Of a stretch of 64,000 nucleotides of DNA, positions 1 through 64,000 are shown piece after piece. The stretch comes from an uncultured Chloroflexota bacterium (lineage in GTDB: Bacteria; Chloroflexota; Dehalococcoidia; Lucifugimonadales; CAJXCD01). The stretch's first letter is position 1. Each line of letters opens with the position of its first letter. The DNA lies in contig CAJXCD010000001.1 of the NCBI GenBank assembly GCA_913051545.1, positions 236,863 to 300,862 on the forward strand, given 5' to 3'. The notes beneath the pieces were generated by a model that saw only the letters and a program-made list of their open reading frames with translations, did no database searches and had not been told where the DNA came from. Made by a program: the position numbers and the translations under genes.

Positions 1-1
1 T

Positions 2-802
2 GTGAACAAACCTTTTCCTCTCAAAGTTCGTTTGGTAAGCAAGCCTACAATAGACTGGTCTGAGGTTGCTGCATTTTTGGAAGAAGAGGAAGTGCCTCCT
101 ATTCCAGATAGCATACGTGCCGGCAAGGATGAATCAGTGGCGATCGTAGAAATATCTGCACGTTTATGCTATATGAGTTACGGAAGGGGTAGAAAGGATG
201 TCTCTGATTTCATTAATAACTTACTTGCCAAGGGTGACGGGAGTGTATTTGAACATGTGAACTATGGATTCGTCGTCACTGGCGTGTCTAGATCTCTAAC
301 GCACGAATTGGTTAGGCACAGAGCAGGGTTCGCTTATAGTCAGAGATCACAGAGGTTTGTGGATGAGTCCAATGCCCCGTTTGTGATTCCTCCGGCTCTT
401 GCTGAGGAAAGGGCAGGAGTCAACGAAGCCAGAAATATTTTAGAGAAGGCCGTGGAATCAGCAAATAAAAGCTACGAAAATTTAGTGCTTGAGCTTGAAA
501 ATGCTTTACCCACGGAACTTTTCGCCACGAAATGGGATCATAGGAAAGCCGTTCGTCAAGCGGCGAGGTCAGTTTTACCGAATGCTAATGAGACGAAGAT
601 ATTTGTGACAGCCAACGTCAGGGCCTGGAGGCATTTTATAGAGATGCGAGGTGCAGCGTTTGCTGATTGGGAGATACGGAACCTTGCATTGGCAATTTTA
701 GATATCCTACAAATAGAAACTCCCCTGTTGTTTGGAGATTTTGAGATTGAAGGACTGCCGGATGGTACTCGAACTGCGAAGCCGAAATACTCGAAAGTTT
801 AG
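2..802 (+). CDS. thyX: Flavin-dependent thymidylate synthase ThyX
   Basis: 266-aa ORF with the ThyX signature RHRxxSxxxxSxR, seen as VRHRAGFAYSQRSQR. GTG at position 2; the true start could lie left of the window. Confidence 0.85.
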   Translation: MNKPFPLKVRLVSKPTIDWSEVAAFLEEEEVPPIPDSIRAGKDESVAIVEISARLCYMSYGRGRKDVSDFINNLLAKGDGSVFEHVNYGFVVTGVSRSLTHELVRHRAGFAYSQRSQRFVDESNAPFVIPPALAEERAGVNEARNILEKAVESANKSYENLVLELENALPTELFATKWDHRKAVRQAARSVLPNANETKIFVTANVRAWRHFIEMRGAAFADWEIRNLALAILDILQIETPLLFGDFEIEGLPDGTRTAKPKYSKV

Positions 803-814
803 CCAAGATTAACA

Positions 815-2275
815 CTACCTTTTCTTACGCCATTTGAAAAGTACACAAGGAATCAAGGCTGATAAACACAAGAATGTTGCTATTATAAAAAACTCCTTAA
901 ATATGGTCATAGCGGCCTCGGTCAAGAGTGAGTCGTAATCGGACAGTCTGTTTTGGAGGTCTACGGCGGTTTCCTCGTGCAGTTGGAATGGCCATGCCGC
1001 TGCAGGAGCTATGTTTTCGAAACGAGCAGCTCCCCATGCTGTAAGGGCTGCTAGCCCAAGAGTCATTCCTGTCGTGCGACTGGCAGTAACTATTGATGCG
1101 GCAGTTCCTCGATCTCGATCAATTACAGACTCCGTAACAGCTAATGTTATAGGCGCGATAAGTAAACCGAACCCTAGACCGGTAATGGCAAGTTGAATAG
1201 TAAGTAAAGGCTCCCCTATGGTTATATCCCACCCACTCATGAACATAAATCCAAGAGAGGCTAACAGAAGGCCTGTAATGGCTGGCAACCGGTATTCGAA
1301 ATACACACATGCAAACCCCCCTATTATTGCTCCTATAGGAATTGCAGCAGTTAGCCTGAGTAATCTTAGCCCGCCTTCTAGTGGGGATAAGCTCATGGTC
1401 GTGTTCGCCATTAAGGGTATGGTGACCATTCCTGTTATCAATGCTGCGCCAATCAGTATATGAGCAATATTTGCGCTAGCAAATGCAGTATTCTTGAATG
1501 CAGATATGGCAATTAGAGGTGAATCTATGAGGTTCCCTCTTACAATAAATAGGGCTGTTGAAATTACGAATGCGATTACGTATCCTCCCAGAATTAAATC
1601 TGGTGAACTAATCCTATCCAGGGCTAGAGTTAATGATGTTAATGTGATCGCAATTAATAAACCTCCTAGGTAGTCAACCCTAGTTTTTGATCCCTTGCTC
1701 GGTGCCAGCATTAGCCTGATCATTATTAAAACCACTAAGCCTAAAGGGATATTTAACCAAAAAACCCATGGCCAATCTAAGAATTTAGTTACTAGGCCGC
1801 CCCAGAGTGGGCCTAGTACACCACCAGCTTCAGCAGACGCTCCGATTAATCCGTATGCAGGACCTCTTTTACTAGATGGTAAAATGTCGCCGGCTATCGC
1901 AATTGATATAGGTATCATCGCACCTGCGCCAATTGACTGGAACACTCTGGCAGTTATTAGCCAGGATAATTCTGGTGCTAAAGCTACGGCAGCTGATCCT
2001 ATTCCAAAAATAATCATTGAGGCCGCGAACAGTTTTCTGTGTCCCAACGAATCGGACAACCTTCCTATGAGTGGCATCGCCACCAAATATCCTAAGAGGT
2101 AGCCAGTAATGGTCCACGCGGCTTTATCTAGGTTTGTGGGTAGAATCCCAAAATCCACAATAATACTTGGCAGAACGGTTACGATGACTGTCTGGTCGTC
2201 TGCAGCTATGAAAACACCGACACAAACAGGTATTAGGGGTACATATGGTCGAATTCTACTCCCAATTAAATTCAT
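815..2275 (-). CDS. MFS transporter, DHA2/EmrB-type (P55-like)
   Basis: 486 aa, hydrophobic throughout (about 14 TM segments by eye). MFS motif A-like GRLSDSLGHRKLF after the second TM. Lies 19 nt downstream of the LprG-like gene on the same strand. Confidence 0.8.
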   Translation of the reverse strand: MNLIGSRIRPYVPLIPVCVGVFIAADDQTVIVTVLPSIIVDFGILPTNLDKAAWTITGYLLGYLVAMPLIGRLSDSLGHRKLFAASMIIFGIGSAAVALAPELSWLITARVFQSIGAGAMIPISIAIAGDILPSSKRGPAYGLIGASAEAGGVLGPLWGGLVTKFLDWPWVFWLNIPLGLVVLIMIRLMLAPSKGSKTRVDYLGGLLIAITLTSLTLALDRISSPDLILGGYVIAFVISTALFIVRGNLIDSPLIAISAFKNTAFASANIAHILIGAALITGMVTIPLMANTTMSLSPLEGGLRLLRLTAAIPIGAIIGGFACVYFEYRLPAITGLLLASLGFMFMSGWDITIGEPLLTIQLAITGLGFGLLIAPITLAVTESVIDRDRGTAASIVTASRTTGMTLGLAALTAWGAARFENIAPAAAWPFQLHEETAVDLQNRLSDYDSLLTEAAMTIFKEFFIIATFLCLSALIPCVLFKWRKKR

Positions 2276-2294
2276 ATATCCCCAGTGTAATTAG

Positions 2295-3062
2295 TTATAA
2301 AGGAGGTTCGATTAGAATGGGCTTATCAAAATCAGAGAGTGTTATTATCCTAACAACATCATCTCTATCATTAGGAACTACTTTGCCTCTGATAGTAACC
2401 TTAAGTAGGTAAAAACTCTCGGAATCAATTACTAATTCTGTGGATACGGTTAGATTTTCGAGCGTCTGTCCTACAATTGGAACTAAAGCTTCTGTTGGCA
2501 GGACGCCAGATATGATGTAAATAGATTCCTGTTCAGGAAATTGTTCTTTAGGCACTGAAAAATCGGCTAGGTCTGTTCGAGATATTATTGTTCCAATACC
2601 CAGTTTCGGATCGAAGAAACCTAATGAACTAACCCCTGTTGGCCCATGTTCCCATTTACCTGTCAATGGATTTGTCATGAAGGCCGATTTACCCATAGTG
2701 ATGAATTGAGTGTTTAATGCAATTCCGCCAAAAGATCCACGAAAACTAATGTCAAGGAGGTCCGGTTTAGACAAGTTTCCTTCAACTTCATTGATCATTA
2801 GGCCGGGAGTTAATTCTAAGAATCCTGTTTTATGATGAAGTTTGAAGTGCAGAGAGTCTATCTGTTCCATGGCTTGGCTGGTCTGGTCGAGTATTTCTCT
2901 TGGCGTCGTCACTGGAGTGGGTGAAGGTAGGGGTGGAGATTGCGATGAACAAGATATAGTAGCAGCCAGGAAAATTACTAACACTGATACAAACAATAAC
3001 AAATTTGCAGTAAAAACAGATATTAATAGATTATGGATCCGCACAGTCTCTAGTGTATCCAC
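2295..3062 (-). CDS. LppX/LprAFG (LprG-like) family lipoprotein
   Basis: 255 aa. N-terminal hydrophobic anchor ends in ...AATISC followed by a Pro/Ser/Thr-rich linker. The body aligns by eye with mycobacterial LprG landmarks (IDSLHFKL, GNLSKPD, FFDPKLG, C-terminal ...IEPP). Confidence 0.6.
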   Translation of the reverse strand: MDTLETVRIHNLLISVFTANLLLFVSVLVIFLAATISCSSQSPPLPSPTPVTTPREILDQTSQAMEQIDSLHFKLHHKTGFLELTPGLMINEVEGNLSKPDLLDISFRGSFGGIALNTQFITMGKSAFMTNPLTGKWEHGPTGVSSLGFFDPKLGIGTIISRTDLADFSVPKEQFPEQESIYIISGVLPTEALVPIVGQTLENLTVSTELVIDSESFYLLKVTIRGKVVPNDRDDVVRIITLSDFDKPILIEPPL

Positions 3063-3176
3063 ATACTTTGCAACGCAACTTACAATGTAGGCTCAACATC
3101 TTTGATCCACATATATCGCAATACAGTAACGATACGTTAAAGGTATAAAATTCTAGGCAACACATATTATAAATCA

Positions 3177-3214
3177 GAGAAGCCCCGCCAGCTAAATAGT
3201 GGCAAGGGCTTCTC
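3177..3214 (-). terminator. Stem-loop terminator after the LPXTG protein gene
   Basis: GAGAAGCCC...GGGCTTCTC 9-bp inverted repeat 25 nt downstream of the stop at 3239, followed on the minus strand by a moderately U-rich tract. Confidence 0.5.
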
Positions 3215-3238
3215 AAGTAAATCCACCTTTAATTTAGG

Positions 3239-4381
3239 TTAAACGCTTTTCTTAGAACGTCTTTCGGTTGTCACCAACAGGCCACCTGACAACATTAGGA
3301 TTAAAGCAATGGCTAATCCTGCCTGAGCCAGTAGCGGGATTGTGCTGTCTCCCGTGGAGGGAAGAGCTGGCGTGACGACAGGGTCCGGCGTAGTAGTAAC
3401 AACTGCGCCACCTACCAGAATGTAAGTCCCTATCAACTGCGCTTCTCTATATGCCTGTCTGGCACCTGCTTCTCCGCTGCCCGAGATAGTGCCATCCAGA
3501 TTTGTATCCAACCCGTTTAGTGCATTATCTACTAGTCCAGCGACTCTGCCGAGGTTCAGCCTGGCTTCAGACTCTGTTCCCCCAATCACATCTGCAGCTG
3601 CTTTACTTACAGCTAAATTCATAAGGTCAATAGAGCTTTGTGCATTCTCCTGAGCAGTGGCTCCATGAGCACTTTGGGCTGTGGAGGCAGCAGTAATCAC
3701 TTCATTTGCATGGGGTATTGCCCCTACTCCGTCTCCAACCGACTCTATAGTTCCATCAGCATCGTGATCAGCGTAGTTGGATCCATTAGGACCTTCAATA
3801 GCGTTGACTACGCGCTCTATGCTGTCATTGATTTCAGAAACTGTAGCAGTGGTCGATTGGCTTGCTGCAGAGGACGCTTCAGCGTGAGCGGCTTCTAGCT
3901 GATCTACCAGCCTAGTGGCGGCGCCTATTCCTGAATCAGCAGGCCAGTCGGCTACCAAGGCTCTTGCCGATGACAAGTCAGTAGACCCTATTTGCGTCTG
4001 GAATGCGTAGGTGCCCGATGGTGCTGTATCAGTATCAGGAACCGGTTCTATAGAAATCCAGACTTGGCTATAGCTCCTAACCAGATTCTCCCCTGAAGGG
4101 GAAGTGAAAGTGTGATTGACATTACCTTCGTCATCAACGTCCATCACCCCGGTGCTGAGAGCCGTAGCTCCATCATCCGATATAAGCCAACTTTCGTAGG
4201 CTGTTCCTTCCTCTGGGATGGTAACGCCTGTCATTTCGTATGTGACGGCGTCGCTGAAGAATGCATCATCAGATATGGTCGCGGTGCCGACACCTGTGAC
4301 GTCCTGTGCCAGGACTACGCTAGCAGGTACGGCCATAAGCAGAACAAATGCTGCTAGGACCATCAGTTTTAACTTGGCCAT
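3239..4381 (-). CDS. Secreted LPXTG-anchored (sortase substrate) surface protein with RskA-like N-terminal domain
   Basis: Signal peptide MAKLKLMVLAAFVLLMAVPASVVLAQD. C-terminal LPSTG, then a hydrophobic segment and an RRSKKSV tail. YESWLISDDG...STGV resembles the anti-sigma-K RskA C-terminal domain. Two DxDxDGTI loops are present. Confidence 0.7.
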   Translation of the reverse strand: MAKLKLMVLAAFVLLMAVPASVVLAQDVTGVGTATISDDAFFSDAVTYEMTGVTIPEEGTAYESWLISDDGATALSTGVMDVDDEGNVNHTFTSPSGENLVRSYSQVWISIEPVPDTDTAPSGTYAFQTQIGSTDLSSARALVADWPADSGIGAATRLVDQLEAAHAEASSAASQSTTATVSEINDSIERVVNAIEGPNGSNYADHDADGTIESVGDGVGAIPHANEVITAASTAQSAHGATAQENAQSSIDLMNLAVSKAAADVIGGTESEARLNLGRVAGLVDNALNGLDTNLDGTISGSGEAGARQAYREAQLIGTYILVGGAVVTTTPDPVVTPALPSTGDSTIPLLAQAGLAIALILMLSGGLLVTTERRSKKSV

Positions 4382-4609
4382 AATCTCGTTCTCCCTCTTA
4401 GTACTGTAGGCAAAGGGGTTATATTATTTATTGTCAATACATTACCACAAGCAGAGCATTACGCAAAGGCTCTACAGGTGTAACTTAGCACAAAATTCCA
4501 AAAATCGCTTCCCGTAATCCCGTCTAGGTTACCTGTGGAGTCAACCCTTGACCTATCGCAGACACAACAAGTATATCAGATAGTAGCTCATGAACACGCC
4601 AATAGAAAT

Positions 4610-7600
4610 TTATTCCCAGTTCTTGGCTGGTGGCAGTGGGTCGTCCACATAGATGTTTTCGATAATTGAAGCAACGATGTTTACGTTATCTTGTGTTTTA
4701 GACACGGTGCCTATAATTTTCAATACTGGTTGAGACAAAACATTTCGATATCGATTGAATACTTTAGGTAATACAATTATGGAAATGTGGCCGTATTCAT
4801 CTTCTAGTGTGAGGAATATTTTGTGGCTGCGAGGGTGTTGTCTCCGTATAACGAGACCTGCAACTGTAACTTTAGAGTGGTTAGGCACTTTAGGGATTTC
4901 GGCACTTGTTAGAATTTTGGCAGACATATTTGGTCTGAGAATTTCCATTAAATGCCCCTGTGGATATAGGTTGGTAGTGTCATATTCACCAGCCATTTTT
5001 TCCCAGTCGCTCATATTGGGCAAGGTGACCCTGTCTTGTTCTATTGAAAGAGGTAACGATAACTGAATAGATGCCGGTCTGTAGATTAACCCTATCTCCC
5101 ATAGTGCAGACCGACGGTTCGGTGTGAATGTATCGAAAGCACCAGCTCGCGCGAGGTTTTTCAGGGCCAGATAATTGAGGTTGAGCCTGTTGACTGTATC
5201 CGTAATGCTCAGGAATGGACCTTCGCTATCTCTGTTTCTCACGATATGACCTGCGTTGGTGTTGCTTATGCCCTTCGTCATAGATAGTCCTAATAAGAAT
5301 GAATTATTGTCCTTTGGGGCACATTCCACCAGGCTCTTGTTGATATCGATGTTTAAGGGGTATATCCCGTGTCGTTTGGCATCTTCTTTCAAAGTTTCTA
5401 GGTTGTAGAACCCCATGGGTTGCTGGTTAAAGATTGCAATAAAAAACTCTAGAGGGTAGTAATGTTTAATCCAGGACATCTGATAAGCAGTTATGCCGAA
5501 GGCGTATGCGTGCGACTCCGGGAACATGTATTGCCCAGAAAATTTATTGAATATTTTCAGAGCTGTGCTTTCCGAGACCCCTCTTTTGATTGCTCCTGTT
5601 TTAAATTGACTCCAATATTTTTTAATAAGAGATTCCCCGTTTTTTCTGCCAAAGGCTCTGCGAAGGTGGTCAGCTTCTCTAGGTTGGAAGCCAGCAACAT
5701 TCATTGCCAATTCATTGACCTGGTCTTGGTACAAGATAACACCGTGGGTGCGTTCTAGTGCGGGTTTTTCCAAAGGGTGGTCATATTCCCATTTGTCGGC
5801 ATTCACATATCTGCTAATGAATTGGCTAACTCCGTTGACATTTCCTACGCCTGGTCTGACACAGGCTACTTCGTATGCCATCTCGCGCAGATTTTTAGGC
5901 TTGAGCCTTGTTACGGTTTGCATCTGTGCAGCGGATTCAATTTGGAATACTCCGATAGTGTCGGCTTTATGAATTGACTTGTAAACTTCTTGGTCATCAA
6001 AATTTATGCGAGATATGTCGATTGATTTACCAGTACGGTTCTCTATGAGTTGTAGAGATTCGTGTAGCTGAGATAGAGTGCCTAATGCCAAGAAGTCTAT
6101 TTTTACGAACCCTGCATCAGCAATACTGTCTTTGTCCCAGTGGCATATGTATCTCTCTCCCTCTGTGCTTGGCTGGACAGGAACCATATTTGTCAGAGGA
6201 GATGAGCTAATAATCATGCCGCCAGGATGCTGGGAGAGATATTTTGGTGCCCCATGAAGATCGGAGGTCAATTTCATGAATATCTGCCAATACGGATGGT
6301 TGATCTTCTCCCGGAAGCTTGGCAATCTAGCCATTTCAGATTCTATGTCTTTAGAATGGCGAGTATCTATTTGCCGAGACAGGTTATGTAGATCTTTGGA
6401 AGGAATTCCTAATATCTTGCCTATATCTTTGATACAGCCCTTCATTTTGTAGGTGGCTATAGAACCTGTGATGACGGCATGATCCCAACCATATTTATCG
6501 TGGATTCTCCGAATCAGTTCCTCTCGTATGTTGCGTGGAAAGTCTAGGTCAATGTCAGGGAGGCTAGACATGTCATTGTTGAGGAATCGGCCTAGAGAAA
6601 GGTTGTAGGCTAAAGGGTCTATATGGGAGAGACCGATTAAGTAAGCTACTAGTGAGGCCACGGAGGAGCCTCTGCCTCTACCAGGAGGCCTTTCTTCCAA
6701 GGGTGTTTCGGAACTACTAATGCCCAGATCAATCATTGCTTGGCGGGCTAGTTGGATTATCTCATAATAAATCAAGAAGAAGCCGGAAAGATTATATAGC
6801 TGTAGAAGGTGAAATTCTTCCTCTAGGCGTGTCAGTACTTGCGCATTTATTGAGCCATATTTACGAACGGCTGCTTGATAGCAGATCTTTTTCAGGTACG
6901 AGAGAGGGGTGTGGTTTTTAGAGACAGGGTAGTTTGGAAGCTCGTACCCAAGATCTTCTTTGAGATTGAATGTGCATTGTTCTGCTATTTTGATGGTATT
7001 TGATAGTGCCTCTGGAAGTTCTGAGAATAGGCTAGCAATTTCTGCTACTGGCTTGAGGTAGAAATTATTGTTGGCCCGCCGTTCTAGATGACTCTCTTCA
7101 AGGGTTAGGTTATGCCTGATTGCAACAAGGGCATCTTGCAGTTGGTGACGTTCAGGTATGTGGTAGTGGACGTTGTTTGTAGCAACACAATTTAGTCCGT
7201 ATTTTTTAGCCAATTTAACAAGAAATTTATTGCGGTATACGTCTCCGTAGATCATGTTTTGCTGTAGTTCAACAAACACATTGTTTGTGCCAAACCATTC
7301 CAAATATTTTGCTATTTCCTTTTCTGCTGCCTTGTCTCTTCGCTCTGTAGCCAGAGCGGGTATTTTTCCTCTAGCACATCCAGTTAAAAGAGTAATGCCC
7401 TCAGTGTGGTTCTTTAGGAAATCAGGGTCTACCTTAGGGTTTGTGGAGTTTTTGTGAAATCGAGAATGAGTGATTAAATTGCAAAGGTTGGAGTACCCTT
7501 TCCGAGTTCTGGATAAAAGGGTTAAATGGGATCCGTCTTCTAGGGTAATCTCGGCGCCTGTTATTGGCTGTATCCCGATGTCGTTTGCCATGCGGGAGAA

Positions 7601-7744
7601 TTCCATAGCGCCGCAGAGGTTGTCATGGTCCGTTAAGGCCAGTGCGGGGTATCCGAGATCCATAGCACGCACGAGGAGCTCTTCAACGGAAGATGCACCT
7701 TCTTGAAACGAATAATTGCTGTGGCAATGAAGTTCGGCATACAT
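4610..7744 (-). CDS. dnaE2: Error-prone DNA polymerase III alpha-like subunit DnaE2 (ImuC)
   Basis: 1044 aa. N-terminal PHP domain YAELHCHSNYSFQEGAS...LALTDHDNLCG is typical of DnaE2 rather than DnaE1. Located directly downstream of the imuB-like gene. Confidence 0.85.
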   Translation of the reverse strand: MYAELHCHSNYSFQEGASSVEELLVRAMDLGYPALALTDHDNLCGAMEFSRMANDIGIQPITGAEITLEDGSHLTLLSRTRKGYSNLCNLITHSRFHKNSTNPKVDPDFLKNHTEGITLLTGCARGKIPALATERRDKAAEKEIAKYLEWFGTNNVFVELQQNMIYGDVYRNKFLVKLAKKYGLNCVATNNVHYHIPERHQLQDALVAIRHNLTLEESHLERRANNNFYLKPVAEIASLFSELPEALSNTIKIAEQCTFNLKEDLGYELPNYPVSKNHTPLSYLKKICYQAAVRKYGSINAQVLTRLEEEFHLLQLYNLSGFFLIYYEIIQLARQAMIDLGISSSETPLEERPPGRGRGSSVASLVAYLIGLSHIDPLAYNLSLGRFLNNDMSSLPDIDLDFPRNIREELIRRIHDKYGWDHAVITGSIATYKMKGCIKDIGKILGIPSKDLHNLSRQIDTRHSKDIESEMARLPSFREKINHPYWQIFMKLTSDLHGAPKYLSQHPGGMIISSSPLTNMVPVQPSTEGERYICHWDKDSIADAGFVKIDFLALGTLSQLHESLQLIENRTGKSIDISRINFDDQEVYKSIHKADTIGVFQIESAAQMQTVTRLKPKNLREMAYEVACVRPGVGNVNGVSQFISRYVNADKWEYDHPLEKPALERTHGVILYQDQVNELAMNVAGFQPREADHLRRAFGRKNGESLIKKYWSQFKTGAIKRGVSESTALKIFNKFSGQYMFPESHAYAFGITAYQMSWIKHYYPLEFFIAIFNQQPMGFYNLETLKEDAKRHGIYPLNIDINKSLVECAPKDNNSFLLGLSMTKGISNTNAGHIVRNRDSEGPFLSITDTVNRLNLNYLALKNLARAGAFDTFTPNRRSALWEIGLIYRPASIQLSLPLSIEQDRVTLPNMSDWEKMAGEYDTTNLYPQGHLMEILRPNMSAKILTSAEIPKVPNHSKVTVAGLVIRRQHPRSHKIFLTLEDEYGHISIIVLPKVFNRYRNVLSQPVLKIIGTVSKTQDNVNIVASIIENIYVDDPLPPAKNWE

Positions 7745-7772
7745 GATTGAGGTATATATGAGCTGTGGTTAT

Positions 7773-8060
7773 TTAGGCTATTTGCTTGAACCAAAGCCCA
7801 GTAATCAAGTCAATGAAGATCGTTATACGGGAGCCATTTTCTAATATAACTCTGTGGTATCGCCTCTTGATTGGATTTGGTTTCCACCATTCATCTATTA
7901 TTTCCCACGTTTCCTCTAGTGACGACACATTTAATTTGTGTTGGCCTAAAGTTATAGATATGGGTGATAAAGTTTTAGATTCATATACATTTATGGGTAT
8001 GGGCTGATTCAAGGGGAGAATTGGATTAAGGCTTTTCTTTTTTCGGGTATTCTTGACCAT
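7773..8060 (-). CDS. Small protein resembling the extreme C-terminus of ImuB (separate ORF or frameshifted imuB tail)
   Basis: 95-aa ORF overlapping the imuB-like ORF by 52 nt in the -1 frame. Has its own ATG with a GAGG 7 nt upstream. Motifs IDEWW...RRYHRV...G...IFIDL..G.WF. See findings. Confidence 0.5.
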   Translation of the reverse strand: MVKNTRKKKSLNPILPLNQPIPINVYESKTLSPISITLGQHKLNVSSLEETWEIIDEWWKPNPIKRRYHRVILENGSRITIFIDLITGLWFKQIA

Positions 8061-9193
8061 GGGTTTACCTCTATTATTTTGTATACGGGTGGTTTTTGGC
8101 AGAGGCGAACCTCTAGCTGTTTCATCATTTCGGCAAGATGTTCGTTTCTCTTCACGTCAGCAAAAAATCCTGTCTGTTTACCGAATTCACCTACAATGTC
8201 AGAAACAGTAAGATTCACATCTTCAAATGGTCCGGGGATAGTTGAATTAGTGAATATAGATTTTACCGAGGCCATTGCATTTTTCACGGTATTCACGGGG
8301 GTCTTAAACACAAATTTCTTTGACCAAGTGGCACGGTTTAATGTGCTGGATTTTATTGATGCAGATCGTATATATCGCCCTTTAATAGTAGGGTTGTTTA
8401 GTACTTTTCCAAAAAGAATTTCTATAGCCGAACAAATTGTATGCGTTGTTGTGGCTGGTACTGGGAAGGACAAGTATTCGCTAACACACAAGCTTTGTTT
8501 AATGGGAGTTATAATGTTGGTATCGGCACTATTAGATACTTCCCAAGCAGTTTTGCCTTCTTGTCCGAACTGTGCCTGAAGGGCACTGATTCCGAGTGAA
8601 GACACTTGTCCGATAGTGTATATCCCAAAGTTGCGTAGGCTGAATTTGACATTTTGTGATACAGGTAAAAGGCCCACAGGCAATTTTTGAATAAATGATG
8701 TGGCGTCTCCAGAGAATGTAACGGTTTGGCCAGGCTTGCTCTGTGTTGCAGCCAAATATGCAGAAAATTTAGTTTTGGCTAGGCCGATACGAGGATTGAA
8801 TTCATTTGGTATGCTGTCCAAAATATTTTCTCTGGTCCTGTCGCCTTGGTTTGAATCAGGTTTTACGCCGGACATATCTATGTATATGCGGCCTAAGTAG
8901 CTCTTTTCGATCATTGGACTTATCCTCAGCATCGATTCGGCAATTTCGTCAAAACGCCTTTCATAGTGTTCAATATCTGCTTCAATAAGTACGGTTTGTA
9001 TAGGGCAATTAGGAAGGGCTTCTCGCAAGGGCATTCCTTCGAATACTTTTTTAAGCTCAGGCGTTGCGTCCATCACAATACCTGAACCAGCGGCGCGAGC
9101 AACTATAATGACGGGCTTGTCTTTCAGCCCAGGCTTTCTGAGAAGTTCAGATTTCGCGGGCAGGTGTGTGATTAAGACACACGCAAAGGACAT
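8009..9193 (-). CDS. imuB: ImuB-like Y-family DNA polymerase homolog
   Basis: DinB/UmuC-like fold by eye (MSFACVLITHLP..., PVIIV..., YIDMSGV). Start set at ATG 9193 (GGGAG 7 nt upstream). The ORF track extends to 9307, but that extension covers the candidate LexA box. Confidence 0.7.
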   Translation of the reverse strand: MSFACVLITHLPAKSELLRKPGLKDKPVIIVARAAGSGIVMDATPELKKVFEGMPLREALPNCPIQTVLIEADIEHYERRFDEIAESMLRISPMIEKSYLGRIYIDMSGVKPDSNQGDRTRENILDSIPNEFNPRIGLAKTKFSAYLAATQSKPGQTVTFSGDATSFIQKLPVGLLPVSQNVKFSLRNFGIYTIGQVSSLGISALQAQFGQEGKTAWEVSNSADTNIITPIKQSLCVSEYLSFPVPATTTHTICSAIEILFGKVLNNPTIKGRYIRSASIKSSTLNRATWSKKFVFKTPVNTVKNAMASVKSIFTNSTIPGPFEDVNLTVSDIVGEFGKQTGFFADVKRNEHLAEMMKQLEVRLCQKPPVYKIIEVNPWSRIPEKRKALIQFSP

Positions 9194-9227
9194 TGCTATA
9201 CTCCCTAATAGGTTCTTATTAATAATA

Positions 9228-9241
9228 CGAACAAACATTCT
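9228..9241 (-). promoter_or_regulatory. Candidate LexA (Cheo-type SOS) box upstream of imuB-dnaE2
   Basis: CGAACAAACATTCT matches CGAACRNRYGTTYC at 12 of 14 positions. Lies about 35 nt upstream of the preferred imuB start. Confidence 0.4.
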
Positions 9242-9480
9242 ATTATTCAAGTAGTCTGGGTTTGTTGGAATAATTCCAGTGGTTGCAGCGAAGTCTAGAT
9301 TTGACACTTCAGTAGTTAAGATGTTGCTATGGATAGATGATCGTAGGCTAAGGTGGCCATTGGTAGAATTTCAGAGTAGCTTGACGCGTAGGTAATGCTA
9401 GGTTGTATGATGCACTTAAAATAGTTAGGTTTTCAGGATGACTTGGCGTGTGATAGGAATTAACATTTGGGGGTAAGAAA

Positions 9481-10572
9481 TTGAAATCAGCAGTTGTTTA
9501 TGAATTTGGCAAACCTGTTCAGATAAAGGATCTTGTGCAGGATTCTCCAAAGGCAGGAGAAGTCAAAATTAGAATGGGGGCAGCTGGAGTATGTGCTAGT
9601 GATTATCATGTTATGCACGGTAATGCTGTGTTGCCGTTGCCCGTGGCCCTTGGGCATGAGGGAGCCGGAACCGTTATCGAGGTAGGGGAAGGTGTGAGGG
9701 GTCTTAATCCAGGTGATAGATGTATCCTGTCTTTCGTTTCAAATTGTGGCCACTGTCGTACTTGTCGGACAGGCCTACCAAATATTTGCGAGACGAATAT
9801 TGAAACAGGTGTCATGCAATTTGATGGCACCGCTCGTTTACACGACGGAGATTTGGATATAGGTCAAATGGCAAAGATTGGTGTTTTTTCTGAGACTATA
9901 GTGGCTCCACAACAGGCCTGTCACCTTATTCCAGATGAAGTTCCATTCCCTGTGGCGGCGCTCATAGGATGTTGTGTGACAACTGGTGTAGGGGCTGTTA
10001 TTAATAATCCCGCTGCTAAGCCAGGTATAAGCGTGGCTGTATTTGGGTGTGGCGGAGTAGGGTTGAATGTTATTCAAGGTGCTGTATTGATGGGGGCCAG
10101 GCGTATCATCGCAGTAGACATACATAACCATAAGCTGGAATTCGCTTATAAATTTGGTGCAACTGATGTTATCAATTCCAGGGAAACAGATCCGGTAGAG
10201 GTGATCAAATCCCTGACAGGTGATGGCGTTGATATGGCTATTGACAGCTTTGGGTCTACTAAGATAGTGGCTGATGGGGTGAAGTCGCTACGCAGAGGAG
10301 GTACGGCTGTGATGGTTGGCCTAGTGCCGGTAGGTGATACTGCGTCAGTGGATGTAGTTGATATGATTCGTGGACAGAAGACTTTAGTGGGAAGTTATTA
10401 CGGATCTTCTAGTCCGCACGAAACATTCAAAAAGCTTGTGGATTACTACTTGCGTGGACGTATAGACATTGAAGGATTGATTACAAGGACATATAGCTTA
10501 GATCAAATCAATGAGGGATTCAGTGCGATAGAAAATGGCGAGGATGGTCGCGGCGTGATTGTTTTTCCTTAG
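9481..10572 (+). CDS. Zn-dependent alcohol dehydrogenase (class III-like MDR)
   Basis: Catalytic Zn ligands CASD and GHEGAGTV. Structural Zn cluster CGHCRTCRTGLPNIC. Rossmann motif VFGCGGVGL. TTG start with a GGGGG upstream. Confidence 0.85.
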   Translation: MKSAVVYEFGKPVQIKDLVQDSPKAGEVKIRMGAAGVCASDYHVMHGNAVLPLPVALGHEGAGTVIEVGEGVRGLNPGDRCILSFVSNCGHCRTCRTGLPNICETNIETGVMQFDGTARLHDGDLDIGQMAKIGVFSETIVAPQQACHLIPDEVPFPVAALIGCCVTTGVGAVINNPAAKPGISVAVFGCGGVGLNVIQGAVLMGARRIIAVDIHNHKLEFAYKFGATDVINSRETDPVEVIKSLTGDGVDMAIDSFGSTKIVADGVKSLRRGGTAVMVGLVPVGDTASVDVVDMIRGQKTLVGSYYGSSSPHETFKKLVDYYLRGRIDIEGLITRTYSLDQINEGFSAIENGEDGRGVIVFP

Positions 10573-10667
10573 AAACAGGTGGTAATTCGATAGCACGCCT
10601 GAGTTGGGATTTGATCCTCACAATATACGATATAACAAATGCCTAATACATAGTAAGGAGGAGTGTT

Positions 10668-11753
10668 TTGAGGGCAGCTGTAATGTATGAACCGAATAGG
10701 CCCTTAGAAATTCAAGATCTACACCAGGAATCCCCACGTCAAGGTGAGGTTAGGATTTCAATGGAAGCCGCAGGCATCTGCGCAAGTGACCATCATGCAA
10801 CAACTGGACGGATGAAAATGCCACTACCTGTGGTACTAGGGCATGAAGGTTCAGGCACTGTGGTAGAAGTAGGTCCGGGTGTATCGAGAGTAAAGCTTGG
10901 TGATAGATGTATATTATCATTTATGTCACTTTGTGGTTATTGTAGGCAATGTCGATCTGGCACAGGGTTATGCGAAACTCATGCGCTAACTCGTAACATG
11001 CTGTTTGACGGGACAGTGAGGTTACACAGGGAGGATATTGAGATACAGCAAATGGGTAAGATAGGAGTATTTGCAGAATCTGTAGTTGTTCCACAGGAGG
11101 CGTGTTATCCGTTTAAGGATGAATTGTCACCTCAGGCCGCAGCACTAATTGGATGTTGTGTAACCACTGGTGCCGGGGCAGTTATTAACAGTTCTGTGGC
11201 AAGTGCGGGTATGACTGTAGCAGTCTTTGGTTGCGGAGGTGTTGGGCTCAGCGTTATACAGGGTGCGAGGTTGATGAACGCGAGTCGTATAATAGCAGTT
11301 GACGTATATTCACATAAGTTAGAGTTTAGTTATAAATTTGGTGCCACAGATGTGGTTAATTCTAGGGAAACGGACCCAGTCGAAGCTATAGTTGAGCTTA
11401 CAGGGGGTGGTGTGGATATGGCCTTCGACAGTTTTGGAGGATCAATTACAACGGCAGCTGCATTCAACTCTGTACGTAAGGGAGGCACTGCTGTCGTAAT
11501 TGGATTATCCAACCCGGGAGAGTCACCTCCGATAGATTTATATCAAATGGCAGTTAGTCAAAAGTCGTTGGTTGGAAGCTTTTACGGATCCGCGAATCCT
11601 CATGAGACATTCAGTAAACTGGCCAGATTTTGTTCCAGAGACGTTCTTGACGTAGATAGCTTAATTACTCGCACGTATTCACTCGATGAGGTAAATGATG
11701 GACTCGAGGCATTAGAGCGAGGGGAGGATGGTCGTGGTGTCATACTGTTCTAA
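10668..11753 (+). CDS. Zn-dependent alcohol dehydrogenase, tandem paralog
   Basis: Same motif set (CASD, GHEGSGTV, CGYCRQCRSG, VFGCGGVGL). Collinear with the upstream copy. TTG start with an AAGGAGG upstream. Confidence 0.85.
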   Translation: MRAAVMYEPNRPLEIQDLHQESPRQGEVRISMEAAGICASDHHATTGRMKMPLPVVLGHEGSGTVVEVGPGVSRVKLGDRCILSFMSLCGYCRQCRSGTGLCETHALTRNMLFDGTVRLHREDIEIQQMGKIGVFAESVVVPQEACYPFKDELSPQAAALIGCCVTTGAGAVINSSVASAGMTVAVFGCGGVGLSVIQGARLMNASRIIAVDVYSHKLEFSYKFGATDVVNSRETDPVEAIVELTGGGVDMAFDSFGGSITTAAAFNSVRKGGTAVVIGLSNPGESPPIDLYQMAVSQKSLVGSFYGSANPHETFSKLARFCSRDVLDVDSLITRTYSLDEVNDGLEALERGEDGRGVILF

Positions 11754-11764
11754 TAATCTTTAGC

Positions 11765-12856
11765 TTAGAAAAGATTTGGCTGGTCCTTACTCCGATCGTT
11801 TTCAGGATAATCAATACCTAAATGATCGTAGGCTTGTCGCGTTGCTACTCGTCCCCTGCTAGTTCTGTCAAGGAATCCAATTTGTAAAAGAAATGGCTCG
11901 TAGACATCCGTTATAGTATCAGCATCTTCACTTATTGATGCGGCAAGTGTATTAAGTCCGACCGGTCCTCCCTGAAATTTCTCAATAATGGAACGTATTA
12001 CTAAATGATCGGTGTCGTCGAGGCCCAAGTAGTCTACTTCAAGCTTTGTAAGAGCATCTTTTGCTATGTGTCCAGTAATCAGGTTGTCTGCTACTACTTG
12101 TGCATAGTCCCGAACACGCTTAAGAAGACGATTCCCAATTCTAGGAGTGCCTCTCGATCTAGCAGCGATCTCTCGTATACCGTCTTCGTCTGCTTCGATT
12201 TCTAGTATTCTTGCTGAACGACGAATGATTTCTCTCATAGACTCATTGTCGTAAAATTCTAATCTGTATGCTGAACCGAATCTGTCACGTAATGGTGAGC
12301 TAACCATCCCGTACCTTGTGGTAGCACCTATCAGCGTGAACGGCTGAATAGCTAAATTCATGCTTCTGGCTTTGAGCCCCTTATCAATTACCCAAGAAAC
12401 GACAAAGTCTTCCATTGCAGAATAAAGCACCTCTTCGACGATTCTCGGAAGCCGATGGATCTCATCGATGAATAGAACATCTCCTTGTTGGAGACGTGTT
12501 AGGATAGAGACCATATCCGCAGGGCGCTCAATTGCAGGGCCTGAAGTGACCTTGATTGAAACGCCTCTTTCGGCTGCAATAATGTTTCCTAAAGTGGTTT
12601 TGCCTAGTCCTGGTGGGCCATGTAGGAGGATATGGTCGATCGATTCTTGTCTCTGTACTGCTGCAGCTATTGCAATTTCCAGATTAGTTTTTAATCGTGT
12701 TTGTCCTATGTAGTCTGACAAACGCTTGGGACGGAGACTATTGTCAATCGAATGATCTTCTTCTTGAGAAATACCAGATACAACCCGTTCGTTCACTACG
12801 CACCGCCAGACATTAGAACTTGTGTTCATTTTATGTATGGCCTTCATAGGTGTCAA
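11765..12856 (-). CDS. ruvB: Holliday junction branch migration helicase RuvB
   Basis: [12 protein letters not shown], Walker [10 protein letters not shown], Walker [10 protein letters not shown]. The true start is probably one of the internal ATGs (12847 or 12826). Confidence 0.9.
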
Positions 12857-13024
12857 GCAACGAAGAGGTAGAATGTATTCAGTATGTTTAAGGTCTAAAT
12901 CGAAACATAACTGTGTGGCTGAGTTGTTTTTAGGTGGTTGTAGTAAGAAATGGTTAGGAACGGATGATTTAATATAATTGTTGATTTAGTGATAAGTAGA
13001 CCTAGCTGAATTATCGGAGGAATT

Positions 13025-14401
13025 ATGAATTCTGTAAGTCAGCATATAGATGATGATACCTTGGGGGACATAGGGGATGGCCTTGTGGTCAGGCGTGGCT
13101 CTGTGGCAGATACGGAAGCTTTAGCGGATTTTCAAGCTTCCGAGTGGAAGTATGGTTCACGTGGGGATGAGCCAGAATCTAAGGGAGAGCAAGGAAAAGA
13201 TGATTCTATAAGTGTTTGGACACGTGACTTAATGAGTGGTAGTTTGAGCAACGTTTCTCCAAGTGATTTCACCATAGTTGAAGACACGAGGACAGGACAA
13301 ATTGTGTCATCACTCAATTTGATATCCCAAATTTGGTCCTACGATGGGATACACTTTCCGGTGGGGCGAATCGAATTAGTGGCAACTCACCCAGATTACC
13401 GACGTAGGGGATTGGTGCGTTCTCAGATTAACATAGTTCAGGAATGGAGTGCAGAGAGAGGGGAGTTATTACTAGGAATTACGGGAATACCTTGGTTCTA
13501 TAGGCAGTTTGGATATGAAATGGCTTTGGAACAAAACGGGAGTAAGTTTGGTGAATCTGCTGATATTCAGACAGAAACGCAGGGATATAAATTTCGCCCG
13601 GCAGTAGAGGCTGATTTGGATAACCTGACAAAAATATATAAATCTGCAATGGAGAGGTATTTGGTATCTAGTGTACGAGATAAATATTTGTGGAAATATG
13701 AGCTTGTAGGTCGTAGCAAAGGATCTGCTCATCGACATGAGATACTTATAATTGAACGGACAGACGGTGATTCTGCAGGATATCTTATGCACCAAAAAGC
13801 TTCAGATGTGGACACAAAGTCTAGACGCGTGACAGGGTACGAATTGGTTGATGGTGTGTCTTGGCAGGATGTTACCCCGGCGGTGCTAGAGTATATGCAG
13901 CGCGATGTTGGGCATGATGGAGATACCAGAAGAATACAATTCTCCTTAGGTACGAGCCATCCTTCATACGATTTTTTGGATGATTCTCAGGGAAAACCTA
14001 TTCGCCCCTATGCGTGGTATCTTCGAGTTCCAGATATGGTCTCATTCCTTAGGCATATAGGTTCAGTTTTAGAAAGCAGGATCGAAAAATCACACATGAA
14101 CGGGTATACGGGAGATATTAAAATCAGCTTTGTGGGTGATGGAGTGAGGATACAATTTGAAATGGGTCAGCTGGTGGGTGTATGTCGATGGATTCCGGAA
14201 CAATCAGACAGCAGGCTTGCCCCTAAGGTTCGTGATGCTATGTATCCAGGTTTAACTTTTCTGCAGGTATTATTTGGATTCAGGTCTGTTGACGAAATCG
14301 AGTACGCTTTCCCGGATTGCATCCTAACTTCTGACCAAACACGACAGATATTGGATGTCATGTTTCCCAAAAATGCTTCTTGGATGTGGGGTTTGGAGTA
14401 G
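13025..14401 (+). CDS. GNAT family N-acetyltransferase (Eis-like, multi-domain)
   Basis: Acetyl-CoA binding motif A, THPDYRRRGLVRSQI. The 458-aa length and C-terminal region suggest the Eis-type architecture of GNAT plus a sterol-carrier-like domain. Confidence 0.55.
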   Translation: MNSVSQHIDDDTLGDIGDGLVVRRGSVADTEALADFQASEWKYGSRGDEPESKGEQGKDDSISVWTRDLMSGSLSNVSPSDFTIVEDTRTGQIVSSLNLISQIWSYDGIHFPVGRIELVATHPDYRRRGLVRSQINIVQEWSAERGELLLGITGIPWFYRQFGYEMALEQNGSKFGESADIQTETQGYKFRPAVEADLDNLTKIYKSAMERYLVSSVRDKYLWKYELVGRSKGSAHRHEILIIERTDGDSAGYLMHQKASDVDTKSRRVTGYELVDGVSWQDVTPAVLEYMQRDVGHDGDTRRIQFSLGTSHPSYDFLDDSQGKPIRPYAWYLRVPDMVSFLRHIGSVLESRIEKSHMNGYTGDIKISFVGDGVRIQFEMGQLVGVCRWIPEQSDSRLAPKVRDAMYPGLTFLQVLFGFRSVDEIEYAFPDCILTSDQTRQILDVMFPKNASWMWGLE

Positions 14402-14482
14402 AATAGAAGACTGGCACTTTGTTTTCAGGAGAATCATTCTTAATCATCAATTATAATTGGCTTCCAAAAAATTAAGATAGGA

Positions 14483-16120
14483 ATGGGTGTGCCTTTGGCA
14501 GGTATGCATAATAGAAATCGTGATGATCTGAATCGGAGTCAAGATAAGAAATCTTATGAAACATCCTCCGGGATAGAGATAGAGCGGGTTTATGGACCGG
14601 ACAAGACCGAAAAATTCGACTATGAGAGTAAATTAGGAATACCTGGCGAATACCCTTACACAAGGGGTGTTCAGTCTGACATGTATCGTGGGCGCTTGTG
14701 GACTATGAGGCAGTACTCTGGGTTTGCATCACCGGAGGAATCTAATCAGCGTTACCGATATCTACTTGAGCAAGGCCAGACGGGCCTCAGTGTTGCCTTC
14801 GATTTGCCTACTCAGACCGGGTATGATTCTGATCATCCCCTCGCATTGGGTGAGGTGGGTAGAGCCGGAGTGCCTATATCCAGCCTCGCTGATATGGAAA
14901 TTCTGTTTGATGGTATCCCTCTGGACAAAGTAAGTACTTCGATGACCATTAATTCTACGGCCTCGATACTGTTGGCACTTTACTTATCTGTAGCGAAAAA
15001 GCAAGGACTCGATATTTCAGTCCTGAAGGGCACGATTCAAAACGACATTTTGAAGGAATATATAGCGAGGGGAACATATATTTACCCTCCTGAGCCTTCG
15101 ATGAGACTTGTGACTGATATTTTTAAATATTGCAAGGTAAATGTTCCACTCTGGAACACGATCAGTATAAGTGGGTACCATATGAGAGAAGCTGGGGCTA
15201 CGGCGGCTCAAGAATTAGCCTTCACATTTTCTAATGCTATTGCATACGTTAAGGCGGCATTAGAGTCTGGTTTGAATGTCGACGATTTTGCTTCAAGGCT
15301 GTCATTTTTCTTTGTTGCTCAGAGTGATGTTATGGAGGAAATAGCTAAGTTTAGGGCAGCACGTAGGATGTGGGCTAAAATCATGAAGAAAAGGTTTGGT
15401 GCAAAGAAATCCAAGTCACTAAAACTTCGGTTTCACACGCAGACTGCGGGAGTGACTTTGACTGCTCAGCAGCCAGAAAACAACGTAGTCAGAACTACTC
15501 TTCAAGCATTGGCAGCAGTTCTCGGGGGCACTCAGTCTCTACATGTAAATTCTAAAGATGAAGCATTGGCTTTACCTACAGAAGAGGCAGCTCAGCTCTC
15601 ACTGAGAACTCAGCAAATACTGGCACATGAAAGTGGTATCCCTGACACGGTTGACCCACTGGGGGGGTCTTTCTACATAGAGAGCTTAACTGATCAGCTT
15701 GAATTGGCAGCTTTTGATTACGTTGATCAGATTGATGAGATAGGGGGAGCGGTTGAGGCATTAAGGCAAGGATTCCAGATGAAAGAGATACACGAGAGCG
15801 CATTTAGAATGCAGGCTGATATAGAAAGCCAAGACAAAACAGTTGTAGGTGTTAATAAATACATATCTAACACTCCTCCAATAGAAAAGCTTCAATCCAT
15901 TGACTCGAGTCAGGTTAATATGCAGGTTGAACGACTGAAGGAGATGCGCATAAATAGGGACAACCCGGCAGTTTCATCCGCACTTGAAAGATTAAGAGGG
16001 GTGGTTTGTCGTGGAGAAAATACCATGCCGGCTATCCTCGAATGCGTTGAAGTTTATGCTACCGTAGGAGAAATTTCTCAAGTATTTAGAGATCTATTTG
16101 GAGAACAAAAAGAGATGTAG
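14483..16120 (+). CDS. Methylmalonyl-CoA mutase, large (catalytic TIM-barrel) subunit
   Basis: Strongly MutB-like: [54 protein letters not shown]. Lacks the B12 domain, which is encoded at 17821..18234. Confidence 0.85.
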
Positions 16121-16204
16121 AACATTTGGTGTTGTATACAACAGTCTAATTACCCTTCTGATATAGATACTTGTTCTTGTTTTAGGTAAATGAAAGGTTT
16201 CTAA

Positions 16205-17347
16205 GTGGACGAAATGATGCTTACAGATGAAGAGATACTTTTGAGGACAACGGTTCGAGACTTTGCAGAAAAGCAACTGAAACCAAATGCCTCAGCCCTT
16301 GATCAAAATAGAGAATTCCCCTCCGAGAATATTCGTGGCCTTTCAGAATTAGGGTTGTTTGGACTTACCGTAGATGAGAGATATGGAGGAAATGGTGGTA
16401 CAACACGTCAACTAGCCTTGACTATTGAGGAAATCGCACGGGGTTGTGGGTCGACTAGTGTGGTTTATATAGCCCACCTTTCACTATGCACTCATTTTAT
16501 AGAACAATTTGGTACTGAAGAACAGAAGAAAAAATATATTCCTGATCTAGCACGTGCTGAGAAAATAGGAGCATTTGCCCTCACTGAACAGGGTGCGGGC
16601 AGCGATGCTGCAGCGATTAGCCTAAGGGCAAAACGCCACGATAGCTTCTATGAATTAAATGGCACTAAGCTGTTTACAACTAACGCATTAGAGGCTGAGA
16701 CATTTGTAGTTCTAGCAACCCTGGATCCGTCTGCTGGAACCCGAGGGATAGTTGCATTAGTGGTTACTCGTGACGTGGAAGGATTTCAGATAAATTCCCA
16801 GCATGGCAAGATGGGCATGAGGGCAACCTCAACAGCAGAATTGCTTTTTGATAATTGTCTATTACCTGTTGGCAATAGGCTGGGTGGAGAAGGTACGGCT
16901 TTCGGAATGACTATGAGAATTCTTGACGGAAGCCGAATAGCTGTGGCCGCGCAATGCGTAGGGATAGCTCAGGCTGCGTATGAAGCTTCTGTTGATTATG
17001 TACAACAGAGGCATGCATTTGGTCAGGAACTTAGTAAATTTCAGTCGGTTCAGTGGACGATAGCTGACATGGCAACCAACATTGAAGCAGCTCGTTTACT
17101 TACAATGCATGCAGCTACCATGAAAGACAGAAATTTGGGTTATTCTAGAGAGGCGTCCATGGCGAAACTTTTCGCTTCTAGGGTGGCAGTTGAAGCAGCT
17201 GATAAAGCAGTTCAGATTCATGGAGGATCTGGTTATTTTGCCCCTACGGTTGTAGAGCGTCTGTATCGTGATGCAAAGTTAACGGAGATATATGAAGGAA
17301 CATCCGAAGTCCAGCGAATGGTAATATCAAAAAGTTTACTGGAATAA
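16205..17347 (+). CDS. Acyl-CoA dehydrogenase
   Basis: 380 aa with ACAD motifs: FALTEQGAGSDAA, QIHGGSGYF, YEGTSEVQRMVISKSL. GTG start; ATG at 16214 is an alternative. Confidence 0.85.
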   Translation: MDEMMLTDEEILLRTTVRDFAEKQLKPNASALDQNREFPSENIRGLSELGLFGLTVDERYGGNGGTTRQLALTIEEIARGCGSTSVVYIAHLSLCTHFIEQFGTEEQKKKYIPDLARAEKIGAFALTEQGAGSDAAAISLRAKRHDSFYELNGTKLFTTNALEAETFVVLATLDPSAGTRGIVALVVTRDVEGFQINSQHGKMGMRATSTAELLFDNCLLPVGNRLGGEGTAFGMTMRILDGSRIAVAAQCVGIAQAAYEASVDYVQQRHAFGQELSKFQSVQWTIADMATNIEAARLLTMHAATMKDRNLGYSREASMAKLFASRVAVEAADKAVQIHGGSGYFAPTVVERLYRDAKLTEIYEGTSEVQRMVISKSLLE

Positions 17348-17386
17348 ATATAAAAACTGAAAATCTAGTTGTTTTGGAAGGGAATT

Positions 17387-17827
17387 ATGACAGAGCCACT
17401 TTGCGTTATTCAAAATTTAAACCACGTCTGCTTGGCCGTGAATGACATCGAAGAAACACTTGATTTTTATCAAGAGACATTCGGTATTGACCGTCCTGAG
17501 GTAAAGTACCTAGAAGACCAAGCTGTTTTAGCCGCGCTTGTCTCAATTGGAGGCTCACAATTGGAATTCATTCAGCCTACAGATCCTGACTCCGGAGTGG
17601 CTAACTTCATTAACAATCGAGGTGAGGGAATGCACCATATTTGTTTTGAGGTTGAAAACCTTTCGGAAAAGCTAAAAATTTTCTCAGGGGCAGGAGTTAA
17701 ATTAATTGATCAGATGCCAAGAGATGGTCTGTCTGGCCAGATAGCTTTTATTCATCCGAAGTCGACACGAGGAGTACTTGTGGAGTTAGTAGACAAATCT
17801 AGTACGGTGAGGGATAAGACGTGTTAG
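17387..17827 (+). CDS. Methylmalonyl-CoA epimerase (VOC/glyoxalase fold)
   Basis: [18 protein letters not shown] and [11 protein letters not shown] metal-ligand motifs. ATG 17387 is preceded by GGAAGGGA. Overlaps the next gene by 7 nt. Confidence 0.75.
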
Positions 17828-18234
17828 ATGTTAACAGAATTATAAGAGTGCTTGTGGCAAAGCCAGGTTTGGACGGACATGACCGAGGCGCAAAAATTAT
17901 TGCGAGAGCGCTTAGGGATGCGGGGATGGAGGTCATTTACACTGGTATACGTCAGACACCGAGTATGATTGTAGAGGTAGCACTTCAAGAAGATGTGGAT
18001 GTAATTGGGCTGAGCATTTTGTCTGGGGCACACATGGATTTATTTCCGAAGATATTTGAAGGTCTTCTCGAGAATAATATGGAGGATGTGATAGTCGTTG
18101 CAGGCGGAATAATTCCTGATCAGGATAAGCCAATACTTGAAGGAATGGGTGTAAGGGCAGTGTTCGGGCCCGGGAGTTCCATGTCTGAAATTGGAGACGC
18201 CATAACAAAGCTCGTGTGTGAAAGAGATGATTAG
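17821..18234 (+). CDS. Methylmalonyl-CoA mutase, small cobalamin-binding subunit
   Basis: 137 aa with the B12-binding DxHxxG motif ([11 protein letters not shown]) and GGIIP. Confidence 0.85.
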
Positions 18235-18319
18235 ATGTCTAGCTTGTTAGTTTTTACGTTGACCCTAATTGGCCTAAATGCTAGGATTGCGGCGAACCGA
18301 ACTAACCCTTTGAGGTTCG

Positions 18320-18922
18320 ATGTCTGAGTACGAACAACTGATTAGACAAATCAACGAGTGTAAGCTCTGCGCATTGTCGCAGAAGCGCAACCTGGCTGTC
18401 CCGGGAGAGGGAAGCTTAAATGCAGACATTGTTTTTATTGGTGAAGGCCCCGGTTTTTATGAAGACCAACAGGGTCGACCCTTTGTGGGAGCAGCGGGAC
18501 AACTTTTAGAAAATCTACTAGAGTCGATAGGGTTTAATCGAGAAGATGTTTACATCACTAATATGGTGAAGTGTCGACCTCCAAACAATCGTGATCCTTT
18601 GCCTGGCGAAATAGTTGAGTGTAGGCCATATCTAGATAGACAATTGGAGATTATAAACCCTAAGGTTATAGTTACACTAGGAAGGTATTCGTTCGCTAAA
18701 TTTTTCCCTGGAATTCCTATTAGTAAAGGGAGAGGGATTCCTCAAAAATGGAATAATTTATTGATCTATCCGGTTTATCATCCGGCGGCAGCGTTAAGGA
18801 ACGGAAAATTCCGTTCTGTGTTAGAGAGGGACTTTCAAGGACTGCCTAGAATTCTAGAGGGCAAATTTCAGGATGCGAATCAAGCTGAGAATGATAACTC
18901 ACGGCAAATCAAATTATTTTAA
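18320..18922 (+). CDS. Uracil-DNA glycosylase, family 4
   Basis: CKLC Fe-S cysteines, family-4 motif A GEGPG within FIGEGPGFYEDQQGRPFVGAAG, and HPAA near the C-terminus. Confidence 0.85.
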   Translation: MSEYEQLIRQINECKLCALSQKRNLAVPGEGSLNADIVFIGEGPGFYEDQQGRPFVGAAGQLLENLLESIGFNREDVYITNMVKCRPPNNRDPLPGEIVECRPYLDRQLEIINPKVIVTLGRYSFAKFFPGIPISKGRGIPQKWNNLLIYPVYHPAAALRNGKFRSVLERDFQGLPRILEGKFQDANQAENDNSRQIKLF

Positions 18923-19012
18923 ATTGTTTAGGCAGTCGTAACTTTACTATGTTATATGCCTTATATGGAGTATTGCTAGGCTTGATACCTAAAAACATTA
19001 TTGGTGAAAATT

Positions 19013-20671
19013 ATGCCTGAAATACCTATTAGAATTATCCCCTTAGGGGGCTTGGGTGAGATTGGCAAAAATATGATGGCCCTGGAGTATGGGGATGAGA
19101 TTATTGTCGTGGATGCGGGTGTCCAGTTTCCAGAAGAAGAGATGCCAGAGATAGATTTTGTGATTCCAGACATCACTTATCTCCTAGAGCATTCGGATAA
19201 CGTGAAGGCGATTTTGATCACACACGGTCACGAAGATCATATAGGAGCTCTTCCATATGTACTGAAGCAGCTTAATGTACCGGTATATTCATCTCGATTG
19301 GCTCACGGTCTGATATCTGTAAAACTTAGAGAGCATGGTTTGATTGGTAACTCAAGATTAAACGTAGTGGAGCCTAATGCGCCATTCAAAATAGGAAAAT
19401 TTTTAATAGAATTTTTCAGGGTATGTCATTCTATACCAGATGCAATGGGTATAGGTATAACAACTCCCCTCGGTGCGATAATCCATACTGGGGATTTTAA
19501 AGTTGACCACACTCCTGTTGATGGCAACAAAACTGACTTTTCAACGCTGTTGAGGTTTGCTTCCGAAGGAGTTTTACTACTCTGTTCAGATTCAACTTAT
19601 TCAGAAGTTGATGGATACACTCCGTCGGAGCAAATTGTGGGGGAAGAGATTGAAAGAGTTATGTCTGATGCAGAGGGGCGAGTTATGGTGGCAACCTTTG
19701 CTTCTCTTATATCGCGAATGCAACAAGTTATAGATGCCGCTGTTAAACATGACAGGAAAGTAACAGTCATAGGTCGAAGTATGGTTAATAACTTGAAGAT
19801 GGCTACTAAGATGGGATATTTACGAGTGCCTGAAGGAACTATTATCCCCATGAATGTTGCTAGGGAATTGCCTAACAGGGAAGTAGTCGTGTTGGCTACT
19901 GGTGCTCAGGGTGAGCCAACTTCTGCACTAGTGCGCATTTCTAATGGAACTCACAAAGATATCCAAATCGTACCTGGGGACACAGTAATTGTTTCCTCTT
20001 CTCCAATTCCTGGGAATGAGACACTCGTTTCTCGAACCATTGATAATTTATACAGGCAAGGGGCACAGGTTTTATACAGTCGAATTGCGACAGTACATGT
20101 ACATGGTCATGCTAGCAGAGAAGAACTGAAGTTGATGCTGAGTATGGTTAAGCCAAGGAATTTCTTGCCCGTGCACGGAGAGTATCGTCATCTTGTTGCT
20201 CATGCCGATATAGCAGTTTCTATGGGACTATCTGAAAATAATGTATATGTCTTAGAAGATGGTGATGTTCTGGAGTTGACATCAGACAAAGGATCAGTTG
20301 TCGAGTCTATTCCAATTGAACCAATTTTTGTAGATGGTAAACACATGTGGAATTTTCAGGCTGAAACATTCCACGATCGTAATAAACTTGCACGAAATGG
20401 CGTGGTTGTAGTTTCTGTTTCATTGGCCGAGAAAAGTAGGGAATTGTTAGGCAAAACAGGAATAAAATCATTTGGGTATTTAGGAGATGAAAATAAAGAA
20501 AATCTATTTCAAATAACTTCAGAAAAGGTCCATTTAGCCCTAGAGGGCAAGCTAATAGATGGAATAAAATTAAATGAGGTTGATCAACTTGTCAGCAGTA
20601 TAGTGTCGGATCATCTCTATAGAGAGATAGGCAAGCGACCAATAGTGATAGTAAATACCGCGATTTTATAG
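19013..20671 (+). CDS. rnj: Ribonuclease J
   Basis: IPLGGLGEIGKNM N-terminus, metallo-beta-lactamase HGHEDHIG, beta-CASP region. ATG 19013 preferred over TTG 19001. Confidence 0.9.
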   Translation: MPEIPIRIIPLGGLGEIGKNMMALEYGDEIIVVDAGVQFPEEEMPEIDFVIPDITYLLEHSDNVKAILITHGHEDHIGALPYVLKQLNVPVYSSRLAHGLISVKLREHGLIGNSRLNVVEPNAPFKIGKFLIEFFRVCHSIPDAMGIGITTPLGAIIHTGDFKVDHTPVDGNKTDFSTLLRFASEGVLLLCSDSTYSEVDGYTPSEQIVGEEIERVMSDAEGRVMVATFASLISRMQQVIDAAVKHDRKVTVIGRSMVNNLKMATKMGYLRVPEGTIIPMNVARELPNREVVVLATGAQGEPTSALVRISNGTHKDIQIVPGDTVIVSSSPIPGNETLVSRTIDNLYRQGAQVLYSRIATVHVHGHASREELKLMLSMVKPRNFLPVHGEYRHLVAHADIAVSMGLSENNVYVLEDGDVLELTSDKGSVVESIPIEPIFVDGKHMWNFQAETFHDRNKLARNGVVVVSVSLAEKSRELLGKTGIKSFGYLGDENKENLFQITSEKVHLALEGKLIDGIKLNEVDQLVSSIVSDHLYREIGKRPIVIVNTAIL

Positions 20672-20886
20672 AAGAGTGCAATTCATAGTCTAGGCCTTCT
20701 GTTTTATCTTGGAGATATGATTCTGAAGTTGTAACCTAAATTAACCGATTTTTTATTAGAAAAAAAACGAATAAATATAAAATAAGTATGGTTTATATAA
20801 TAAATTACGTGTGCTGGTTATGTATTGATTCAATTTTAGGCATATTACAAAAATGAGAACCAACAACAAGGGTAGGCGTATTACAA

Positions 20887-23445
20887 ATGTTGAATGTTTT
20901 AGTTAAAAGGAAATATCAGCCGATTAGTTCTAAAGTTTTGTTGTATTTGGTAATTAGCGCTATCTTGGCGATTAGCATCACTGTTTATGTGTTTAGGGCG
21001 GAAATATTGGATGTATATTCGGCAGTTGAGCATTCGGTTCTGTCATCTAGTGGCTTTGGTGTAATAGTTATTTTATTGTGGTTGGGTGTGTTCCTGTGGT
21101 CCATGTTGAAAAATAGATCTCTATTCTCTAGGTATAACTGGTGGATTGGTTCTTTGTTTGCCATGATATTCATTTTTGGTTTCTTGGCATGGTTCAATCC
21201 ATACGATGGATGGTTCGCGTATTTCACATCAAATGGGGATAATTCCCTTGGTGGCTCTGTGGGTGATTCAATTTTAGAATACAAAGGTCCTTATGGAGTT
21301 CTCCGTCTCTTTGCAATTCTGTTTTTGGCTATGACAATAATTGTGCCTAGGCATATTAGATATGGAGCCGTGTGGCTGGGCAAGGCAATTATTTTTATGT
21401 ACGTACTATCATTTACAGGTCTGAAGATAGGGTTTTCTGCGCTCGAGCGTAATATTGTTCGGTTAGACACCAAGGACAAATTGTCCTCAGTCTCTATGGG
21501 TAGTGCAGATGTAGAGAATGAGGAAGCCTTGTGCCACACTCAGTTGGACGGACAGGCAGTTTCAGACTCAATGTCTATCACCTTTCCAATAGAAGATGAA
21601 AGCAGATTAAGGTCTGATTTATTTGAAAGTGTTCCAGGGTCAACCATTAATCAGAATGGTGTTGAGGAAGACGACCAAGTGATTAGTGGACAGATCCAAA
21701 ATTATGAAGAAGGTGGGTTGAACTTAGAACAAGAAGCGATCAAATGGACAGAGCCGTCTCCAAGAAGTTTTTTTGAGAATGGATCTGATATTGTCGAAGT
21801 TCCGGCTCTTAATCGTAAGTCAAATAAATTCTGGGATAGTTCGGATGCTATAGAGGGGATATCAACTAGGTCAAATATTAATGAAGACGGTTTTTTGCCA
21901 AGCGAATCTACAACTCAAAATACAGATGAATTGCATGGATCGTGGGGGAAACCACCATCTGATTTGCTGGTTCATACGGTAGAGGGAGGTATATCGCAGG
22001 ATCAAATTGATGACACAGCACAAAAAATTAAGAATACTCTTGCTGATTACGGTGTAGAAGTAGAATTAGGCCGTGTACGTCCAGGGCCGACAGTGACTAT
22101 GTATGGCTTAGTTCCGGGTTGGGTTCGTCGCCAAAAGAGAGTAAGGGTACTCGACGAGAATGGTGATGTTAAAAAAGATGCGGCCGGAAAGATTGTATAT
22201 AAAAATAAAGAAACAAAAGTGCGCGTGAAAGTAGACAGCATAACTTCTAGAGAAAAAGATCTTGCCTTGGCAATGAAGACTCCGAGTCTTAGAATCGAAA
22301 CCCCGGCGATGGGTGAAGCATTGGTAGGTATTGAAGTTCCTAATCCAAGTGCTAATGTGGTCTCTTTAGGCGGCGTTATGGAAAGTGATGAATTTGAAGG
22401 TTTACGTGACCATGCAAAATTGCCCATAGCTTTGGGGAAAGGTAGTGGAGGAGAGACAGTAGTTCTTGATTTAGCCCAAATGCCTCACTTGCTAGTCGCA
22501 GGTGCTACGGGGAGTGGGAAGAGTGTTTGTCTAAACACGATTGTATCTTGCTTGCTAATGGAAAAATCTCCAGAGGAAATGCGGCTATTGCTGGTAGACC
22601 CGAAGCGAGTAGAGCTCACCCCATACAATGGAATACCACATTTACTCACTCCAGTGGTTGTTGAAACTGACCAAGTCGTTGCCCTATTAAAGGGTATGAT
22701 ACGTGAGATGTTGAATAGGTATAGGAGATTTGAAGAAGTTGGTGCAAGAAACATCGATGGGTTCAATGTCAAAATGGCTGAAAAAATGCCCTATTTGGTA
22801 GTAGTTATTGATGAGCTTGCGGATCTAATGATGTCAGCTTCTTTTGATGTTGAACAATCCCTATGTCGTCTAGCGCAGTTAGGTAGGGCCACAGGTATAC
22901 ATCTTGTGGTAGCAACTCAACGTCCTTCTGTTGATGTTGTCACAGGCCTTATAAAAGCTAATTTCCCAAGCCGTGTGAGTTTCGGCGTTACGTCACAAAT
23001 AGATTCACGAACTATTTTGGATACTGCCGGTGCAGAGAAGCTCCTTGGGAAAGGGGATATGTTGTACTTGCCTTCAGATGGAGCGAGGCCTGAAAGAGTT
23101 CAGGGCGTTTTTATATCTGATACGGAGACAGATAGTTTAGTTCGGTGGTGGCACGGTATCTCTTGGGGTTTTATCCCAGAAGTTTCGCTACGTGCTGTAC
23201 CTGGGGAAGAAGACAGAGACGGCGTATCTGAGGACGACAGCTTGTTGGAAGATCGAGATTCTATGCTGGAGTCGGCTATAGAATTAGCTCAGAGACATAG
23301 CAAAATGTCCACATCCCTACTTCAACGACGTCTTAGAATAGGTTACCCGCGTGCAGCGCGCCTAATGGACGAATTGGAAGATAGAGGTATAGTAGGTCCC
23401 AGTGATGGTTCTAAATCGAGGGAAGTTATAGCAAGTACGGATTAA
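20887..23445 (+). CDS. ftsK: DNA translocase FtsK/SpoIIIE
   Basis: N-terminal TM segments, acidic linker, motor domain with Walker A GATGSGKSV and Walker B VVVIDELADL. C-terminal gamma winged helix LLQRRLRIGYPRAARLMDELEDRGIVGP. Confidence 0.9.
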   Translation: MLNVLVKRKYQPISSKVLLYLVISAILAISITVYVFRAEILDVYSAVEHSVLSSSGFGVIVILLWLGVFLWSMLKNRSLFSRYNWWIGSLFAMIFIFGFLAWFNPYDGWFAYFTSNGDNSLGGSVGDSILEYKGPYGVLRLFAILFLAMTIIVPRHIRYGAVWLGKAIIFMYVLSFTGLKIGFSALERNIVRLDTKDKLSSVSMGSADVENEEALCHTQLDGQAVSDSMSITFPIEDESRLRSDLFESVPGSTINQNGVEEDDQVISGQIQNYEEGGLNLEQEAIKWTEPSPRSFFENGSDIVEVPALNRKSNKFWDSSDAIEGISTRSNINEDGFLPSESTTQNTDELHGSWGKPPSDLLVHTVEGGISQDQIDDTAQKIKNTLADYGVEVELGRVRPGPTVTMYGLVPGWVRRQKRVRVLDENGDVKKDAAGKIVYKNKETKVRVKVDSITSREKDLALAMKTPSLRIETPAMGEALVGIEVPNPSANVVSLGGVMESDEFEGLRDHAKLPIALGKGSGGETVVLDLAQMPHLLVAGATGSGKSVCLNTIVSCLLMEKSPEEMRLLLVDPKRVELTPYNGIPHLLTPVVVETDQVVALLKGMIREMLNRYRRFEEVGARNIDGFNVKMAEKMPYLVVVIDELADLMMSASFDVEQSLCRLAQLGRATGIHLVVATQRPSVDVVTGLIKANFPSRVSFGVTSQIDSRTILDTAGAEKLLGKGDMLYLPSDGARPERVQGVFISDTETDSLVRWWHGISWGFIPEVSLRAVPGEEDRDGVSEDDSLLEDRDSMLESAIELAQRHSKMSTSLLQRRLRIGYPRAARLMDELEDRGIVGPSDGSKSREVIASTD

Positions 23446-23454
23446 GGCAGTTGG

Positions 23455-24054
23455 TTAATGTAATTGGGTTTTTGATTTCTCGAAGTCAAGGATTTTGTCT
23501 TCGTACTGGAGTGTTAGGTCTATATCATCTAGGCCGTTCACCAGTTTGTATTTAGAGAATTCATCAATATCGAACTCAGCCTCGATTTTCTTATCCTGAT
23601 CCCATACTCGTTGAGTTTGGAGATTAACAGTTAGTTCATAGCCTTTACCATTTAAGGCATTATTGATTATATGGCGTACGGTACGTTCGTTCAATTGAAT
23701 GAGCAGGATGCCGTTTTGTAGACAATTATTAGTGAATATATCAGCAAAACTAGGTGCAATTACACATCGGAATCCATAGTCTAGCAGTGCCCAAGGAGCA
23801 TGTTCTCTGGAGGATCCAGAACCAAAATTCCTTCCGGATACTAGGATGGAAGAACCTAGATAACGAGGCTGATTTAACTCGAAATCAAGATTTGTTGATC
23901 CATCTTCTTCAAATCGCCATTTATGGAACAAAAATTGTCCAAAACCAGTACGTTCCACGCGTTTTAAGAATTGAGCTGGAATAATCTGATCGGTATCTAC
24001 ATCTACTCGGTCTAGCGGTGCTACGATGCTATTGAGTGTTGTGAATGGTTTCAT
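23455..24054 (-). CDS. leuD: 3-isopropylmalate dehydratase small subunit
   Basis: LeuD motifs [20 protein letters not shown] 24054 forms an ATGA overlap with the leuC stop; the track start GTG 24066 is an alternative. Confidence 0.9.
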
Positions 24055-25502
24055 GATAATTCCCACTCTCTGATGTCAACGAATTGACCTGCAATTGCCG
24101 CAGCTGTGGCCATCTCGGGACTGACAAGGTGGGTTCTTCCTCCACGACCTTGACGACCTTCAAAATTCCGATTTGATGTAGATGCACACCTCTCCCCAGG
24201 CGATAGGACGTCAGGGTTCATGCCAAGACACATTGAACATCCAGCTTCGCGCCAATCAAAACCAGCGTCTTTAAAGATGCTATCCAAACCCTCGCTCTCT
24301 GCTTGGAGTTTGACTGCAGTGGATCCTGGAACCACCATGGCATACACATGGTCGTTAACCTTGTGCCCTTTAGCAATTGTTGCAGCGGCTCTGAGATCAT
24401 CTAGGCGGGCATTAGTGCAGGAGCCTATGAATACACGATCTAATTTGATATTTTGGATTGATGTGCCAGGTTCTAAGTCCATATACTCTAGGGCGCTCTC
24501 TGCAGCCTTACGGTTATCTTTAGAATCAATGAGGTTGGGATCTGGAACAAGTCCTGTGACTGGCATCACCATACTTGGATTTGTACCCCATGAAATCATA
24601 GGCTCAATTGATGTAGCGTCGATGGTTACAAGGTTATCGAACTCTGATCCTTCATCTGTTTTAAGTGCGGACCATTCTTCAACAGCTTTTTCAAATTCTT
24701 CACCTTGTGGTGCCTGAGGCCGCCCGCGTAGGTAATCGAATGTTGTTTCATCTGGCGCGACCATACCTGCACGGCCTCCGCCTTCGATGGTCATATTGCA
24801 TACGGTCATCCTACCATCCATGGACATCGACTGAATCGCTTCACCGGTGTATTCGATGACATGCCCTTGGCCTCCTCCAACACCAATTTCACCAATAATT
24901 CCAAGAATTAGGTCTTTAGCTGTCACGCCAAAAGGTAAAGCACCGTCAATTCGTATTTCCATGGTTTTAGGTATGTTTTGACGGACAGTTTGGGTAGCCA
25001 GTACATGTTCTACTTCAGAGGTGCCAATTCCAAATGCGAAAGCACCGAAGGCGCCGTGGGTGGAAGTGTGACTATCACCACAAACTATTACTTTGCCGGG
25101 TTGGGTCCATCCTTGCTCAGGGCCGATAATGTGCACGATTCCTTGTTTCGGACTTCCCATATCATATAGATTAATTCCAAATTCCTGGCAGTTATTCGAG
25201 AGTGCTTCAAGTTGTTGACGTGCTATAGGGTCGGTGACAGGCATAAATGCTCTGCCAATATTTGTAGGAGTGTTGTGGTCAGCCGTCGCAATTGTGAGAT
25301 CTGGGCGTCTGACTAAACGACCAGCTTCGCGCAGGCCATCGAATGCCTGCGGTGTGGTCACTTCGTGTATTAGATGAAGATCGACATACAGTATAGATGG
25401 TTGATCCACTTCTTCGTGAACAACATGGGAGTTCCAAATCTTTTCAAACATAGTTTTTGGAGGCATATTATCCGTTTCCGCACAACGATTTGTAACTGAC
25501 AA
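24051..25502 (-). CDS. leuC: 3-isopropylmalate dehydratase large subunit
   Basis: Aconitase-family motifs: [31 protein letters not shown]. The real start is probably ATG 25466 ([11 protein letters not shown]). Confidence 0.9.
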
Positions 25503-25545
25503 GGACGCTTAATGGTAAGTTAGTAAGAATGGATCTGGGTACACT

Positions 25546-27096
25546 TCAGGAATGAGAAGAGCGAACCTCTTCCATTGTAAGTAGTCGATTAAGGGAATTC
25601 ATGTATGCCTTTGCACTTGCAACAATAATGTCAGTATCGGTACCACGGCCTACATATGTTTCCCCCTTTCTCTCAATTCTTATTGTAACGTCTCCAATTG
25701 CATCAATGCCTTCAGTGACAGCATTGACACGGAATTCAGTTAGAACATTTGAGACTTCGACTATACGGTTGATGGCTTCATATACTGCATCTACAGGGCC
25801 AGTGCCAGTGGCAGCGTCAGTGACCGATTTCCCGTCTGGCCCTTTGAGCTTGACTGTCGCTGTAGGAATTTCGTGATCTCCGCATGATACCTGTATATGT
25901 TCCAACTTGTAGCGTTCACGACCTGGTTCGATTCTTCTTTGATTACCCATTAGTGCATCCAGATCTGCGTCAGTTACTTCCCTCTTGCGATCTGCAAGAT
26001 CCTTGAATGCTTCGAAGGCAGAATCTAGTTGGTCTTGGCTTATTTCATATCCTAGATCCTCTAATCGTGATCGGAGTCCAGCTCTACCACTCAATTTCCC
26101 TAAAACTAAAGATGTGTTTTTCCACCCGACAGATTGAGGATCCATTATTTCAAAGGTTGTTCGTTCCTTCAATATCCCGTCTTGGTGAATTCCGGAGGCA
26201 TGGCGGAATGCATTTGCTCCAACAATGGCTTTATTTGGTTGCACAGGGAATCCCGTAATATCACTGACTAGTCTGCTGGTTCTGTATATTTGAGTAGTAT
26301 CAATGTTAGTACTTAGGCCTAGTGTGTCCTTCCGTGTTTCAATTGCCATTATTATTTCTTCGAGGGCCGCATTGCCGGCACGTTCTCCTAGGCCATTTAT
26401 ACACCCTTCTACCTGTCTAGCTCCAGCTTGTACAGCGGCTAGGCTATTAGCAGACGCGTTACCTAAATCATTATGACAGTGGACGCTAACTACAGCCTGG
26501 TCTATGTTAGGTACGTTTGCTCGGATATCTTGAATCCGTCGTGAAAATTCTGATGGCAAAGCATATCCTACGGTATCAGGAATATTTACAGTGGTTGCAC
26601 CTGCATAAATGGAAGCCTCTACAAGCTTGTAGAGGTAATCTATATCTGTACGTGTTGCATCCATTGGTGAAAATTCCACATCTTCACAATACCCTTTGGC
26701 TTTTTCTACAGCCGCCACCGCCATGTCGAGGACTTCTTCAGGATTCTTGCGAAGTTGGTGAAGTATTTGTACGTCAGAACTAGAGATGAACACGTGTATT
26801 CTGGGATGAGCAGCTTCCCTAAGTGCTTCCCATGCTCTATCTACATCATCTGGCACACAGCGTGCTAGAGAAGCTATTATTGGCTTCTTGACCTGTTTTG
26901 TTATCGCCTGAACAGCTTCATGGTCACCTTCGGAGCTGGCAGCAAAACCTGCTTCAATGATGTCAACTCCGAGTCTTTCTAGTTGTTTAGCTATGTCAAT
27001 TTTTTCTTCTACAGTTAATCCGATTCCGGCAGACTGTTCTCCGTCACGGAGGGTAGTATCAAAAATTAACACTTTGTTGTCACTGCTCTTTTTCAT
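25546..27096 (-). CDS. leuA: 2-isopropylmalate synthase
   Basis: FDTTLRDGEQS, VHCHNDLGNA, and a C-terminal LeuA regulatory domain. Confidence 0.9.
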   Translation of the reverse strand: MKKSSDNKVLIFDTTLRDGEQSAGIGLTVEEKIDIAKQLERLGVDIIEAGFAASSEGDHEAVQAITKQVKKPIIASLARCVPDDVDRAWEALREAAHPRIHVFISSSDVQILHQLRKNPEEVLDMAVAAVEKAKGYCEDVEFSPMDATRTDIDYLYKLVEASIYAGATTVNIPDTVGYALPSEFSRRIQDIRANVPNIDQAVVSVHCHNDLGNASANSLAAVQAGARQVEGCINGLGERAGNAALEEIIMAIETRKDTLGLSTNIDTTQIYRTSRLVSDITGFPVQPNKAIVGANAFRHASGIHQDGILKERTTFEIMDPQSVGWKNTSLVLGKLSGRAGLRSRLEDLGYEISQDQLDSAFEAFKDLADRKREVTDADLDALMGNQRRIEPGRERYKLEHIQVSCGDHEIPTATVKLKGPDGKSVTDAATGTGPVDAVYEAINRIVEVSNVLTEFRVNAVTEGIDAIGDVTIRIERKGETYVGRGTDTDIIVASAKAYMNSLNRLLTMEEVRSSHS

Positions 27097-27166
27097 TTAA
27101 TGTCCTCCTGGAAGAGCGCGTTGGCAAAGTTTAAATAATGGCTTTGCATATTAAGGTTTTACCCGA

Positions 27167-28165
27167 TCAATCTGTATCTTTGAGGAAGGACATCATATCT
27201 CGAAGTTCCTTGCCAACCGATTCTATTGGGTGCTCCGCATTCTCTTTCCGAAGTTTGTTGAATCTATGACGACCTTCGTCATTCTCGGAGATCCATTCTC
27301 GAGCAAAAGTTCCATCTTGGATACGATCTAGGACCGCTTTCATATTTTCTTTAACATGGTCATCTATTACGGCTGGACCACGAGAGTAATCGCCATATTC
27401 TGCCGTGTCGCTTACGGAATACCGCATGTATTCCATACCGCCTTGGTAAAGTAAGTCTACAATTAGTTTAAGTTCGTGCATGCATTCAAAATAGGCAGAT
27501 TCGGGTTGGTAACCGGCTTCCACTAGCGTATCAAATCCTGCCTTTATCAAAGCAGTTACGCCTCCGCATAGTATTGTTTGTTCTCCAAATAGATCTGTCT
27601 CGGTTTCTTCCTTAAATGTTGTGTCTAGAACGCCGGCCCTGGTGCACCCTACTCCGCGAGCGTAGGCTAGGCCTATACCCCTGGCTTGTCCGGATGGATC
27701 CTGGTGTATAGCAAGTAGCCCTGGTACACCAGATCCCTTCTTAAAAACTTCGCGCATTCTGTGTCCTGGTGCTTTGGGAGCTACCATTGAAACATTGACT
27801 GATTCAGGAGGCAAAATTGTTTGGTAGTGTATGTTAAATCCATGTGCGAACATGAGGGTGTCGCCAGGATTTAGGTGCGGTTCTACCGATTTCGTATATT
27901 CCGTAGACATGGCATGATCTGGCAGAAGCATCATTATTATGTCGGACTCTTTTGCGACATCGGCAACAAAACCGACGTTTAGGCCATCAGCCTTAGCTTT
28001 TTCTATACTTTTACTCCCCTGGTAAAGTCCCACCTTGACTTTTAGTCCACTATCTTTCAGGTTTAGTGCGTGCGCATGACCTTGGCTACCGTAACCAATG
28101 ATGCCGATCAATTTTTCGTCAAGAAACGAAAGGTCTGCGTCTTCCTCATAATACATTTTTGTCAT
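27167..28165 (-). CDS. ilvC: Ketol-acid reductoisomerase
   Basis: [16 protein letters not shown] Rossmann motif, 332 aa (class I KARI). Confidence 0.9.
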
Positions 28166-28251
28166 TGTCTTATTACCTTGTTTCCCTTGTGATAATCAGT
28201 AGATTTTATCTTCTTGAATTTGGAAAGAACAATCGAATTAGAATAAGCTGT

Positions 28252-28821
28252 TTACACAGAAGCAGCCTCTCCCCAGTTTCGATGTTTTGATTTACGCGAC
28301 TCTTTCTTAGCAGCTTCCAAACCGCGGTTTAGTGCTATAGTTCCTGTCCTCATGACTTCTACTACACCGAATTCCTTCAATAGTTCGTGGAGTGAATCGA
28401 TTTTGTCTTCATCCCCCACCACCTCCACAATCAAAGAATCAGGAGCAACGTCGATTATGTTTGCCCTGAAGAGGCCAACCACTTGCATCACTTCGGCGCG
28501 GGTCTGTATATTCACTTTGACTCTTATGAGTGCCAGTTCTCTAGATACTATATTCTGGTCTGAAATATCAGAGACTTTTATGACGTCGATAAGTTTGTGT
28601 AGATGTTTTGTCACTTGTTCTACTGTACGATCGTCTCCGTCAACCACAAAGGTCATTCTTGACAGATCCGACTCTTCACTCTTGCCGACAGCAAGACTTT
28701 CTATGTTAAAGCCTCGTCTGCGAAACATGCTGGCTACGCGATTCAGTACACCGGGTTTGTCTTGGACGAGCGCGGTGATAGTTCTCTTCGAAGCTGTATC
28801 TGGGATTTTTGAGTTCATCAA
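28252..28821 (-). CDS. ilvN: Acetolactate synthase small (regulatory) subunit
   Basis: ACT domain TITALVQDKPGVLNRVASMFRRRGFNIESL. 4-nt overlap with ilvB. Confidence 0.9.
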   Translation of the reverse strand: MMNSKIPDTASKRTITALVQDKPGVLNRVASMFRRRGFNIESLAVGKSEESDLSRMTFVVDGDDRTVEQVTKHLHKLIDVIKVSDISDQNIVSRELALIRVKVNIQTRAEVMQVVGLFRANIIDVAPDSLIVEVVGDEDKIDSLHELLKEFGVVEVMRTGTIALNRGLEAAKKESRKSKHRNWGEAASV

Positions 28822-30509
28822 CGGACCTTTTCTGGTTGGTTTTCTTCAATCATGTCTTGGACAGTTTGGCCAGCCGGTATCATAGGGAATACATTCTCTT
28901 CCTCTTCAACCATGAAATCAATTAAGGCTGGGCCTTCATAAGAAATTGCTTCCTCTATTGCTGATCTCACTTGAGTTTTGTCAGATACCCTTAAGCCCAA
29001 CATGCCGAATGCTTCAGCAAGTTTAACGAAATCCGGGTTGTTGGTGTACATAGTAGCTACATAGTCTTTATCATAGAAGAATTCTTGCCATTGCCTTACC
29101 ATTCCTAGGCATTGGTTGTTAATAATAGCGAACTTCACTGGAATTTTGTTTTCTACAAGTGTGGCAAGCTCAGCCATAGTCATTTGGAATCCCCCATCAC
29201 CAGCGATTGACCAGACTACTCGTCCTGGATCTGCTACCTGAGCACCCATAGCTCCCGGCACTTCATAACCCATTGCCCCTGACCCTCCTGAGGTCACAAA
29301 ACTCCTCGGTTCGGTGTAGACATAATGCTGAGCAGCCCACATTTGATGCTGGCCAACCCCTGTTACGACTATCGCCTTCCCTTCAGTAGCTTCAGAAATT
29401 TGGTTAATGATGTACTGCGGAAGCAGTTTTTCAGTTGCTCTAATGTTCATGGAAGGGTGATCGCGTTTCAACTCTTCTATATGTTGAATCCACTCTACAT
29501 GAGTGTTTGGGTCCACTTCCAAATTCAACTTTGCCAAGACTCTTTTTAGGTCTCCAACTATTGGTACGTCAACCTTGATATTTTTTCCTATTTCTGACGG
29601 ATCTATGTCTACATGAATCTTTTTTGAATTAACAGAAAATGCACTTGGTTTGCCTGTAATTCTGTCGTCAAAACGCATTCCGAGAGCAATAAGCAAGTCT
29701 GCTTCTTCTATCGCTAGGCTTGCGTAAGCCATACCGTGCATGCCTGGCATGCCTACAGACAGAACGTGATCTTCAGGGAAAGAGCTTATCCCTAGAAGCG
29801 TAGTAATTACAGGTATTTGAGCTTTTTCCGCAAGCTCTCGAATCTCATCATATGCATTTGAGAATATTGCACCGTGACCGGCAAGTATTACTGGTCTCTG
29901 GGATTCTTTTATTAATTTTGCGGCACGCTTAATTTGTGCACCATTCCCTTCAAGAGTGGGTTTGTAGCCTGGCAAATCTATCTCGCTGGGATATTTAAAC
30001 TCTGCGATTTCTGTTTGAACATCTTTCGGTATGTCGATCAATACAGGGCCAGGTCTTCCTGTGTTGGCTATGTAGAAAGCTTCTTTAATTATTTGGGGTA
30101 TTTCTGAGGCGCTCATAACAAGATAGTTATGCTTCGTGACAGGAAGAGTAATCCCAGTTGTGTCAGTTTCTTGAAATGCATCGCTGCCAATAGATGCCCT
30201 GCTGACTTGGCCTACAATTACCACTATCGGGATAGAGTCCATTTGGGCGGTTGCTATACCTGTTACCAAATTGGTAGCTCCCGGCCCTGATGTTGCCCAT
30301 GCAACGCCAGGCTTACCGGAAACTCTGGCATATCCGTCTGCCGCGTGGGCTGCACCTTGCTCATGTCTCACTAATATGTGACGCAGTTTAGGATATTCAG
30401 GTAGAGTCTGGTACAGAGGGAGTATCGCTCCTCCAGGCAACCCGAAAATCACATCAACGCCTTCTCTGATAAGGCTCTCGCAAATCATTTGTGAACCATT
30501 TAATTTCAT
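28818..30509 (-). CDS. ilvB: Acetolactate synthase large (catalytic) subunit
   Basis: ThDP enzyme motifs: GLPGGAILP, GPGATNLVTGIA, IAGDGGFQM. Confidence 0.9.
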   Translation of the reverse strand: MKLNGSQMICESLIREGVDVIFGLPGGAILPLYQTLPEYPKLRHILVRHEQGAAHAADGYARVSGKPGVAWATSGPGATNLVTGIATAQMDSIPIVVIVGQVSRASIGSDAFQETDTTGITLPVTKHNYLVMSASEIPQIIKEAFYIANTGRPGPVLIDIPKDVQTEIAEFKYPSEIDLPGYKPTLEGNGAQIKRAAKLIKESQRPVILAGHGAIFSNAYDEIRELAEKAQIPVITTLLGISSFPEDHVLSVGMPGMHGMAYASLAIEEADLLIALGMRFDDRITGKPSAFSVNSKKIHVDIDPSEIGKNIKVDVPIVGDLKRVLAKLNLEVDPNTHVEWIQHIEELKRDHPSMNIRATEKLLPQYIINQISEATEGKAIVVTGVGQHQMWAAQHYVYTEPRSFVTSGGSGAMGYEVPGAMGAQVADPGRVVWSIAGDGGFQMTMAELATLVENKIPVKFAIINNQCLGMVRQWQEFFYDKDYVATMYTNNPDFVKLAEAFGMLGLRVSDKTQVRSAIEEAISYEGPALIDFMVEEEENVFPMIPAGQTVQDMIEENQPEKVR

Positions 30510-30544
30510 TGGCCGAAGGCCTCCCGATTACAATGAATTCTTGG

Positions 30545-30578
30545 AAATAAAAAATCCCGTCTTATAAAGGGACGGGAT
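30545..30578 (-). terminator. Intrinsic terminator of the Leu T-box leader
   Basis: AUCCCGUC / GACGGGAU 8-bp stem followed by UUUUUUAUUU, immediately 3' of the T-box sequence. Confidence 0.75.
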
Positions 30579-30867
30579 GTCAAATCTCGCGGTACCACCC
30601 AACTTGCTCCGTCGAAAAAGACTGGAGCCTCTTTAGATAGACTTAACGCGTCCAGACGCCCATCCCTAAAGATACTCCAAGCTTTTTGCGTTTAGTCTCT
30701 CTTGCCAAGCCGCACTATGCACGGTTAATTTCCGAACCAAGAGAACCAAACCACCCTGGAATCCCGCTCAGGCTAGGTGCTCAGGGGTGAGTTCGTGACC
30801 TGTGTTGAGTTCTCACTTATCTCTCAGCTCACTGATCCAAGCCACTACTACTCCCCGTCAACGCAAC
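30545..30867 (-). promoter_or_regulatory. T-box riboswitch leader (Leu, CUC specifier) of the ilv-leu operon
   Basis: Minus-strand RNA has stem I start UUGCGUUGACGGGGAGUAGUA and specifier-loop GAA-CUC-A (complement of 30788..30794). It also has the T-box sequence UUGGGUGGUACCGCGAG (core at 30588..30600) and an overlapping terminator. Confidence 0.8.
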
Positions 30868-31000
30868 TATATTCTACTTTCCAAACCGTATTCAACGGTA
30901 ACATGATCCTCACGAACGTGTCAACGATGCGAAGGACCACTATTTTATTGTAAGTAAGCACTAACTCGAACAAAGACCCGATACACACGAGGTCAACTAT

Positions 31001-31258
31001 TCAGTCAGTGACGCCATTTTCTTTGAGGTAATCTAGGGCACTTTGAACGGTTATGATGTTTTCCGCATCCTCATCAGATATTTCTATCGGGTCGTCATCA
31101 GTGCTAAACTCTTCCTCAAAAGCCATTATCAATTCCACAAGGTCTAAAGAATCAGCATTTAAATCTTCTGTAAACGATGATTCTGGTAACACATCACCTT
31201 GGTCTACGCTAAGTTTTTCTGCCACAACTTCCTGTACTCTTTCTAACACGGTTGCCAT
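31001..31258 (-). CDS. acpP: Acyl carrier protein
   Basis: 85 aa, phosphopantetheine attachment motif [14 protein letters not shown]. Confidence 0.9.
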
Positions 31259-31289
31259 TGGTAAATACCTCTCAGTGATTATTTATGTT

Positions 31290-31769
31290 TTACATCTCTT
31301 CTTCGCTGGAGTCAATTAGTGAGCCGAGAACTCCGTTGATTAGTCCTGGAGACCCATCGCTTCCGAAAAACTTGGCTAAATCTACAGCTTCGTTAATGGC
31401 TACTTTTGTCGGAACGTTATTGTCCATCAAAATTTCACACATAGCTACTCTAAGTAGATTTCTATCCACGACAGCCATCTGATCCACTGGCCAAGAAGGA
31501 GCGTGGGTTGATATTATCTCATCTAACGTACCTTTATTGGCAAGTACCTTTTCGACCAATTTTCGAGCATGCTCTTCAACTGGACGTTGTAGAGGTTTGT
31601 CTGAAAGTCGGTAGTTGAGTATGCCTTCAGGGTCATGTCTAGAACAATCTGTCTCGTATAGGACTTCGAGTGCCGTAGCGCGCGCTTTTCGCCTTGATGG
31701 CCAAGGCTGGGTATTCTCAGTGGCTATACGCTCTGAGGTGGATATGGTAGCCGGATGCTTTTCAGTCAT
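31290..31769 (-). CDS. nusB: Transcription antitermination factor NusB
   Basis: RRKARATALEVLYETD, VDRNLLRVAMCEIL, VAINEAVDLAKFFG, NGVLGSL. Confidence 0.85.
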   Translation of the reverse strand: MTEKHPATISTSERIATENTQPWPSRRKARATALEVLYETDCSRHDPEGILNYRLSDKPLQRPVEEHARKLVEKVLANKGTLDEIISTHAPSWPVDQMAVVDRNLLRVAMCEILMDNNVPTKVAINEAVDLAKFFGSDGSPGLINGVLGSLIDSSEEEM

Positions 31770-32727
31770 TCAAATATTTCCGATATGTTTCTATGTCACC
31801 CATGTTGCTAATATTAGTAGTTCTAACAGAACGATCTATTCGTTTCGTCATGCTGCTAAGGGCGGAACCAGGTCCAATCTCTAAGAAATGCGAAACGCCT
31901 GCATCAATCATTTTATTCATAGATGAATTCCATTGTACACAGCTGGTAATTTGATCCACAAGTTCTAGTTTCACTTCTTCAGCAGAATACAATGGATCAC
32001 TAGTGCAGTTAGATATAATTGGAATTGTAGGATTTTTAAATGGGAGCGTTTCTATCATTTCTACGAGGCCCGGCTGTGCCGTTTCCATTAAATTGGAGTG
32101 AAATGCACCGGCCACATGTAATTGTATCGATTTTTTAGCTCCTACAGATGAAGCTAATTTCAATGCATTTGACACAGATGTTTTATCTCCACTAATAACA
32201 ATCTGTTGAGGGGTATTGATATTTGAGATATATGTCCCTGTGGCTTTAGTAATTGTTTCCACGTCCGATACTTCTAGTCCTAAGATTGCTGCCATAGTGC
32301 CTGGATTAGCATCACATGCTTGCTGCATGAGGCGCCCCCTCTCCTGAACGAGCTGGGCCGCGTGACCTATTTCTATCACCCCTGATACCACCAATGCTGT
32401 GTATTCACCTAGGCTGTGCCCAGCGACGAAAATGGGCTTTTGGGTGTCATTTTCACTTAAACCTTCTTCAAATGCACTGAAGCAAGCTAAGCTTACGGCC
32501 ATTATTGCTGGTTGAGCGTTAACAGTCTTAGTGATTTCTGTATCGTCCCCATCAAAGATTAATTTCGACAATGACCTCCCAAGGGCATGATCAACTTCTT
32601 CGAAGACTGCCTTGGCAGAAGGTGAAGCGTAAAAAAGATCCTTGCCCATCCCTGCCTTTTGTGAGCCCTGTCCTGGAAACAGATAAGCACTTTTCACGTT
32701 TTGTTTGGTCTTGCGATTTATGGACAT
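31762..32727 (-). CDS. fabD: Malonyl-CoA:ACP transacylase
   Basis: FPGQGSQ and the active-site GHSLGEY motif. Confidence 0.9.
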   Translation of the reverse strand: MSINRKTKQNVKSAYLFPGQGSQKAGMGKDLFYASPSAKAVFEEVDHALGRSLSKLIFDGDDTEITKTVNAQPAIMAVSLACFSAFEEGLSENDTQKPIFVAGHSLGEYTALVVSGVIEIGHAAQLVQERGRLMQQACDANPGTMAAILGLEVSDVETITKATGTYISNINTPQQIVISGDKTSVSNALKLASSVGAKKSIQLHVAGAFHSNLMETAQPGLVEMIETLPFKNPTIPIISNCTSDPLYSAEEVKLELVDQITSCVQWNSSMNKMIDAGVSHFLEIGPGSALSSMTKRIDRSVRTTNISNMGDIETYRKYLND

Positions 32728-32777
32728 ACGTCGAATAGATTATTTGAAAGTCGTTTTGGAAAAATCACATCCAAAGT

Positions 32778-32972
32778 CTATGCCTCGGTTTCGGAATCCG
32801 AGGAAATTACTTCGCGCCCATTGTAGTAGCCACATTTTGGACATACGCGGTGAGGCAGTTTAGACTCATTGCATTGCGGACATGTAGCGACTCCACGAGG
32901 TTTCAGGGCGGCGTGGGCGTTACGGCTCCCCTTTCGGCCTTTTGAGTGTTTCTTTTTAGGTAGAGGTGGCAT
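32778..32972 (-). CDS. rpmF: 50S ribosomal protein L32
   Basis: 64 aa, zinc ribbon CPQC...CPKCGYYNGREV. Confidence 0.9.
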   Translation of the reverse strand: MPPLPKKKHSKGRKGSRNAHAALKPRGVATCPQCNESKLPHRVCPKCGYYNGREVISSDSETEA

Positions 32973-32984
32973 TAATTTTCTCTC

Positions 32985-33473
32985 CTATATAATTCCCTTG
33001 AGATCGTCCCACTGGGTATTTAATGGTTCGTTGACACATTTACAAACGTTCTGATTGAGATTAGTACCGCACAATGAGCATAATCCTTTGCAGTCAGTAC
33101 TGCAAGTAAATTGAATAGGTTGATTTATGATGATGTAGTGCTCGATAGTCTGACTTAAGTCTAAGATGTTATGTTGGTCTATTACAGTATTTATACTTTC
33201 TAGGCTTCCGCAATCATTAAGCCTCAACTCGTTTACCATAAAAAATTCCTCTTCTATGGACATTCCTAATCTTTTGGTTGAGTCATTAAGGCATCTGTCG
33301 CATTCTTCATGCATTAAATAGTCCAAACGTGCACTTACCCATAGGCCTCTGTCAGTTCTAAGCATTCGAACACTACCATTCATGCGCCTGCCGCACTTGA
33401 TCTCTTCATCGACGTTGTAGGTTCTAATGGCGCCATTTCTTTCACTGATGATTCCGGCCACGTTGAATTTCAT
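32985..33473 (-). CDS. yceD: DUF177 / YceD-family protein (23S rRNA accumulation protein)
   Basis: 162 aa with Cys-rich C-terminal half (CSTDCKGLCSLCGTNLN). Canonical position directly upstream of rpmF. Confidence 0.8.
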   Translation of the reverse strand: MKFNVAGIISERNGAIRTYNVDEEIKCGRRMNGSVRMLRTDRGLWVSARLDYLMHEECDRCLNDSTKRLGMSIEEEFFMVNELRLNDCGSLESINTVIDQHNILDLSQTIEHYIIINQPIQFTCSTDCKGLCSLCGTNLNQNVCKCVNEPLNTQWDDLKGII

Positions 33474-33648
33474 ACGTCAGATCCTCTCTAGGCAGATATT
33501 CTAGGAATCATTTAGAATTAGTGTCAAGTCAACGGGATTTCTTCTTACATGAATGCTTGCAATTAGGTCCGGAGGAGATATTCTCAGTTGTCTTACAGCC
33601 ATACCGTTCATTATAATGCGCGAAGAACTAAATGGGGGTACATTTGAG

Positions 33649-34578
33649 ATGGCTCAAGCCATGGCCTTTTTCAAGGGTAATGTTGTTCCGATAGAACAGG
33701 CCAATGTTAGCGTGATGACCCATGCGCTTCACTACGGAACAGCAGTGTTTGAAGGCGTCCGTGGGAATTGGAATGCCGACCAGAACGAGATGTTTGTGTT
33801 TAGATTACGCGAACACTACGAAAGAATGCTGAGGGGTAGCAAGGTAATGTTGATGGACATACCCTATTCAGTCGATGACCTCTGTGACATCACAACCGAT
33901 TTGATTCGAAGTTGTGGATACGCAGAAGATATATACATACGACCAATTATTTATAAGAGTGAAGAATTGGTTGCTAACTTAAAACTACACCAATTAGCCA
34001 GTGATTTTGCCTTGATAGTGGTACCGTTCGGATCGTATATCGATACCGAAGGAGCTATTAAATGCTGCACATCCTCGTGGCGTAGACCTGATGACACTAT
34101 GATGCCCACAGGAGTAAAATTGACAGGGCTTTATACTACAAGCATACTCGCAAAGACGGAGGCAGACTTACTTGGTTATGATGAGGCAATTCTATTAAAT
34201 CACGATGGGACAGTGTCGGAAGGGAGCGGCGAGAATCTTTTCCTATGTCAAAATGGACGCATTTCGACACCCAGTGAAACTAGCAATTGCCTTTTAGGTA
34301 TAACGCGAGACTCAATAATAACCTTGGCCAGAAATGAACTAGGTATGGAGATAGTGGAAAGACATGTACACCGTAGCGAGCTATATTTAGCAGATGAAAT
34401 ATTTTTGACGGGCACTGCTGCACATGTTACCCCCGTAGGCTATCTAGATGAACGTTCAGTTGGGGATGGGGATGTTGGTCCGGTAACTAGGTCTTTGAGT
34501 GAGATGTACAATTCAGTAATAAGGGGGAACCATTCTAAATATATGGAATGGTGTACACCGGTATCTTTAGGGGATTAA
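33649..34578 (+). CDS. ilvE: Branched-chain amino acid aminotransferase (class IV)
   Basis: HALHYGTAVFEGVRG, YIRP, GVKLTG, EGSGENLF, GITRDS. ATG 33649 preferred over the track start 33553, which adds about 32 atypical residues. Confidence 0.85.
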   Translation: MAQAMAFFKGNVVPIEQANVSVMTHALHYGTAVFEGVRGNWNADQNEMFVFRLREHYERMLRGSKVMLMDIPYSVDDLCDITTDLIRSCGYAEDIYIRPIIYKSEELVANLKLHQLASDFALIVVPFGSYIDTEGAIKCCTSSWRRPDDTMMPTGVKLTGLYTTSILAKTEADLLGYDEAILLNHDGTVSEGSGENLFLCQNGRISTPSETSNCLLGITRDSIITLARNELGMEIVERHVHRSELYLADEIFLTGTAAHVTPVGYLDERSVGDGDVGPVTRSLSEMYNSVIRGNHSKYMEWCTPVSLGD

Positions 34579-34626
34579 GGTATGATTCCTGTCATTTAAC
34601 GTGAATTTGGACTAATGTACTGAATT

Positions 34627-35064
34627 ATGTTGTCTTTTGCGTTCGACTATTTTCTGTTCATATTTTTTGCATCTTTCGGGATTGTTCAATTTGCTGCATC
34701 GAAATCGGGTCTCGCATCGATATTGATTTTTCGATCTCCAAAATTATCCCGAATTATTGGTATTACATTAATAGTGATTTCAGCAGGGGTATTTTTTCTT
34801 ACAGATAACCGTAATATTAATGATTATGAGGGAGGATTGGATGCTAATCAACAAGCTTATTTATTTGTCCTCGCTTCATTTGCATCATTAGTTGCCACAA
34901 TGACGATTGGATCGATACGACACAGGCGTGTGGAGTCAGATTTTACTATTGATGAAGGTTTAGGTTCTTTAGTCAAGACGGGATATTTTAAGGCTTTGCT
35001 TGGAAGTATGAGGTACTGGCATCGCGAATGGAAAACACAGATCAAAGACTACTTATTTGGCTGA
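34627..35064 (+). CDS. Hypothetical membrane protein
   Basis: 145-aa ORF with 3-4 hydrophobic segments and no recognisable motif. Overlaps the next ORF by 37 nt, so one of the two boundaries is uncertain. Confidence 0.4.
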   Translation: MLSFAFDYFLFIFFASFGIVQFAASKSGLASILIFRSPKLSRIIGITLIVISAGVFFLTDNRNINDYEGGLDANQQAYLFVLASFASLVATMTIGSIRHRRVESDFTIDEGLGSLVKTGYFKALLGSMRYWHREWKTQIKDYLFG

Positions 35065-35609
35065 ATAGTTGGGTTGGTAAGTCACAGATATTTGATTCGG
35101 TGGTCGAGTGGTTTGTAAGCGACTATCTAGTACCAGTGGTTTTGATATTGATTCTTCTTAATTTTTGGTTTTCTGGAACTACTATAAATGATAGGTATAG
35201 GCGTCAAGTTGTTGTGCTGACGGCTTTGGTGTCAATGGCATTGGCAAGTTGGGTTGTGATGATCAACAATGGGATCTATTTCCGACCGCGGCCGTTTGAG
35301 GAAATTCAACTTACGTTACTTTTTTATGAGCCTACAGATTCTTCTTTTCCTGCAAATACTGCCGCTGCTACTTTCGCTATTTCCGCGACGATTTGGCAGT
35401 TAAATAGGCGATTAGGTATAGCCTTATTATTACTTTCTGGACTATTTGGCTTAAGTAGAGTGTACGCGGGGGTGCATTATCCTTCAGATATCATAGCAGG
35501 CGGTTTTATTGGTGTGGTTATGTCTTTGATTGTCACGAAATTCATGACTGTGTTTGAAATCATACCCAAAGTTTTTATCAAAGCCGTTCGGATAATATGT
35601 TTAGCATAA
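35028..35609 (+). CDS. PAP2 superfamily phosphatase (undecaprenyl-diphosphatase-like)
   Basis: PAP2 motifs SFPANTAAA and SRVYAGVHYPSD within a polytopic membrane protein. Confidence 0.7.
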   Translation: MENTDQRLLIWLNSWVGKSQIFDSVVEWFVSDYLVPVVLILILLNFWFSGTTINDRYRRQVVVLTALVSMALASWVVMINNGIYFRPRPFEEIQLTLLFYEPTDSSFPANTAAATFAISATIWQLNRRLGIALLLLSGLFGLSRVYAGVHYPSDIIAGGFIGVVMSLIVTKFMTVFEIIPKVFIKAVRIICLA

Positions 35610-35679
35610 ATGTTTGTAGTGTTCTTGTATGAATTTAAGGCGCGTCATCCTCGAAGGCATTGTATAGAGAGTAAATATT

Positions 35680-38600
35680 ATGTATTTTAGCTTTCGGCTG
35701 TTTGGTATAACGCGTGGGTATCGCTCAAGGATAATTTTAGCTGCATTTGCAGGATTATTTGCAATAATTTGCGGCATTGGCAGACTCGCACTTTCTGGTG
35801 TGGTGATCGCTAGAGTTTTTAATGGTGAGTCATTTTCGACATTGATTCCACAGATGATAGTGATTTCATTACTAGTGATTTTAAGGGCCTTGAGTCAGTA
35901 TGTGCGCGATATGCTCAGTCACAGAGTGGCAAGTGAAATTAAAATAGGTTTACGACAACGTTTGTGTTCCCATTTATTGGGGTTAGGCCCAGGGTATTTT
36001 GATCGACGTAGAATAGGTGATGTCCTTGTATTTCTGGTAGATGGAGTCGAGAATTTAGAAGCATTTTTTGGTCAGTATCTCCCACAATTTTTTGTAGCTG
36101 CAGTAGCGCCGATAATAATATTCGTATTTATGGTTACGCTTGATTTACAAATAGGCGTAATTATTTTGTTTTCTGCTTTAGCCACATTCTTTTTACCTTC
36201 TTGGCTCCATCGGATGCATAGGCATTTGAGCTTGGCTCGCAGGGATACATTTGGAGCATTGGGCGCAGAATTCCTTGATAGCATTCAGGGCATTACTACT
36301 CTAAAGGGGTTTGGTCAGAGTCGACGAAGGGGTGAGATGTTATCGGAAAAGGCGAGAGAGGTGTATCGGAGCACTATGAAGGTTTTCCTCGTTGACGGTA
36401 TTTCTAGTGCCGTTACCATAGTAGGGGTTTCTGGGGGAGCTTCTCTGGCTTTAGCATGGGGTGCGATACGAGTCGGTAACGGGGATTTAGAATTACAGAG
36501 CCTATTGATCATTCTTATGTTAGGTGCTGAAGTATTTAGGCCGTTGAGAGAATTAACCCAATTGTATCATCAAGGGATGACAGCAATGGCTTCAGCAGAA
36601 GGGGTTTTTGGGGTATTCGATAGCAGGATAAAAGTTGTTGATGTGCAAACAGAATCTGGAAATAAAGAATTACCTGTTCCAGGAAATCTGAGTGATATAG
36701 TATTTGAAAACGTGACTCTTAAGTATGATCAAGGGAAGCGTTCAGCAATTGAAAATTTGTCGTTTACTCTCCGGGCAGGTGAAACATTAGGTCTGGTAGG
36801 CGCTAGCGGTGCAGGTAAGTCGACAGTTGTGTGGCTTCTTTTTCGTTTTCTAGATCCTCAAAAAGGGAGAATATATTTGGGCGGTAGGGATCTACCCTCT
36901 ATCTCTTTAGATGTCTTGAGATCTCAAATAGCGGTCGTTACTCAAGACACGTATCTTTTTAACGGCACAATTGCTGAAAATTTACGACTCGGCAGAATTG
37001 ATGCTACTGAGGAAGAAATAGTGGAAGCTGCACGTTCTGCGAATGCACATGAGTTCATAAGTGATTTGAAAGATGGATATGAAACCAATGTAGGTGAGCG
37101 TGGCGTTAAGTTATCTGGTGGACAGAGGCAAAGAATAGCAATCGCAAGAGCACTACTTAAATCTGCGCCAATATTAGTGCTTGACGAAGCCTTGTCAAAC
37201 GTCGATGCAGATAATGAGGCGGATATACAGTCAGCGATTGATAGATTAACAAAAGGTAAGACGACTCTAATTATAGCTCACCGTTTGTCAAGTGTCGTGA
37301 AAGCTGATCGAATTTTGGTATTGGACAAGGGTGCTTTGGTTGAATCTGGTACACACAGAGAATTAGTGGGCTCCAGAGGTATGTATTCGCGATTGATGTC
37401 CGCACAACAATTTGCTCAGGATGAAAATTTTCTGAATGTTGACGTGATTGGGAAGAGAAAAAATTATATAGAAGATGATAATTTAGCTAAACAGTTAGAC
37501 ATATCTGAACAAGAAATTCAGACTACGGAAATATCGATATGGGAGGTATGTAAAAGGCTTTTACGCTTGGTTAAACAATGGTCTTGGGAACTTATTTTGA
37601 GTTTATTGTCAGGACTCACTCACCACTCCACAAATATTGGTCTTGGAGCTATGGGGGCAATATTAGTAGGACGGATTTATACCGGAGATACATTTGGTGA
37701 GTTATTAGTATATTTAGGCGTATTCGTAATAATTTGTGCGTTGGCTCGTTGGGTTGAAGCTTGGGCGTCTCATGATTTGGCGTATCGACTTTTAGCTGAA
37801 ATGCGTATAGATATGTACAATGGGCTAGAACCGCTTGCCCCTGCCTACACGAACGATCGTACCTCAGGAGATTTAGCAAGTGTAGCGGGGGGCGATGTTG
37901 AAAGCATAGAAAATTTTTATGCTCATGTCATAACTCCGGCTATAGTTGCATTGGTGTTACCTTTAGCTGTAATCATCACTCTATTATTTGTAGCATGGCC
38001 TCTAGTGCTAGCCCTATTCCCATTTCTTTCTGTAGCTGCCATAAGCCCATTTTTTGCACAACAAAAATCTGAACGTTTAGGTCTAGAAATGAGGCAGAAG
38101 TTGGGAGAATTGAACGCTTTAGTAGTGGATGGCATTCAGGGGATGAGAGAAATATCTGCCTTTGGTGCAGGTGATCTATGGCTAAATCAAACCATAAAAA
38201 AGGGGGAAGGATTTTCGAAATATCGACTAGATTTTCTTAAGCAGCAAGCTTTTCAAGGTGGAATTATTGAATCGGTAACAGCCTTAGGTGGATTATCAGT
38301 ACTGGCCACTGGAGCTTTCCTTGCATCTGAAGAAGAAATCAGTCGATCTGTATTACCGCTTACTACGCTGCTGGCACTATCTTCCTTTGCTCCGGTTACA
38401 GAGCTTGCTAGTACATTGAGACAATTAATGGAGACAATTGCTTCTGCCAGAAGGATTTTCCAAATACAAGATGAGCCGGTTGTAATTATGGATGGGCCTG
38501 GGGTTCGGTTGCCAAATCATGTTTCTCGTGTACCATCTTTGCTGTTTGAAAATGTCAGTTTTTCTTATTCGAAAAAGAACACATCTGTGCTTCGAGAAAT

Positions 38601-39270
38601 AAATTTTTCCGTAAAATCTGGTCAGACAGTGGCTTTAGTGGGACATTCTGGAGCAGGCAAAACGACGATAGCAAACTTATTAATGAGGTTTTGGGATCCC
38701 GACGAAGGCTCGATATTCCTGGGGGGTTACAAATTGAAGCAATTCACCCTTGAAGAATTAAGACAGAATATAGCGATGGTGTCTCAAGACACATATCTTT
38801 TCAACGCCTCAATTATAGATAATCTCAGAATGGCTAAACATGATGCTACGGAGGCTGAAATTCAAAATGCCACAACTATTGCTAATGCACATGAATTTAT
38901 CGAATCATTCCCGGATAGATATGATACTGAGATTGGAGAGCGAGGCATCCGTCTGTCGGGTGGCCAACGCCAGAGGTTATCAATAGCGAGGGCAGTATTA
39001 AAAGATGCTCCCGTACTAATTCTTGATGAGGCAACCTCACACCTTGATATGATTAGCGAGCAACAGGTGAGAGAAGCTTTCCAGAATGTCACAGCAGGAC
39101 GTACTACTTTGGTTATTGCACACAGATTATCTACTGTTCGCGATTCTGACCACATAGTGGTACTGAATCACGGCCGAATAGATGAGGAAGGTACTCATGA
39201 ATTCCTGTTAAAGTCAAACGGAGCGTATTCTAGATTAGTATCTACACAGATATTAGGTACTTCAGGCTAG
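35680..39270 (+). CDS. Fused double ABC exporter (TMD-NBD-TMD-NBD), CydD/CydC-like
   Basis: 1196 aa. Two Walker A sites (GASGAGKST, GHSGAGKTT), two LSGGQRQR signatures and two Walker B sites (ILVLDEA, VLILDEA), each preceded by a six-helix-type TMD. Confidence 0.8.
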   Translation: MYFSFRLFGITRGYRSRIILAAFAGLFAIICGIGRLALSGVVIARVFNGESFSTLIPQMIVISLLVILRALSQYVRDMLSHRVASEIKIGLRQRLCSHLLGLGPGYFDRRRIGDVLVFLVDGVENLEAFFGQYLPQFFVAAVAPIIIFVFMVTLDLQIGVIILFSALATFFLPSWLHRMHRHLSLARRDTFGALGAEFLDSIQGITTLKGFGQSRRRGEMLSEKAREVYRSTMKVFLVDGISSAVTIVGVSGGASLALAWGAIRVGNGDLELQSLLIILMLGAEVFRPLRELTQLYHQGMTAMASAEGVFGVFDSRIKVVDVQTESGNKELPVPGNLSDIVFENVTLKYDQGKRSAIENLSFTLRAGETLGLVGASGAGKSTVVWLLFRFLDPQKGRIYLGGRDLPSISLDVLRSQIAVVTQDTYLFNGTIAENLRLGRIDATEEEIVEAARSANAHEFISDLKDGYETNVGERGVKLSGGQRQRIAIARALLKSAPILVLDEALSNVDADNEADIQSAIDRLTKGKTTLIIAHRLSSVVKADRILVLDKGALVESGTHRELVGSRGMYSRLMSAQQFAQDENFLNVDVIGKRKNYIEDDNLAKQLDISEQEIQTTEISIWEVCKRLLRLVKQWSWELILSLLSGLTHHSTNIGLGAMGAILVGRIYTGDTFGELLVYLGVFVIICALARWVEAWASHDLAYRLLAEMRIDMYNGLEPLAPAYTNDRTSGDLASVAGGDVESIENFYAHVITPAIVALVLPLAVIITLLFVAWPLVLALFPFLSVAAISPFFAQQKSERLGLEMRQKLGELNALVVDGIQGMREISAFGAGDLWLNQTIKKGEGFSKYRLDFLKQQAFQGGIIESVTALGGLSVLATGAFLASEEEISRSVLPLTTLLALSSFAPVTELASTLRQLMETIASARRIFQIQDEPVVIMDGPGVRLPNHVSRVPSLLFENVSFSYSKKNTSVLREINFSVKSGQTVALVGHSGAGKTTIANLLMRFWDPDEGSIFLGGYKLKQFTLEELRQNIAMVSQDTYLFNASIIDNLRMAKHDATEAEIQNATTIANAHEFIESFPDRYDTEIGERGIRLSGGQRQRLSIARAVLKDAPVLILDEATSHLDMISEQQVREAFQNVTAGRTTLVIAHRLSTVRDSDHIVVLNHGRIDEEGTHEFLLKSNGAYSRLVSTQILGTSG

Positions 39271-39283
39271 ACATGTAGGATTT

Positions 39284-40336
39284 TTATAGTCCGTTTGGTA
39301 AAGGTACGTTGAATCGTTCTGAAGCCTCACGCAGATTTTGAACAGTTCCTTGTGGAAGGGGGATGCCATTTGCAGATCGGTCTTCGTACACTCTGTTCTC
39401 GATTTCTCCAGGAACAAAAATTTCTTTGGACTCATCAGTTTTAGGTAGAGATTTAATTCCCTGTACTAGGCGATCCACATTTTCCCTGTAAGAATCAGTA
39501 TCAGTGAAAGTACTAATGTTGATTGCTGCTACAAAACTGTTTTGCATACCGCGTACAATTTTAGATTTGACAGGCTCCGGTGGCTGTAGTAGAGGATTAC
39601 CTACCATAAGGCTGGATAAACACTCAAACATTAAGGCAAGGCCGGATCCTTTTGGCCCTCCGAAAGGTAGCAGAGATTTAAATTGTTTTGGGTCTGTGGT
39701 TGGTTTACCGTCGCTATCTAGAGCCCAAGTGTTTGGTATAGATACTCCCTTGTCTTTAGCAAATTCTAGTTTCCCACCCGCAGCTACACTTGTGGCCATA
39801 TCGAGTGAGATAGGTTTGTGCTGTAGTCCTGGAACAGCTATGGCTATTGGGCTATTGTGTACTCCAGGGACTCTAGCTCCATGTGGGGCCATGTTTGCCG
39901 GACTACACACGGATGCTAGGCCTGCCATATTTTGTTCTGCGGCCATTAATGAATAATATGCCATTGCCCCTTGGTGGGTTGTATTGCGAATTAGCCCCCA
40001 GCCAATACCAGCAGTTTTTGCTTTTTCAATAGCTTTATTCATTGCCATAGTTGTTACCACTGGGCCTAGAGCTAAATCTGCGTCTATTAGAAATGTTGCT
40101 TGTGTTTCGTTAACTATTTGTATATTGGGTTTAGGTTTCATTATTCCCTTGTCAATCCATCCAAGGTATAAGGGAATCCGCAGCACACCATGAGAGTCCA
40201 CTCCCCTAAGGTTCGCCCAGATGAGCACATCGGACTCAGTTTCAGCATCTCTACGAGGTACTCCCGCTTTTGAAAACACTTCTACAGAGAAGTTTTTCAG
40301 TTCGTCACTAGGTACCCTAGTTAAATTATCTTCCAT
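39284..40336 (-). CDS. Ldh_2 family (malate/L-lactate dehydrogenase type 2) oxidoreductase
   Basis: 350 aa. GVDSHGVLRIPLY and HQGAMAYY-type motifs. AAGGGAG RBS upstream of ATG 40336. Confidence 0.75.
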   Translation of the reverse strand: MEDNLTRVPSDELKNFSVEVFSKAGVPRRDAETESDVLIWANLRGVDSHGVLRIPLYLGWIDKGIMKPKPNIQIVNETQATFLIDADLALGPVVTTMAMNKAIEKAKTAGIGWGLIRNTTHQGAMAYYSLMAAEQNMAGLASVCSPANMAPHGARVPGVHNSPIAIAVPGLQHKPISLDMATSVAAGGKLEFAKDKGVSIPNTWALDSDGKPTTDPKQFKSLLPFGGPKGSGLALMFECLSSLMVGNPLLQPPEPVKSKIVRGMQNSFVAAINISTFTDTDSYRENVDRLVQGIKSLPKTDESKEIFVPGEIENRVYEDRSANGIPLPQGTVQNLREASERFNVPLPNGL

Positions 40337-40394
40337 TATTTTTGTCTCCCTTAGGTAGCCCCATTAGTTGTATATGAAATATTATGCTAAAAGG

Positions 40395-41465
40395 CTAGGT
40401 TTTCAGCATTTCGGACAATTCTTTTTCTAGCCCGTGTTCTTGTACCAGGGCCATTAGTTGATTCCAAGTTGCCTGTTCAACGGGTATACCGTTAGATAAG
40501 CGCTCTTCACGGGTCTTTTTTTCAATTTCTCCTGGATACAGAACCCCCTGAGAGCCCTCCATTGTAGAGGAAGATTTTACCCATTCAACAGCTTCTTGTA
40601 CCGCATCGCTAACTCCTGGAATGGGTGACACGGAAGCTACATCAATTACAATAATGGAAGAGCTCCCACTCCATTGAAACTGTGAGGCTTCTGTAGCTCC
40701 TAATCCACCTAAAAGCCCTCCAAATAATGCAACCATGAACCCTAGGGCATAACCTTTGTGTCCTCCGCTCATCCCACCCATTGGAAGTATTGCTCCACCG
40801 TCATAATAGTCGTTTGGGTTATCACTTGGCATGCCATTTTTATCGATAATCCATTTATCAGGTAAAGTTCTTCCCCCTGCACGATATACTCTTAGTTTCC
40901 CTTCAGCAGCCATCGATGTCGCGAAGTCAAGTAATACTCGCCCGCCCTTTGGTAGAGGGAATGACATGGATATTGGATTAGTGCCATACCGTCTTTCACT
41001 ACCACCGAATGGTGTTACATTTTGTGCGAATGGGCCGCCCATAAACCCCGTGAACATAATTGCAGCCATTCCACTTTGTGCCACTGTTTCAGGGTAAGCT
41101 CCAATACGTCCTGTATGTCCCATTCGACCCATAGAAACGAATGAAATCCCTGATTTTTTAGCTTTGCTGATAGCAAGTTGTGTAGCGAAAGTAGCTACAA
41201 CTTGGCCGAATCCAGAATTGCCATTTACGAGAGCAGACCCACCAGCTTCTTGGACTATTTCTGGCTGTGCACGCGGGTTCAATGTGCCTTCATCAATTTC
41301 TTTAATGTATTGCATCGTGCGAATAATACCGTGAGAATCATGTCCGGCAAGATTTGCGTCAGTAAGATGTTGTGCTAGGGTGGTCGCATTTTCTTTAGGT
41401 GCTCCCATTTTTGAAAAAAGACCTAGGGCGATTTTATAAATCAAATTATTATTTACTATAGGCAT
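40395..41465 (-). CDS. Ldh_2 family oxidoreductase, divergent tandem paralog
   Basis: GHDSHGIIRTMQY and GHTGRIGAY motifs. ATG 41465 has a GGAGG 7 nt upstream; the track start is 41480. Confidence 0.75.
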   Translation of the reverse strand: MPIVNNNLIYKIALGLFSKMGAPKENATTLAQHLTDANLAGHDSHGIIRTMQYIKEIDEGTLNPRAQPEIVQEAGGSALVNGNSGFGQVVATFATQLAISKAKKSGISFVSMGRMGHTGRIGAYPETVAQSGMAAIMFTGFMGGPFAQNVTPFGGSERRYGTNPISMSFPLPKGGRVLLDFATSMAAEGKLRVYRAGGRTLPDKWIIDKNGMPSDNPNDYYDGGAILPMGGMSGGHKGYALGFMVALFGGLLGGLGATEASQFQWSGSSSIIVIDVASVSPIPGVSDAVQEAVEWVKSSSTMEGSQGVLYPGEIEKKTREERLSNGIPVEQATWNQLMALVQEHGLEKELSEMLKT

Positions 41466-41579
41466 AGGAAACCTCCACATTTAAATATGTCGCTATCAGT
41501 ATTTCCCGTTCAGCCTGGGATTGTAACATTAGATTTGCAGTTTTGTGTGAATGGAGTAAGTGATTTGCAAAGACTTGAT

Positions 41580-43091
41580 TTATGAGGGGTCATATATTTC
41601 TGTTTCTGGATAGAATGAACTCCAAGCCATCCAAAAAGATAAGTGGGTTGCTATGCGAGGAAGAATTTTTCGAGGATTTAACTGATGTATAAGCCTCGTC
41701 TCGGTTATACTCCAGATCTCGCCATTTTGATCTACTAAAGTGCTTATAGGGTCATCGACTCGCAGGCTAGGAAGTGTAAAATCATACTCTTTACGGTCAT
41801 ATACCCTAATTTCCTCTGGTTGTCCGGAGGTTACTATTACTAAGTCAGTGTTTCCAACAGTATCATTTAAAACCGAGTTTTTGGTTAGCATCTTTACTGG
41901 GTATGCTTTTGTAAAACCACTCATTTTCAAGCCTAATATCAGATCTTTAGCATTGAATGCGGGATCTATATTCCAAATAGGAAATAACGGCGTCTTAAGA
42001 TTGCGATAATCGTAGTAGGAACTTAAAGGGTCAGATTCAGGACGATATAGTTCAGGTGGGTATATACCAGTATTTATTGAAAGAACAGTAGTTTCAGGAT
42101 GAGAATGGAGCCATCTCTCCCAGGTAGTTACTAGTACAGGGAAAAATTTGAGCTTGATTCCCTTATTAGATAATGGTCCAATTACGGGCTCTCCTGTCAA
42201 TTGATTCCAAAGACTTTCCGTTTCCCTGTCGTACATGAGTTTATTGCTGCGATAAAGCAATCCAGATGTGCCAAATGTAGTTGGTGTGTCTAGGATCTTG
42301 GAGGAATACACGATTCCTGCATTGCAAAGTGTTCAGTACGTTAATGTAATATGCTCGCCTCCTAGAATATCATTGGCCATTTCATGGGGATTTAGTATGC
42401 GCAAAGGATAAGCTCTATGTTCCCCATTTATCGATACTCCAAAAACGTGGTCGTCTCCAGAGAGATACTTGGCATCGTTAGCGTTTACAACTGGACTATA
42501 TTGGAGGTCAGGTATGCCATCCACCAGCACGCCTCCCCATACTATTTCTGTGAGGTCTATTTTAGAAGTTTCATTCGCGGATTCAAGTAGGTTTTCGAAC
42601 TTGGGGTCGATACTTCTCATTAATGTTATTTTCCACTCCAGATATCTTGCAGGGGGATTGAAGTCGGATCGATTATTACCTATCCAAACCATCCATGTGT
42701 TCCACTCATCAAAGCTCCTGGGGATTGTTTGTTCTGTAAGGGAATTTAAAACAGAGTTTGCAGTGTAAAGGAAGCGTTCATTTGGGAAGAAACGCATTAT
42801 TTCAATTATTACTGGGACTTGGGATTTATCTTGATGCAATTTGGCATTACTTAATGCATTGACGGCTACCTCTAAAGAGTGCCCTGATCCGGAGTAAATT
42901 GAGAACATGTTTGTGTCAGAATCATATTTTTTTACAGCGAGTGCTTCGGTGTGGTTGATATTTCCGATGGGGCTAGAAGTGTTTTCACTTTCTGAACCAC
43001 AAGACAGCGAGATCCCAACGAGTAGCATAAGATATATGGTGGAGGATAAAGATGATTTAGTCACAATCCTTTTGCAGGTAGCGGTAAGCAT
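41580..43091 (-). CDS. DUF3179-family protein with one in-frame TGA (42333..42335): candidate selenoprotein, alternatively a nonsense pseudogene
   Basis: ORFs 42333..43091 and 41580..42311 share one frame and together form a single DUF3179 domain. They are separated only by a TGA and 7 sense codons. Read-through gives ...ITLTY-U-TLCNAGIVY... Confidence 0.55.
42302..42318 (-). promoter_or_regulatory. Candidate bacterial SECIS-like hairpin
   Basis: AGGAAU-CGUGU-AUUCCU, a perfect 6-bp stem starting 14 nt after the in-frame UGA. Confidence 0.35.
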
Positions 43092-43167
43092 TCTTAATTA
43101 TGGATATGAAATCAGGCGTTTTAGAAATTTTACCAACTGTTTTAAGAAATAAAAATGTTCACTATCA

Positions 43168-44346
43168 TCATTTCTTAAACTCTTGGTTTAGACGCCGGAT
43201 AATTATCTCCACTTCCTCTCCATTTAGATTTATTGGATCGATAGCTAATTCATTAGGATTGCCTATAAAATGTAAGAATATAGGAGGTTTCCCAGTTGCC
43301 ATTCGTTCTAATATAGCGTCCCTGCTAGGACCTTCGTATTCGCTTCCAAATGTGAGTACGGTTGTGGGGATAAGATAGTTATACTGGTCGTGTTCGATTG
43401 TTACTTTCAAACCAGCGGCAGGGGTTAATGACTCGGATATATGTTGACTCATTTCGAGGTAGCATTTCGTTTCAGCATTCTCATCTTCTTGGGTGAAAAT
43501 CTGTAAAGCTGCTATTAATCCGACGATTTCTTCCTTGGCAACTTTCATAGGACGACCTAAAAACTGATTAGGACTGGAATTTGCTGATGCGGCTTCGATT
43601 AATTCAGACTTTCCACATAAAATCCCTGTTCCTTGAGGTCCTCTTACCCCTTTGCCTCCGCTGTAAATTACCATGTCGGCGCCTAGTTGCGAATAACGAC
43701 TTAGGTTGCCTCGTGGCGGGAGCATGGAGGCCGCATCTACTATGACAGGTACGCCATGGCGATGGGCGATTTCACAAACCTGCTCTAAAGGGAGAGCAAG
43801 TCGTGAGTAAAAAGGAGCTTGTAGATAAGCTACTGCGGCGGTCTTATATGTGAAGGCTGCCTCTAGTTGCCAAGGATGACAGCGTCGCCCATCACCAATT
43901 TCTACAAGTTTTGCCCCAGCTATGCGATAACACTGGTCATATGGGAATCTTTGGCTTTTTTGAATTATGATTTCGTTATTAAGGCCTTGAACATCCGGAA
44001 GTCGGCTCATTTTTGATGAATCATTACCGGCTATACAGGCGGCGGCCTGAAGGGTTAACCCGGCAGAGGCACCTCCTGTTACCAATCCAGCTTCTGCACC
44101 CGTAAGATCCGCCAGTATTTTCCCTGCTTGTTTGTTTAGATCGGCTAGATTTACCATTACACCGGATGCTTTATTCATGACGTCCATTATCTCTGGTCGT
44201 AGCTTGGAGCCACCGAATGCGGTAGTGTTTCCAGAAGCTGTAATCGCAGGTTCAACTCCGAGAGAGCGGTATATATCTACAGGATCTTCTATTCTAGTAA
44301 GTTGTGGTAACACTTCGTTCGGTCCCTTTTTATAATCTACGGTCAT
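43168..44346 (-). CDS. SelA-family (SelA/DgaE-like) PLP-dependent enzyme
   Basis: 392 aa. GVEPAITASGNTTAFGGS, GAEAGLVTGGASAGL, and the PLP-lysine region YSGGKGVRGPQGTGILCGKSELI, which resembles the SelA FSGDKLLGGPQ motif. Lacks the N-terminal extension of bona fide bacterial SelA. Confidence 0.65.
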   Translation of the reverse strand: MTVDYKKGPNEVLPQLTRIEDPVDIYRSLGVEPAITASGNTTAFGGSKLRPEIMDVMNKASGVMVNLADLNKQAGKILADLTGAEAGLVTGGASAGLTLQAAACIAGNDSSKMSRLPDVQGLNNEIIIQKSQRFPYDQCYRIAGAKLVEIGDGRRCHPWQLEAAFTYKTAAVAYLQAPFYSRLALPLEQVCEIAHRHGVPVIVDAASMLPPRGNLSRYSQLGADMVIYSGGKGVRGPQGTGILCGKSELIEAASANSSPNQFLGRPMKVAKEEIVGLIAALQIFTQEDENAETKCYLEMSQHISESLTPAAGLKVTIEHDQYNYLIPTTVLTFGSEYEGPSRDAILERMATGKPPIFLHFIGNPNELAIDPINLNGEEVEIIIRRLNQEFKK

Positions 44347-44387
44347 TAAATTTAGGTCGCCAGATTCTCTGCCATTGAGCTAATGAT

Positions 44388-45428
44388 TTAAAGGATAATC
44401 ATAGCATCTCCGAAACTGTAAAACCTATACTTCATATCTGATGCTTCAGTGTATGCTCTCATGATTAAATCCCTGCCTCCAAAGGCACATGTGAGCATCA
44501 AGAGTGTTGATTGTGGAAGGTGAAAGTTTGTTACCAACGAGTTTATAACACGAAATGTGTGTCCTGGTATTATAAATGTGTCTGCCCATCCAGAACCAGG
44601 GGTAATAAATTTAAGAGGCAGGTCTTTCTCAGAATTTACTTTAGCTACGTGTTCTAGGAGTCGGACTGAAGTTGTTCCTATAGATATAATTCTGCGCTTT
44701 TCTTGGATTGCACTATTTATTTCATTTGCTGCCTTCTCACTAATTTCATAATATTCGGAATTCAATGTATGAGATTCCACTGATTTAGCACGTATTAACC
44801 TGAAAGAATCCCATCCTACATGCAAAGTTAAAAAAATAGGTTTTGCGCCTTTGGCCCGAATTTTTTCCATAAGTTCAGGTGTAAAATGGAGTCCAGCTGT
44901 GGGTGCTGCAACGCTTCCGATAGTATTACTGTAGATGGTTTGATATCTCTCAGGGTCAGCTAGTGGTTCTTTTATATACGGCGGCAGGGCCACAACACCT
45001 AAATCTGACAGGTACTCTTCTTTGTCGAATTTTACTATCTTGGCACCACTTTCTTTAGTCTCTATGACTTCTCCAAGAATCGATTTGTTTTTTGCCCTAA
45101 TTTCAAACTTGTCTCCAGCTTTCATCTTTTTCCCAGGACGTGCGAGGCACATCCAGATGCTAGGTGATATGCTATGCAATAGAGTAATTTCAACTTTGGC
45201 TCCAGTTCTTGATAGTTGTACTACTAGTCGTGCAGGAAACACTCTACTGTTATTGAATATTATTAAGTCACCTGACTCGAGGAATTTTGGCAGATCGTAG
45301 AAGTGATAATGTTCTATACGATTACTCTGGCGGGTGATTACCATTAGTCGTGAAGCATCCCGAGGTTCGACAGGTACTTGTGCGATAAGGGACTTATCGA
45401 ACTTGAAGTCGTAATCTGTTGTTTGCAT
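44388..45428 (-). CDS. queA: S-adenosylmethionine:tRNA ribosyltransferase-isomerase
   Basis: DYDFKFDKSLIAQVPVEPRDASRLMV N-terminus, GSVAAPTAGLHFT, TTSVRLLE. Confidence 0.9.
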   Translation of the reverse strand: MQTTDYDFKFDKSLIAQVPVEPRDASRLMVITRQSNRIEHYHFYDLPKFLESGDLIIFNNSRVFPARLVVQLSRTGAKVEITLLHSISPSIWMCLARPGKKMKAGDKFEIRAKNKSILGEVIETKESGAKIVKFDKEEYLSDLGVVALPPYIKEPLADPERYQTIYSNTIGSVAAPTAGLHFTPELMEKIRAKGAKPIFLTLHVGWDSFRLIRAKSVESHTLNSEYYEISEKAANEINSAIQEKRRIISIGTTSVRLLEHVAKVNSEKDLPLKFITPGSGWADTFIIPGHTFRVINSLVTNFHLPQSTLLMLTCAFGGRDLIMRAYTEASDMKYRFYSFGDAMIIL

Positions 45429-45436
45429 AGTTTGTT

Positions 45437-46354
45437 TTAGTACTCAGTAGTTAAGTCGCCAACGGCCAGTCGTGTAGCTAAGAGGGTGTTCTCTAAAAGC
45501 ATTGCAATCGTCATTGGCCCTACACCACCTGGTACAGGACTAATTGATGACACTTTTCCCAAAACCGAATCAAAGTCTACATCTCCAACAAGTCTGTATC
45601 CATTTTTGCGTTTACGGTCGTCAATTCTGTTTATTCCCACGTCTATTATCACAGCACCCTCTTTGACCATTCCGCTATTTATGAATAGTGGCTTTCCAAT
45701 TGCTGCAACAAGTATGTCTGCTTGTCGAGTAAAATTTGCAATGTCACGTGTTTTAGAATGACACACCGTAACAGTTGAATTGGCTCCATGATTTTGTTGG
45801 GATAGCAGCAAGGCTAATGGTTTTCCTACGATGTTGCTCCGACCACAAATAACAACGTGTTGGCCAGTCGGATTGATTCCACTCTCCAATAGCATCCTTT
45901 GTACGCCAGCAGGTGTTGCAGGAACAAAAAGCTGCCGGCCTTGCGATAAGCGCCCAATGTTTATTGGGTGTACACCATCGACATCTTTATTGGGGTCAAT
46001 AGCATCTATTATCTTCCCTGTGTCGATATGGTACGGTAGGGGCAATTGAACAAGAATCCCATGAACCCCGGGATCAATATTGAGTTCCATGATTTTTGAA
46101 ATTAGTTCTTTCTGCGAAATTTTTTCTGGCAGATGAATGTCTTTGGCACACATGCCTGCCTTTTGGGCGGCAATTTGCTTATTACGGACATATACTAATG
46201 AGGGTGGATCAGTTCCTACCTGTATGACGTTGAGGTTTGGCGCAATAGAATATTTAGATTCAAGAATATTTACTTCATCTTTGACTTTATCCCTAACTTG
46301 AATTGCCAAGCTCTTTCCGTCAATTATTGTTGATGACAAATCTAACACTCCCAA
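45437..46354 (-). CDS. folD: Bifunctional methylene-THF dehydrogenase / methenyl-THF cyclohydrolase
   Basis: IIDGKSLA, VGTDPPSLVYVRNK, GRSNIVGKPLALLL, PVPGGVGPMT. Confidence 0.9.
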   Translation of the reverse strand: MGVLDLSSTIIDGKSLAIQVRDKVKDEVNILESKYSIAPNLNVIQVGTDPPSLVYVRNKQIAAQKAGMCAKDIHLPEKISQKELISKIMELNIDPGVHGILVQLPLPYHIDTGKIIDAIDPNKDVDGVHPINIGRLSQGRQLFVPATPAGVQRMLLESGINPTGQHVVICGRSNIVGKPLALLLSQQNHGANSTVTVCHSKTRDIANFTRQADILVAAIGKPLFINSGMVKEGAVIIDVGINRIDDRKRKNGYRLVGDVDFDSVLGKVSSISPVPGGVGPMTIAMLLENTLLATRLAVGDLTTEY

Positions 46355-46484
46355 AACATGAAACTATATCTAAAGATCTGAATTCCAGTTATATAACAAT
46401 AACACTACTTTCATTTGAGCAAACATCAGAACTATAATGCATCACGAATTGTTGTGCATTAAATAAATATGGAGAGGCCTAAGA

Positions 46485-47357
46485 TTGTCTAAATTATCTG
46501 ATGAGTTTACTTCTGGTAAATTTTCTGTTACGTGTGAATTAAATCCTCCTAAAGGTGTTAATCTTGACCCTTTATACCAAAAGGCCGAATCTTTAAAAGG
46601 AGTGGTTTCAGCATTTAATCTGACGGACTCGGCCGGATCTTCTATGGCTATGGCGCCTATAGCAGTGGCTAGTTTGTTGTCGGATAGAGGAGTGGAAACA
46701 ATATTGCAAATCACAGGTAGGGATCGTAACAAGATGGCTCTGCAGTCTGAATTGCTCGCGGCTTCAGCTCTTGGCGTGACTCATGTCCTTTGTATGAGTG
46801 GCGACCCTCCAGGTGTAGGAGACCATCCTGACGCAACGGCCGTTGGTGATTTGGATGCGATAGGGCTATTGGGCGCAGTTAATACACTTGGATCTGGTAA
46901 AGATCTTGCTGGTAATGACTTGAAGGGTTCCCCCTCTTTGTTTGCCGGTGCAGTGGCTAATCCAGGAGCCTCGGATCTGAAGCGTGAAATTAAACGTATG
47001 GAAGCTAAGGTTAAAGCCGGTGCAGTCTTTTTCCAGACTCAAGCATTTTACGATCCTCAAACACTGGAAAATTTCATGAAAGAAGCGGGGTCTTTTGGAG
47101 TACCGATACTCGCTGGGTTAATTGTTCTTAAATCTAGTAAAATGGCTGGGTATTTGAATGACAATTTACCTGGTGTGACCGTACCCGATGAAATTGTGAA
47201 AGAAATGGATAATGCCGAGGATAAGAAAGCCAAGAGCGTCGAAGTGTCTGCCAGAATCGTAAGGTGGGCCAGAGACATGTGTGACGGAGTCCATATAATG
47301 GCTATGGGTTGGGAGTCTCAAGTTCCAGAAATACTACAAGTGGCAGAAATCGATTAA
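46485..47357 (+). CDS. Methylenetetrahydrofolate reductase (short MetF-like type)
   Basis: 290 aa. FSVTCELNPPKG N-terminus and a TIM-barrel MTHFR-like body. TTG start with a GGAGAGG 8 nt upstream. Divergent from folD. Confidence 0.75.
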   Translation: MSKLSDEFTSGKFSVTCELNPPKGVNLDPLYQKAESLKGVVSAFNLTDSAGSSMAMAPIAVASLLSDRGVETILQITGRDRNKMALQSELLAASALGVTHVLCMSGDPPGVGDHPDATAVGDLDAIGLLGAVNTLGSGKDLAGNDLKGSPSLFAGAVANPGASDLKREIKRMEAKVKAGAVFFQTQAFYDPQTLENFMKEAGSFGVPILAGLIVLKSSKMAGYLNDNLPGVTVPDEIVKEMDNAEDKKAKSVEVSARIVRWARDMCDGVHIMAMGWESQVPEILQVAEID

Positions 47358-47409
47358 TACTACTCCCGATCCGAAACCTTAATTCACTCAATGGGTGCTA
47401 ATCAATAAA

Positions 47410-47769
47410 ATGTTAGTCACAGGGGTAGATATTGTAGAGATACATCGAGTTGATAGAATTGTAGAGATATATGGGGCTAGGTTTCTAAGCCGTATATACA
47501 CCGATCGGGAAGTAGCTTACGCACGTGGTAGAGCACCTCAGTTGGCTAGTAGGTTCGCCGCCAAAGAAGCAGTGATGAAAGCACTGGGGACAGGAGTCCG
47601 TGGGGTGAGGTGGAGAGATATAGAGGTAGTAAGAGATCCTGGAGGACCTCCTCGGATATGCCTTCATGGGAGTGCGCTTAACAAATTCGATAATATGGGA
47701 TTGGATTCTCTGGCAGTATCACTTTCACATTCCCAAGAGTACGCGGTAGCTTTTGTGGTCGGTATGTAA
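47410..47769 (+). CDS. acpS: Holo-ACP synthase (4'-phosphopantetheinyl transferase)
   Basis: GVDIVEIHRV, FAAKEAVMKALG, SLSHSQEYAVAFVV. ATG 47410 preferred over GTG 47395. Confidence 0.85.
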   Translation: MLVTGVDIVEIHRVDRIVEIYGARFLSRIYTDREVAYARGRAPQLASRFAAKEAVMKALGTGVRGVRWRDIEVVRDPGGPPRICLHGSALNKFDNMGLDSLAVSLSHSQEYAVAFVVGM

Positions 47770-47942
47770 AATTTGGATATTTGTTTCGATTCACAGTTGG
47801 TTTTTCTTGTAATCATCTAATATTTAGATACTTAGCTTATTTATTTTAGGTGAAAGTAGTATTGCGTATGTGATCATAAATTAGCACATGAATATAGTTA
47901 CTTTGTAATTTTTGTGTTGAGTAAAATATAAGGAGGCCATAA

Positions 47943-48338
47943 TTGACTAAACGTAACTGGACTAAACTCAATTGGGCTGATCGCCAGCCACATGCAGGGC
48001 ATGAAAATGTGTTGATTAATTACATTTACGAACCGAAAGGCATGGAAGGCAAAGGGGAGGATGAAACAACACTGCTTGGGCAATGGCGTTTGACAAAACA
48101 CTCAATCCAGCCAATCAAACGTGGTGATTTTCATACAAATGAAGCTGACACATCTGAGCATGTTTTTTACGTTTTGGGCGGAAGAGGGCAGATAAAATTA
48201 GACGAAGAAAGTGTAGATATAGGTGTTGGTGATGCAGTTCATGTTCCGCCAAGTGTAGGACATCAAAGTATAAATAATGGAGACGAATGGTTAGAGCCGT
48301 TAGTTATTTCTGCTTCAACTAAGAGAGTAGGACAGTGA
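47943..48338 (+). CDS. Cupin domain protein
   Basis: Cupin motifs HVFYVLGGRGQI and GDAVHVPPSVGHQSIN. TTG start 6 nt after AGGAGG. Confidence 0.6.
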   Translation: MTKRNWTKLNWADRQPHAGHENVLINYIYEPKGMEGKGEDETTLLGQWRLTKHSIQPIKRGDFHTNEADTSEHVFYVLGGRGQIKLDEESVDIGVGDAVHVPPSVGHQSINNGDEWLEPLVISASTKRVGQ

Positions 48339-48394
48339 TAATAATTCAGAGAAATAGATTTTCTATAGTTAGGGAGTAGTTCAGGTACCCGATA

Positions 48395-49963
48395 ATGAAA
48401 ATTGTGACTGCCAAACAAATGAGAGACATTGAGAATAGGTGTTTTGCCGAAGGAATATCCCCGGATGAACTTATGGAGTCTGCAGGTAAGGCTGTTGCTC
48501 ACTGTGCATTTAATCATGCGCAGAAGTTGAATCAATTTTCTATAGGGGTTTTAGCTGGACCAGGCAATAATGGGGGGGACAGCTTGATAGCAGCTAAGTA
48601 CTTGTATCAATGGGGAGCCGAAGTTAATGTATTCATTTGTGGTGAACGTTCACTCAAAGACAAGAAATTAATGTTATTGACTCAAAAAAACTTGGCTATA
48701 TATGACACTAAAATTGATGCTGGCGCCGAAAAATTAAGAGAGCTTTTACCTAGAATGAATGTTGTGATCGATGGCATCTTTGGATTGGGCTTGAATCGTC
48801 CAATAGATGATATGATTTCAGCTTCTATTATTGCTGTAAATAATGAAAAAAACAGGCGGCATAATCTGGTGGTTATTTCAGTGGATGTCCCTAGTGGCAT
48901 AAATTCGGATACAGGTTCCATAGATGCTAATTGCATTTACGCTGATGTGACGTGTGCTTTAGGCAGGCCCAAGTTAGGGTTTTATAGATTTCCGGGAGCT
49001 AAGTACGTAGGGAAGGTTGAGGTCAATCAAATAGGCATACTTAGAGAGTTTGATGGATGTGAAATGCCCGAATTAATGACACACTCTTGGGCAGAAAGAA
49101 TTCTGCCATCTAGGCCACTTGATGCTCATAAGGGCGATTTTGGGAGAATATTAATAATAGGTGGTTCAAAAAACTATGTTGGCGCGCCTTCTTTAGCTGC
49201 TATAGGTGCCTTAAGAGTTGGTGGAGGATTGGTTACTGTTGCGGTCCCGGAAGGGATATTTAATTCCGTAGCATCAAATTGTCTAGAGCCGACATATATT
49301 CCCCTTCCAGAGATTACGGGAGGTGGTTTATCTCCAGAAGCATGTAATATTCTTATTGAGGAGATACCAAAGTATAGTGTAGTGCTTATCGGATGTGGCC
49401 TGGGTTTAGAAATTGAGACCCAGAACATGTTGGAAAAAATTCTTTACGATACAGATAATCTTCCTCCTGTTGTGGTTGATGCAGATGGCCTTAATTTGTT
49501 GTCACGTTACAGTGGAGAAAAATGGAGTGAGAGGTTTAAATCTCCGGCTATTATAACGCCCCACCCAGGCGAAATGCGTCGCTTGTGGGGTAAAGAAGAC
49601 GTTATGTCAAACGAAGATAGGCTGATTCAGTCGAGTGTAGCAGCTCAATTATGGAACAAAACGGTAGTTTTGAAGGGTCCATTTACGGTCGCGGCTTCAG
49701 GTGAAGGACATACTATGGTGAGTCCGTTTGCTAATCCCAGCCTTGCCACCGCAGGTACTGGGGATGTTTTGAGCGGTGTTATAGCTGGATTTTTGGCACA
49801 GGGTTTGTCTCTTATGGATGCTGGACCACTCGGAGTATATGTGCATGGATTGGCGGGATCTAGACTGAGGGATGAATTAGGAGACTCAGGTATATTAGCG
49901 GGGGACCTGTTGCCTGTTTTACCTAGGGTTATTAAAGAAATCAAGGAATCGACTCGGAACTGA
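48395..49963 (+). CDS. nnr: Bifunctional NAD(P)H-hydrate repair enzyme (epimerase / ADP-dependent dehydratase)
   Basis: N-terminal YjeF_N (GPGNNGGD) and C-terminal carbohydrate-kinase domain (HKGDFGRILIIGGS, GTGDVLSG). Confidence 0.85.
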   Translation: MKIVTAKQMRDIENRCFAEGISPDELMESAGKAVAHCAFNHAQKLNQFSIGVLAGPGNNGGDSLIAAKYLYQWGAEVNVFICGERSLKDKKLMLLTQKNLAIYDTKIDAGAEKLRELLPRMNVVIDGIFGLGLNRPIDDMISASIIAVNNEKNRRHNLVVISVDVPSGINSDTGSIDANCIYADVTCALGRPKLGFYRFPGAKYVGKVEVNQIGILREFDGCEMPELMTHSWAERILPSRPLDAHKGDFGRILIIGGSKNYVGAPSLAAIGALRVGGGLVTVAVPEGIFNSVASNCLEPTYIPLPEITGGGLSPEACNILIEEIPKYSVVLIGCGLGLEIETQNMLEKILYDTDNLPPVVVDADGLNLLSRYSGEKWSERFKSPAIITPHPGEMRRLWGKEDVMSNEDRLIQSSVAAQLWNKTVVLKGPFTVAASGEGHTMVSPFANPSLATAGTGDVLSGVIAGFLAQGLSLMDAGPLGVYVHGLAGSRLRDELGDSGILAGDLLPVLPRVIKEIKESTRN

Positions 49964-49972
49964 GAGTTACTT

Positions 49973-50698
49973 GTGGCATATCTTAAAGGCAGTGATAAGT
50001 CTAAATATGTGGCCTCTATGTTTGGGCGCATATCCAGCAGGTATGATTTTTTAAACACATTAATGACGGCCGGTCGCCATCATGCATGGCGTAAGATAGC
50101 GGTAGATATGCTTCTTGATGGTTTTTATGAAGGAATTGCTCTGGATGTGGCTACCGGTACAGGTGATTTCGCAATTGAGTTAGCCAGAAGCGATTCTGTT
50201 GGTGTAGTAGGTTTAGATTTTTCGTCAGGCATGATATCTGTGGGTCAAAACAAGATACTTGCAAAGGGTATTGGGCACAGAGTGTCTAATTTGGTTGGGG
50301 ATGCTCATATGCTTCCATTTGCTGATGAGACTTTCGCATGTGCTACAGTTGGCTTTGGGGTTAGAAATTTTATAGATTTACCCACCGCGATCCGAGAAAT
50401 AGCTAGAGTATTACAGCCTGGTGGCAGGATCGCAATTCTTGAAATTGTTCGGATCGAAAAAGGAATTTTTAGGTATCTATTTAAGCCGTATTTCAAATAT
50501 GTTACGCCTTGGATAGGTGCAGTTTTTGCTGGAGAAAAAGAGGCATACACATATCTGCCGCAGTCTGTTGAACTATTTCTCAGTGCTCGAGAGATGTTAG
50601 AGTTAATGCTTGAAATTGGGATGGAAGATGTCTCCATTAAGAAATTCGCTTTGGGTTCAGTCGCAATTGTTTCTGGACGTAAATCGAGGGATCCCTAG
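49973..50698 (+). CDS. ubiE: Demethylmenaquinone/ubiquinone C-methyltransferase
   Basis: FGRISSRYDFLNTLMTAGRHHAWRK, SAM motif LDVATGTGD, and the RVLQPGGR motif. GTG start. Confidence 0.85.
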   Translation: MAYLKGSDKSKYVASMFGRISSRYDFLNTLMTAGRHHAWRKIAVDMLLDGFYEGIALDVATGTGDFAIELARSDSVGVVGLDFSSGMISVGQNKILAKGIGHRVSNLVGDAHMLPFADETFACATVGFGVRNFIDLPTAIREIARVLQPGGRIAILEIVRIEKGIFRYLFKPYFKYVTPWIGAVFAGEKEAYTYLPQSVELFLSAREMLELMLEIGMEDVSIKKFALGSVAIVSGRKSRDP

Positions 50699-50719
50699 TC
50701 AGTATCCGAACATATCGTT

Positions 50720-51232
50720 TTACAAATAGGGAGTTTTTTCTCCAGCTCGCACAGGTGGTTTAATGCGATTTTCTGGTGGTGTTATAGGGCAACTCCACTG
50801 TTGATTGTATGCACAATTAGGATTGTAAGCTAGATTAAAATCAAGTAGAATTTGACCATTAGCGAGTACATTTACGTCGAGGTATCGACCACTGGAATAT
50901 GTTTCGATTCGAGTGGTTCCGTCTGCGAAGGGCAGGAAGAATCCCTCAGTGCCTTTCTGTTTGAATAGTGTTAGGGTGCACTCCTCTCCATGTAGGGAGA
51001 AAGATATTTTGCCCCAACTGATATACTCGGCATATTCATCTGTGCTGGTTTGAATGTTAACGGTTTCTTTTGAACTAAATTTTTCTACATCCAATTCATA
51101 TCTTAGATCAGGATCTTCATCATAATATGGTATTCCTGAAAACGCTTGTTGCTGAGAAGGTTCCAGTGGAGAATTTGGTGAAACTTTGAAGAAGTGATCC
51201 TTAGCTTTGCGGAATTCGATTAATTCAGACAC
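50720..51232 (-). CDS. DUF1684 domain protein
   Basis: FRKAKDHFFKVSPNSPL...F.GIPYYDEDPDLRY N-terminal pattern and the C-terminal AYNPNCAYN...WSCP motif, both typical of DUF1684. Confidence 0.7.
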   Translation of the reverse strand: MSELIEFRKAKDHFFKVSPNSPLEPSQQQAFSGIPYYDEDPDLRYELDVEKFSSKETVNIQTSTDEYAEYISWGKISFSLHGEECTLTLFKQKGTEGFFLPFADGTTRIETYSSGRYLDVNVLANGQILLDFNLAYNPNCAYNQQWSCPITPPENRIKPPVRAGEKTPYL

Positions 51233-51250
51233 CTAAGCCTCCTATGTTAT

Positions 51251-52732
51251 TCATTGGTTACGTAACTGAGGGAAAAGTACCACTTCTTTGATGGATGGTT
51301 TTCCTGAGAACAGCATGACTAGCCTATCTATTCCCAGTCCTAGTCCACCTGTTGGGGGCATTCCGTATTCTAAAGCAGTGAGAAAATCTTCGTCTAGGCG
51401 ATCCATATCTTCATCTTGAAACTGTATACGTAATTCTTCCTGTTTTTCCAGTCTGGCTCTTTGATCGATTGGGTCATTCAGCTCTGTGAACGCGTTGCAA
51501 ATTTCCATTCCAGCGATGAAGCCTTCGAAGCGTTCAGCCAGATGGGGATTTTCTTGTTTAGTCTTTGCTAGTGGTGACATTTCAACAGGGTAATCAACAA
51601 GGAATACTGGTTGAGTGAGATGTGGTTCGATTGCTGACGAGAGTAGTTTGTCGATCATCCCCCCCCAACTTACTTGTTTCTCGACATTTATACCGATAGA
51701 TTTCATAGAGAGAGAGAGAGACTCGACGTCATTTGATTTTAGGAAATCTATTCCCGTTTTGCTTATAATTTCCTTGCGCAGATCCAACTTGGTCCAAGGA
51801 GGAGTCAGGTCGATATTATGGTCGCCGTATTTAATCACTGACGTTCCGAGTATGGTTTGTGCAAGAGTGTGAATAAGGTTTTCCACGAATCCCATAACGT
51901 CATGGTAATTCGAGTATGCCTCATAACTTTCCATCATAGTGAATTCGGGGTTGTGGTGAAGGTCAAGTCCTTCATTTCGGAATGTTCTGCCAATTTCAAA
52001 TACTCTTTCTAGCCCACCAACCATAAGTCTTTTAAGGTATAGTTCGGTGGCTATTCGCAGGTACAAATCTCTTCCAAGTGCATTATAGTGAGTGACAAAT
52101 GGTCTGGCTGTGCCACCGGCGGCTATTGGTACGAGTATGGGCGTTTCAACTTCAATAAAATTTTTGCTCTGCATGAATTGTCTTAATTCAGACACAAATT
52201 TACTTCTCAATACAGCTATATTTCTGGCATCTTCGTTGGCGATTAGGTCTAAATACCTTTGGCGGTAACGAGTTTCTACATCAGACAAACCGTGCCATTT
52301 TTCAGGGAGAGGGCGCAGAGATTTGGATAGCATAATCCAAGATTTAATCTCTAGTGTTATCTGTCCAGTGCGTGTCTTCATGAGAGGACCTGACATGCCA
52401 ATCCAATCTCCAATGTCAATATCCCTTAGATCTGAATATGAAGATAGGCTGCCTTGTCGTGCCAGTGATTGAAGGTGCCCATGGCTGTCCATTACGTCAA
52501 TGAAAGTTGCCTTACCCATACCTCGTATAGCTGTTATGCGACCTGCCACAGATATTTCAGGGGTTTGGCCATTCTCATCTAGGCTTGATTCCAGATCTTC
52601 GTAAAAAGATGTAGCTTCGGAACTGTTGTGAGTTCTGGAATAGCGACTCGGGTATGGATCCAGACCTTTACTGCGAAGCTGCTTTAATTTATTCAGACGA
52701 GCATCAGGTATTGGATTTTCAAATTCATGCAA
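51251..52732 (-). CDS. lysS: Lysine--tRNA ligase (class II)
   Basis: N-terminal OB anticodon-binding domain. Class II motifs FRNEG and GGLGLGIDRLVML. Confidence 0.9.
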   Translation of the reverse strand: MHEFENPIPDARLNKLKQLRSKGLDPYPSRYSRTHNSSEATSFYEDLESSLDENGQTPEISVAGRITAIRGMGKATFIDVMDSHGHLQSLARQGSLSSYSDLRDIDIGDWIGMSGPLMKTRTGQITLEIKSWIMLSKSLRPLPEKWHGLSDVETRYRQRYLDLIANEDARNIAVLRSKFVSELRQFMQSKNFIEVETPILVPIAAGGTARPFVTHYNALGRDLYLRIATELYLKRLMVGGLERVFEIGRTFRNEGLDLHHNPEFTMMESYEAYSNYHDVMGFVENLIHTLAQTILGTSVIKYGDHNIDLTPPWTKLDLRKEIISKTGIDFLKSNDVESLSLSMKSIGINVEKQVSWGGMIDKLLSSAIEPHLTQPVFLVDYPVEMSPLAKTKQENPHLAERFEGFIAGMEICNAFTELNDPIDQRARLEKQEELRIQFQDEDMDRLDEDFLTALEYGMPPTGGLGLGIDRLVMLFSGKPSIKEVVLFPQLRNQ

Positions 52733-53036
52733 GTTTAGTGAAGCCTCCGAAAGTAATCAATCATGATTTCTTAAGAGAAAGATGATTTTACAGATTAAGA
52801 ATTAGGGACACATTTTATCGTTTGGTTATTAGGAAGTAAATCTCAGTTCTATGTCCTCCTACAACGCATTTACAGAAGTCACATTTTGCGCACGGTAATT
52901 TTTCGTAAAAATATTAATCATTTCTAAAAAATGAACTAACTTTTGCTTTAAATTATGCATTTAATAGTGTTAGGGTCACATAGTTCACATACTGAATATA
53001 GTCGTGAGGGGAGGTTTTTATCATTAGAGGGGGGTA

Positions 53037-53594
53037 ATGGTTACTCGAATCACAGGGGGGATGTATCGCGGCAGGAAGGTTAGGTCTCGTACCAGTAGAG
53101 ACTTGAGGCCCACTCTGGAATCCGTTAGGGCGGCTATTTATTCAGTGCTGGGCGATCTATTCGTCGACGGAGCTAAGGTACTCGACCTATTTGCTGGTAC
53201 TGGTTCGTTGGGTATAGAGGCTCTGAGTAGAGGTGCTGTACACGCAGATTTCGTTGAGTCAAATGGTGGTCGATGCAGAGATATTAAGGCAAGTCTGAAG
53301 GAGCTTGGGCTGGAGGAATTTGGAGATGTATATCCCGGTAGAGTAGAGAAGGTTCTTTTAAGACTTAGACAGAGCTATAGGCTTGTATTGGCTGCTCCAC
53401 CATATGATGATGATCCTTGGGGGCAAATAATGAATACTATAAATGACAACAACATACTTGATGTCGATGGTTTAGTGGTCACAGATCACCGTAAGAATCT
53501 CGAACTGTCGAATTCTTACGGTGATCTATTCAAACGGAGAGAAAAGCGGTATGGGGATACCGTAGTAACAATATATGGTGTAGGAGTTAGATAG
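53037..53594 (+). CDS. rsmD: 16S rRNA (guanine966-N2)-methyltransferase
   Basis: RITGGMYRGRKV, LDLFAGTGSLGIEALSRGA, and a PPY motif (AAPPYDD). Confidence 0.85.
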   Translation: MVTRITGGMYRGRKVRSRTSRDLRPTLESVRAAIYSVLGDLFVDGAKVLDLFAGTGSLGIEALSRGAVHADFVESNGGRCRDIKASLKELGLEEFGDVYPGRVEKVLLRLRQSYRLVLAAPPYDDDPWGQIMNTINDNNILDVDGLVVTDHRKNLELSNSYGDLFKRREKRYGDTVVTIYGVGVR

Positions 53595-54088
53595 TGGTTA
53601 AAGCGTTGTACCCAGGCACTTTTGATCCGGTCCACAATGGACATTTAGATATTGCAGTTAGGGCTTCGCGTCTGTTCGACACCTTGATCGTGGCTGTATA
53701 TGAGACTCCACCAAAAAATACCTTGTTTGCACCACATGAAAGAGTAGACCTCTTTAAATGTGCCGTGGAAAGTGTCGGTAATGTAGAAGTCACTTCGTTT
53801 AGTGGGTTGACTCCCCACTTTGCTAGGGAGATCGGTGCTGAAGTGATAGTGAGAGGGTTGAGGGCTGGTCCAGATTTTGATACCGAGTCTGAACTTGCTT
53901 TAATGTGGCGTCAATTGGATTCTGGTATCGATGTGGCTTGTTTAATTAGTGAACTAAAGTATCAATTCGTATTCTCGAGTCGTATAAAGGAGGTTGCACA
54001 TTTAGGCGGTGATGTATCGGCACTTGTTCCAGAAGCTGTTTCTACCAAGTTAAGGGACAGATTCAAATTTCAATCGCAGGAAATATAA
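53594..54088 (+). CDS. coaD: Phosphopantetheine adenylyltransferase
   Basis: YPGTFDPVHNGHLDI (T/HxGH motif), 164 aa. Start overlaps the rsmD stop. Confidence 0.9.
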   Translation: MVKALYPGTFDPVHNGHLDIAVRASRLFDTLIVAVYETPPKNTLFAPHERVDLFKCAVESVGNVEVTSFSGLTPHFAREIGAEVIVRGLRAGPDFDTESELALMWRQLDSGIDVACLISELKYQFVFSSRIKEVAHLGGDVSALVPEAVSTKLRDRFKFQSQEI

Positions 54089-54102
54089 ATAGGGGGATCA
54101 AT

Positions 54103-54693
54103 ATGGATATTGTAAAAATGATACAAGAGATGGATACGGTGTGTATGTCTGCGACTAAAGTTCCAGGTTTGAGAGGTAAGGCTATGGTTGATGTGGAGCG
54201 CCTCGCTTCATTGGCTAAGCTAATGTTAGACTCTCTGCCAGCAGATTTACAGGAAGCTCAGGAAATTCTTAAACAGAAAGAGAGTATCCTTAATCAGACA
54301 CAATTAGAGGTGAATAGGATTAAGGATATTGCTGAAAAGGAAGTAGTATCTTTGAGAGCAGCTGCTGAACAGAAACAGAGAGATCTTGTAGATGATTCAG
54401 AAATCATGAGAGTAGCTGAGGCTAAAGCAGAAGAAGTCAATCAGCAATCAATTAGTGAAGGTAAAAAGATTGTAGAAGAAGCTCAGAAACGCTCTTATAG
54501 GATAGTTGACGAAGCTGAGATGGCTTCTTCAGTTAGGCGTGATGGTGCTGATCAGTATGCTCGTGAAACCTTGTTTGATTTGGAAGAGAGGTTGGCTGGT
54601 CTTCTAGGTCAAGTTAGGAAAGGTATAGATTCTTTAGGCATTGAGGCTGGAACTACAGTCCAAAACGGTAACAGTGCATCAGTGACTTCCTAG
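54103..54693 (+). CDS. Conserved hypothetical coiled-coil protein
   Basis: 196 aa, heptad-rich and Glu/Lys/Gln-rich, no TM segments. Resembles uncharacterised coiled-coil proteins often mis-annotated as ATPase subunits. Confidence 0.45.
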   Translation: MDIVKMIQEMDTVCMSATKVPGLRGKAMVDVERLASLAKLMLDSLPADLQEAQEILKQKESILNQTQLEVNRIKDIAEKEVVSLRAAAEQKQRDLVDDSEIMRVAEAKAEEVNQQSISEGKKIVEEAQKRSYRIVDEAEMASSVRRDGADQYARETLFDLEERLAGLLGQVRKGIDSLGIEAGTTVQNGNSASVTS

Positions 54694-54755
54694 GGGGTCC
54701 ATATAGGATCGGGTGATCGGTTAGTCGTTGTTGCTTGGGTGACCATTGTTATATA

Positions 54756-54791
54756 AAAGGGCTGTTGGTTTGACGATGCCAATAGCCCTTT
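54756..54791. terminator. Bidirectional stem-loop terminator between convergent genes
   Basis: AAAGGGCTGTTGG / CCAATAGCCCTTT 13-bp inverted repeat (one G:U or mismatch) flanked by A/T runs. Lies between the 54693 (+) and 54803 (-) gene ends. Confidence 0.6.
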
Positions 54792-54802
54792 AGTTTTATA
54801 TT

Positions 54803-55108
54803 TTATATTCCAGGGTTATCGTAGCGGTGCAGTCTACTATATGGGAGCATAGCTAGGTGCCGAGCCCGTTTTATGGCTGAAGCTACACCTCTCTGATGCT
54901 TGGAGCAGGCACCACTCTTGCGCCTAGATTCAATTTTTGACTGATCAGATACGAATCTTCTAAGAATCGAGATATCTTTATAGTCTATATATGTAGTATG
55001 GTTCACACAGAATTGGCATACCTTACGTCTGGTGAAGTATTTGGGTCGGCCTCGTCTCTGCCCTCCTCCTCTACTACTATCAGCATTATCCTGCATACTC
55101 ACAATCAA
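54803..55108 (-). CDS. rpsR: 30S ribosomal protein S18
   Basis: YIDYKDISILRRFVSDQSKIESRRKSG...KHQRGVASAIKRARHLAMLPY. Start ambiguous (TTG 55108, GTG 55102, ATG 55096); an AGGAG lies just upstream. Confidence 0.9.
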   Translation of the reverse strand: MIVSMQDNADSSRGGGQRRGRPKYFTRRKVCQFCVNHTTYIDYKDISILRRFVSDQSKIESRRKSGACSKHQRGVASAIKRARHLAMLPYSRLHRYDNPGI

Positions 55109-55145
55109 AGCTCCTTGTTGATTAGCTATTTACGTAACCACAACG

Positions 55146-55544
55146 CTACCATGGCAAATCTTCCCCTTCAGAGGTTTGGGGTTGAGTGATTTCATTTCTT
55201 GAGGTATCTTCAGGTGTGGCACGATCAAGAAACCTAACCTCATTTGCCACTATTTCATTCCTGAACCTCATCTGACCATCGTTCCCGGTCCAAGAATCAC
55301 TTTTTAGACGACCCTCAGCATATATTTTCATACCCTTTGTAACGTATTGGTTACACTGCTCTGCTAGCTTATTCCACGCGGTGATCGTAAACCACTCCGT
55401 CTCTTCACGCTGTTCACCTTCCGAAGTAGTATATCTTCGGTTGGTGGCGAGACGGAAAGACGTTACGGGGTTCCCGTTGGGTGTATACCTCATCTCTGGG
55501 TCAGTTCCAACATTCCCAATAACTAAAATCTTGTTTAGAGTCAT
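55146..55544 (-). CDS. ssb: Single-stranded DNA-binding protein
   Basis: OB fold MTLNKILVIGNVGTDPEMRYTPNG...TEWF.ITAW and acidic C-terminal tip EGEDLPW. Confidence 0.9.
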   Translation of the reverse strand: MTLNKILVIGNVGTDPEMRYTPNGNPVTSFRLATNRRYTTSEGEQREETEWFTITAWNKLAEQCNQYVTKGMKIYAEGRLKSDSWTGNDGQMRFRNEIVANEVRFLDRATPEDTSRNEITQPQTSEGEDLPW

Positions 55545-55572
55545 ATTTATACCAAAATACCGCTCGAATTAT

Positions 55573-55929
55573 CTAACTCTCAGGATTATCCTGTGTTTCC
55601 ATCTTTGTTACTAGGAAACGGATAACATCCTCAGATATGTTAAGGGTTCGGTTGATTTCTTTGAGGGCATCAGGCTCAGAGGAAAACCTGGTCAAAACGT
55701 AATTGCCTTGCCTATGGGTTTCTATTGGATATGCTAATCGTCTGAGACCCCACACGTCATTGGTTCCAACAGAACCTTTATTAGAGGTAATTAGTCCATT
55801 AATCCGTTCCACCACGGATTTTATTTCATCCTCAGTAGCCTCAGGGCTGAGGATCATGACTAGTTCATATTCACGGGCTTTTTCTACTACCAAATTTCTC
55901 CGCCGATCATCTTCATTGCGTGCAGTCAT
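55573..55929 (-). CDS. rpsF: 30S ribosomal protein S6
   Basis: YELVMILSP...YPI motifs and rpsF-ssb-rpsR synteny. ATG 55929 chosen because the track ORF adds a hydrophobic, non-S6-like N-terminus. Confidence 0.85.
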   Translation of the reverse strand: MTARNEDDRRRNLVVEKAREYELVMILSPEATEDEIKSVVERINGLITSNKGSVGTNDVWGLRRLAYPIETHRQGNYVLTRFSSEPDALKEINRTLNISEDVIRFLVTKMETQDNPES

Positions 55930-56090
55930 ATTGTAGCATGGCCAGTATTGGAGTGCCACAAATATCAACTTGTACAGGATTGGAAAGCTATCAATAATGA
56001 TGGCCGAAAACTTCAAGCTTGATATAATGGTGATGTTTAGATACGTTTTATTTCATGGCATAGTGATTTGCGCCGTCAGGGGGCACTAGT

Positions 56091-57017
56091 TTGTCTGTAG
56101 TGAGATTCCTGCTCTTTTGTATAGATACGACCAATGAATTCCTAAGTAGAAATTGTCCATTTATAGCTGGTGCTATAGCTTTTTATACACTTTTCTCTCT
56201 ATTCCCATTGATTCTTGGAATAGTGTCAGTGTTAAGTTTCTTTGGACCTAATTCTCAGGAAGAACAGGCCAAACTAGTAGAGAGTATAGCCGCGGTGTTG
56301 CCTGTATCGAGTGATTACATTGGTCAGCAGATTCAGTCAGTAGTGAGAACCAGAGCTATTACGGGGATGTTTAGTTTTCTAGCTTTAGTCTGGGCATCTA
56401 GTACTGCATTTGGGGCCATCAGAAAAGGGATTAATGCAGCTTGGGGCATTCGAAAAACTCGCCCATATTTGAAAGAGCGGCTGATTGACATCGCCTTGGT
56501 ATTTGGTGCAGGGATAGTAGTTCTTGTAATACTGTTTAGCACGGCAGCTATAGGAGTTCTGAGGGAAGTGGTACAGGCACTTGATCCACAGGTGGAAGGG
56601 ATTAACCCTGGTATTTGGCAATGGCTCAGTGGATTAATCACTCCTATAATTTCCTTTATAACTTTTGTGGTTCTATACGTTTTTATCCCCAACACGGGCG
56701 TGAAATTCAGGGATGCTTGGCCTGGGGCATTGGTAGCTTCCGTAGCTTTTTACGCTGCAAACTGGGGATTTGTATGGTACGTTACGACTTATGGACCTAC
56801 AACATATAACTTACTGTACGGTTCCATCGGTGGTGTCGTTGCTCTGCTGACGTGGGCCTATTTATCATCTATAATCGTTTTACTAGGAGCTTTGATAACA
56901 TCAAAATATACGTCGTATTCTGCGGGTATAAAGGATGGGCCGGATAGGTTATATCTCCTTTGGACTGGATTCACTCGTGTGAGGCTAAGGGTTGTGGAAT
57001 CATCTGAAATGGCTTAG
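56091..57017 (+). CDS. YihY/BrkB family membrane protein
   Basis: 308 aa, six hydrophobic segments. N-terminal AGAIAFYTLFSLFPL and C-terminal YGSIGGVVALLTWAYLSS motifs typical of YihY. Confidence 0.8.
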   Translation: MSVVRFLLFCIDTTNEFLSRNCPFIAGAIAFYTLFSLFPLILGIVSVLSFFGPNSQEEQAKLVESIAAVLPVSSDYIGQQIQSVVRTRAITGMFSFLALVWASSTAFGAIRKGINAAWGIRKTRPYLKERLIDIALVFGAGIVVLVILFSTAAIGVLREVVQALDPQVEGINPGIWQWLSGLITPIISFITFVVLYVFIPNTGVKFRDAWPGALVASVAFYAANWGFVWYVTTYGPTTYNLLYGSIGGVVALLTWAYLSSIIVLLGALITSKYTSYSAGIKDGPDRLYLLWTGFTRVRLRVVESSEMA

Positions 57018-58155
57018 AAAAAAAAGCCTGACGGGGTACTCCCTCGCTATTGTTGTACAAATTGTTTTGACTGCTGGAGCTTGCGGCGAGGTCGTCTTAG
57101 AGCCAGCGGTAACGACAGACCTTTCCCCTGTCCCAACCGTTGAGATTGAGTCTACTATTACGGTGGTAGAGGACAACTCCCAGATTAATGATACCCAACC
57201 GCGGCAATCACTTGCAGTGTCAGATACCCTACCGTCTATAGCTGATGTGGTGGAAGATGCCAGTCCGTGGGTAGTTTCGATAACCACGGAGTCGTTTGTG
57301 AGAGGATTTTTTCTAGATTATAAGAACCAAGAATCAGGTTCAGGTATCGTAGTTAGGCCAGATGGATATATTGTTACAAATCACCATGTCATTCAAAGTT
57401 CAACAGATATTAAAGTTCACCTCCCGTCTGGCGATACATACCCTGCATCGTTGGTGGGAGTAGATGATGTAACAGATTTGGCGGTATTGAAAATTGACGC
57501 AAATGGCCTAAAGTCTGCAAACTTTGGAGCTTCAGACGATTTAAGAGTTGGGGACTGGGTTGTAACTATAGGTAACGCTTTGGCACTCAAGGGTGGCCCA
57601 ACTGTAACCCTGGGGATTGTGAGTGGATTGGATAGAACTATTAGTACCGACGAAGGACGTAGACAATTTTACGATTTAATTCAGACAGATGCAGCAATCA
57701 ATACCGGTAATAGCGGTGGCCCACTTGTTAATATGGCCGGAGACGTTGTTGGCGTTAACCAAGCACGTTTGCCTCAGGCTCAGGGTGTAGGATTTGCAAT
57801 AGGATCAGATGTTGCTGTACCAATAATACAAGGATTGATAAAAACTGGTCGAATTTCGCGCCCAATGATTGGTTTCCTTGGTCAGGATATAACCTCAGCT
57901 AATGCGGATGCTTTGAATCTAGATTTCAGCGAAGGGGTTATAGTAACTGTGATATCGAAGAGTGGTCCAGCTTACCAGTCAGGAGTACGAGCAGGTGACG
58001 TTTTGACCAAAATTGACAGTATGCCTATTGCAGATGTTGAAGAATGGCTAAAACTCCTATGGTCTTATGATGTGGGCAGCAATGTGGACATAGAGCTATT
58101 TAGGAACGGGGAAATAATCAACACAACTGTTCAATTAGGTGAACGGGGGTCTTGA
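56992..58155 (+). CDS. HtrA/DegP-like trypsin-fold serine protease with PDZ domain
   Basis: N-terminal anchor. Catalytic triad context TNHHV, DLAVLKI, GNSGGPLVN. C-terminal PDZ (GVRAGDVLTKID). Confidence 0.85.
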   Translation: MWNHLKWLRKKSLTGYSLAIVVQIVLTAGACGEVVLEPAVTTDLSPVPTVEIESTITVVEDNSQINDTQPRQSLAVSDTLPSIADVVEDASPWVVSITTESFVRGFFLDYKNQESGSGIVVRPDGYIVTNHHVIQSSTDIKVHLPSGDTYPASLVGVDDVTDLAVLKIDANGLKSANFGASDDLRVGDWVVTIGNALALKGGPTVTLGIVSGLDRTISTDEGRRQFYDLIQTDAAINTGNSGGPLVNMAGDVVGVNQARLPQAQGVGFAIGSDVAVPIIQGLIKTGRISRPMIGFLGQDITSANADALNLDFSEGVIVTVISKSGPAYQSGVRAGDVLTKIDSMPIADVEEWLKLLWSYDVGSNVDIELFRNGEIINTTVQLGERGS

Positions 58156-58182
58156 GATATATACCATACAGGTTTATATGAT

Positions 58183-61100
58183 CTAACGTTTTACACCTAA
58201 AGTGATACTAAGTCCGTCTAACCGATGGTTTTCAGTGTAAGACGATTCTGGAGGGTTCCCTTCGATCAATTTCACAGATAATGTTTCCTGTCTTAGGTAT
58301 TCATTATGCGCTGAAATCACATCTTTTAGTTGCGAGTCACACTCGTAATAAGTTGTTATTTGATCAGCAATATCGAATTCGGCCGAACGTCTCATATTTT
58401 GAATTTTGTGTACTAACTCTCGTGCCATGCCTTCCGAAGCTAGTTCGATTCCAATATCTGTAGTAATAGCTACGGTGTATCCTGCATCTCGGGAAACTGA
58501 CAATCCTGGTTTGTCGATTGAAGTAAAATTGACGTCTCCATGGCTCAATTCAAAATTTCCGATTAGTATCTTACAATTGGGATCCAATTCCGAATCTTTT
58601 CTGTCTGGGTATTTTCGAGTTTGTTGGAATATATCTTCAGGATTCTCTTTTAACAAAGCTTCTTTCAGATCGCTTAATTTGTTGCCAAATTTGGGCCCAA
58701 CGGAAGACATATTTAGTTGGACAGATCTTGTAGAAAAATCCATCTCATCTCTTACTACAGACAATTTTTTCACATTGAGTTCTTCAAGTATCTGTGGCGT
58801 AATAATTTCCAAATCATCTTTTTCTTCCAAAACGGGTAATGCAACATATAGTTCCTGTAGAGGTTGTCTAACCTTAATCCCTGCTTGACTTCTAGCAGCA
58901 CGACCTATGCTGCAAATACGCATACCTAACCTAGTAGATGCGGATAGATCGGTGTCTATACAATAAAGATCAGGTACAGGATATGATTCAAGATGAACGC
59001 TTTCTTGACCAATGTCGAATGATCGAACCAGATTTTGATACATGGATTCCGTTGTATACGGAAGGAACGGTGCTAATAATTTTGTCAGTGTGGTCAGGCA
59101 ATTATACAGTGTGTTGTATGCAGCTAGCTTGTCCCTATCAACATCTCCTTGATTAGGACCAGCCGTTCCACTTTTCCAGAAACGCCTTCTGCTTCTACGA
59201 ACATACCAATTAGATAGAAATTCTACAAACTGCTCCATTTTACGGCATGCGTTGGCCGGATCATATTTTTCAAGGGACTCTGTAACAGCTACGATTAATT
59301 CGTTTAATTCGGACGTTATCCAACGATCCAGTTCTGGCCGATCTTCAAGGGGGATAGAATTAGTTAGAGTAGGATTGAATTCGTCTATATTTGCGTACGT
59401 TACGAAGAACGAATAAACGTTCCAGAGGGGTATGATGAATCTACGACGTGATTCATCAGCAATTCCCAACCCGAAGTTGAGATTTGCGGCAGGATTGTGG
59501 TTGATGTACACCCACCGCATAGCATCTACGCCCATTTGGTCGGCTGCATCTTCGAACCAAATTGCATTACCCTTGCTTTTGTGCATCTCATCGCCGTTTT
59601 CGTCACGCATCAAGGCATAGCTGAACACTGTACGGAAAGGTTCAGAATTTTCAAGAGCTGTACTCATAGTTAATAATGAGTAGAACCAGTTGCGAAATTG
59701 CCCAGGGAAACTCTCTGATATAAGGTCAGCAGGGAACCAATCTTTCCAGTAACCATGGTCATTGCGGTATCCGAGGGTTGAAAAAGAAACTATTCCTGCA
59801 TCTAGCCAAGGATTTCCTACATCCAGAATCCGTGAGACTTTTTCTCCACATTTTTCGCATTCGATTTTTATCGAATCTATCCAAGGTCTATGTGGTGATT
59901 GGCCTTTTAATTTTTCCCACCCTTCTACTGCACGTCTCTCCAACTCTTGTTCACTGCCGATGACGTCAAAATGGCCACAATCACATTTGAAAATTGGTAA
60001 TGCTAATCCCCAATACCGTTTTTTGGAGATCATCCAATCATCCATGTTATTTAACCAATCTAGTTCTCGTTGTAGACCGAATCCTGGAACCCAATTAGCC
60101 TTTCGTGTAACTTTCGCAATCTGGCTTCTGAGTGCATCCATTGAAATAAACCATTCGTTTACAAGCCTAAAGACAAGTTCAGTGTTACATCTCCAGCATA
60201 CTGGATATCGATGTTTGTATTTTTCCAACCGGTAAAAAATGCCCTTTTGTTTTAGGCTTTTGTAAATCAATTCGTTTACTTCAAATACACTTTTACCTGT
60301 CAGCCAGTCGAATCCATCTACAAACATTCCTGATTCATCTAAGGGAGCTATGACAGTTATTCCTTTTGATTTACTTATCTCGAAATCTTCCTCGCCTGCT
60401 CCAGGCGCTGCATGGACGATCCCTGTTCCCTCCGATTCGCTCACGGTGTCACTAGTTACTACGGTATGCTTAACACCTTGTTGGATGGGTAGCTCATCGA
60501 AAGGACCGTGGTATTCGATTCCCTCTAATGACCTACCAGGGATTTCAGATAATACGGTGTATTCTCCCCCGAGTTCACTTAATCGAGAACTCATAAGATA
60601 GAATATCTCTTTATCTTTGGTTTCGACCTTAGAATACATTAGGTCTGGGTGCACGTAGGCAAACGTGTTACTAGTAAGAGTCCAAGGTGTAGTTGTCCAG
60701 ATTAGTAATGACTCATTTTCTTTGTCTACAATGGGGAATTTCACATATAGCCCGGGATGAACAATCTCTTGGTACCCTTCTGTGACTATCTCGTGTTGGG
60801 AAAGTCCTGTGCCACAGCGTGGACACCATGGCATTACATCTGTTCCTTCATATACCCAACCATTTTCGTAACACACTTTCAAGAAGTGCCAAATCGTGTA
60901 GTTGTTTTCGTCAGACATTGTATGGTAAGAATTATCCCAGTCCATCCAGTAAGCTAGTCTGATAGATTGATTTGTTTGAATTTCAGCAAACCGTAGGACT
61001 CTATCTTTGCACAGGTTTACAAACTTATCGATTCCAAATTTTTCTATATCACGTTTAGAATTAAGGCCGAGTTCCTTTTCTACTTCAACTTCTATCCACA

Positions 61101-61383
61101 AACCCTGACCGTCAAATCCATTTTGGTAACGTTGTTTAAAGCCTTGCATCGTTTTGAAGCGTTGGAACAAATCCTTGTATGTGCGCCCCCATCCATGATG
61201 CACTCCCATTGGGTTGTTAGCTGTAATTGGACCATCTATGAATGAAAATCGTTGAGATGATTTATCATTCTTGAGTATGTATTTTTTTACAATATGGTTA
61301 TCTTCCCACCATTTCAGTATGTCCTTCTCCATCATGACAAAATCGATCTTGGAATTTACAATGTCGAACGATTTTTCATCCAT
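58183..61383 (-). CDS. ileS: Isoleucine--tRNA ligase (type 2)
   Basis: 1066 aa. HIGH-type motif PMGVHHGWGR, KMSKS-type motif EMHKSKGN, CP1 editing domain, and Zn-binding CPRCGT / CWRC. Confidence 0.95.
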   Translation of the reverse strand: MDEKSFDIVNSKIDFVMMEKDILKWWEDNHIVKKYILKNDKSSQRFSFIDGPITANNPMGVHHGWGRTYKDLFQRFKTMQGFKQRYQNGFDGQGLWIEVEVEKELGLNSKRDIEKFGIDKFVNLCKDRVLRFAEIQTNQSIRLAYWMDWDNSYHTMSDENNYTIWHFLKVCYENGWVYEGTDVMPWCPRCGTGLSQHEIVTEGYQEIVHPGLYVKFPIVDKENESLLIWTTTPWTLTSNTFAYVHPDLMYSKVETKDKEIFYLMSSRLSELGGEYTVLSEIPGRSLEGIEYHGPFDELPIQQGVKHTVVTSDTVSESEGTGIVHAAPGAGEEDFEISKSKGITVIAPLDESGMFVDGFDWLTGKSVFEVNELIYKSLKQKGIFYRLEKYKHRYPVCWRCNTELVFRLVNEWFISMDALRSQIAKVTRKANWVPGFGLQRELDWLNNMDDWMISKKRYWGLALPIFKCDCGHFDVIGSEQELERRAVEGWEKLKGQSPHRPWIDSIKIECEKCGEKVSRILDVGNPWLDAGIVSFSTLGYRNDHGYWKDWFPADLISESFPGQFRNWFYSLLTMSTALENSEPFRTVFSYALMRDENGDEMHKSKGNAIWFEDAADQMGVDAMRWVYINHNPAANLNFGLGIADESRRRFIIPLWNVYSFFVTYANIDEFNPTLTNSIPLEDRPELDRWITSELNELIVAVTESLEKYDPANACRKMEQFVEFLSNWYVRRSRRRFWKSGTAGPNQGDVDRDKLAAYNTLYNCLTTLTKLLAPFLPYTTESMYQNLVRSFDIGQESVHLESYPVPDLYCIDTDLSASTRLGMRICSIGRAARSQAGIKVRQPLQELYVALPVLEEKDDLEIITPQILEELNVKKLSVVRDEMDFSTRSVQLNMSSVGPKFGNKLSDLKEALLKENPEDIFQQTRKYPDRKDSELDPNCKILIGNFELSHGDVNFTSIDKPGLSVSRDAGYTVAITTDIGIELASEGMARELVHKIQNMRRSAEFDIADQITTYYECDSQLKDVISAHNEYLRQETLSVKLIEGNPPESSYTENHRLDGLSITLGVKR

Positions 61384-61399
61384 TTCTCATGCCTTTCAA

Positions 61400-61692
61400 A
61401 TAGTAAAAACACAAAATCCGTCCCTGTCCTAAGGGACGGATTTTTGAATCCGCGGTACCACCCTGATTCCCCGAAACGAATCGAGACACTCTATGATAAT
61501 TGTAATACTAAATCACGATCTGTCCATTTAACGTTGGACTATTCCGGCGAAACTTACTCTAATTCGGCTCGCGGCTCAGGAGTGATTTTCGTAGGTTCAT
61601 AACGTATCTGCTCTCACCATTTAAGATAAAAATCATTTGATCTAACCAGACTCGCTGAACGCACTTGCCAACTACTCTTCTCCGTCACGGCC
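61400..61692 (-). promoter_or_regulatory. T-box riboswitch leader (probable Ile, AUC specifier) of ileS
   Basis: Minus-strand RNA has stem I GGAGAAGAGUAGUUGG and a specifier region GAAA-AUC-A (complement of 61582..61590). It also has the T-box sequence AUCAGGGUGGUACCGCGG (core at 61451..61463) and a terminator. Confidence 0.8.
61405..61444 (-). terminator. Intrinsic terminator of the ileS T-box leader
   Basis: AAAAUCCGUCCCU / AGGGACGGAUUUU 13-bp stem with a 6-nt loop, followed by GUGUUUUU. Confidence 0.75.
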
Positions 61693-61865
61693 TGTGAAGA
61701 AAGAGTAGTGGAATCATGTTTGTAGTGTCAAGGACTTATATGTTTATATCAGCTTGAGAAGCTAAGAATGCTGACGTATACTTCTGTTATCAAACGTTAT
61801 GTTGTTTAGTTAATTTCAGGTACGAGAATTAGGAACGTTGCTTAGGAAATGACGGAGGTTGATAA

Positions 61866-62948
61866 ATGCAATTAGGCTATTTCACGATGCCCATGCACCC
61901 GCCTGGTTCAGATATTACGAAGACTCTTCATGATGACCTTGATCAAATAGTTTTTCTGGACAAACTTGGATTCACAGAAGCGTGGATAGGCGAGCATTTT
62001 ACAGCCGAATGGGAAAATATATCGGCTCCGGATCAATTTATAGCTATGGCATTGGGTCGAACAGAAAACATCATTTTAGGTACAGGAGTTTCGTGCCTGC
62101 CTAATCACAACCCATTTGTATTGGCTCATAGGATCGCTCAGCTTGACCATCTTGCGAAAGGTAGATTTAGGTGGGGTGTAGGGTCTGGCGGATTCCCAGG
62201 TGATTTAGATGTATTCGGATACGATCCAGCGGGTAGCGAACATCGTAAGATGACAGCGATAACTCTGGATACTATTATAGGCTTGTGGCGTGACCCGAAA
62301 CCAGGTCTCTATGAAACAGAATGGTGGCGATTCACAGTCCCTGAAATAGTTGAAGATTATGGTCAAAGATTTCACATAAAGCCTTATCAGTTACCTCACC
62401 CTCCAATAGGAGTTGCAGGTGTGTCCCCAAATTCTGAAACGCTCCGGATGGCAGGTGAACGTGGATTCATTCCGATGAGTATAAACACTGCTCCACATAC
62501 GTTAATTAAGGGACATTGGGATGCAGTAATGGAGGGTGCGGGCAGGAACGGATCTACCGCGGATAGGTCTATGTGGCGCATAGCACGCGATATCTACGTT
62601 GCAGATACAAATCAACAGGCTCGAGAAGATGCTATTAATGGGACTTTAGGCAGAGATTGGGAAGGATATTTCCTAAAACTTCTTTCTAGAGCTAAAGTGC
62701 TTGATCATACAAAAATAGATCCAGATATGCCGGATTCGGATGTCACATTAGAGTATCTTTTGGACAATATATGGATAGTAGGTACTCCAGACGAAGTAGC
62801 ATCCAAGCTAAGAGATATTTATGATTATGTTGGGGGATTTGGCACATTGCTAGCTATGGGACACGAGTGGGATCCGAAGGAAAAATGGGAGCATTCGATG
62901 GAGCTTCTCGCGAACGAGGTGTTGCCACAATTATCTGATCTGGATTAA
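61866..62948 (+). CDS. LLM-class (luciferase-like) flavin-dependent oxidoreductase
   Basis: MQLGYF...LDKLGFTEAWIGEHF N-terminus typical of LLM/FMNO enzymes. 360 aa. GGAGG RBS. Confidence 0.8.
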   Translation: MQLGYFTMPMHPPGSDITKTLHDDLDQIVFLDKLGFTEAWIGEHFTAEWENISAPDQFIAMALGRTENIILGTGVSCLPNHNPFVLAHRIAQLDHLAKGRFRWGVGSGGFPGDLDVFGYDPAGSEHRKMTAITLDTIIGLWRDPKPGLYETEWWRFTVPEIVEDYGQRFHIKPYQLPHPPIGVAGVSPNSETLRMAGERGFIPMSINTAPHTLIKGHWDAVMEGAGRNGSTADRSMWRIARDIYVADTNQQAREDAINGTLGRDWEGYFLKLLSRAKVLDHTKIDPDMPDSDVTLEYLLDNIWIVGTPDEVASKLRDIYDYVGGFGTLLAMGHEWDPKEKWEHSMELLANEVLPQLSDLD

Positions 62949-62997
62949 TTCTTATAGCTATTTATAGTGGTGTAACTGCATAATTCCGGAGGTACAA

Positions 62998-64000
62998 TGC
63001 AGCCTGGAGAGATAGTGGTTGCCCGACTCGCCAAAGGTATAAAAGTAGTTAGATTTCTAGGTGGTGATGAATTTAGTGTAGAACTCGCGGTTGGTAGGAA
63101 TAAAGTTGCAAAATTACCAATTAGTCGAGTCTTATTAAGCACCGGAATTCTTGATTTAAAAGGTGCCATCGTAGAAGAATTTTCCATGGAATGCTCTAAG
63201 GAATCAATAAAAATAGACATTTCTCGGGCATGGGAACTGATTCAAGGAGACTTTACCCCCCGTGATATCCATCACATAGCCAATTTATATTGGGATTATG
63301 AAATCACAGCGGTTAGGTTGGTAAGTCTCTTAATTCACCTAGAGTCTGGAACTGATCATTTTGTTGCGTCGAATGAAGGCTATGTCCCCAGAACTTCAGA
63401 GGAAATATTGGAGATATGTAATCGTAAAAAGGAAGATGAACAAAATGCCCAAGCTGAATTGATATTCATGGAGAATTTGAATAAAGGAATAATACCAGAA
63501 ACACTTTCTGGCACAGAACTTTCTTTCTTGGATGACTTAAGAGGATATGCTGTGTTCGGTGAGGACTATCATGGATGTGAGATGGCGAAACACCTACTTA
63601 AGCTGAGGGGTAATGCCGAGGATGATTCCCGTAAAAACGCGTTTGATTTACTTGTGTCAGTAGGAATATTTTCAAGAGATGAGCACCTTGAGCTTCATAG
63701 ATCAGGAATACCGTGTGATTTTCCTATTGAAGTATTAGCGGAAACCTCAACGATCAAAATACATAATGTTGTGGGTAGCAATTCTAGAAGAGATTTAACA
63801 CACTTGCCTACTGTTACTATAGACGATTTTGGAACTATGGATCGAGATGATGCTATTTCGTTCGAAAGAGTTGGGGCAGAGTACGAAGAGGGATATGTTG
63901 TAGGTATTCATATTACAGATGTGAGCTCAATTATTCCCAAAGGATCTCCGATGGATTTAGAGGCATCCCGTAGGATATCTACGCTTTATCTGCCAGAAGG
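62998..64000 (+). CDS. RNase II/R family 3'-5' exoribonuclease (3' end beyond window)
   Basis: Open frame from ATG 62998 (GGAGG 6 nt upstream) to the window edge, so it is absent from the ORF track. RNB-domain motifs TIDDFGTMDRDDAIS, VGIHITDVS, STLYLPE. Confidence 0.8.

Follow-up and report, generated by a model that had tools for sequence, protein, structure and literature searches.

Does an imuB gene that appears to be broken in two beside a run of six adenines reflect an assembly error, a site of programmed frameshifting, or two real genes? The question arises at one locus of the window (the whole 64-kb stretch of DNA that was analyzed), where the open reading frame (ORF) of an ImuB-like polymerase overlaps a 95-aa ORF in the -1 frame. 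The initial annotation had put forward three options: a homopolymer undercall, a real split in which the small ORF has its own start and Shine-Dalgarno (SD) motif, and -1 slippage on the A run. Only the real split survives, and we conclude that the two-gene split of ImuB is natural, being neither an error nor a frameshift site. The locus is very probably a three-gene, likely SOS-regulated "split ImuB" translesion/mutagenesis operon, comprising iPolY (an inactive Y-family polymerase), ImuB-C and DnaE2, without imuA; we assign it to this kind of cassette because the error and slippage readings both fail and the 95-aa protein, judged by its sequence, is an ImuB-C. The features of the locus are as follows.

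4610-7744, minus strand: dnaE2, encoding an error-prone C-family polymerase (1044 aa; Pfam and NCBIfam)
7773-8060, minus strand: 95-aa ImuB-C encoded as a separate gene, in frame -1 with respect to iPolY
8009-9193, minus strand: iPolY/ImuY-like gene (394 aa), corresponding to the N-terminal "half" of ImuB
8012-8065, minus strand: NPWSRIPEKRKALIQFSP, the conserved tail at the C-terminus of iPolY (family consensus EPWSRIPERRQALVxFxP)
8038-8043, minus strand: A6 run, within CCC GAA AAA AGA in frame 0
8066-8167, minus strand: RecA-NT-like motif, iPolY residues 343-376, modeled by AF2 as a helix followed by a beta-strand
8068-8071, minus strand: GAGG, an SD-like motif 7 nt upstream of the ImuB-C ATG
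8162-8176, minus strand: QTGFF, iPolY residues 340-344, a putative beta-clamp-binding motif in a disordered linker
9229-9240, no strand assigned: palindrome GAATGTTTGTTC resembling a LexA box of the Cheo type; it starts 47 nt ahead of the iPolY ATG

The cassette runs along the minus strand in the order iPolY, ImuB-C, dnaE2, with a gap of 28 nt between the last two genes. The dnaE2 product contains the Pfam PHP, DNA_pol3_alpha, finger, HHH_6 and OB domains, and its top NCBIfam match is "error-prone DNA polymerase" (NF004225; 854 bits, under the cut-off of 939). A DnaE2 homolog also follows the small ORF (ORF2) in most related loci, often 2-80 nt away. The neighbor upstream of iPolY is a divergently oriented alcohol dehydrogenase-like gene. 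A tblastn search found no ImuA/RecA homolog in the 64-kb window (E>1), and none was called beside the iPolY gene in relatives.

The upstream ORF had been read as ImuB-like, and this reading holds. Its product matches the Pfam IMS family (PF00817, E=2e-16), and about 350 aa of it align with DinB profiles, far under their cut-offs. In the alignment with E. coli Pol IV the catalytic D103/E104 are replaced by G/R, and D8/D10 by L/T where the alignment was extended by eye; going by these residues, iPolY has a Y-family polymerase fold without the catalytic carboxylates. Nearly all of its 52 homologs are 393-394 aa long, which supports the ATG at 9193 as the start of iPolY. The AF2 model has a mean pLDDT of 81.

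The C-terminal region of iPolY contains three conserved segments. In the QTGFF motif (family consensus QSSLF), Q340 is invariant and F344 nearly so among 42 homologs, and residues 338-343 have pLDDT values below 50 in the model. The QLPLW motif of M. smegmatis ImuB sits directly before RecA-NT (PMC11791113), and the position of QTGFF, which we regard as a putative beta-clamp-binding motif, matches this. For the RecA-NT-like region that follows, the model shows a helix at residues 343-364 and a strand at 370-376 (pLDDT 55-71), and hhalign placed the C-tail of the family on E. coli RecA residues 3-42 in the expected register, with a weak match (P=0.007, probability 5%). The third segment is the 18-codon tail, in which W379, P383, E384 and R386 are invariant among the 42 homologs; the same tail ends the iPolY gene in 77 of the 78 related loci, and a kindred PW..PE.RA / (V/I)PER segment occurs in fused relatives and in canonical ImuB.

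This tail is encoded largely in the overlap, which lies where the initial annotation had placed it: iPolY ends at 8009 (stop codon 8009-8011), ImuB-C starts with the ATG at 8058-8060, and the 52 nt at 8009-8060 are dual-coding in frame 0 and frame -1. The sequence CCCGAAAAAAGAAAAGCC is found in the overlap on the minus strand. The A6 run is also present, although 2 nt from the position first given for it (about 8036-8041). Adding one A to the run yields ...RIPEKKKSLNPILPL... and a single ImuB-like fusion ORF of 473 aa, close to the predicted 475 aa or so.

A comparison with related loci had been proposed, and it speaks clearly. Among 78 species-level Dehalococcoidia/Chloroflexota loci collected with an iPolY alignment, which are mutually related so that the counts overstate their independence, 77 have the identical 52-nt overlap. 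The split with this overlap persists down to 34% iPolY identity, and the same junction is found in eight near-identical contigs from different samples and sequencing projects. Two loci (L037 and L052) lack an open overlapping frame, and there ImuB-C begins anew at its own ATG past the iPolY stop. Measured against a 92%-identical relative, the overlap has two differences in 52 nt, compared with 22 in the remaining 236 nt of ORF2, and ORF2 shows 13 synonymous and eight non-synonymous codon changes; these substitution patterns indicate that the iPolY and ImuB-C ORFs are both under purifying selection.

The start of ImuB-C is formed by the third base of an invariant iPolY proline codon and the TG of an invariant tryptophan codon. 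At this position the 78 loci have ATG (32), GTG (36), TTG (7) or CTG (3). The proline codon CCC is thus seen only three times, compared with 22 expected from local proline codon usage (binomial 3e-8, uncorrected for phylogeny), and this codon bias shows that the ImuB-C start codon is under selection. An SD-like 4-mer lies within -18 to -4 of the start in 69 of the 78 loci, with a GGA core at -12 to -10 in at least 70; in the window it is the GAGG noted in the initial annotation. The SD-like motif is also constrained by iPolY coding.

These signals bear on the best of the alternatives, namely that programmed -1 frameshifting or transcriptional slippage at A6 produces a functional 473-aa ImuB-like fusion, alone or beside the separate proteins, in the manner of dnaX. 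Such a product would carry the junction peptide ...IPEKKKSLNPILPLNQPIPINVYESK, and it would be colinear with the natural fused relatives; tRNA-Lys on AAA could re-pair one base back, and A6 is kept in the eight closest contigs. As in dnaX-type -1 frameshifting on A AAA AAG, an A-rich run lies within a -1 ORF overlap. However, the polymerase frame reads GAA AAA AGA across the run, so that the heptamer is out of register, and no X XXY YYZ slippery heptamer is present in that frame. We also found no stimulators: no RNA structure was predicted downstream of A6 (MFE -2 kcal/mol, z 0.26), Rfam models matched nowhere in the window, and no SD lies at a shift-stimulating spacing. Nor is the site conserved. 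In the other 77 loci, A runs within the overlap reach at most 1-4 nt, a length above 4 nt being confined to the window, and the split is kept all the same; what is conserved instead are the downstream initiation signals, with selection on the start codon and SD of the small ORF. In addition, a fusion made at A6 would lose the conserved tail RKALIQFSP, yet natural fusions keep it. A run of six adenines is short for efficient RNA polymerase slippage. Slippage as a designed mechanism is therefore not supported, and we consider this reading highly unlikely; the A6 run is a lineage-specific, incidental by-product of Glu-Lys-Arg-Lys codons in a genome of 43% G+C. It is likewise very doubtful that the newly evolved A6 run lets a few ribosomes or RNA polymerases slip by -1 and so adds a fused ImuB of canonical length to iPolY and free ImuB-C, for three products in all. 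If this were true, slippage would come on top of a clade-wide overlap of 52 nt through which translation of ImuB-C is coupled to that of iPolY at a fixed ratio, and the locus would represent a naturally occurring state midway between split and fused ImuB.

The 95-aa protein had been likened to the extreme C-terminus of long ImuB proteins, and the searches bear this out. Its first 19 residues, for which the overlap supplies most of the codons, are disordered, and residues 20-95 form an all-beta domain; the AF2 model (pLDDT 86) has six strands and no helix. With phmmer we found 734 relatives, mostly of about 95 aa, and some of the matches are the C-terminal ends of 477-489-aa proteins; a profile search with the 95-aa family extended this to 1393 relatives. 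The family profile matches canonical ImuB C-termini from Ca. Manganitrophus (30.8 bits) and Shinella (16.3 bits), the latter being DUF6504-positive, and hhalign aligned window residues 21-94 with the whole 80-aa ImuB-C protein of D. deserti (E=1.5e-5). The ImuB-C superfamily is a mostly beta-strand domain with a conserved C-terminal tryptophan and basic residues (Aravind 2013), and the 95-aa protein fits these hallmarks: W90, R66, W58 and W59 are invariant in its family.

Some results would suit a different view, in which the upstream gene is a plain DinB and the 95-aa ORF has nothing to do with ImuB, having arisen by chance or encoding some other small SOS factor. The window protein has no Pfam DUF6504 match (E<=1) and no other Pfam or NCBIfam match, a search of PDB sequences with the family profile gave chance matches only (E>1), and Foldseek of the AF2 model against PDB found nothing below E=0.19. 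The membership of the window ORF2 in the family rests on profile searches because it misses Pfam DUF6504; the profile search proposed in the initial annotation recovered ImuB C-termini but not DUF6504 for the window protein itself. DUF6504 is, however, matched by 12 of 50 family members (best 1.4e-4). The matches of the family profile to canonical ImuB C-termini and to the D. deserti protein, the 1393 relatives, the confident AF2 fold, and an upstream protein that lacks the catalytic residues of DinB all count against an unrelated ORF, which we regard as extremely improbable. Its profile matches identify the 95-aa protein as a standalone ImuB-C domain, a divergent one of the Pfam DUF6504 kind. 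The initial annotation had also named a case against its own reading, in which reads support A6 and relatives keep a separately initiated small gene with no similarity to ImuB C-termini; the relatives do keep such a gene, but it resembles ImuB C-termini.

The remaining option, that an undercalled homopolymer or a recent inactivating frameshift has broken what is really or ancestrally a single fused imuB, can almost certainly be set aside: one added A does restore an ORF of the usual ImuB size and fused relatives do exist, but the A6 run and the split are identical in eight assemblies from different samples and projects, the same overlap is found down to 34% iPolY identity and in 77 species without the A run, both ORFs are under purifying selection, and the frame-0 tail past the run is itself conserved.

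For the split-ImuB cassette we propose the following mechanism. Translation of ImuB-C would begin at its own start codon, probably in a manner coupled to ribosomes that are completing iPolY, and the two polypeptides would jointly do the job of one ImuB elsewhere. iPolY may tether the complex to the beta clamp via QTGFF, and its RecA-NT-like helix and strand may contact RecA, standing in for the absent ImuA; DnaE2, recruited or stabilized by ImuB-C, would then carry out the error-prone bypass. The operon would be repressed by LexA through a GAAC-N4-GTTC-like box. The predicted box upstream of iPolY has one mismatch to GAAC-N4-GTTC, and boxes with at most one mismatch occur in the window at chance level (23, compared with 21.5 expected). 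Of 77 related loci, 64 have such a box in the 200 nt preceding the homologous gene, compared with 11 of 77 for a control region of equal size inside the gene, and LexA is predicted to bind at the box.

The split-ImuB architecture was described in 2013, 2019, 2021 and 2026 (PMC3765255, PMC6511836, PMC12926913, PMC8072749), and the only detail that is new, and modestly so, is that the overlap is fixed at 52 nt throughout this clade. The "DnaE2X" group of the Kyrpidia tusciae type has the arrangement iPolY-ImuB-C-DnaE2(-RecA) (Timinskas and Venclovas 2019, PMC6511836; 2026, PMC12926913), and the "split ImuB" of these reports consists of an inactive PolY with a RecA-NT motif, a standalone ImuB-C and DnaE2, with no ImuA. 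All of the Kyrpidia tusciae-type components are found here at the sequence level; the likeness is one of components, and the RecA-NT match is weak. Word searches of the two reports found no mention of Chloroflexi, Dehalococcoidia or gene overlap.

The cassette of D. deserti (NC_012527.1, 317571-322871), from a different phylum, similarly combines an inactive Y-family polymerase, a small ImuB-C and DnaE2 without imuA, under SOS-type control (predicted for the window). Unlike the window, it has lexA within the operon, its imuY and imuB-C overlap by 4 nt rather than 52 nt, and its ImuB-C passes Pfam DUF6504 (30 bits), which the window protein fails. Deinococcus ImuY and DnaE2 are experimentally required for UV mutagenesis (PMC8072749). 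The canonical ImuA-ImuB-DnaE2 systems of M. tuberculosis/M. smegmatis, Caulobacter and Pseudomonas share the module order of the window, that is, a dead Y-family core, clamp motif, RecA-NT, linker and ImuB-C (PMC11791113, PMC10421592), with DnaE2 downstream; the split in the window falls within the linker. Canonical ImuB is, however, one polypeptide of about 470-530 aa with an ImuA partner, whereas the window encodes two polypeptides and has no imuA in the operon or elsewhere in its 64 kb.

For annotation, this means that the junction needs no "repair" and no pseudogene or frameshift flag, and that the 95-aa "hypothetical protein" can take the name ImuB-C. The ImuA-less split-ImuB mutasome is widespread in Dehalococcoidia and SAR202-type Chloroflexota, with at least 472 genome matches besides the 1393 ImuB-C relatives; the published complete-genome surveys consulted make no mention of these bacteria. 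Its 52-nt overlap, with a start codon set within invariant Pro-Trp codons, is a clean natural case of dual coding with likely translational coupling.

Five fused relatives (P0075, P0081, P0107, P0148 and P0203) share 32-41% identity over the C-domain and, at 477-489 aa, are colinear with the hypothetical 473-aa fusion. A sixth candidate of 473 aa, P0198, was rejected, since it proved to be a split gene, with the usual overlap of 52 nt, that had been called with an N-terminal extension. Searches of plasmids with tblastn returned DinB-like polymerase cores only for the fused P0107, and nothing useful for the 95-aa protein and P0055. Two segments that share one stretch of DNA in the split form, the tail (PE.RA..VP..) and IRPLN, are both retained in the fused relatives, whose Trp-to-PLN distance is about eight residues greater; on these grounds of retention and length we rejected the idea that the split form gave rise to them by a simple +1 change. 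The 52-nt overlap also marks the linker joining RecA-NT to ImuB-C as the spot where ImuB can be divided with no loss, which should be useful for the dissection of ImuB domains and for the debate over whether split or fused ImuB is ancestral.

The cassette in this window lies on the minus strand and comprises a Y-family polymerase-like ORF (iPolY, 394 aa), a 95-aa ORF (ImuB-C), and a DnaE2-type gene. Its features, read from the minus strand of 7600..9400 and the ORF listing, are as follows:

4610..7744, minus strand: DnaE2-type gene (1044 aa), 28 nt after the 95-aa ORF
8060..7773, minus strand: 95-aa ORF, in the -1 frame relative to the polymerase-like ORF
8009..8011, minus strand: stop TGA of the polymerase-like ORF
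8038..8043, minus strand: A6 run, inside the 52-nt overlap of the two ORFs
8068..8071, minus strand: GAGG, upstream of the small-ORF ATG (8058..8060)
9229..9240: LexA-box-like GAATGTTTGTTC, one mismatch, beginning 47 nt upstream of the polymerase-like ORF's ATG

The same reading confirmed the split, overlap, A6 run, and GAGG as described in the initial annotation: the overlap includes CCCGAAAAAAGAAAAGCC, and inserting one A in the A6 run yields ...RIPEKKKSLNPILPL..., merging the two frames into one 473-aa ORF that starts at ATG 9193. The DnaE2-type product contains Pfam PHP, DNA_pol3_alpha, finger, HHH_6, and OB domains; among NCBIfam models it scores best with “error-prone DNA polymerase” (854 bits, below the cut-off of 939). 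The cassette is not preceded by imuA, as the gene upstream (9481..10572) lies on the opposite strand. Together with the next gene (10668-11753, plus strand), it forms a tandem pair of paralogs resembling zinc alcohol dehydrogenases (363 and 361 aa, clearly alike), directly upstream of the cassette and divergent from it.

A scan with one genome per GTDB species gave at least 472 relatives, of which the best 80 loci were examined, all from Dehalococcoidia, SAR202, or Chloroflexota MAGs. Junctions were compared in 78 loci (the window and the 77 of these 80 in which the C-terminal motif could be located). In 77 of the 78, the polymerase gene stops exactly 18 codons past the leading residue of (E/N)PWSRIPE (Glu, or Asn in the window), and a -1 frame ORF opens at the Pro/Trp junction, so that the overlap is again 52 nt. 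The small ORF's first codon straddles two invariant codons of the polymerase frame, taking its first base from the third position of the Pro codon and its TG from the Trp codon. It reads ATG in 32 loci, GTG in 36, TTG in seven, and CTG in only three (L074, L076, and L092). Local Pro-codon usage predicts about 22 CCC codons at this position versus the three observed (binomial 3e-8, a significance overstated by the relatedness of the loci), and a GGA(G) core lies at -12..-9 of the small-ORF start in at least 70 of the 78 loci. In two related loci the frame overlapping iPolY closes after 14–21 codons (L037:6128-6193 and L052:6137-6181) and the ImuB-C domain restarts at its own ATG downstream of the polymerase stop; these are non-overlapping split variants, or possibly long-read assembly errors. 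The corresponding genes of Deinococcus deserti overlap by only 4 nt. Between the small ORF and its counterpart in a 92%-identical relative, 13 codons differ synonymously and eight non-synonymously, with about twofold higher conservation in the overlap than in the remainder. The evidence thus favors a separately initiated ImuB-C gene, the real-split option that had been proposed from its own ATG and GAGG, and its translation is probably coupled to that of iPolY.

Slippage on the A6 run, which might yield a low-level fused product, is improbable and has nothing in its favor beyond the run itself: the polymerase frame reads GAA AAA AGA rather than an X XXY YYZ heptamer, leaving only single-tRNA slippage, and the 86 nt 3′ of the run are no more structured than shuffled sequences (-2 kcal/mol, z 0.26). 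The longest A run within the overlap is 1–4 nt in the other 77 loci, A6 being restricted to the window lineage, and an Rfam scan of the whole window gave no match. With the 95-aa protein as query, three close clusters were retrieved, every one 95 aa long and encoded by contigs from eight different samples (Logan, ENA, and JGI); all eight carry the same 394-aa and 95-aa pair with the A6 run identical base for base, and nearly all homologs of the polymerase-like protein keep a length of 393–394 aa, even at identities as low as 33%. Since the same A6 occurs in eight contigs and the same split in 77 of 78 loci, also without A6, an assembly error (the undercall considered initially) or a recent frameshift mutation is ruled out for practical purposes. 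Of the initial interpretation, then, the real split and the ImuB-C identity stand; undercall drops out, and slippage is unlikely.

Exhaustive phmmer with the 95-aa protein gave 734 relatives, mostly 93–100 aa; some matches fall at the very C-terminal end of longer proteins (477-489 aa) that are similar, in their N-terminal parts, to the polymerase-like protein of the window. A profile search gave 1393 relatives; its top 120 are all close to 95 aa long, and the few of these that carry a name are annotated as “hypothetical protein [Dehalococcoidia bacterium]”. The initial suggestion that the 95-aa motifs resemble ImuB C-termini proved right: the family profile matches the last ~50–75 residues of canonical ImuB proteins from annotated cassettes (30.8 bits for Ca. 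Manganitrophus, lexA-imuA-imuB-dnaE2; 16.3 bits for Shinella, imuA-imuB-dnaE2), hhalign aligns residues 21-94 with D. deserti ImuB-C (E=1.5e-5), and Pfam DUF6504, which covers the Shinella ImuB C-terminus and D. deserti ImuB-C, is reached weakly by 12 of 50 family members, with no match in a Pfam scan of the window's protein. The AF2 model (pLDDT 86) has a disordered, mostly overlap-encoded N-terminus (residues 1-19) and then a six-stranded all-beta domain, in agreement with the published secondary-structure prediction for ImuB-C (PMC3765255); a PDB profile-sequence search and Foldseek of the model found no solved structure resembling it. Many relatives (for example, at loci L042, L056, L063, and L073; 117–388 aa in total) carry long low-complexity Pro/Ser/Ala-rich insertions that separate the overlap-encoded segment from the beta domain; the linker can therefore expand greatly.

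The polymerase-like protein contains a Pfam IMS domain, but is catalytically dead, since Pol IV D103/E104 align to Gly/Arg and D8/D10 fall on Leu/Thr (alignment extended by eye). After the little finger, the AF2 model has a low-confidence linker bearing QTGFF, a putative beta-clamp-type motif (Q340 invariant, F344 nearly so; family consensus QSSLF), then a helix (343-364) and strand (370-376) whose alignment to the N-terminal helix and strand of RecA is weak but in register, and the protein ends in the highly conserved tail (E/N)PWSRIPE(R/K)R.AL..F.P. M. smegmatis ImuB has its modules in the same order (clamp motif 352-356, RecA-NT 360-387, linker 388-421, ImuB-C 422-525; PMC11791113), and in the window the split falls within the linker. 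Because natural fused relatives retain the IRPLN segment as well as the tail, we rejected the idea that they are simple one-base derivatives of the split form.

Standalone ImuB-C was described in 2013 beside an inactive DinB-like gene and DnaE2 (PMC3765255), and in 2019 in an operon with inactive PolY and DnaE2, without ImuA and with RecA presumed (PMC6511836); in 2026 this operon type was named split ImuB and assigned to the DnaE2X group (PMC12926913). The window cassette is therefore a Chloroflexota example of an already described architecture, biologically ordinary and of value chiefly for annotation. By word search, these texts make no mention of Chloroflexi, Dehalococcoidia, or gene overlap; a minor novelty here is that the overlap stays fixed at 52 nt across the clade. 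A different variant, with ImuA/RecA, occurs in a related phylum on the Thermomicrobium roseum megaplasmid (L015; NC_011961.1, 1703-7168): a recA-like gene (357 aa) overlaps by 53 nt a 416-aa unannotated ImuB-like gene, whose C-terminus (DLWW...ELADGQRLLLARD) matches the ImuB-C profile only marginally, followed by dnaE2. At L013:5001-9605, dnaE2 comes immediately after a fused 481-aa ImuB-like gene (P0203), close kin of the split iPolYs, which has no imuA upstream; in this clade, fusion and ImuA loss are thus not linked. Transposase genes (DDE_Tnp_1, IS21-like, Transposase_mut) flank or interrupt several related cassettes (L009, L010, and L012), with ~3 kb of inserted genes between ImuB-C and dnaE2 in L010.

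One-mismatch box matches such as that at 9229..9240 occur at chance frequency within the window. Among the related loci, a GAAC-N4-GTTC-like box is present in the 200 nt upstream in 64 of 77, versus 11 of 77 in an internal control, and many of these boxes are perfect palindromes ~50 nt upstream. As GAAC-N4-GTTC is presumably the Gram-positive/Chloroflexi-type LexA box, SOS control of the cassette is likely. A perfect GAAC-N4-GTTC palindrome (GAACTTGTGTTC) also lies at 12816-12827, at the 5′ end of a RuvB-like ORF (11765..12856, minus strand). This palindrome may be another LexA box, and its position suggests that ruvB actually starts further downstream than the listed TTG.

Follow-up and report, generated by a model that had tools for sequence, protein, structure and literature searches.

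Gene structure and predicted protein

The DNA analysed here is a 64-kb stretch, referred to as the window. It comes from a marine Dehalococcoidia bacterium, uncultured and related to SAR202, that Tara Oceans sampled; among named organisms, SAR202 cluster bacteria have the IleRS closest to that of the window. On the minus strand, two open reading frames, 42333..43091 (252 amino acids) and 41580..42311 (243 amino acids), lie in a common frame on translation, separated by one TGA (42335..42333) and the seven sense codons T-L-C-N-A-G-I. Read-through of 41580..43091 gives 503 sense codons followed by TAA (41582..41580), and the peptide across the TGA reads ...HITLTY-U-TLCNAGIVYSSK. Apart from the TGA, the window copy carries no disruption. 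For the Pfam search of the read-through protein, U was modelled as C, and DUF3179 (PF11376) matched residues 191-497 in one stretch across the TGA, covering positions 2-292 of the 292 in the profile (248.6 bits, E = 1.2e-73), above the gathering threshold of 27 bits. The initial annotation had proposed one gene of about 503 codons and an alignment to the DUF3179 model as a check; the common frame and the single Pfam stretch, which spans the TGA and covers the domain end to end, bear this out, and 41580..43091 is a single intact gene. TGA also proved to be a true stop elsewhere in the window, as had been stated, since it closes 13 of 52 ordinary genes; UGA is therefore not recoded genome-wide.

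The features of the locus are as follows, all on the minus strand:

41580..43091, minus: complete gene of a predicted DUF3179 selenoprotein, 503 sense codons including one Sec-UGA (translation, Pfam, public records)
42999..43091, minus: predicted lipoprotein signal peptide with lipobox I-S-L-S-C, Cys31 at codon 43001..42999 (PROSITE-type pattern)
42537..42923, minus: N-terminal helical domain, about residues 57-185, outside any Pfam family and conserved in SAR202-type homologues (AF2 model of the homologue P0007)
41601..42521, minus: DUF3179 (PF11376) domain, residues 191-497, beta-rich (Pfam and secondary structure of the model)
42333..42335, minus: predicted Sec codon UGA, residue 253 (column comparison in related loci)
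42324..42335, minus: U-T-L-C motif, residues 253-256 (conservation and model of the Cys homologue)
42302..42318, minus: putative SECIS core hairpin, stem AGGAAU/AUUCCU of 6 bp, loop CGUGU of 5 nt (folding and comparative data)
42299..42321, minus: possible hairpin extension by two outer pairs (U-A, G-C) over a C/C mismatch, weak and not conserved (MFE structure)

The 1512-nt gene including its TGA is identical in JGI 3300020477, ENA ERZ909159, Logan ERR594339 and NCBI GCA_001179585.1, which speaks against both a recent nonsense mutation and an assembly error. At least two of the records, ENA and Logan, stem from one run, ERR594339, so that the reads are not all independent. In the JGI record, the gene lies on contig Ga0211585_10000005 of 576,585 bp. 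In public assembly records, gene callers split the gene into ORFs of 231 and 218/243 amino acids and begin the N-terminal half 21 codons later than the 252-amino-acid ORF. The four public records thus carry two truncated 'DUF3179' ORFs where the correct model would be one selenoprotein of 503 residues.

The lipobox was recognised by a regular expression (positive N-region, hydrophobic stretch, then [LIVMFWSTAG]2-[LIVMFYSTAGCQ]-[AGS]-C, of PROSITE PS51257 type), which also matched 32 of 40 homologues; the family consensus around it is ...L....ACGS..GPP. The structure model was made for the Cys homologue P0007 rather than for the window protein. In it, residues 68-185 form helices with pLDDT > 90, and a strand at 256-263 ends in the motif, with C263 and C266 at the strand end and in the following turn, before a Gly.

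Conservation of the TGA column and of the downstream hairpin

According to the initial annotation, the TGA falls at the first Cys of a CxxC motif, and orthologs with TGA or Cys in this column were to be looked for. Among 160 related genomic and metagenomic loci, only these two states were found, TGA in 101 and Cys (TGC/TGT) in 59. The position was therefore as named, although the C-P-L-C given there for the family was not: all 59 Cys homologues read C-T-L-C. The TGA loci comprise 99 with U-T-L-C and two with U-T-L-S. Of 80 species-representative genomes, 66 have TGA in the same column and 13 have Cys; no copy from such genomes exceeds 53% identity to the window copy. The T, L and C after the TGA are each present in 67/67 Sec forms and are encoded by four, four and two different codons, respectively; since they are kept as amino acids with free synonymous variation, translation appears to continue past the TGA. 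Judged by the strict Sec/Cys alternation, the functional centre of the DUF3179 family would be residue 253.

A relative with 87% protein identity to the window copy (L081) retains the TGA and an identical hairpin. Between the two, dN/dS is 0.087 upstream of the TGA (73 codons) and 0.174 downstream of it (249 codons, dS = 0.42), so that both halves of the gene are under purifying selection.

The hairpin AGGAAU-CGUGU-AUUCCU (42318..42302) begins 14 nt past the TGA, and its loop 20 nt past it; the GTG at which the ORF track starts the lower ORF (42311..42309) lies inside this loop, 3 nt after AGGA. These coordinates, the spacing and the placement of the GTG agree with the initial annotation, whose proposal of a SECIS-like element is backed by the comparative data given below and not by the folding energy, which is unremarkable. 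Folding of the 55 nt from the UGA, a check proposed there, gave an MFE of -5.3 kcal/mol, not above shuffled sequences (z = +0.60; 150 of 200 shuffles folded equally well or better). Other TGA-form copies reach -8.5 to -20.7 kcal/mol, which makes the window copy the weakest of the set. With an energy at chance level, the significance of the hairpin comes entirely from comparison.

At least five of the six pairs can form in 97 of 101 Sec forms and in one of 59 Cys forms, and the loop CGUGU is found in 94 of the 101 Sec forms. In the Sec forms, codons +6 to +10 are frozen as GGR, ATC (67/67), GTG (67/67), TAT (66/67) and TCC (66/67), while a flanking conserved Tyr is encoded by TAC in 35 and by TAT in 32. 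Cys forms have GGC ATC GCN TAC AGC at the same codons, which are unable to pair, so no hairpin forms there. RNAalifold returned the same hairpin as consensus. Its closing pair covaries (UA 21, CG 19, GC 2, AU 1, UG 1), and in one locus (L125) the stem core has changed on both arms in a compensatory way, to GGCAU..AUGCC; pairing of the outer columns, 19-39 and 20-38, is limited to a minority of sequences. With synonymous sites frozen in TGA forms only and a covarying closing pair, the hairpin behaves as a bacterial SECIS element. Four TGA loci have a quite different long stem, without such a GTG context.

The 15-nt core GGAAUCGUGUAUUCC is nearly invariant across many species, whereas bacterial SECIS elements are as a rule said to vary in sequence. 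The published bSECIS constraints are a loop of 3-9 nt, an upper stem of 4-16 bp, a UGA-to-loop distance of 16-37 nt and an MFE <= -7.5 kcal/mol (PMC13188914, Fig. 2); moreover, one or both of the first two loop positions should be G, most often with G or U as the next nucleotide (PMC13188914). Like the elements modelled by bSECISearch, the window hairpin lies in the coding region directly 3′ of the UGA; its loop (5 nt), upper stem (6 bp) and UGA-to-loop distance (20 nt) are all in the allowed ranges, CGUGU has G at position 2 and then U, and the structure is backed by conservation and covariation specific to UGA genes. It differs in showing no evident bulged nucleotide and in its energy, which misses the published limit (-5.3 vs <= -7.5 kcal/mol, where the segment length of the published tool may differ). 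Rfam searches at the gathering threshold (whole window) and at E <= 10 (42150..42450) returned no SECIS family; the sole weak match in the latter segment, RF01074 at 12.6 bits, was regarded as noise.

Genomic surroundings

Neither selA, selB, selD nor a tRNA-Sec gene was found in the 64-kb window and 10 kb beyond either end (~84 kb). With ARAGORN, the window gave no tRNA, and the flanks of the 160 related loci gave no tRNA-Sec. Scans for TGA-interrupted ORFs and for UxxC/CxxU motifs gave no credible second selenoprotein gene in the window or in the 20 kb of extensions; a candidate TGA at 31003..31001 is the normal stop of an ACP gene. The upstream gene 43168..44346, considered as 'SelA-like', was rejected as SelA (TIGR00474, 46.7 bits at a cut-off of 267.9 bits). 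It scores highest with TIGR01437, the DgaE family related to SelA, where its 225.4 bits again lie below the cut-off (385.3).

Clustering of gene neighbourhoods over 161 loci yielded no conserved neighbour of DUF3179, the best real cluster being present in 16 loci. On this basis, neither the CydDC-like exporter nearby nor the DgaE-like gene is linked with DUF3179. Of the ten bacteria richest in selenoproteins, two are Dehalococcoidia MAGs (PMC13326102), and we infer a capacity for Sec insertion in the window genome as well. About two thirds of the sampled SAR202-type DUF3179 genes would use Sec, which strengthens reports of selenoprotein-rich marine Dehalococcoidia (PMC13326102).

Proposed decoding of the UGA and possible function

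The window gene very probably encodes a DUF3179-family selenoprotein, with the in-frame TGA decoded as selenocysteine by means of a SECIS-type hairpin. By analogy with the established bacterial mechanism, the mRNA immediately 3′ of the UGA (42335..42333) would be folded as GGAAU-CGUGU-AUUCC when the ribosome arrives at that codon; SelB-GTP carrying Sec-tRNA(Sec) would bind the apical part of this stem-loop and deliver Sec at the UGA in competition with release factor 2. The predicted product, if exported and lipidated, would be a lipoprotein of ~500 residues, held at the outer face of the membrane through Cys31 and composed of the helical N-domain and the beta-rich DUF3179 domain with U253-T-L-C256.

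Read-through of the UGA without Sec, by near-cognate insertion of Trp or Cys or in a lineage that no longer has Sec machinery and tolerates low-level read-through, is an unlikely reading. It would suit a SECIS that in the window copy is the weakest in the family and a Sec machinery that is itself predicted for this genome. Strict alternation of Sec and Cys, however, is what Sec sites typically show, unlike sites of Trp read-through, and the identity of the TGA-specific hairpin in the window and L081 lineages points to continuing selection for a SelB-type signal. Moreover, TGA is an efficient stop for the 13 window genes that end in it, and related Dehalococcoidia are very rich in selenoproteins (PMC13326102).

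A split gene is less probable still. Translation would then stop at the TGA and re-initiate at the invariant GTG (42311..42309) with GGA as Shine-Dalgarno sequence, giving two assembling polypeptides, and the frozen nucleotides would be a re-initiation signal and not a SECIS element. The GTG is indeed present in 67/67 Sec forms, always preceded by GGA or GGG, and gene callers start the second ORF there in one assembly. Yet the seven codons from TGA to GTG would be untranslated, although their T, L and C are kept in 67/67 and align with the CxxC of the Cys forms. An RNA helix better fits the 3′ arm UAUUCC, which is equally frozen, the covarying closing pair and the compensatory change in L125. 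A spacing of 3 nt between Shine-Dalgarno sequence and start is too short for canonical initiation, and the four TGA loci with a different long stem do not have the GTG context at all.

The initial annotation had named a recent nonsense mutation as the alternative, that is, a decaying pseudogene with a coincidental hairpin. The unexceptional hairpin energy and the failure to see Sec machinery in 84 kb are in line with it, but it is effectively excluded by the dN/dS values against L081 and the identical public records: at dS ~0.4-0.5, a relative still has both TGA and hairpin, and its frame stays open downstream (dN/dS = 0.17), the same TGA occurs in 101 of 160 related loci from many species, and the window copy is free of further disruption. 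A sequencing or assembly error of a true TGC/TGT codon, one base away from TGA, has a negligible chance given the identical gene in four public records (of which at least ENA and Logan share run ERR594339) and the TGA in the divergent L081 and 99 further loci.

Selenocysteine decoding thus being the preferred reading, the headline of the initial annotation, a candidate new selenoprotein, has to be corrected in one respect. DUF3179 (PF11376) with the motif UxxC/T is a known prokaryotic selenoprotein family (PMC9312934, Zhang et al. 2022) and also appears as such in a 2026 AEM review (PMC13188914); both credit it to Zhang & Gladyshev 2007 (PMC1976440), and published examples are MBW1804167.1 and MDJ0986319.1. 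Since the family is already catalogued, the present result amounts to a correct re-annotation rather than a discovery, and it opens no new class of biology: family, motif and mechanism are in the literature. Compared by family, Pfam accession and motif type rather than residue by residue, the window protein shares with the published DUF3179 selenoproteins the Pfam domain, the U-x-x-C type of motif (U-T-L-S in relatives), one Sec per protein, the existence of Cys homologues and a stem-loop just downstream of the UGA. It differs in its origin from a deep, low-GC (42.8%) SAR202-related lineage and in an extra helical N-domain (~190 residues) with lipobox. The Cys-containing homologues (C-T-L-C) have the same architecture, 37-49% identity over 85-99% of the length and all other invariant residues in common with the Sec forms, differing in TGC/TGT for TGA and in downstream codons without hairpin. 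Literature searches for SAR202 with selenocysteine gave nothing relevant, and those on DUF3179 proteins found no experimental Sec incorporation (75Se labelling, Sec peptide by mass spectrometry). With its natural Sec/Cys pair and a defined residue 253, this apparently exported, uncharacterised family offers experimenters a test target.

In the proposed product, the selenol/thiol pair would be the functional centre. Thioredoxin-fold UxxC/CxxC oxidoreductases (Trx-like, DsbA-like, Prx-like) share the U-x-x-C spacing and, for the DsbA type, the extracytoplasmic location. They have no sequence or fold similarity to the DUF3179 protein, for which neither a PDB relative by sequence or Foldseek, nor an NCBIfam model, nor a Trx-type Pfam match was found. 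In the Trx fold, CxxC sits at the N-terminus of a helix, whereas the AF2 model of the Cys homologue places the DUF3179 motif at a strand end and turn. An identity as Trx-fold thiol oxidoreductase was therefore rejected, and in this model the arrangement is closer to a metal-binding 'knuckle' than to the active site of a Trx protein. The pair might cycle through a selenenylsulfide, thiol/selenol redox chemistry being something we infer for DUF3179, or might bind metal or chalcogen by a C-x-x-C-G knuckle at the beta-turn, with invariant His/Asp. The His and Asp residues considered together with Sec253 and Cys256 are His236, Asp241, Asp288 and His331.

Taken together, it is a rather doubtful suggestion that GGAAUCGUGUAUUCC represents a distinct minimal SECIS class of SAR202/Dehalococcoidia and that DUF3179 is an exported lipoprotein, not a Trx-like redox protein, binding metal or chalcogen outside the cell through invariant His/Asp and a Sec-x-x-Cys-Gly knuckle located at a beta-turn. 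If such a class existed, its low-GC members, the window copy included, would fall short of the energy threshold that standard SECIS finders apply, and the selenoproteomes of abundant deep-ocean bacteria would consequently be under-called. The N-terminal helical domain, for which no Pfam match was obtained, has the conserved residues W130, W133, W136 and K154.

Reading frame across the TGA and its conservation

On the minus strand, the ORFs 42333..43091 and 41580..42311 share one frame (translation of 41400..43300), and only one TGA (42335..42333) plus the seven sense codons for T-L-C-N-A-G-I lie between them. If the TGA is read through, the frame comprises 503 sense codons followed by TAA. With U modelled as C, the Pfam search matched this protein to DUF3179 (PF11376) in one stretch (residues 191-497; profile positions 2-292 of 292; 248.6 bits), and either half alone represents an incomplete domain. 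Thereby, translation and the nearly full-length profile match confirmed the initial annotation, which had joined both ORFs into one gene across the TGA. It had also taken TGA as a real stop elsewhere in the window, and indeed 13 of the 52 ordinary window genes end on it, so UGA is not generally recoded. Minus-strand 41580..43091 is a real, functional-looking selenoprotein gene mis-split by public annotation. Four public records (L164-L167; JGI, Logan, ENA and NCBI) annotate two DUF3179 ORFs, one of 231 aa and one of 218, 243 or truncated 91 aa, with the N-terminal half beginning at Met22 and thus cutting into the signal peptide.

Full-length Cys homologues (37-49% identity) read ...LAY-C-T-L-C-G... 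in the motif region. With each GTDB species represented by one genome, scanning provided 80 DUF3179 loci, all from Dehalococcoidia or Chloroflexota MAGs, and the column codon was readable in 79 of them (TGA 66, TGC/TGT 13). A metagenome scan added 80 loci, and tblastn-based mapping was run on all 160. TGA was found in 101, of which 99 read U-T-L-C and 2 U-T-L-S; the other 59 have Cys and all read C-T-L-C. A residue other than Sec or Cys occurred in 0 of the 160 loci. Strict Sec/Cys alternation at one column is what classically identifies a selenocysteine codon. The TGA therefore stands at a conserved Cys, as had been proposed, and both forms exist in related genomes.

Among the homologues, the full-length protein P0102 (NCBI/ENA, 532 aa) reads ...LAY-D-V-Q-T-G... 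at the motif and has lost both Cys, which suggests a paralogue lacking a redox or metal centre. Also, contig CAXXWW010000014.1 carries two TGA-form copies (L003 and L036) in opposite orientation, ~185 kb apart and with identical match statistics; either the gene is truly duplicated there or the assembly contains an artefactual inverted repeat.

In 67 of 67 TGA forms, T, L and C follow the TGA, written with 4, 4 and 2 different codons, respectively, so this segment is under selection at the amino-acid level. The related locus L081 (Ga0187827_10260563; 87% protein and 87.7% DNA identity to the window gene) retains the TGA, has an identical hairpin and differs synonymously in its second Cys codon (TGC to TGT). 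Between the two genes, dN/dS was 0.087 upstream of the TGA (73 codons) and 0.174 downstream (249 codons, dS = 0.42), pointing to purifying selection on both halves. The window gene is found 100% identical, TGA included, in JGI 3300020477 contig Ga0211585_10000005 (576 kb), ENA ERZ909159, Logan ERR594339 and NCBI GCA_001179585.1, although the reads behind these four records overlap in part, at least ENA and Logan deriving from run ERR594339. An assembly error, a recent nonsense mutation or pseudogene decay as origin of the TGA is excluded for practical purposes by L081, the low dN/dS on both sides and the four identical records.

The hairpin downstream of the TGA

The hairpin and its properties, set against bacterial SECIS constraints, are as follows.

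42318..42302, minus strand: hairpin AGGAAU-CGUGU-AUUCCU, starting 14 nt after the TGA, with the loop 20 nt after it

Bacterial SECIS constraints (PMC13188914, Fig. 2) and values of the window hairpin
Apical loop: allowed 3-9 nt; window 5 nt
Upper stem: allowed 4-16 bp; window 6 bp
Loop G: within positions 1-2, usually then G/U; window G at position 2, then U
UGA-to-loop spacing: allowed 16-37 nt; window 20 nt
MFE: allowed <= −7.5 kcal/mol; window −5.3 kcal/mol

By energy alone, the window hairpin is ordinary (−5.3 kcal/mol, z = +0.60; in 150 of 200 shuffles, folding was as good or better). It is the weakest copy in the set, other TGA-form copies reaching −8.5 to −20.7 kcal/mol.

Codons +6 to +10 are virtually fixed among TGA forms (GGR; ATC 67/67; GTG 67/67; TAT 66/67; TCC 66/67), whereas their conserved neighbours vary freely (Tyr −1: TAC 35, TAT 32; Leu −3: six codons). 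Cys forms use GGC ATC GCN TAC AGC for the same or similar residues, which makes pairing impossible. At least five of the six stem pairs were present in 97 of 101 TGA forms versus 1 of 59 Cys forms, and the loop CGUGU in 94 of the 101. For 48 distinct sequences, RNAalifold returned exactly this 6-bp hairpin as consensus, with a covarying closing pair (UA 21, CG 19, GC 2, AU 1 in the window, UG 1, broken 4) and a covariation score that none of the 500 shuffles or the slid controls reached. One locus (L125) shows a compensatory change inside the stem core (GGCAU...AUGCC). From these comparisons, the hairpin is a predicted SECIS-type element. The initial proposal of a SECIS is thus upheld by position, loop and comparative data, but not by folding energy, which is no better than that of shuffles.

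The GTG taken as start of the lower ORF sits within the hairpin loop, and an alternative is a genuinely split gene that re-initiates there, with the invariant GGA...GTG as the signal. This reading was rejected because the codons from TGA to GTG are conserved at the amino-acid level, the 3′ arm is equally frozen, the helix covaries and compensates, and only 3 nt separate the SD-like element from the start.

Four TGA forms on metagenome contigs (L115, L118, L136 and L138) are without the 15-nt hairpin and have a much longer, stable, GC-rich stem (−19 to −28.5 kcal/mol), two of them carrying U-T-L-S in place of U-T-L-C; the family thus has at least two SECIS designs. In another TGA form (L064; CBDDEJ010000008.1, ~6500..6560), the loop is exactly inverted (GGAAU-ACACG-AUUCC vs GGAAU-CGUGU-AUUCC), changing G-I-V-Y-S to G-I-H-D-S in frame and removing the G at loop positions 1-2, either by natural stem-mediated inversion or as an assembly artefact.

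The predicted protein and its family

The N-terminus contains a lipobox ending at Cys31. The pattern is found in 32 of 40 homologues, while most of the other eight begin inside the signal region or after it and look N-terminally truncated; the family consensus there is ...ACGS..GPP. Invariant residues include His236, Asn240, Asp241, Asp288 and His331. An AlphaFold2 model of the Cys homologue P0007 (pLDDT 86.7, pTM 0.83) has a disordered linker and two domains, the N-terminal one helical and the DUF3179 one beta-rich. In the latter, both motif Cys lie at a strand end and the next turn, followed by Gly. Neither sequence, profile nor Foldseek searches found a relative of solved structure; there was no NCBIfam model for the protein, and in 161 loci no neighbouring gene was conserved. 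We regard the product as a predicted extracytoplasmic lipoprotein with the Sec253/Cys256 pair as its functional centre. This pair may be a redox couple cycling through a selenenylsulfide, or it may form a knuckle that binds a metal or chalcogen; the modelled strand-turn context differs from that of the Trx fold and tips the balance slightly towards a knuckle.

The initial annotation had called the gene a candidate new selenoprotein. However, Zhang et al. 2022 (PMC9312934) already catalogue DUF3179 (pfam11376; motif 'UxxC/T'; example MBW1804167.1) as a prokaryotic selenoprotein family, and a 2026 AEM review has the same entry (example MDJ0986319.1; PMC13188914), both crediting Zhang & Gladyshev 2007 on Olavius symbionts (PMC1976440). 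The selenoprotein status is therefore not new, and the gene is a new, divergent member of this known family. Somewhat beyond the catalogue entry go the high frequency of the Sec form in SAR202-type genomes, the almost invariant 15-nt SECIS core with sub-threshold energy in this low-GC member, and the apparent lipoprotein nature with a predicted extra N-domain.

Genomic setting and selenocysteine machinery

The window covers a chromosomal stretch of housekeeping character (DnaE, RuvB, methylmalonyl-CoA mutase, FtsK, ilv/leu, NusB, ACP, LysRS, IleRS, SSB, S6) with a GC content of 42.8%. One relative of its IleRS is 94% identical and the rest at most 69%, the only named ones being 'SAR202 cluster bacterium' (63-64%), and the organism is present in Tara Oceans assemblies. 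No selA, selB, selD or tRNA-Sec was found in the 64-kb window and 10 kb beyond either end, and scans for TGA candidates found no further genes. We infer Sec capacity of the genome from the signal conserved specifically in TGA forms and from published work in which Dehalococcoidia MAGs are rich in selenoproteins, two of them with 49 and 46 such genes (PMC13326102).

The gene just upstream, 43168..44346 (−), was considered as SelA and scored 46.7 bits for it (cut-off 267.9), with a weak Pfam SelA match (45 bits) and 225 bits for NCBIfam TIGR01437, below its cut-off. By these scores, SelA is ruled out and the predicted product is a SelA-related, ammonia-lyase-like PLP enzyme of the DgaE family; a SelA-like gene beside a selenoprotein gene is an easy trap. 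It was not a conserved DUF3179 neighbour in other loci. A 1196-aa fused double ABC exporter (35680..39270, +), above the curated cut-offs for CydD, CydC (thiol-reductant exporter) and MsbA, is encoded ~2.3 kb away from the gene for the exported U-x-x-C lipoprotein; this linkage was not conserved in other loci. Directly downstream of the DUF3179 gene lie two tandem, paralogous Ldh_2-family dehydrogenases of the sulfolactate/ureidoglycolate/malate type (39284..40336 and 40395..41480, −), and a tandem pair of paralogous zinc-type alcohol dehydrogenases is located at 9481..10572 and 10668..11753 (+). The ORFs 34627..35064 (+, 145 aa) and 54103..54693 (+, 196 aa) had no Pfam match at E <= 1e-5; independent assemblies also carry the latter as a called gene.
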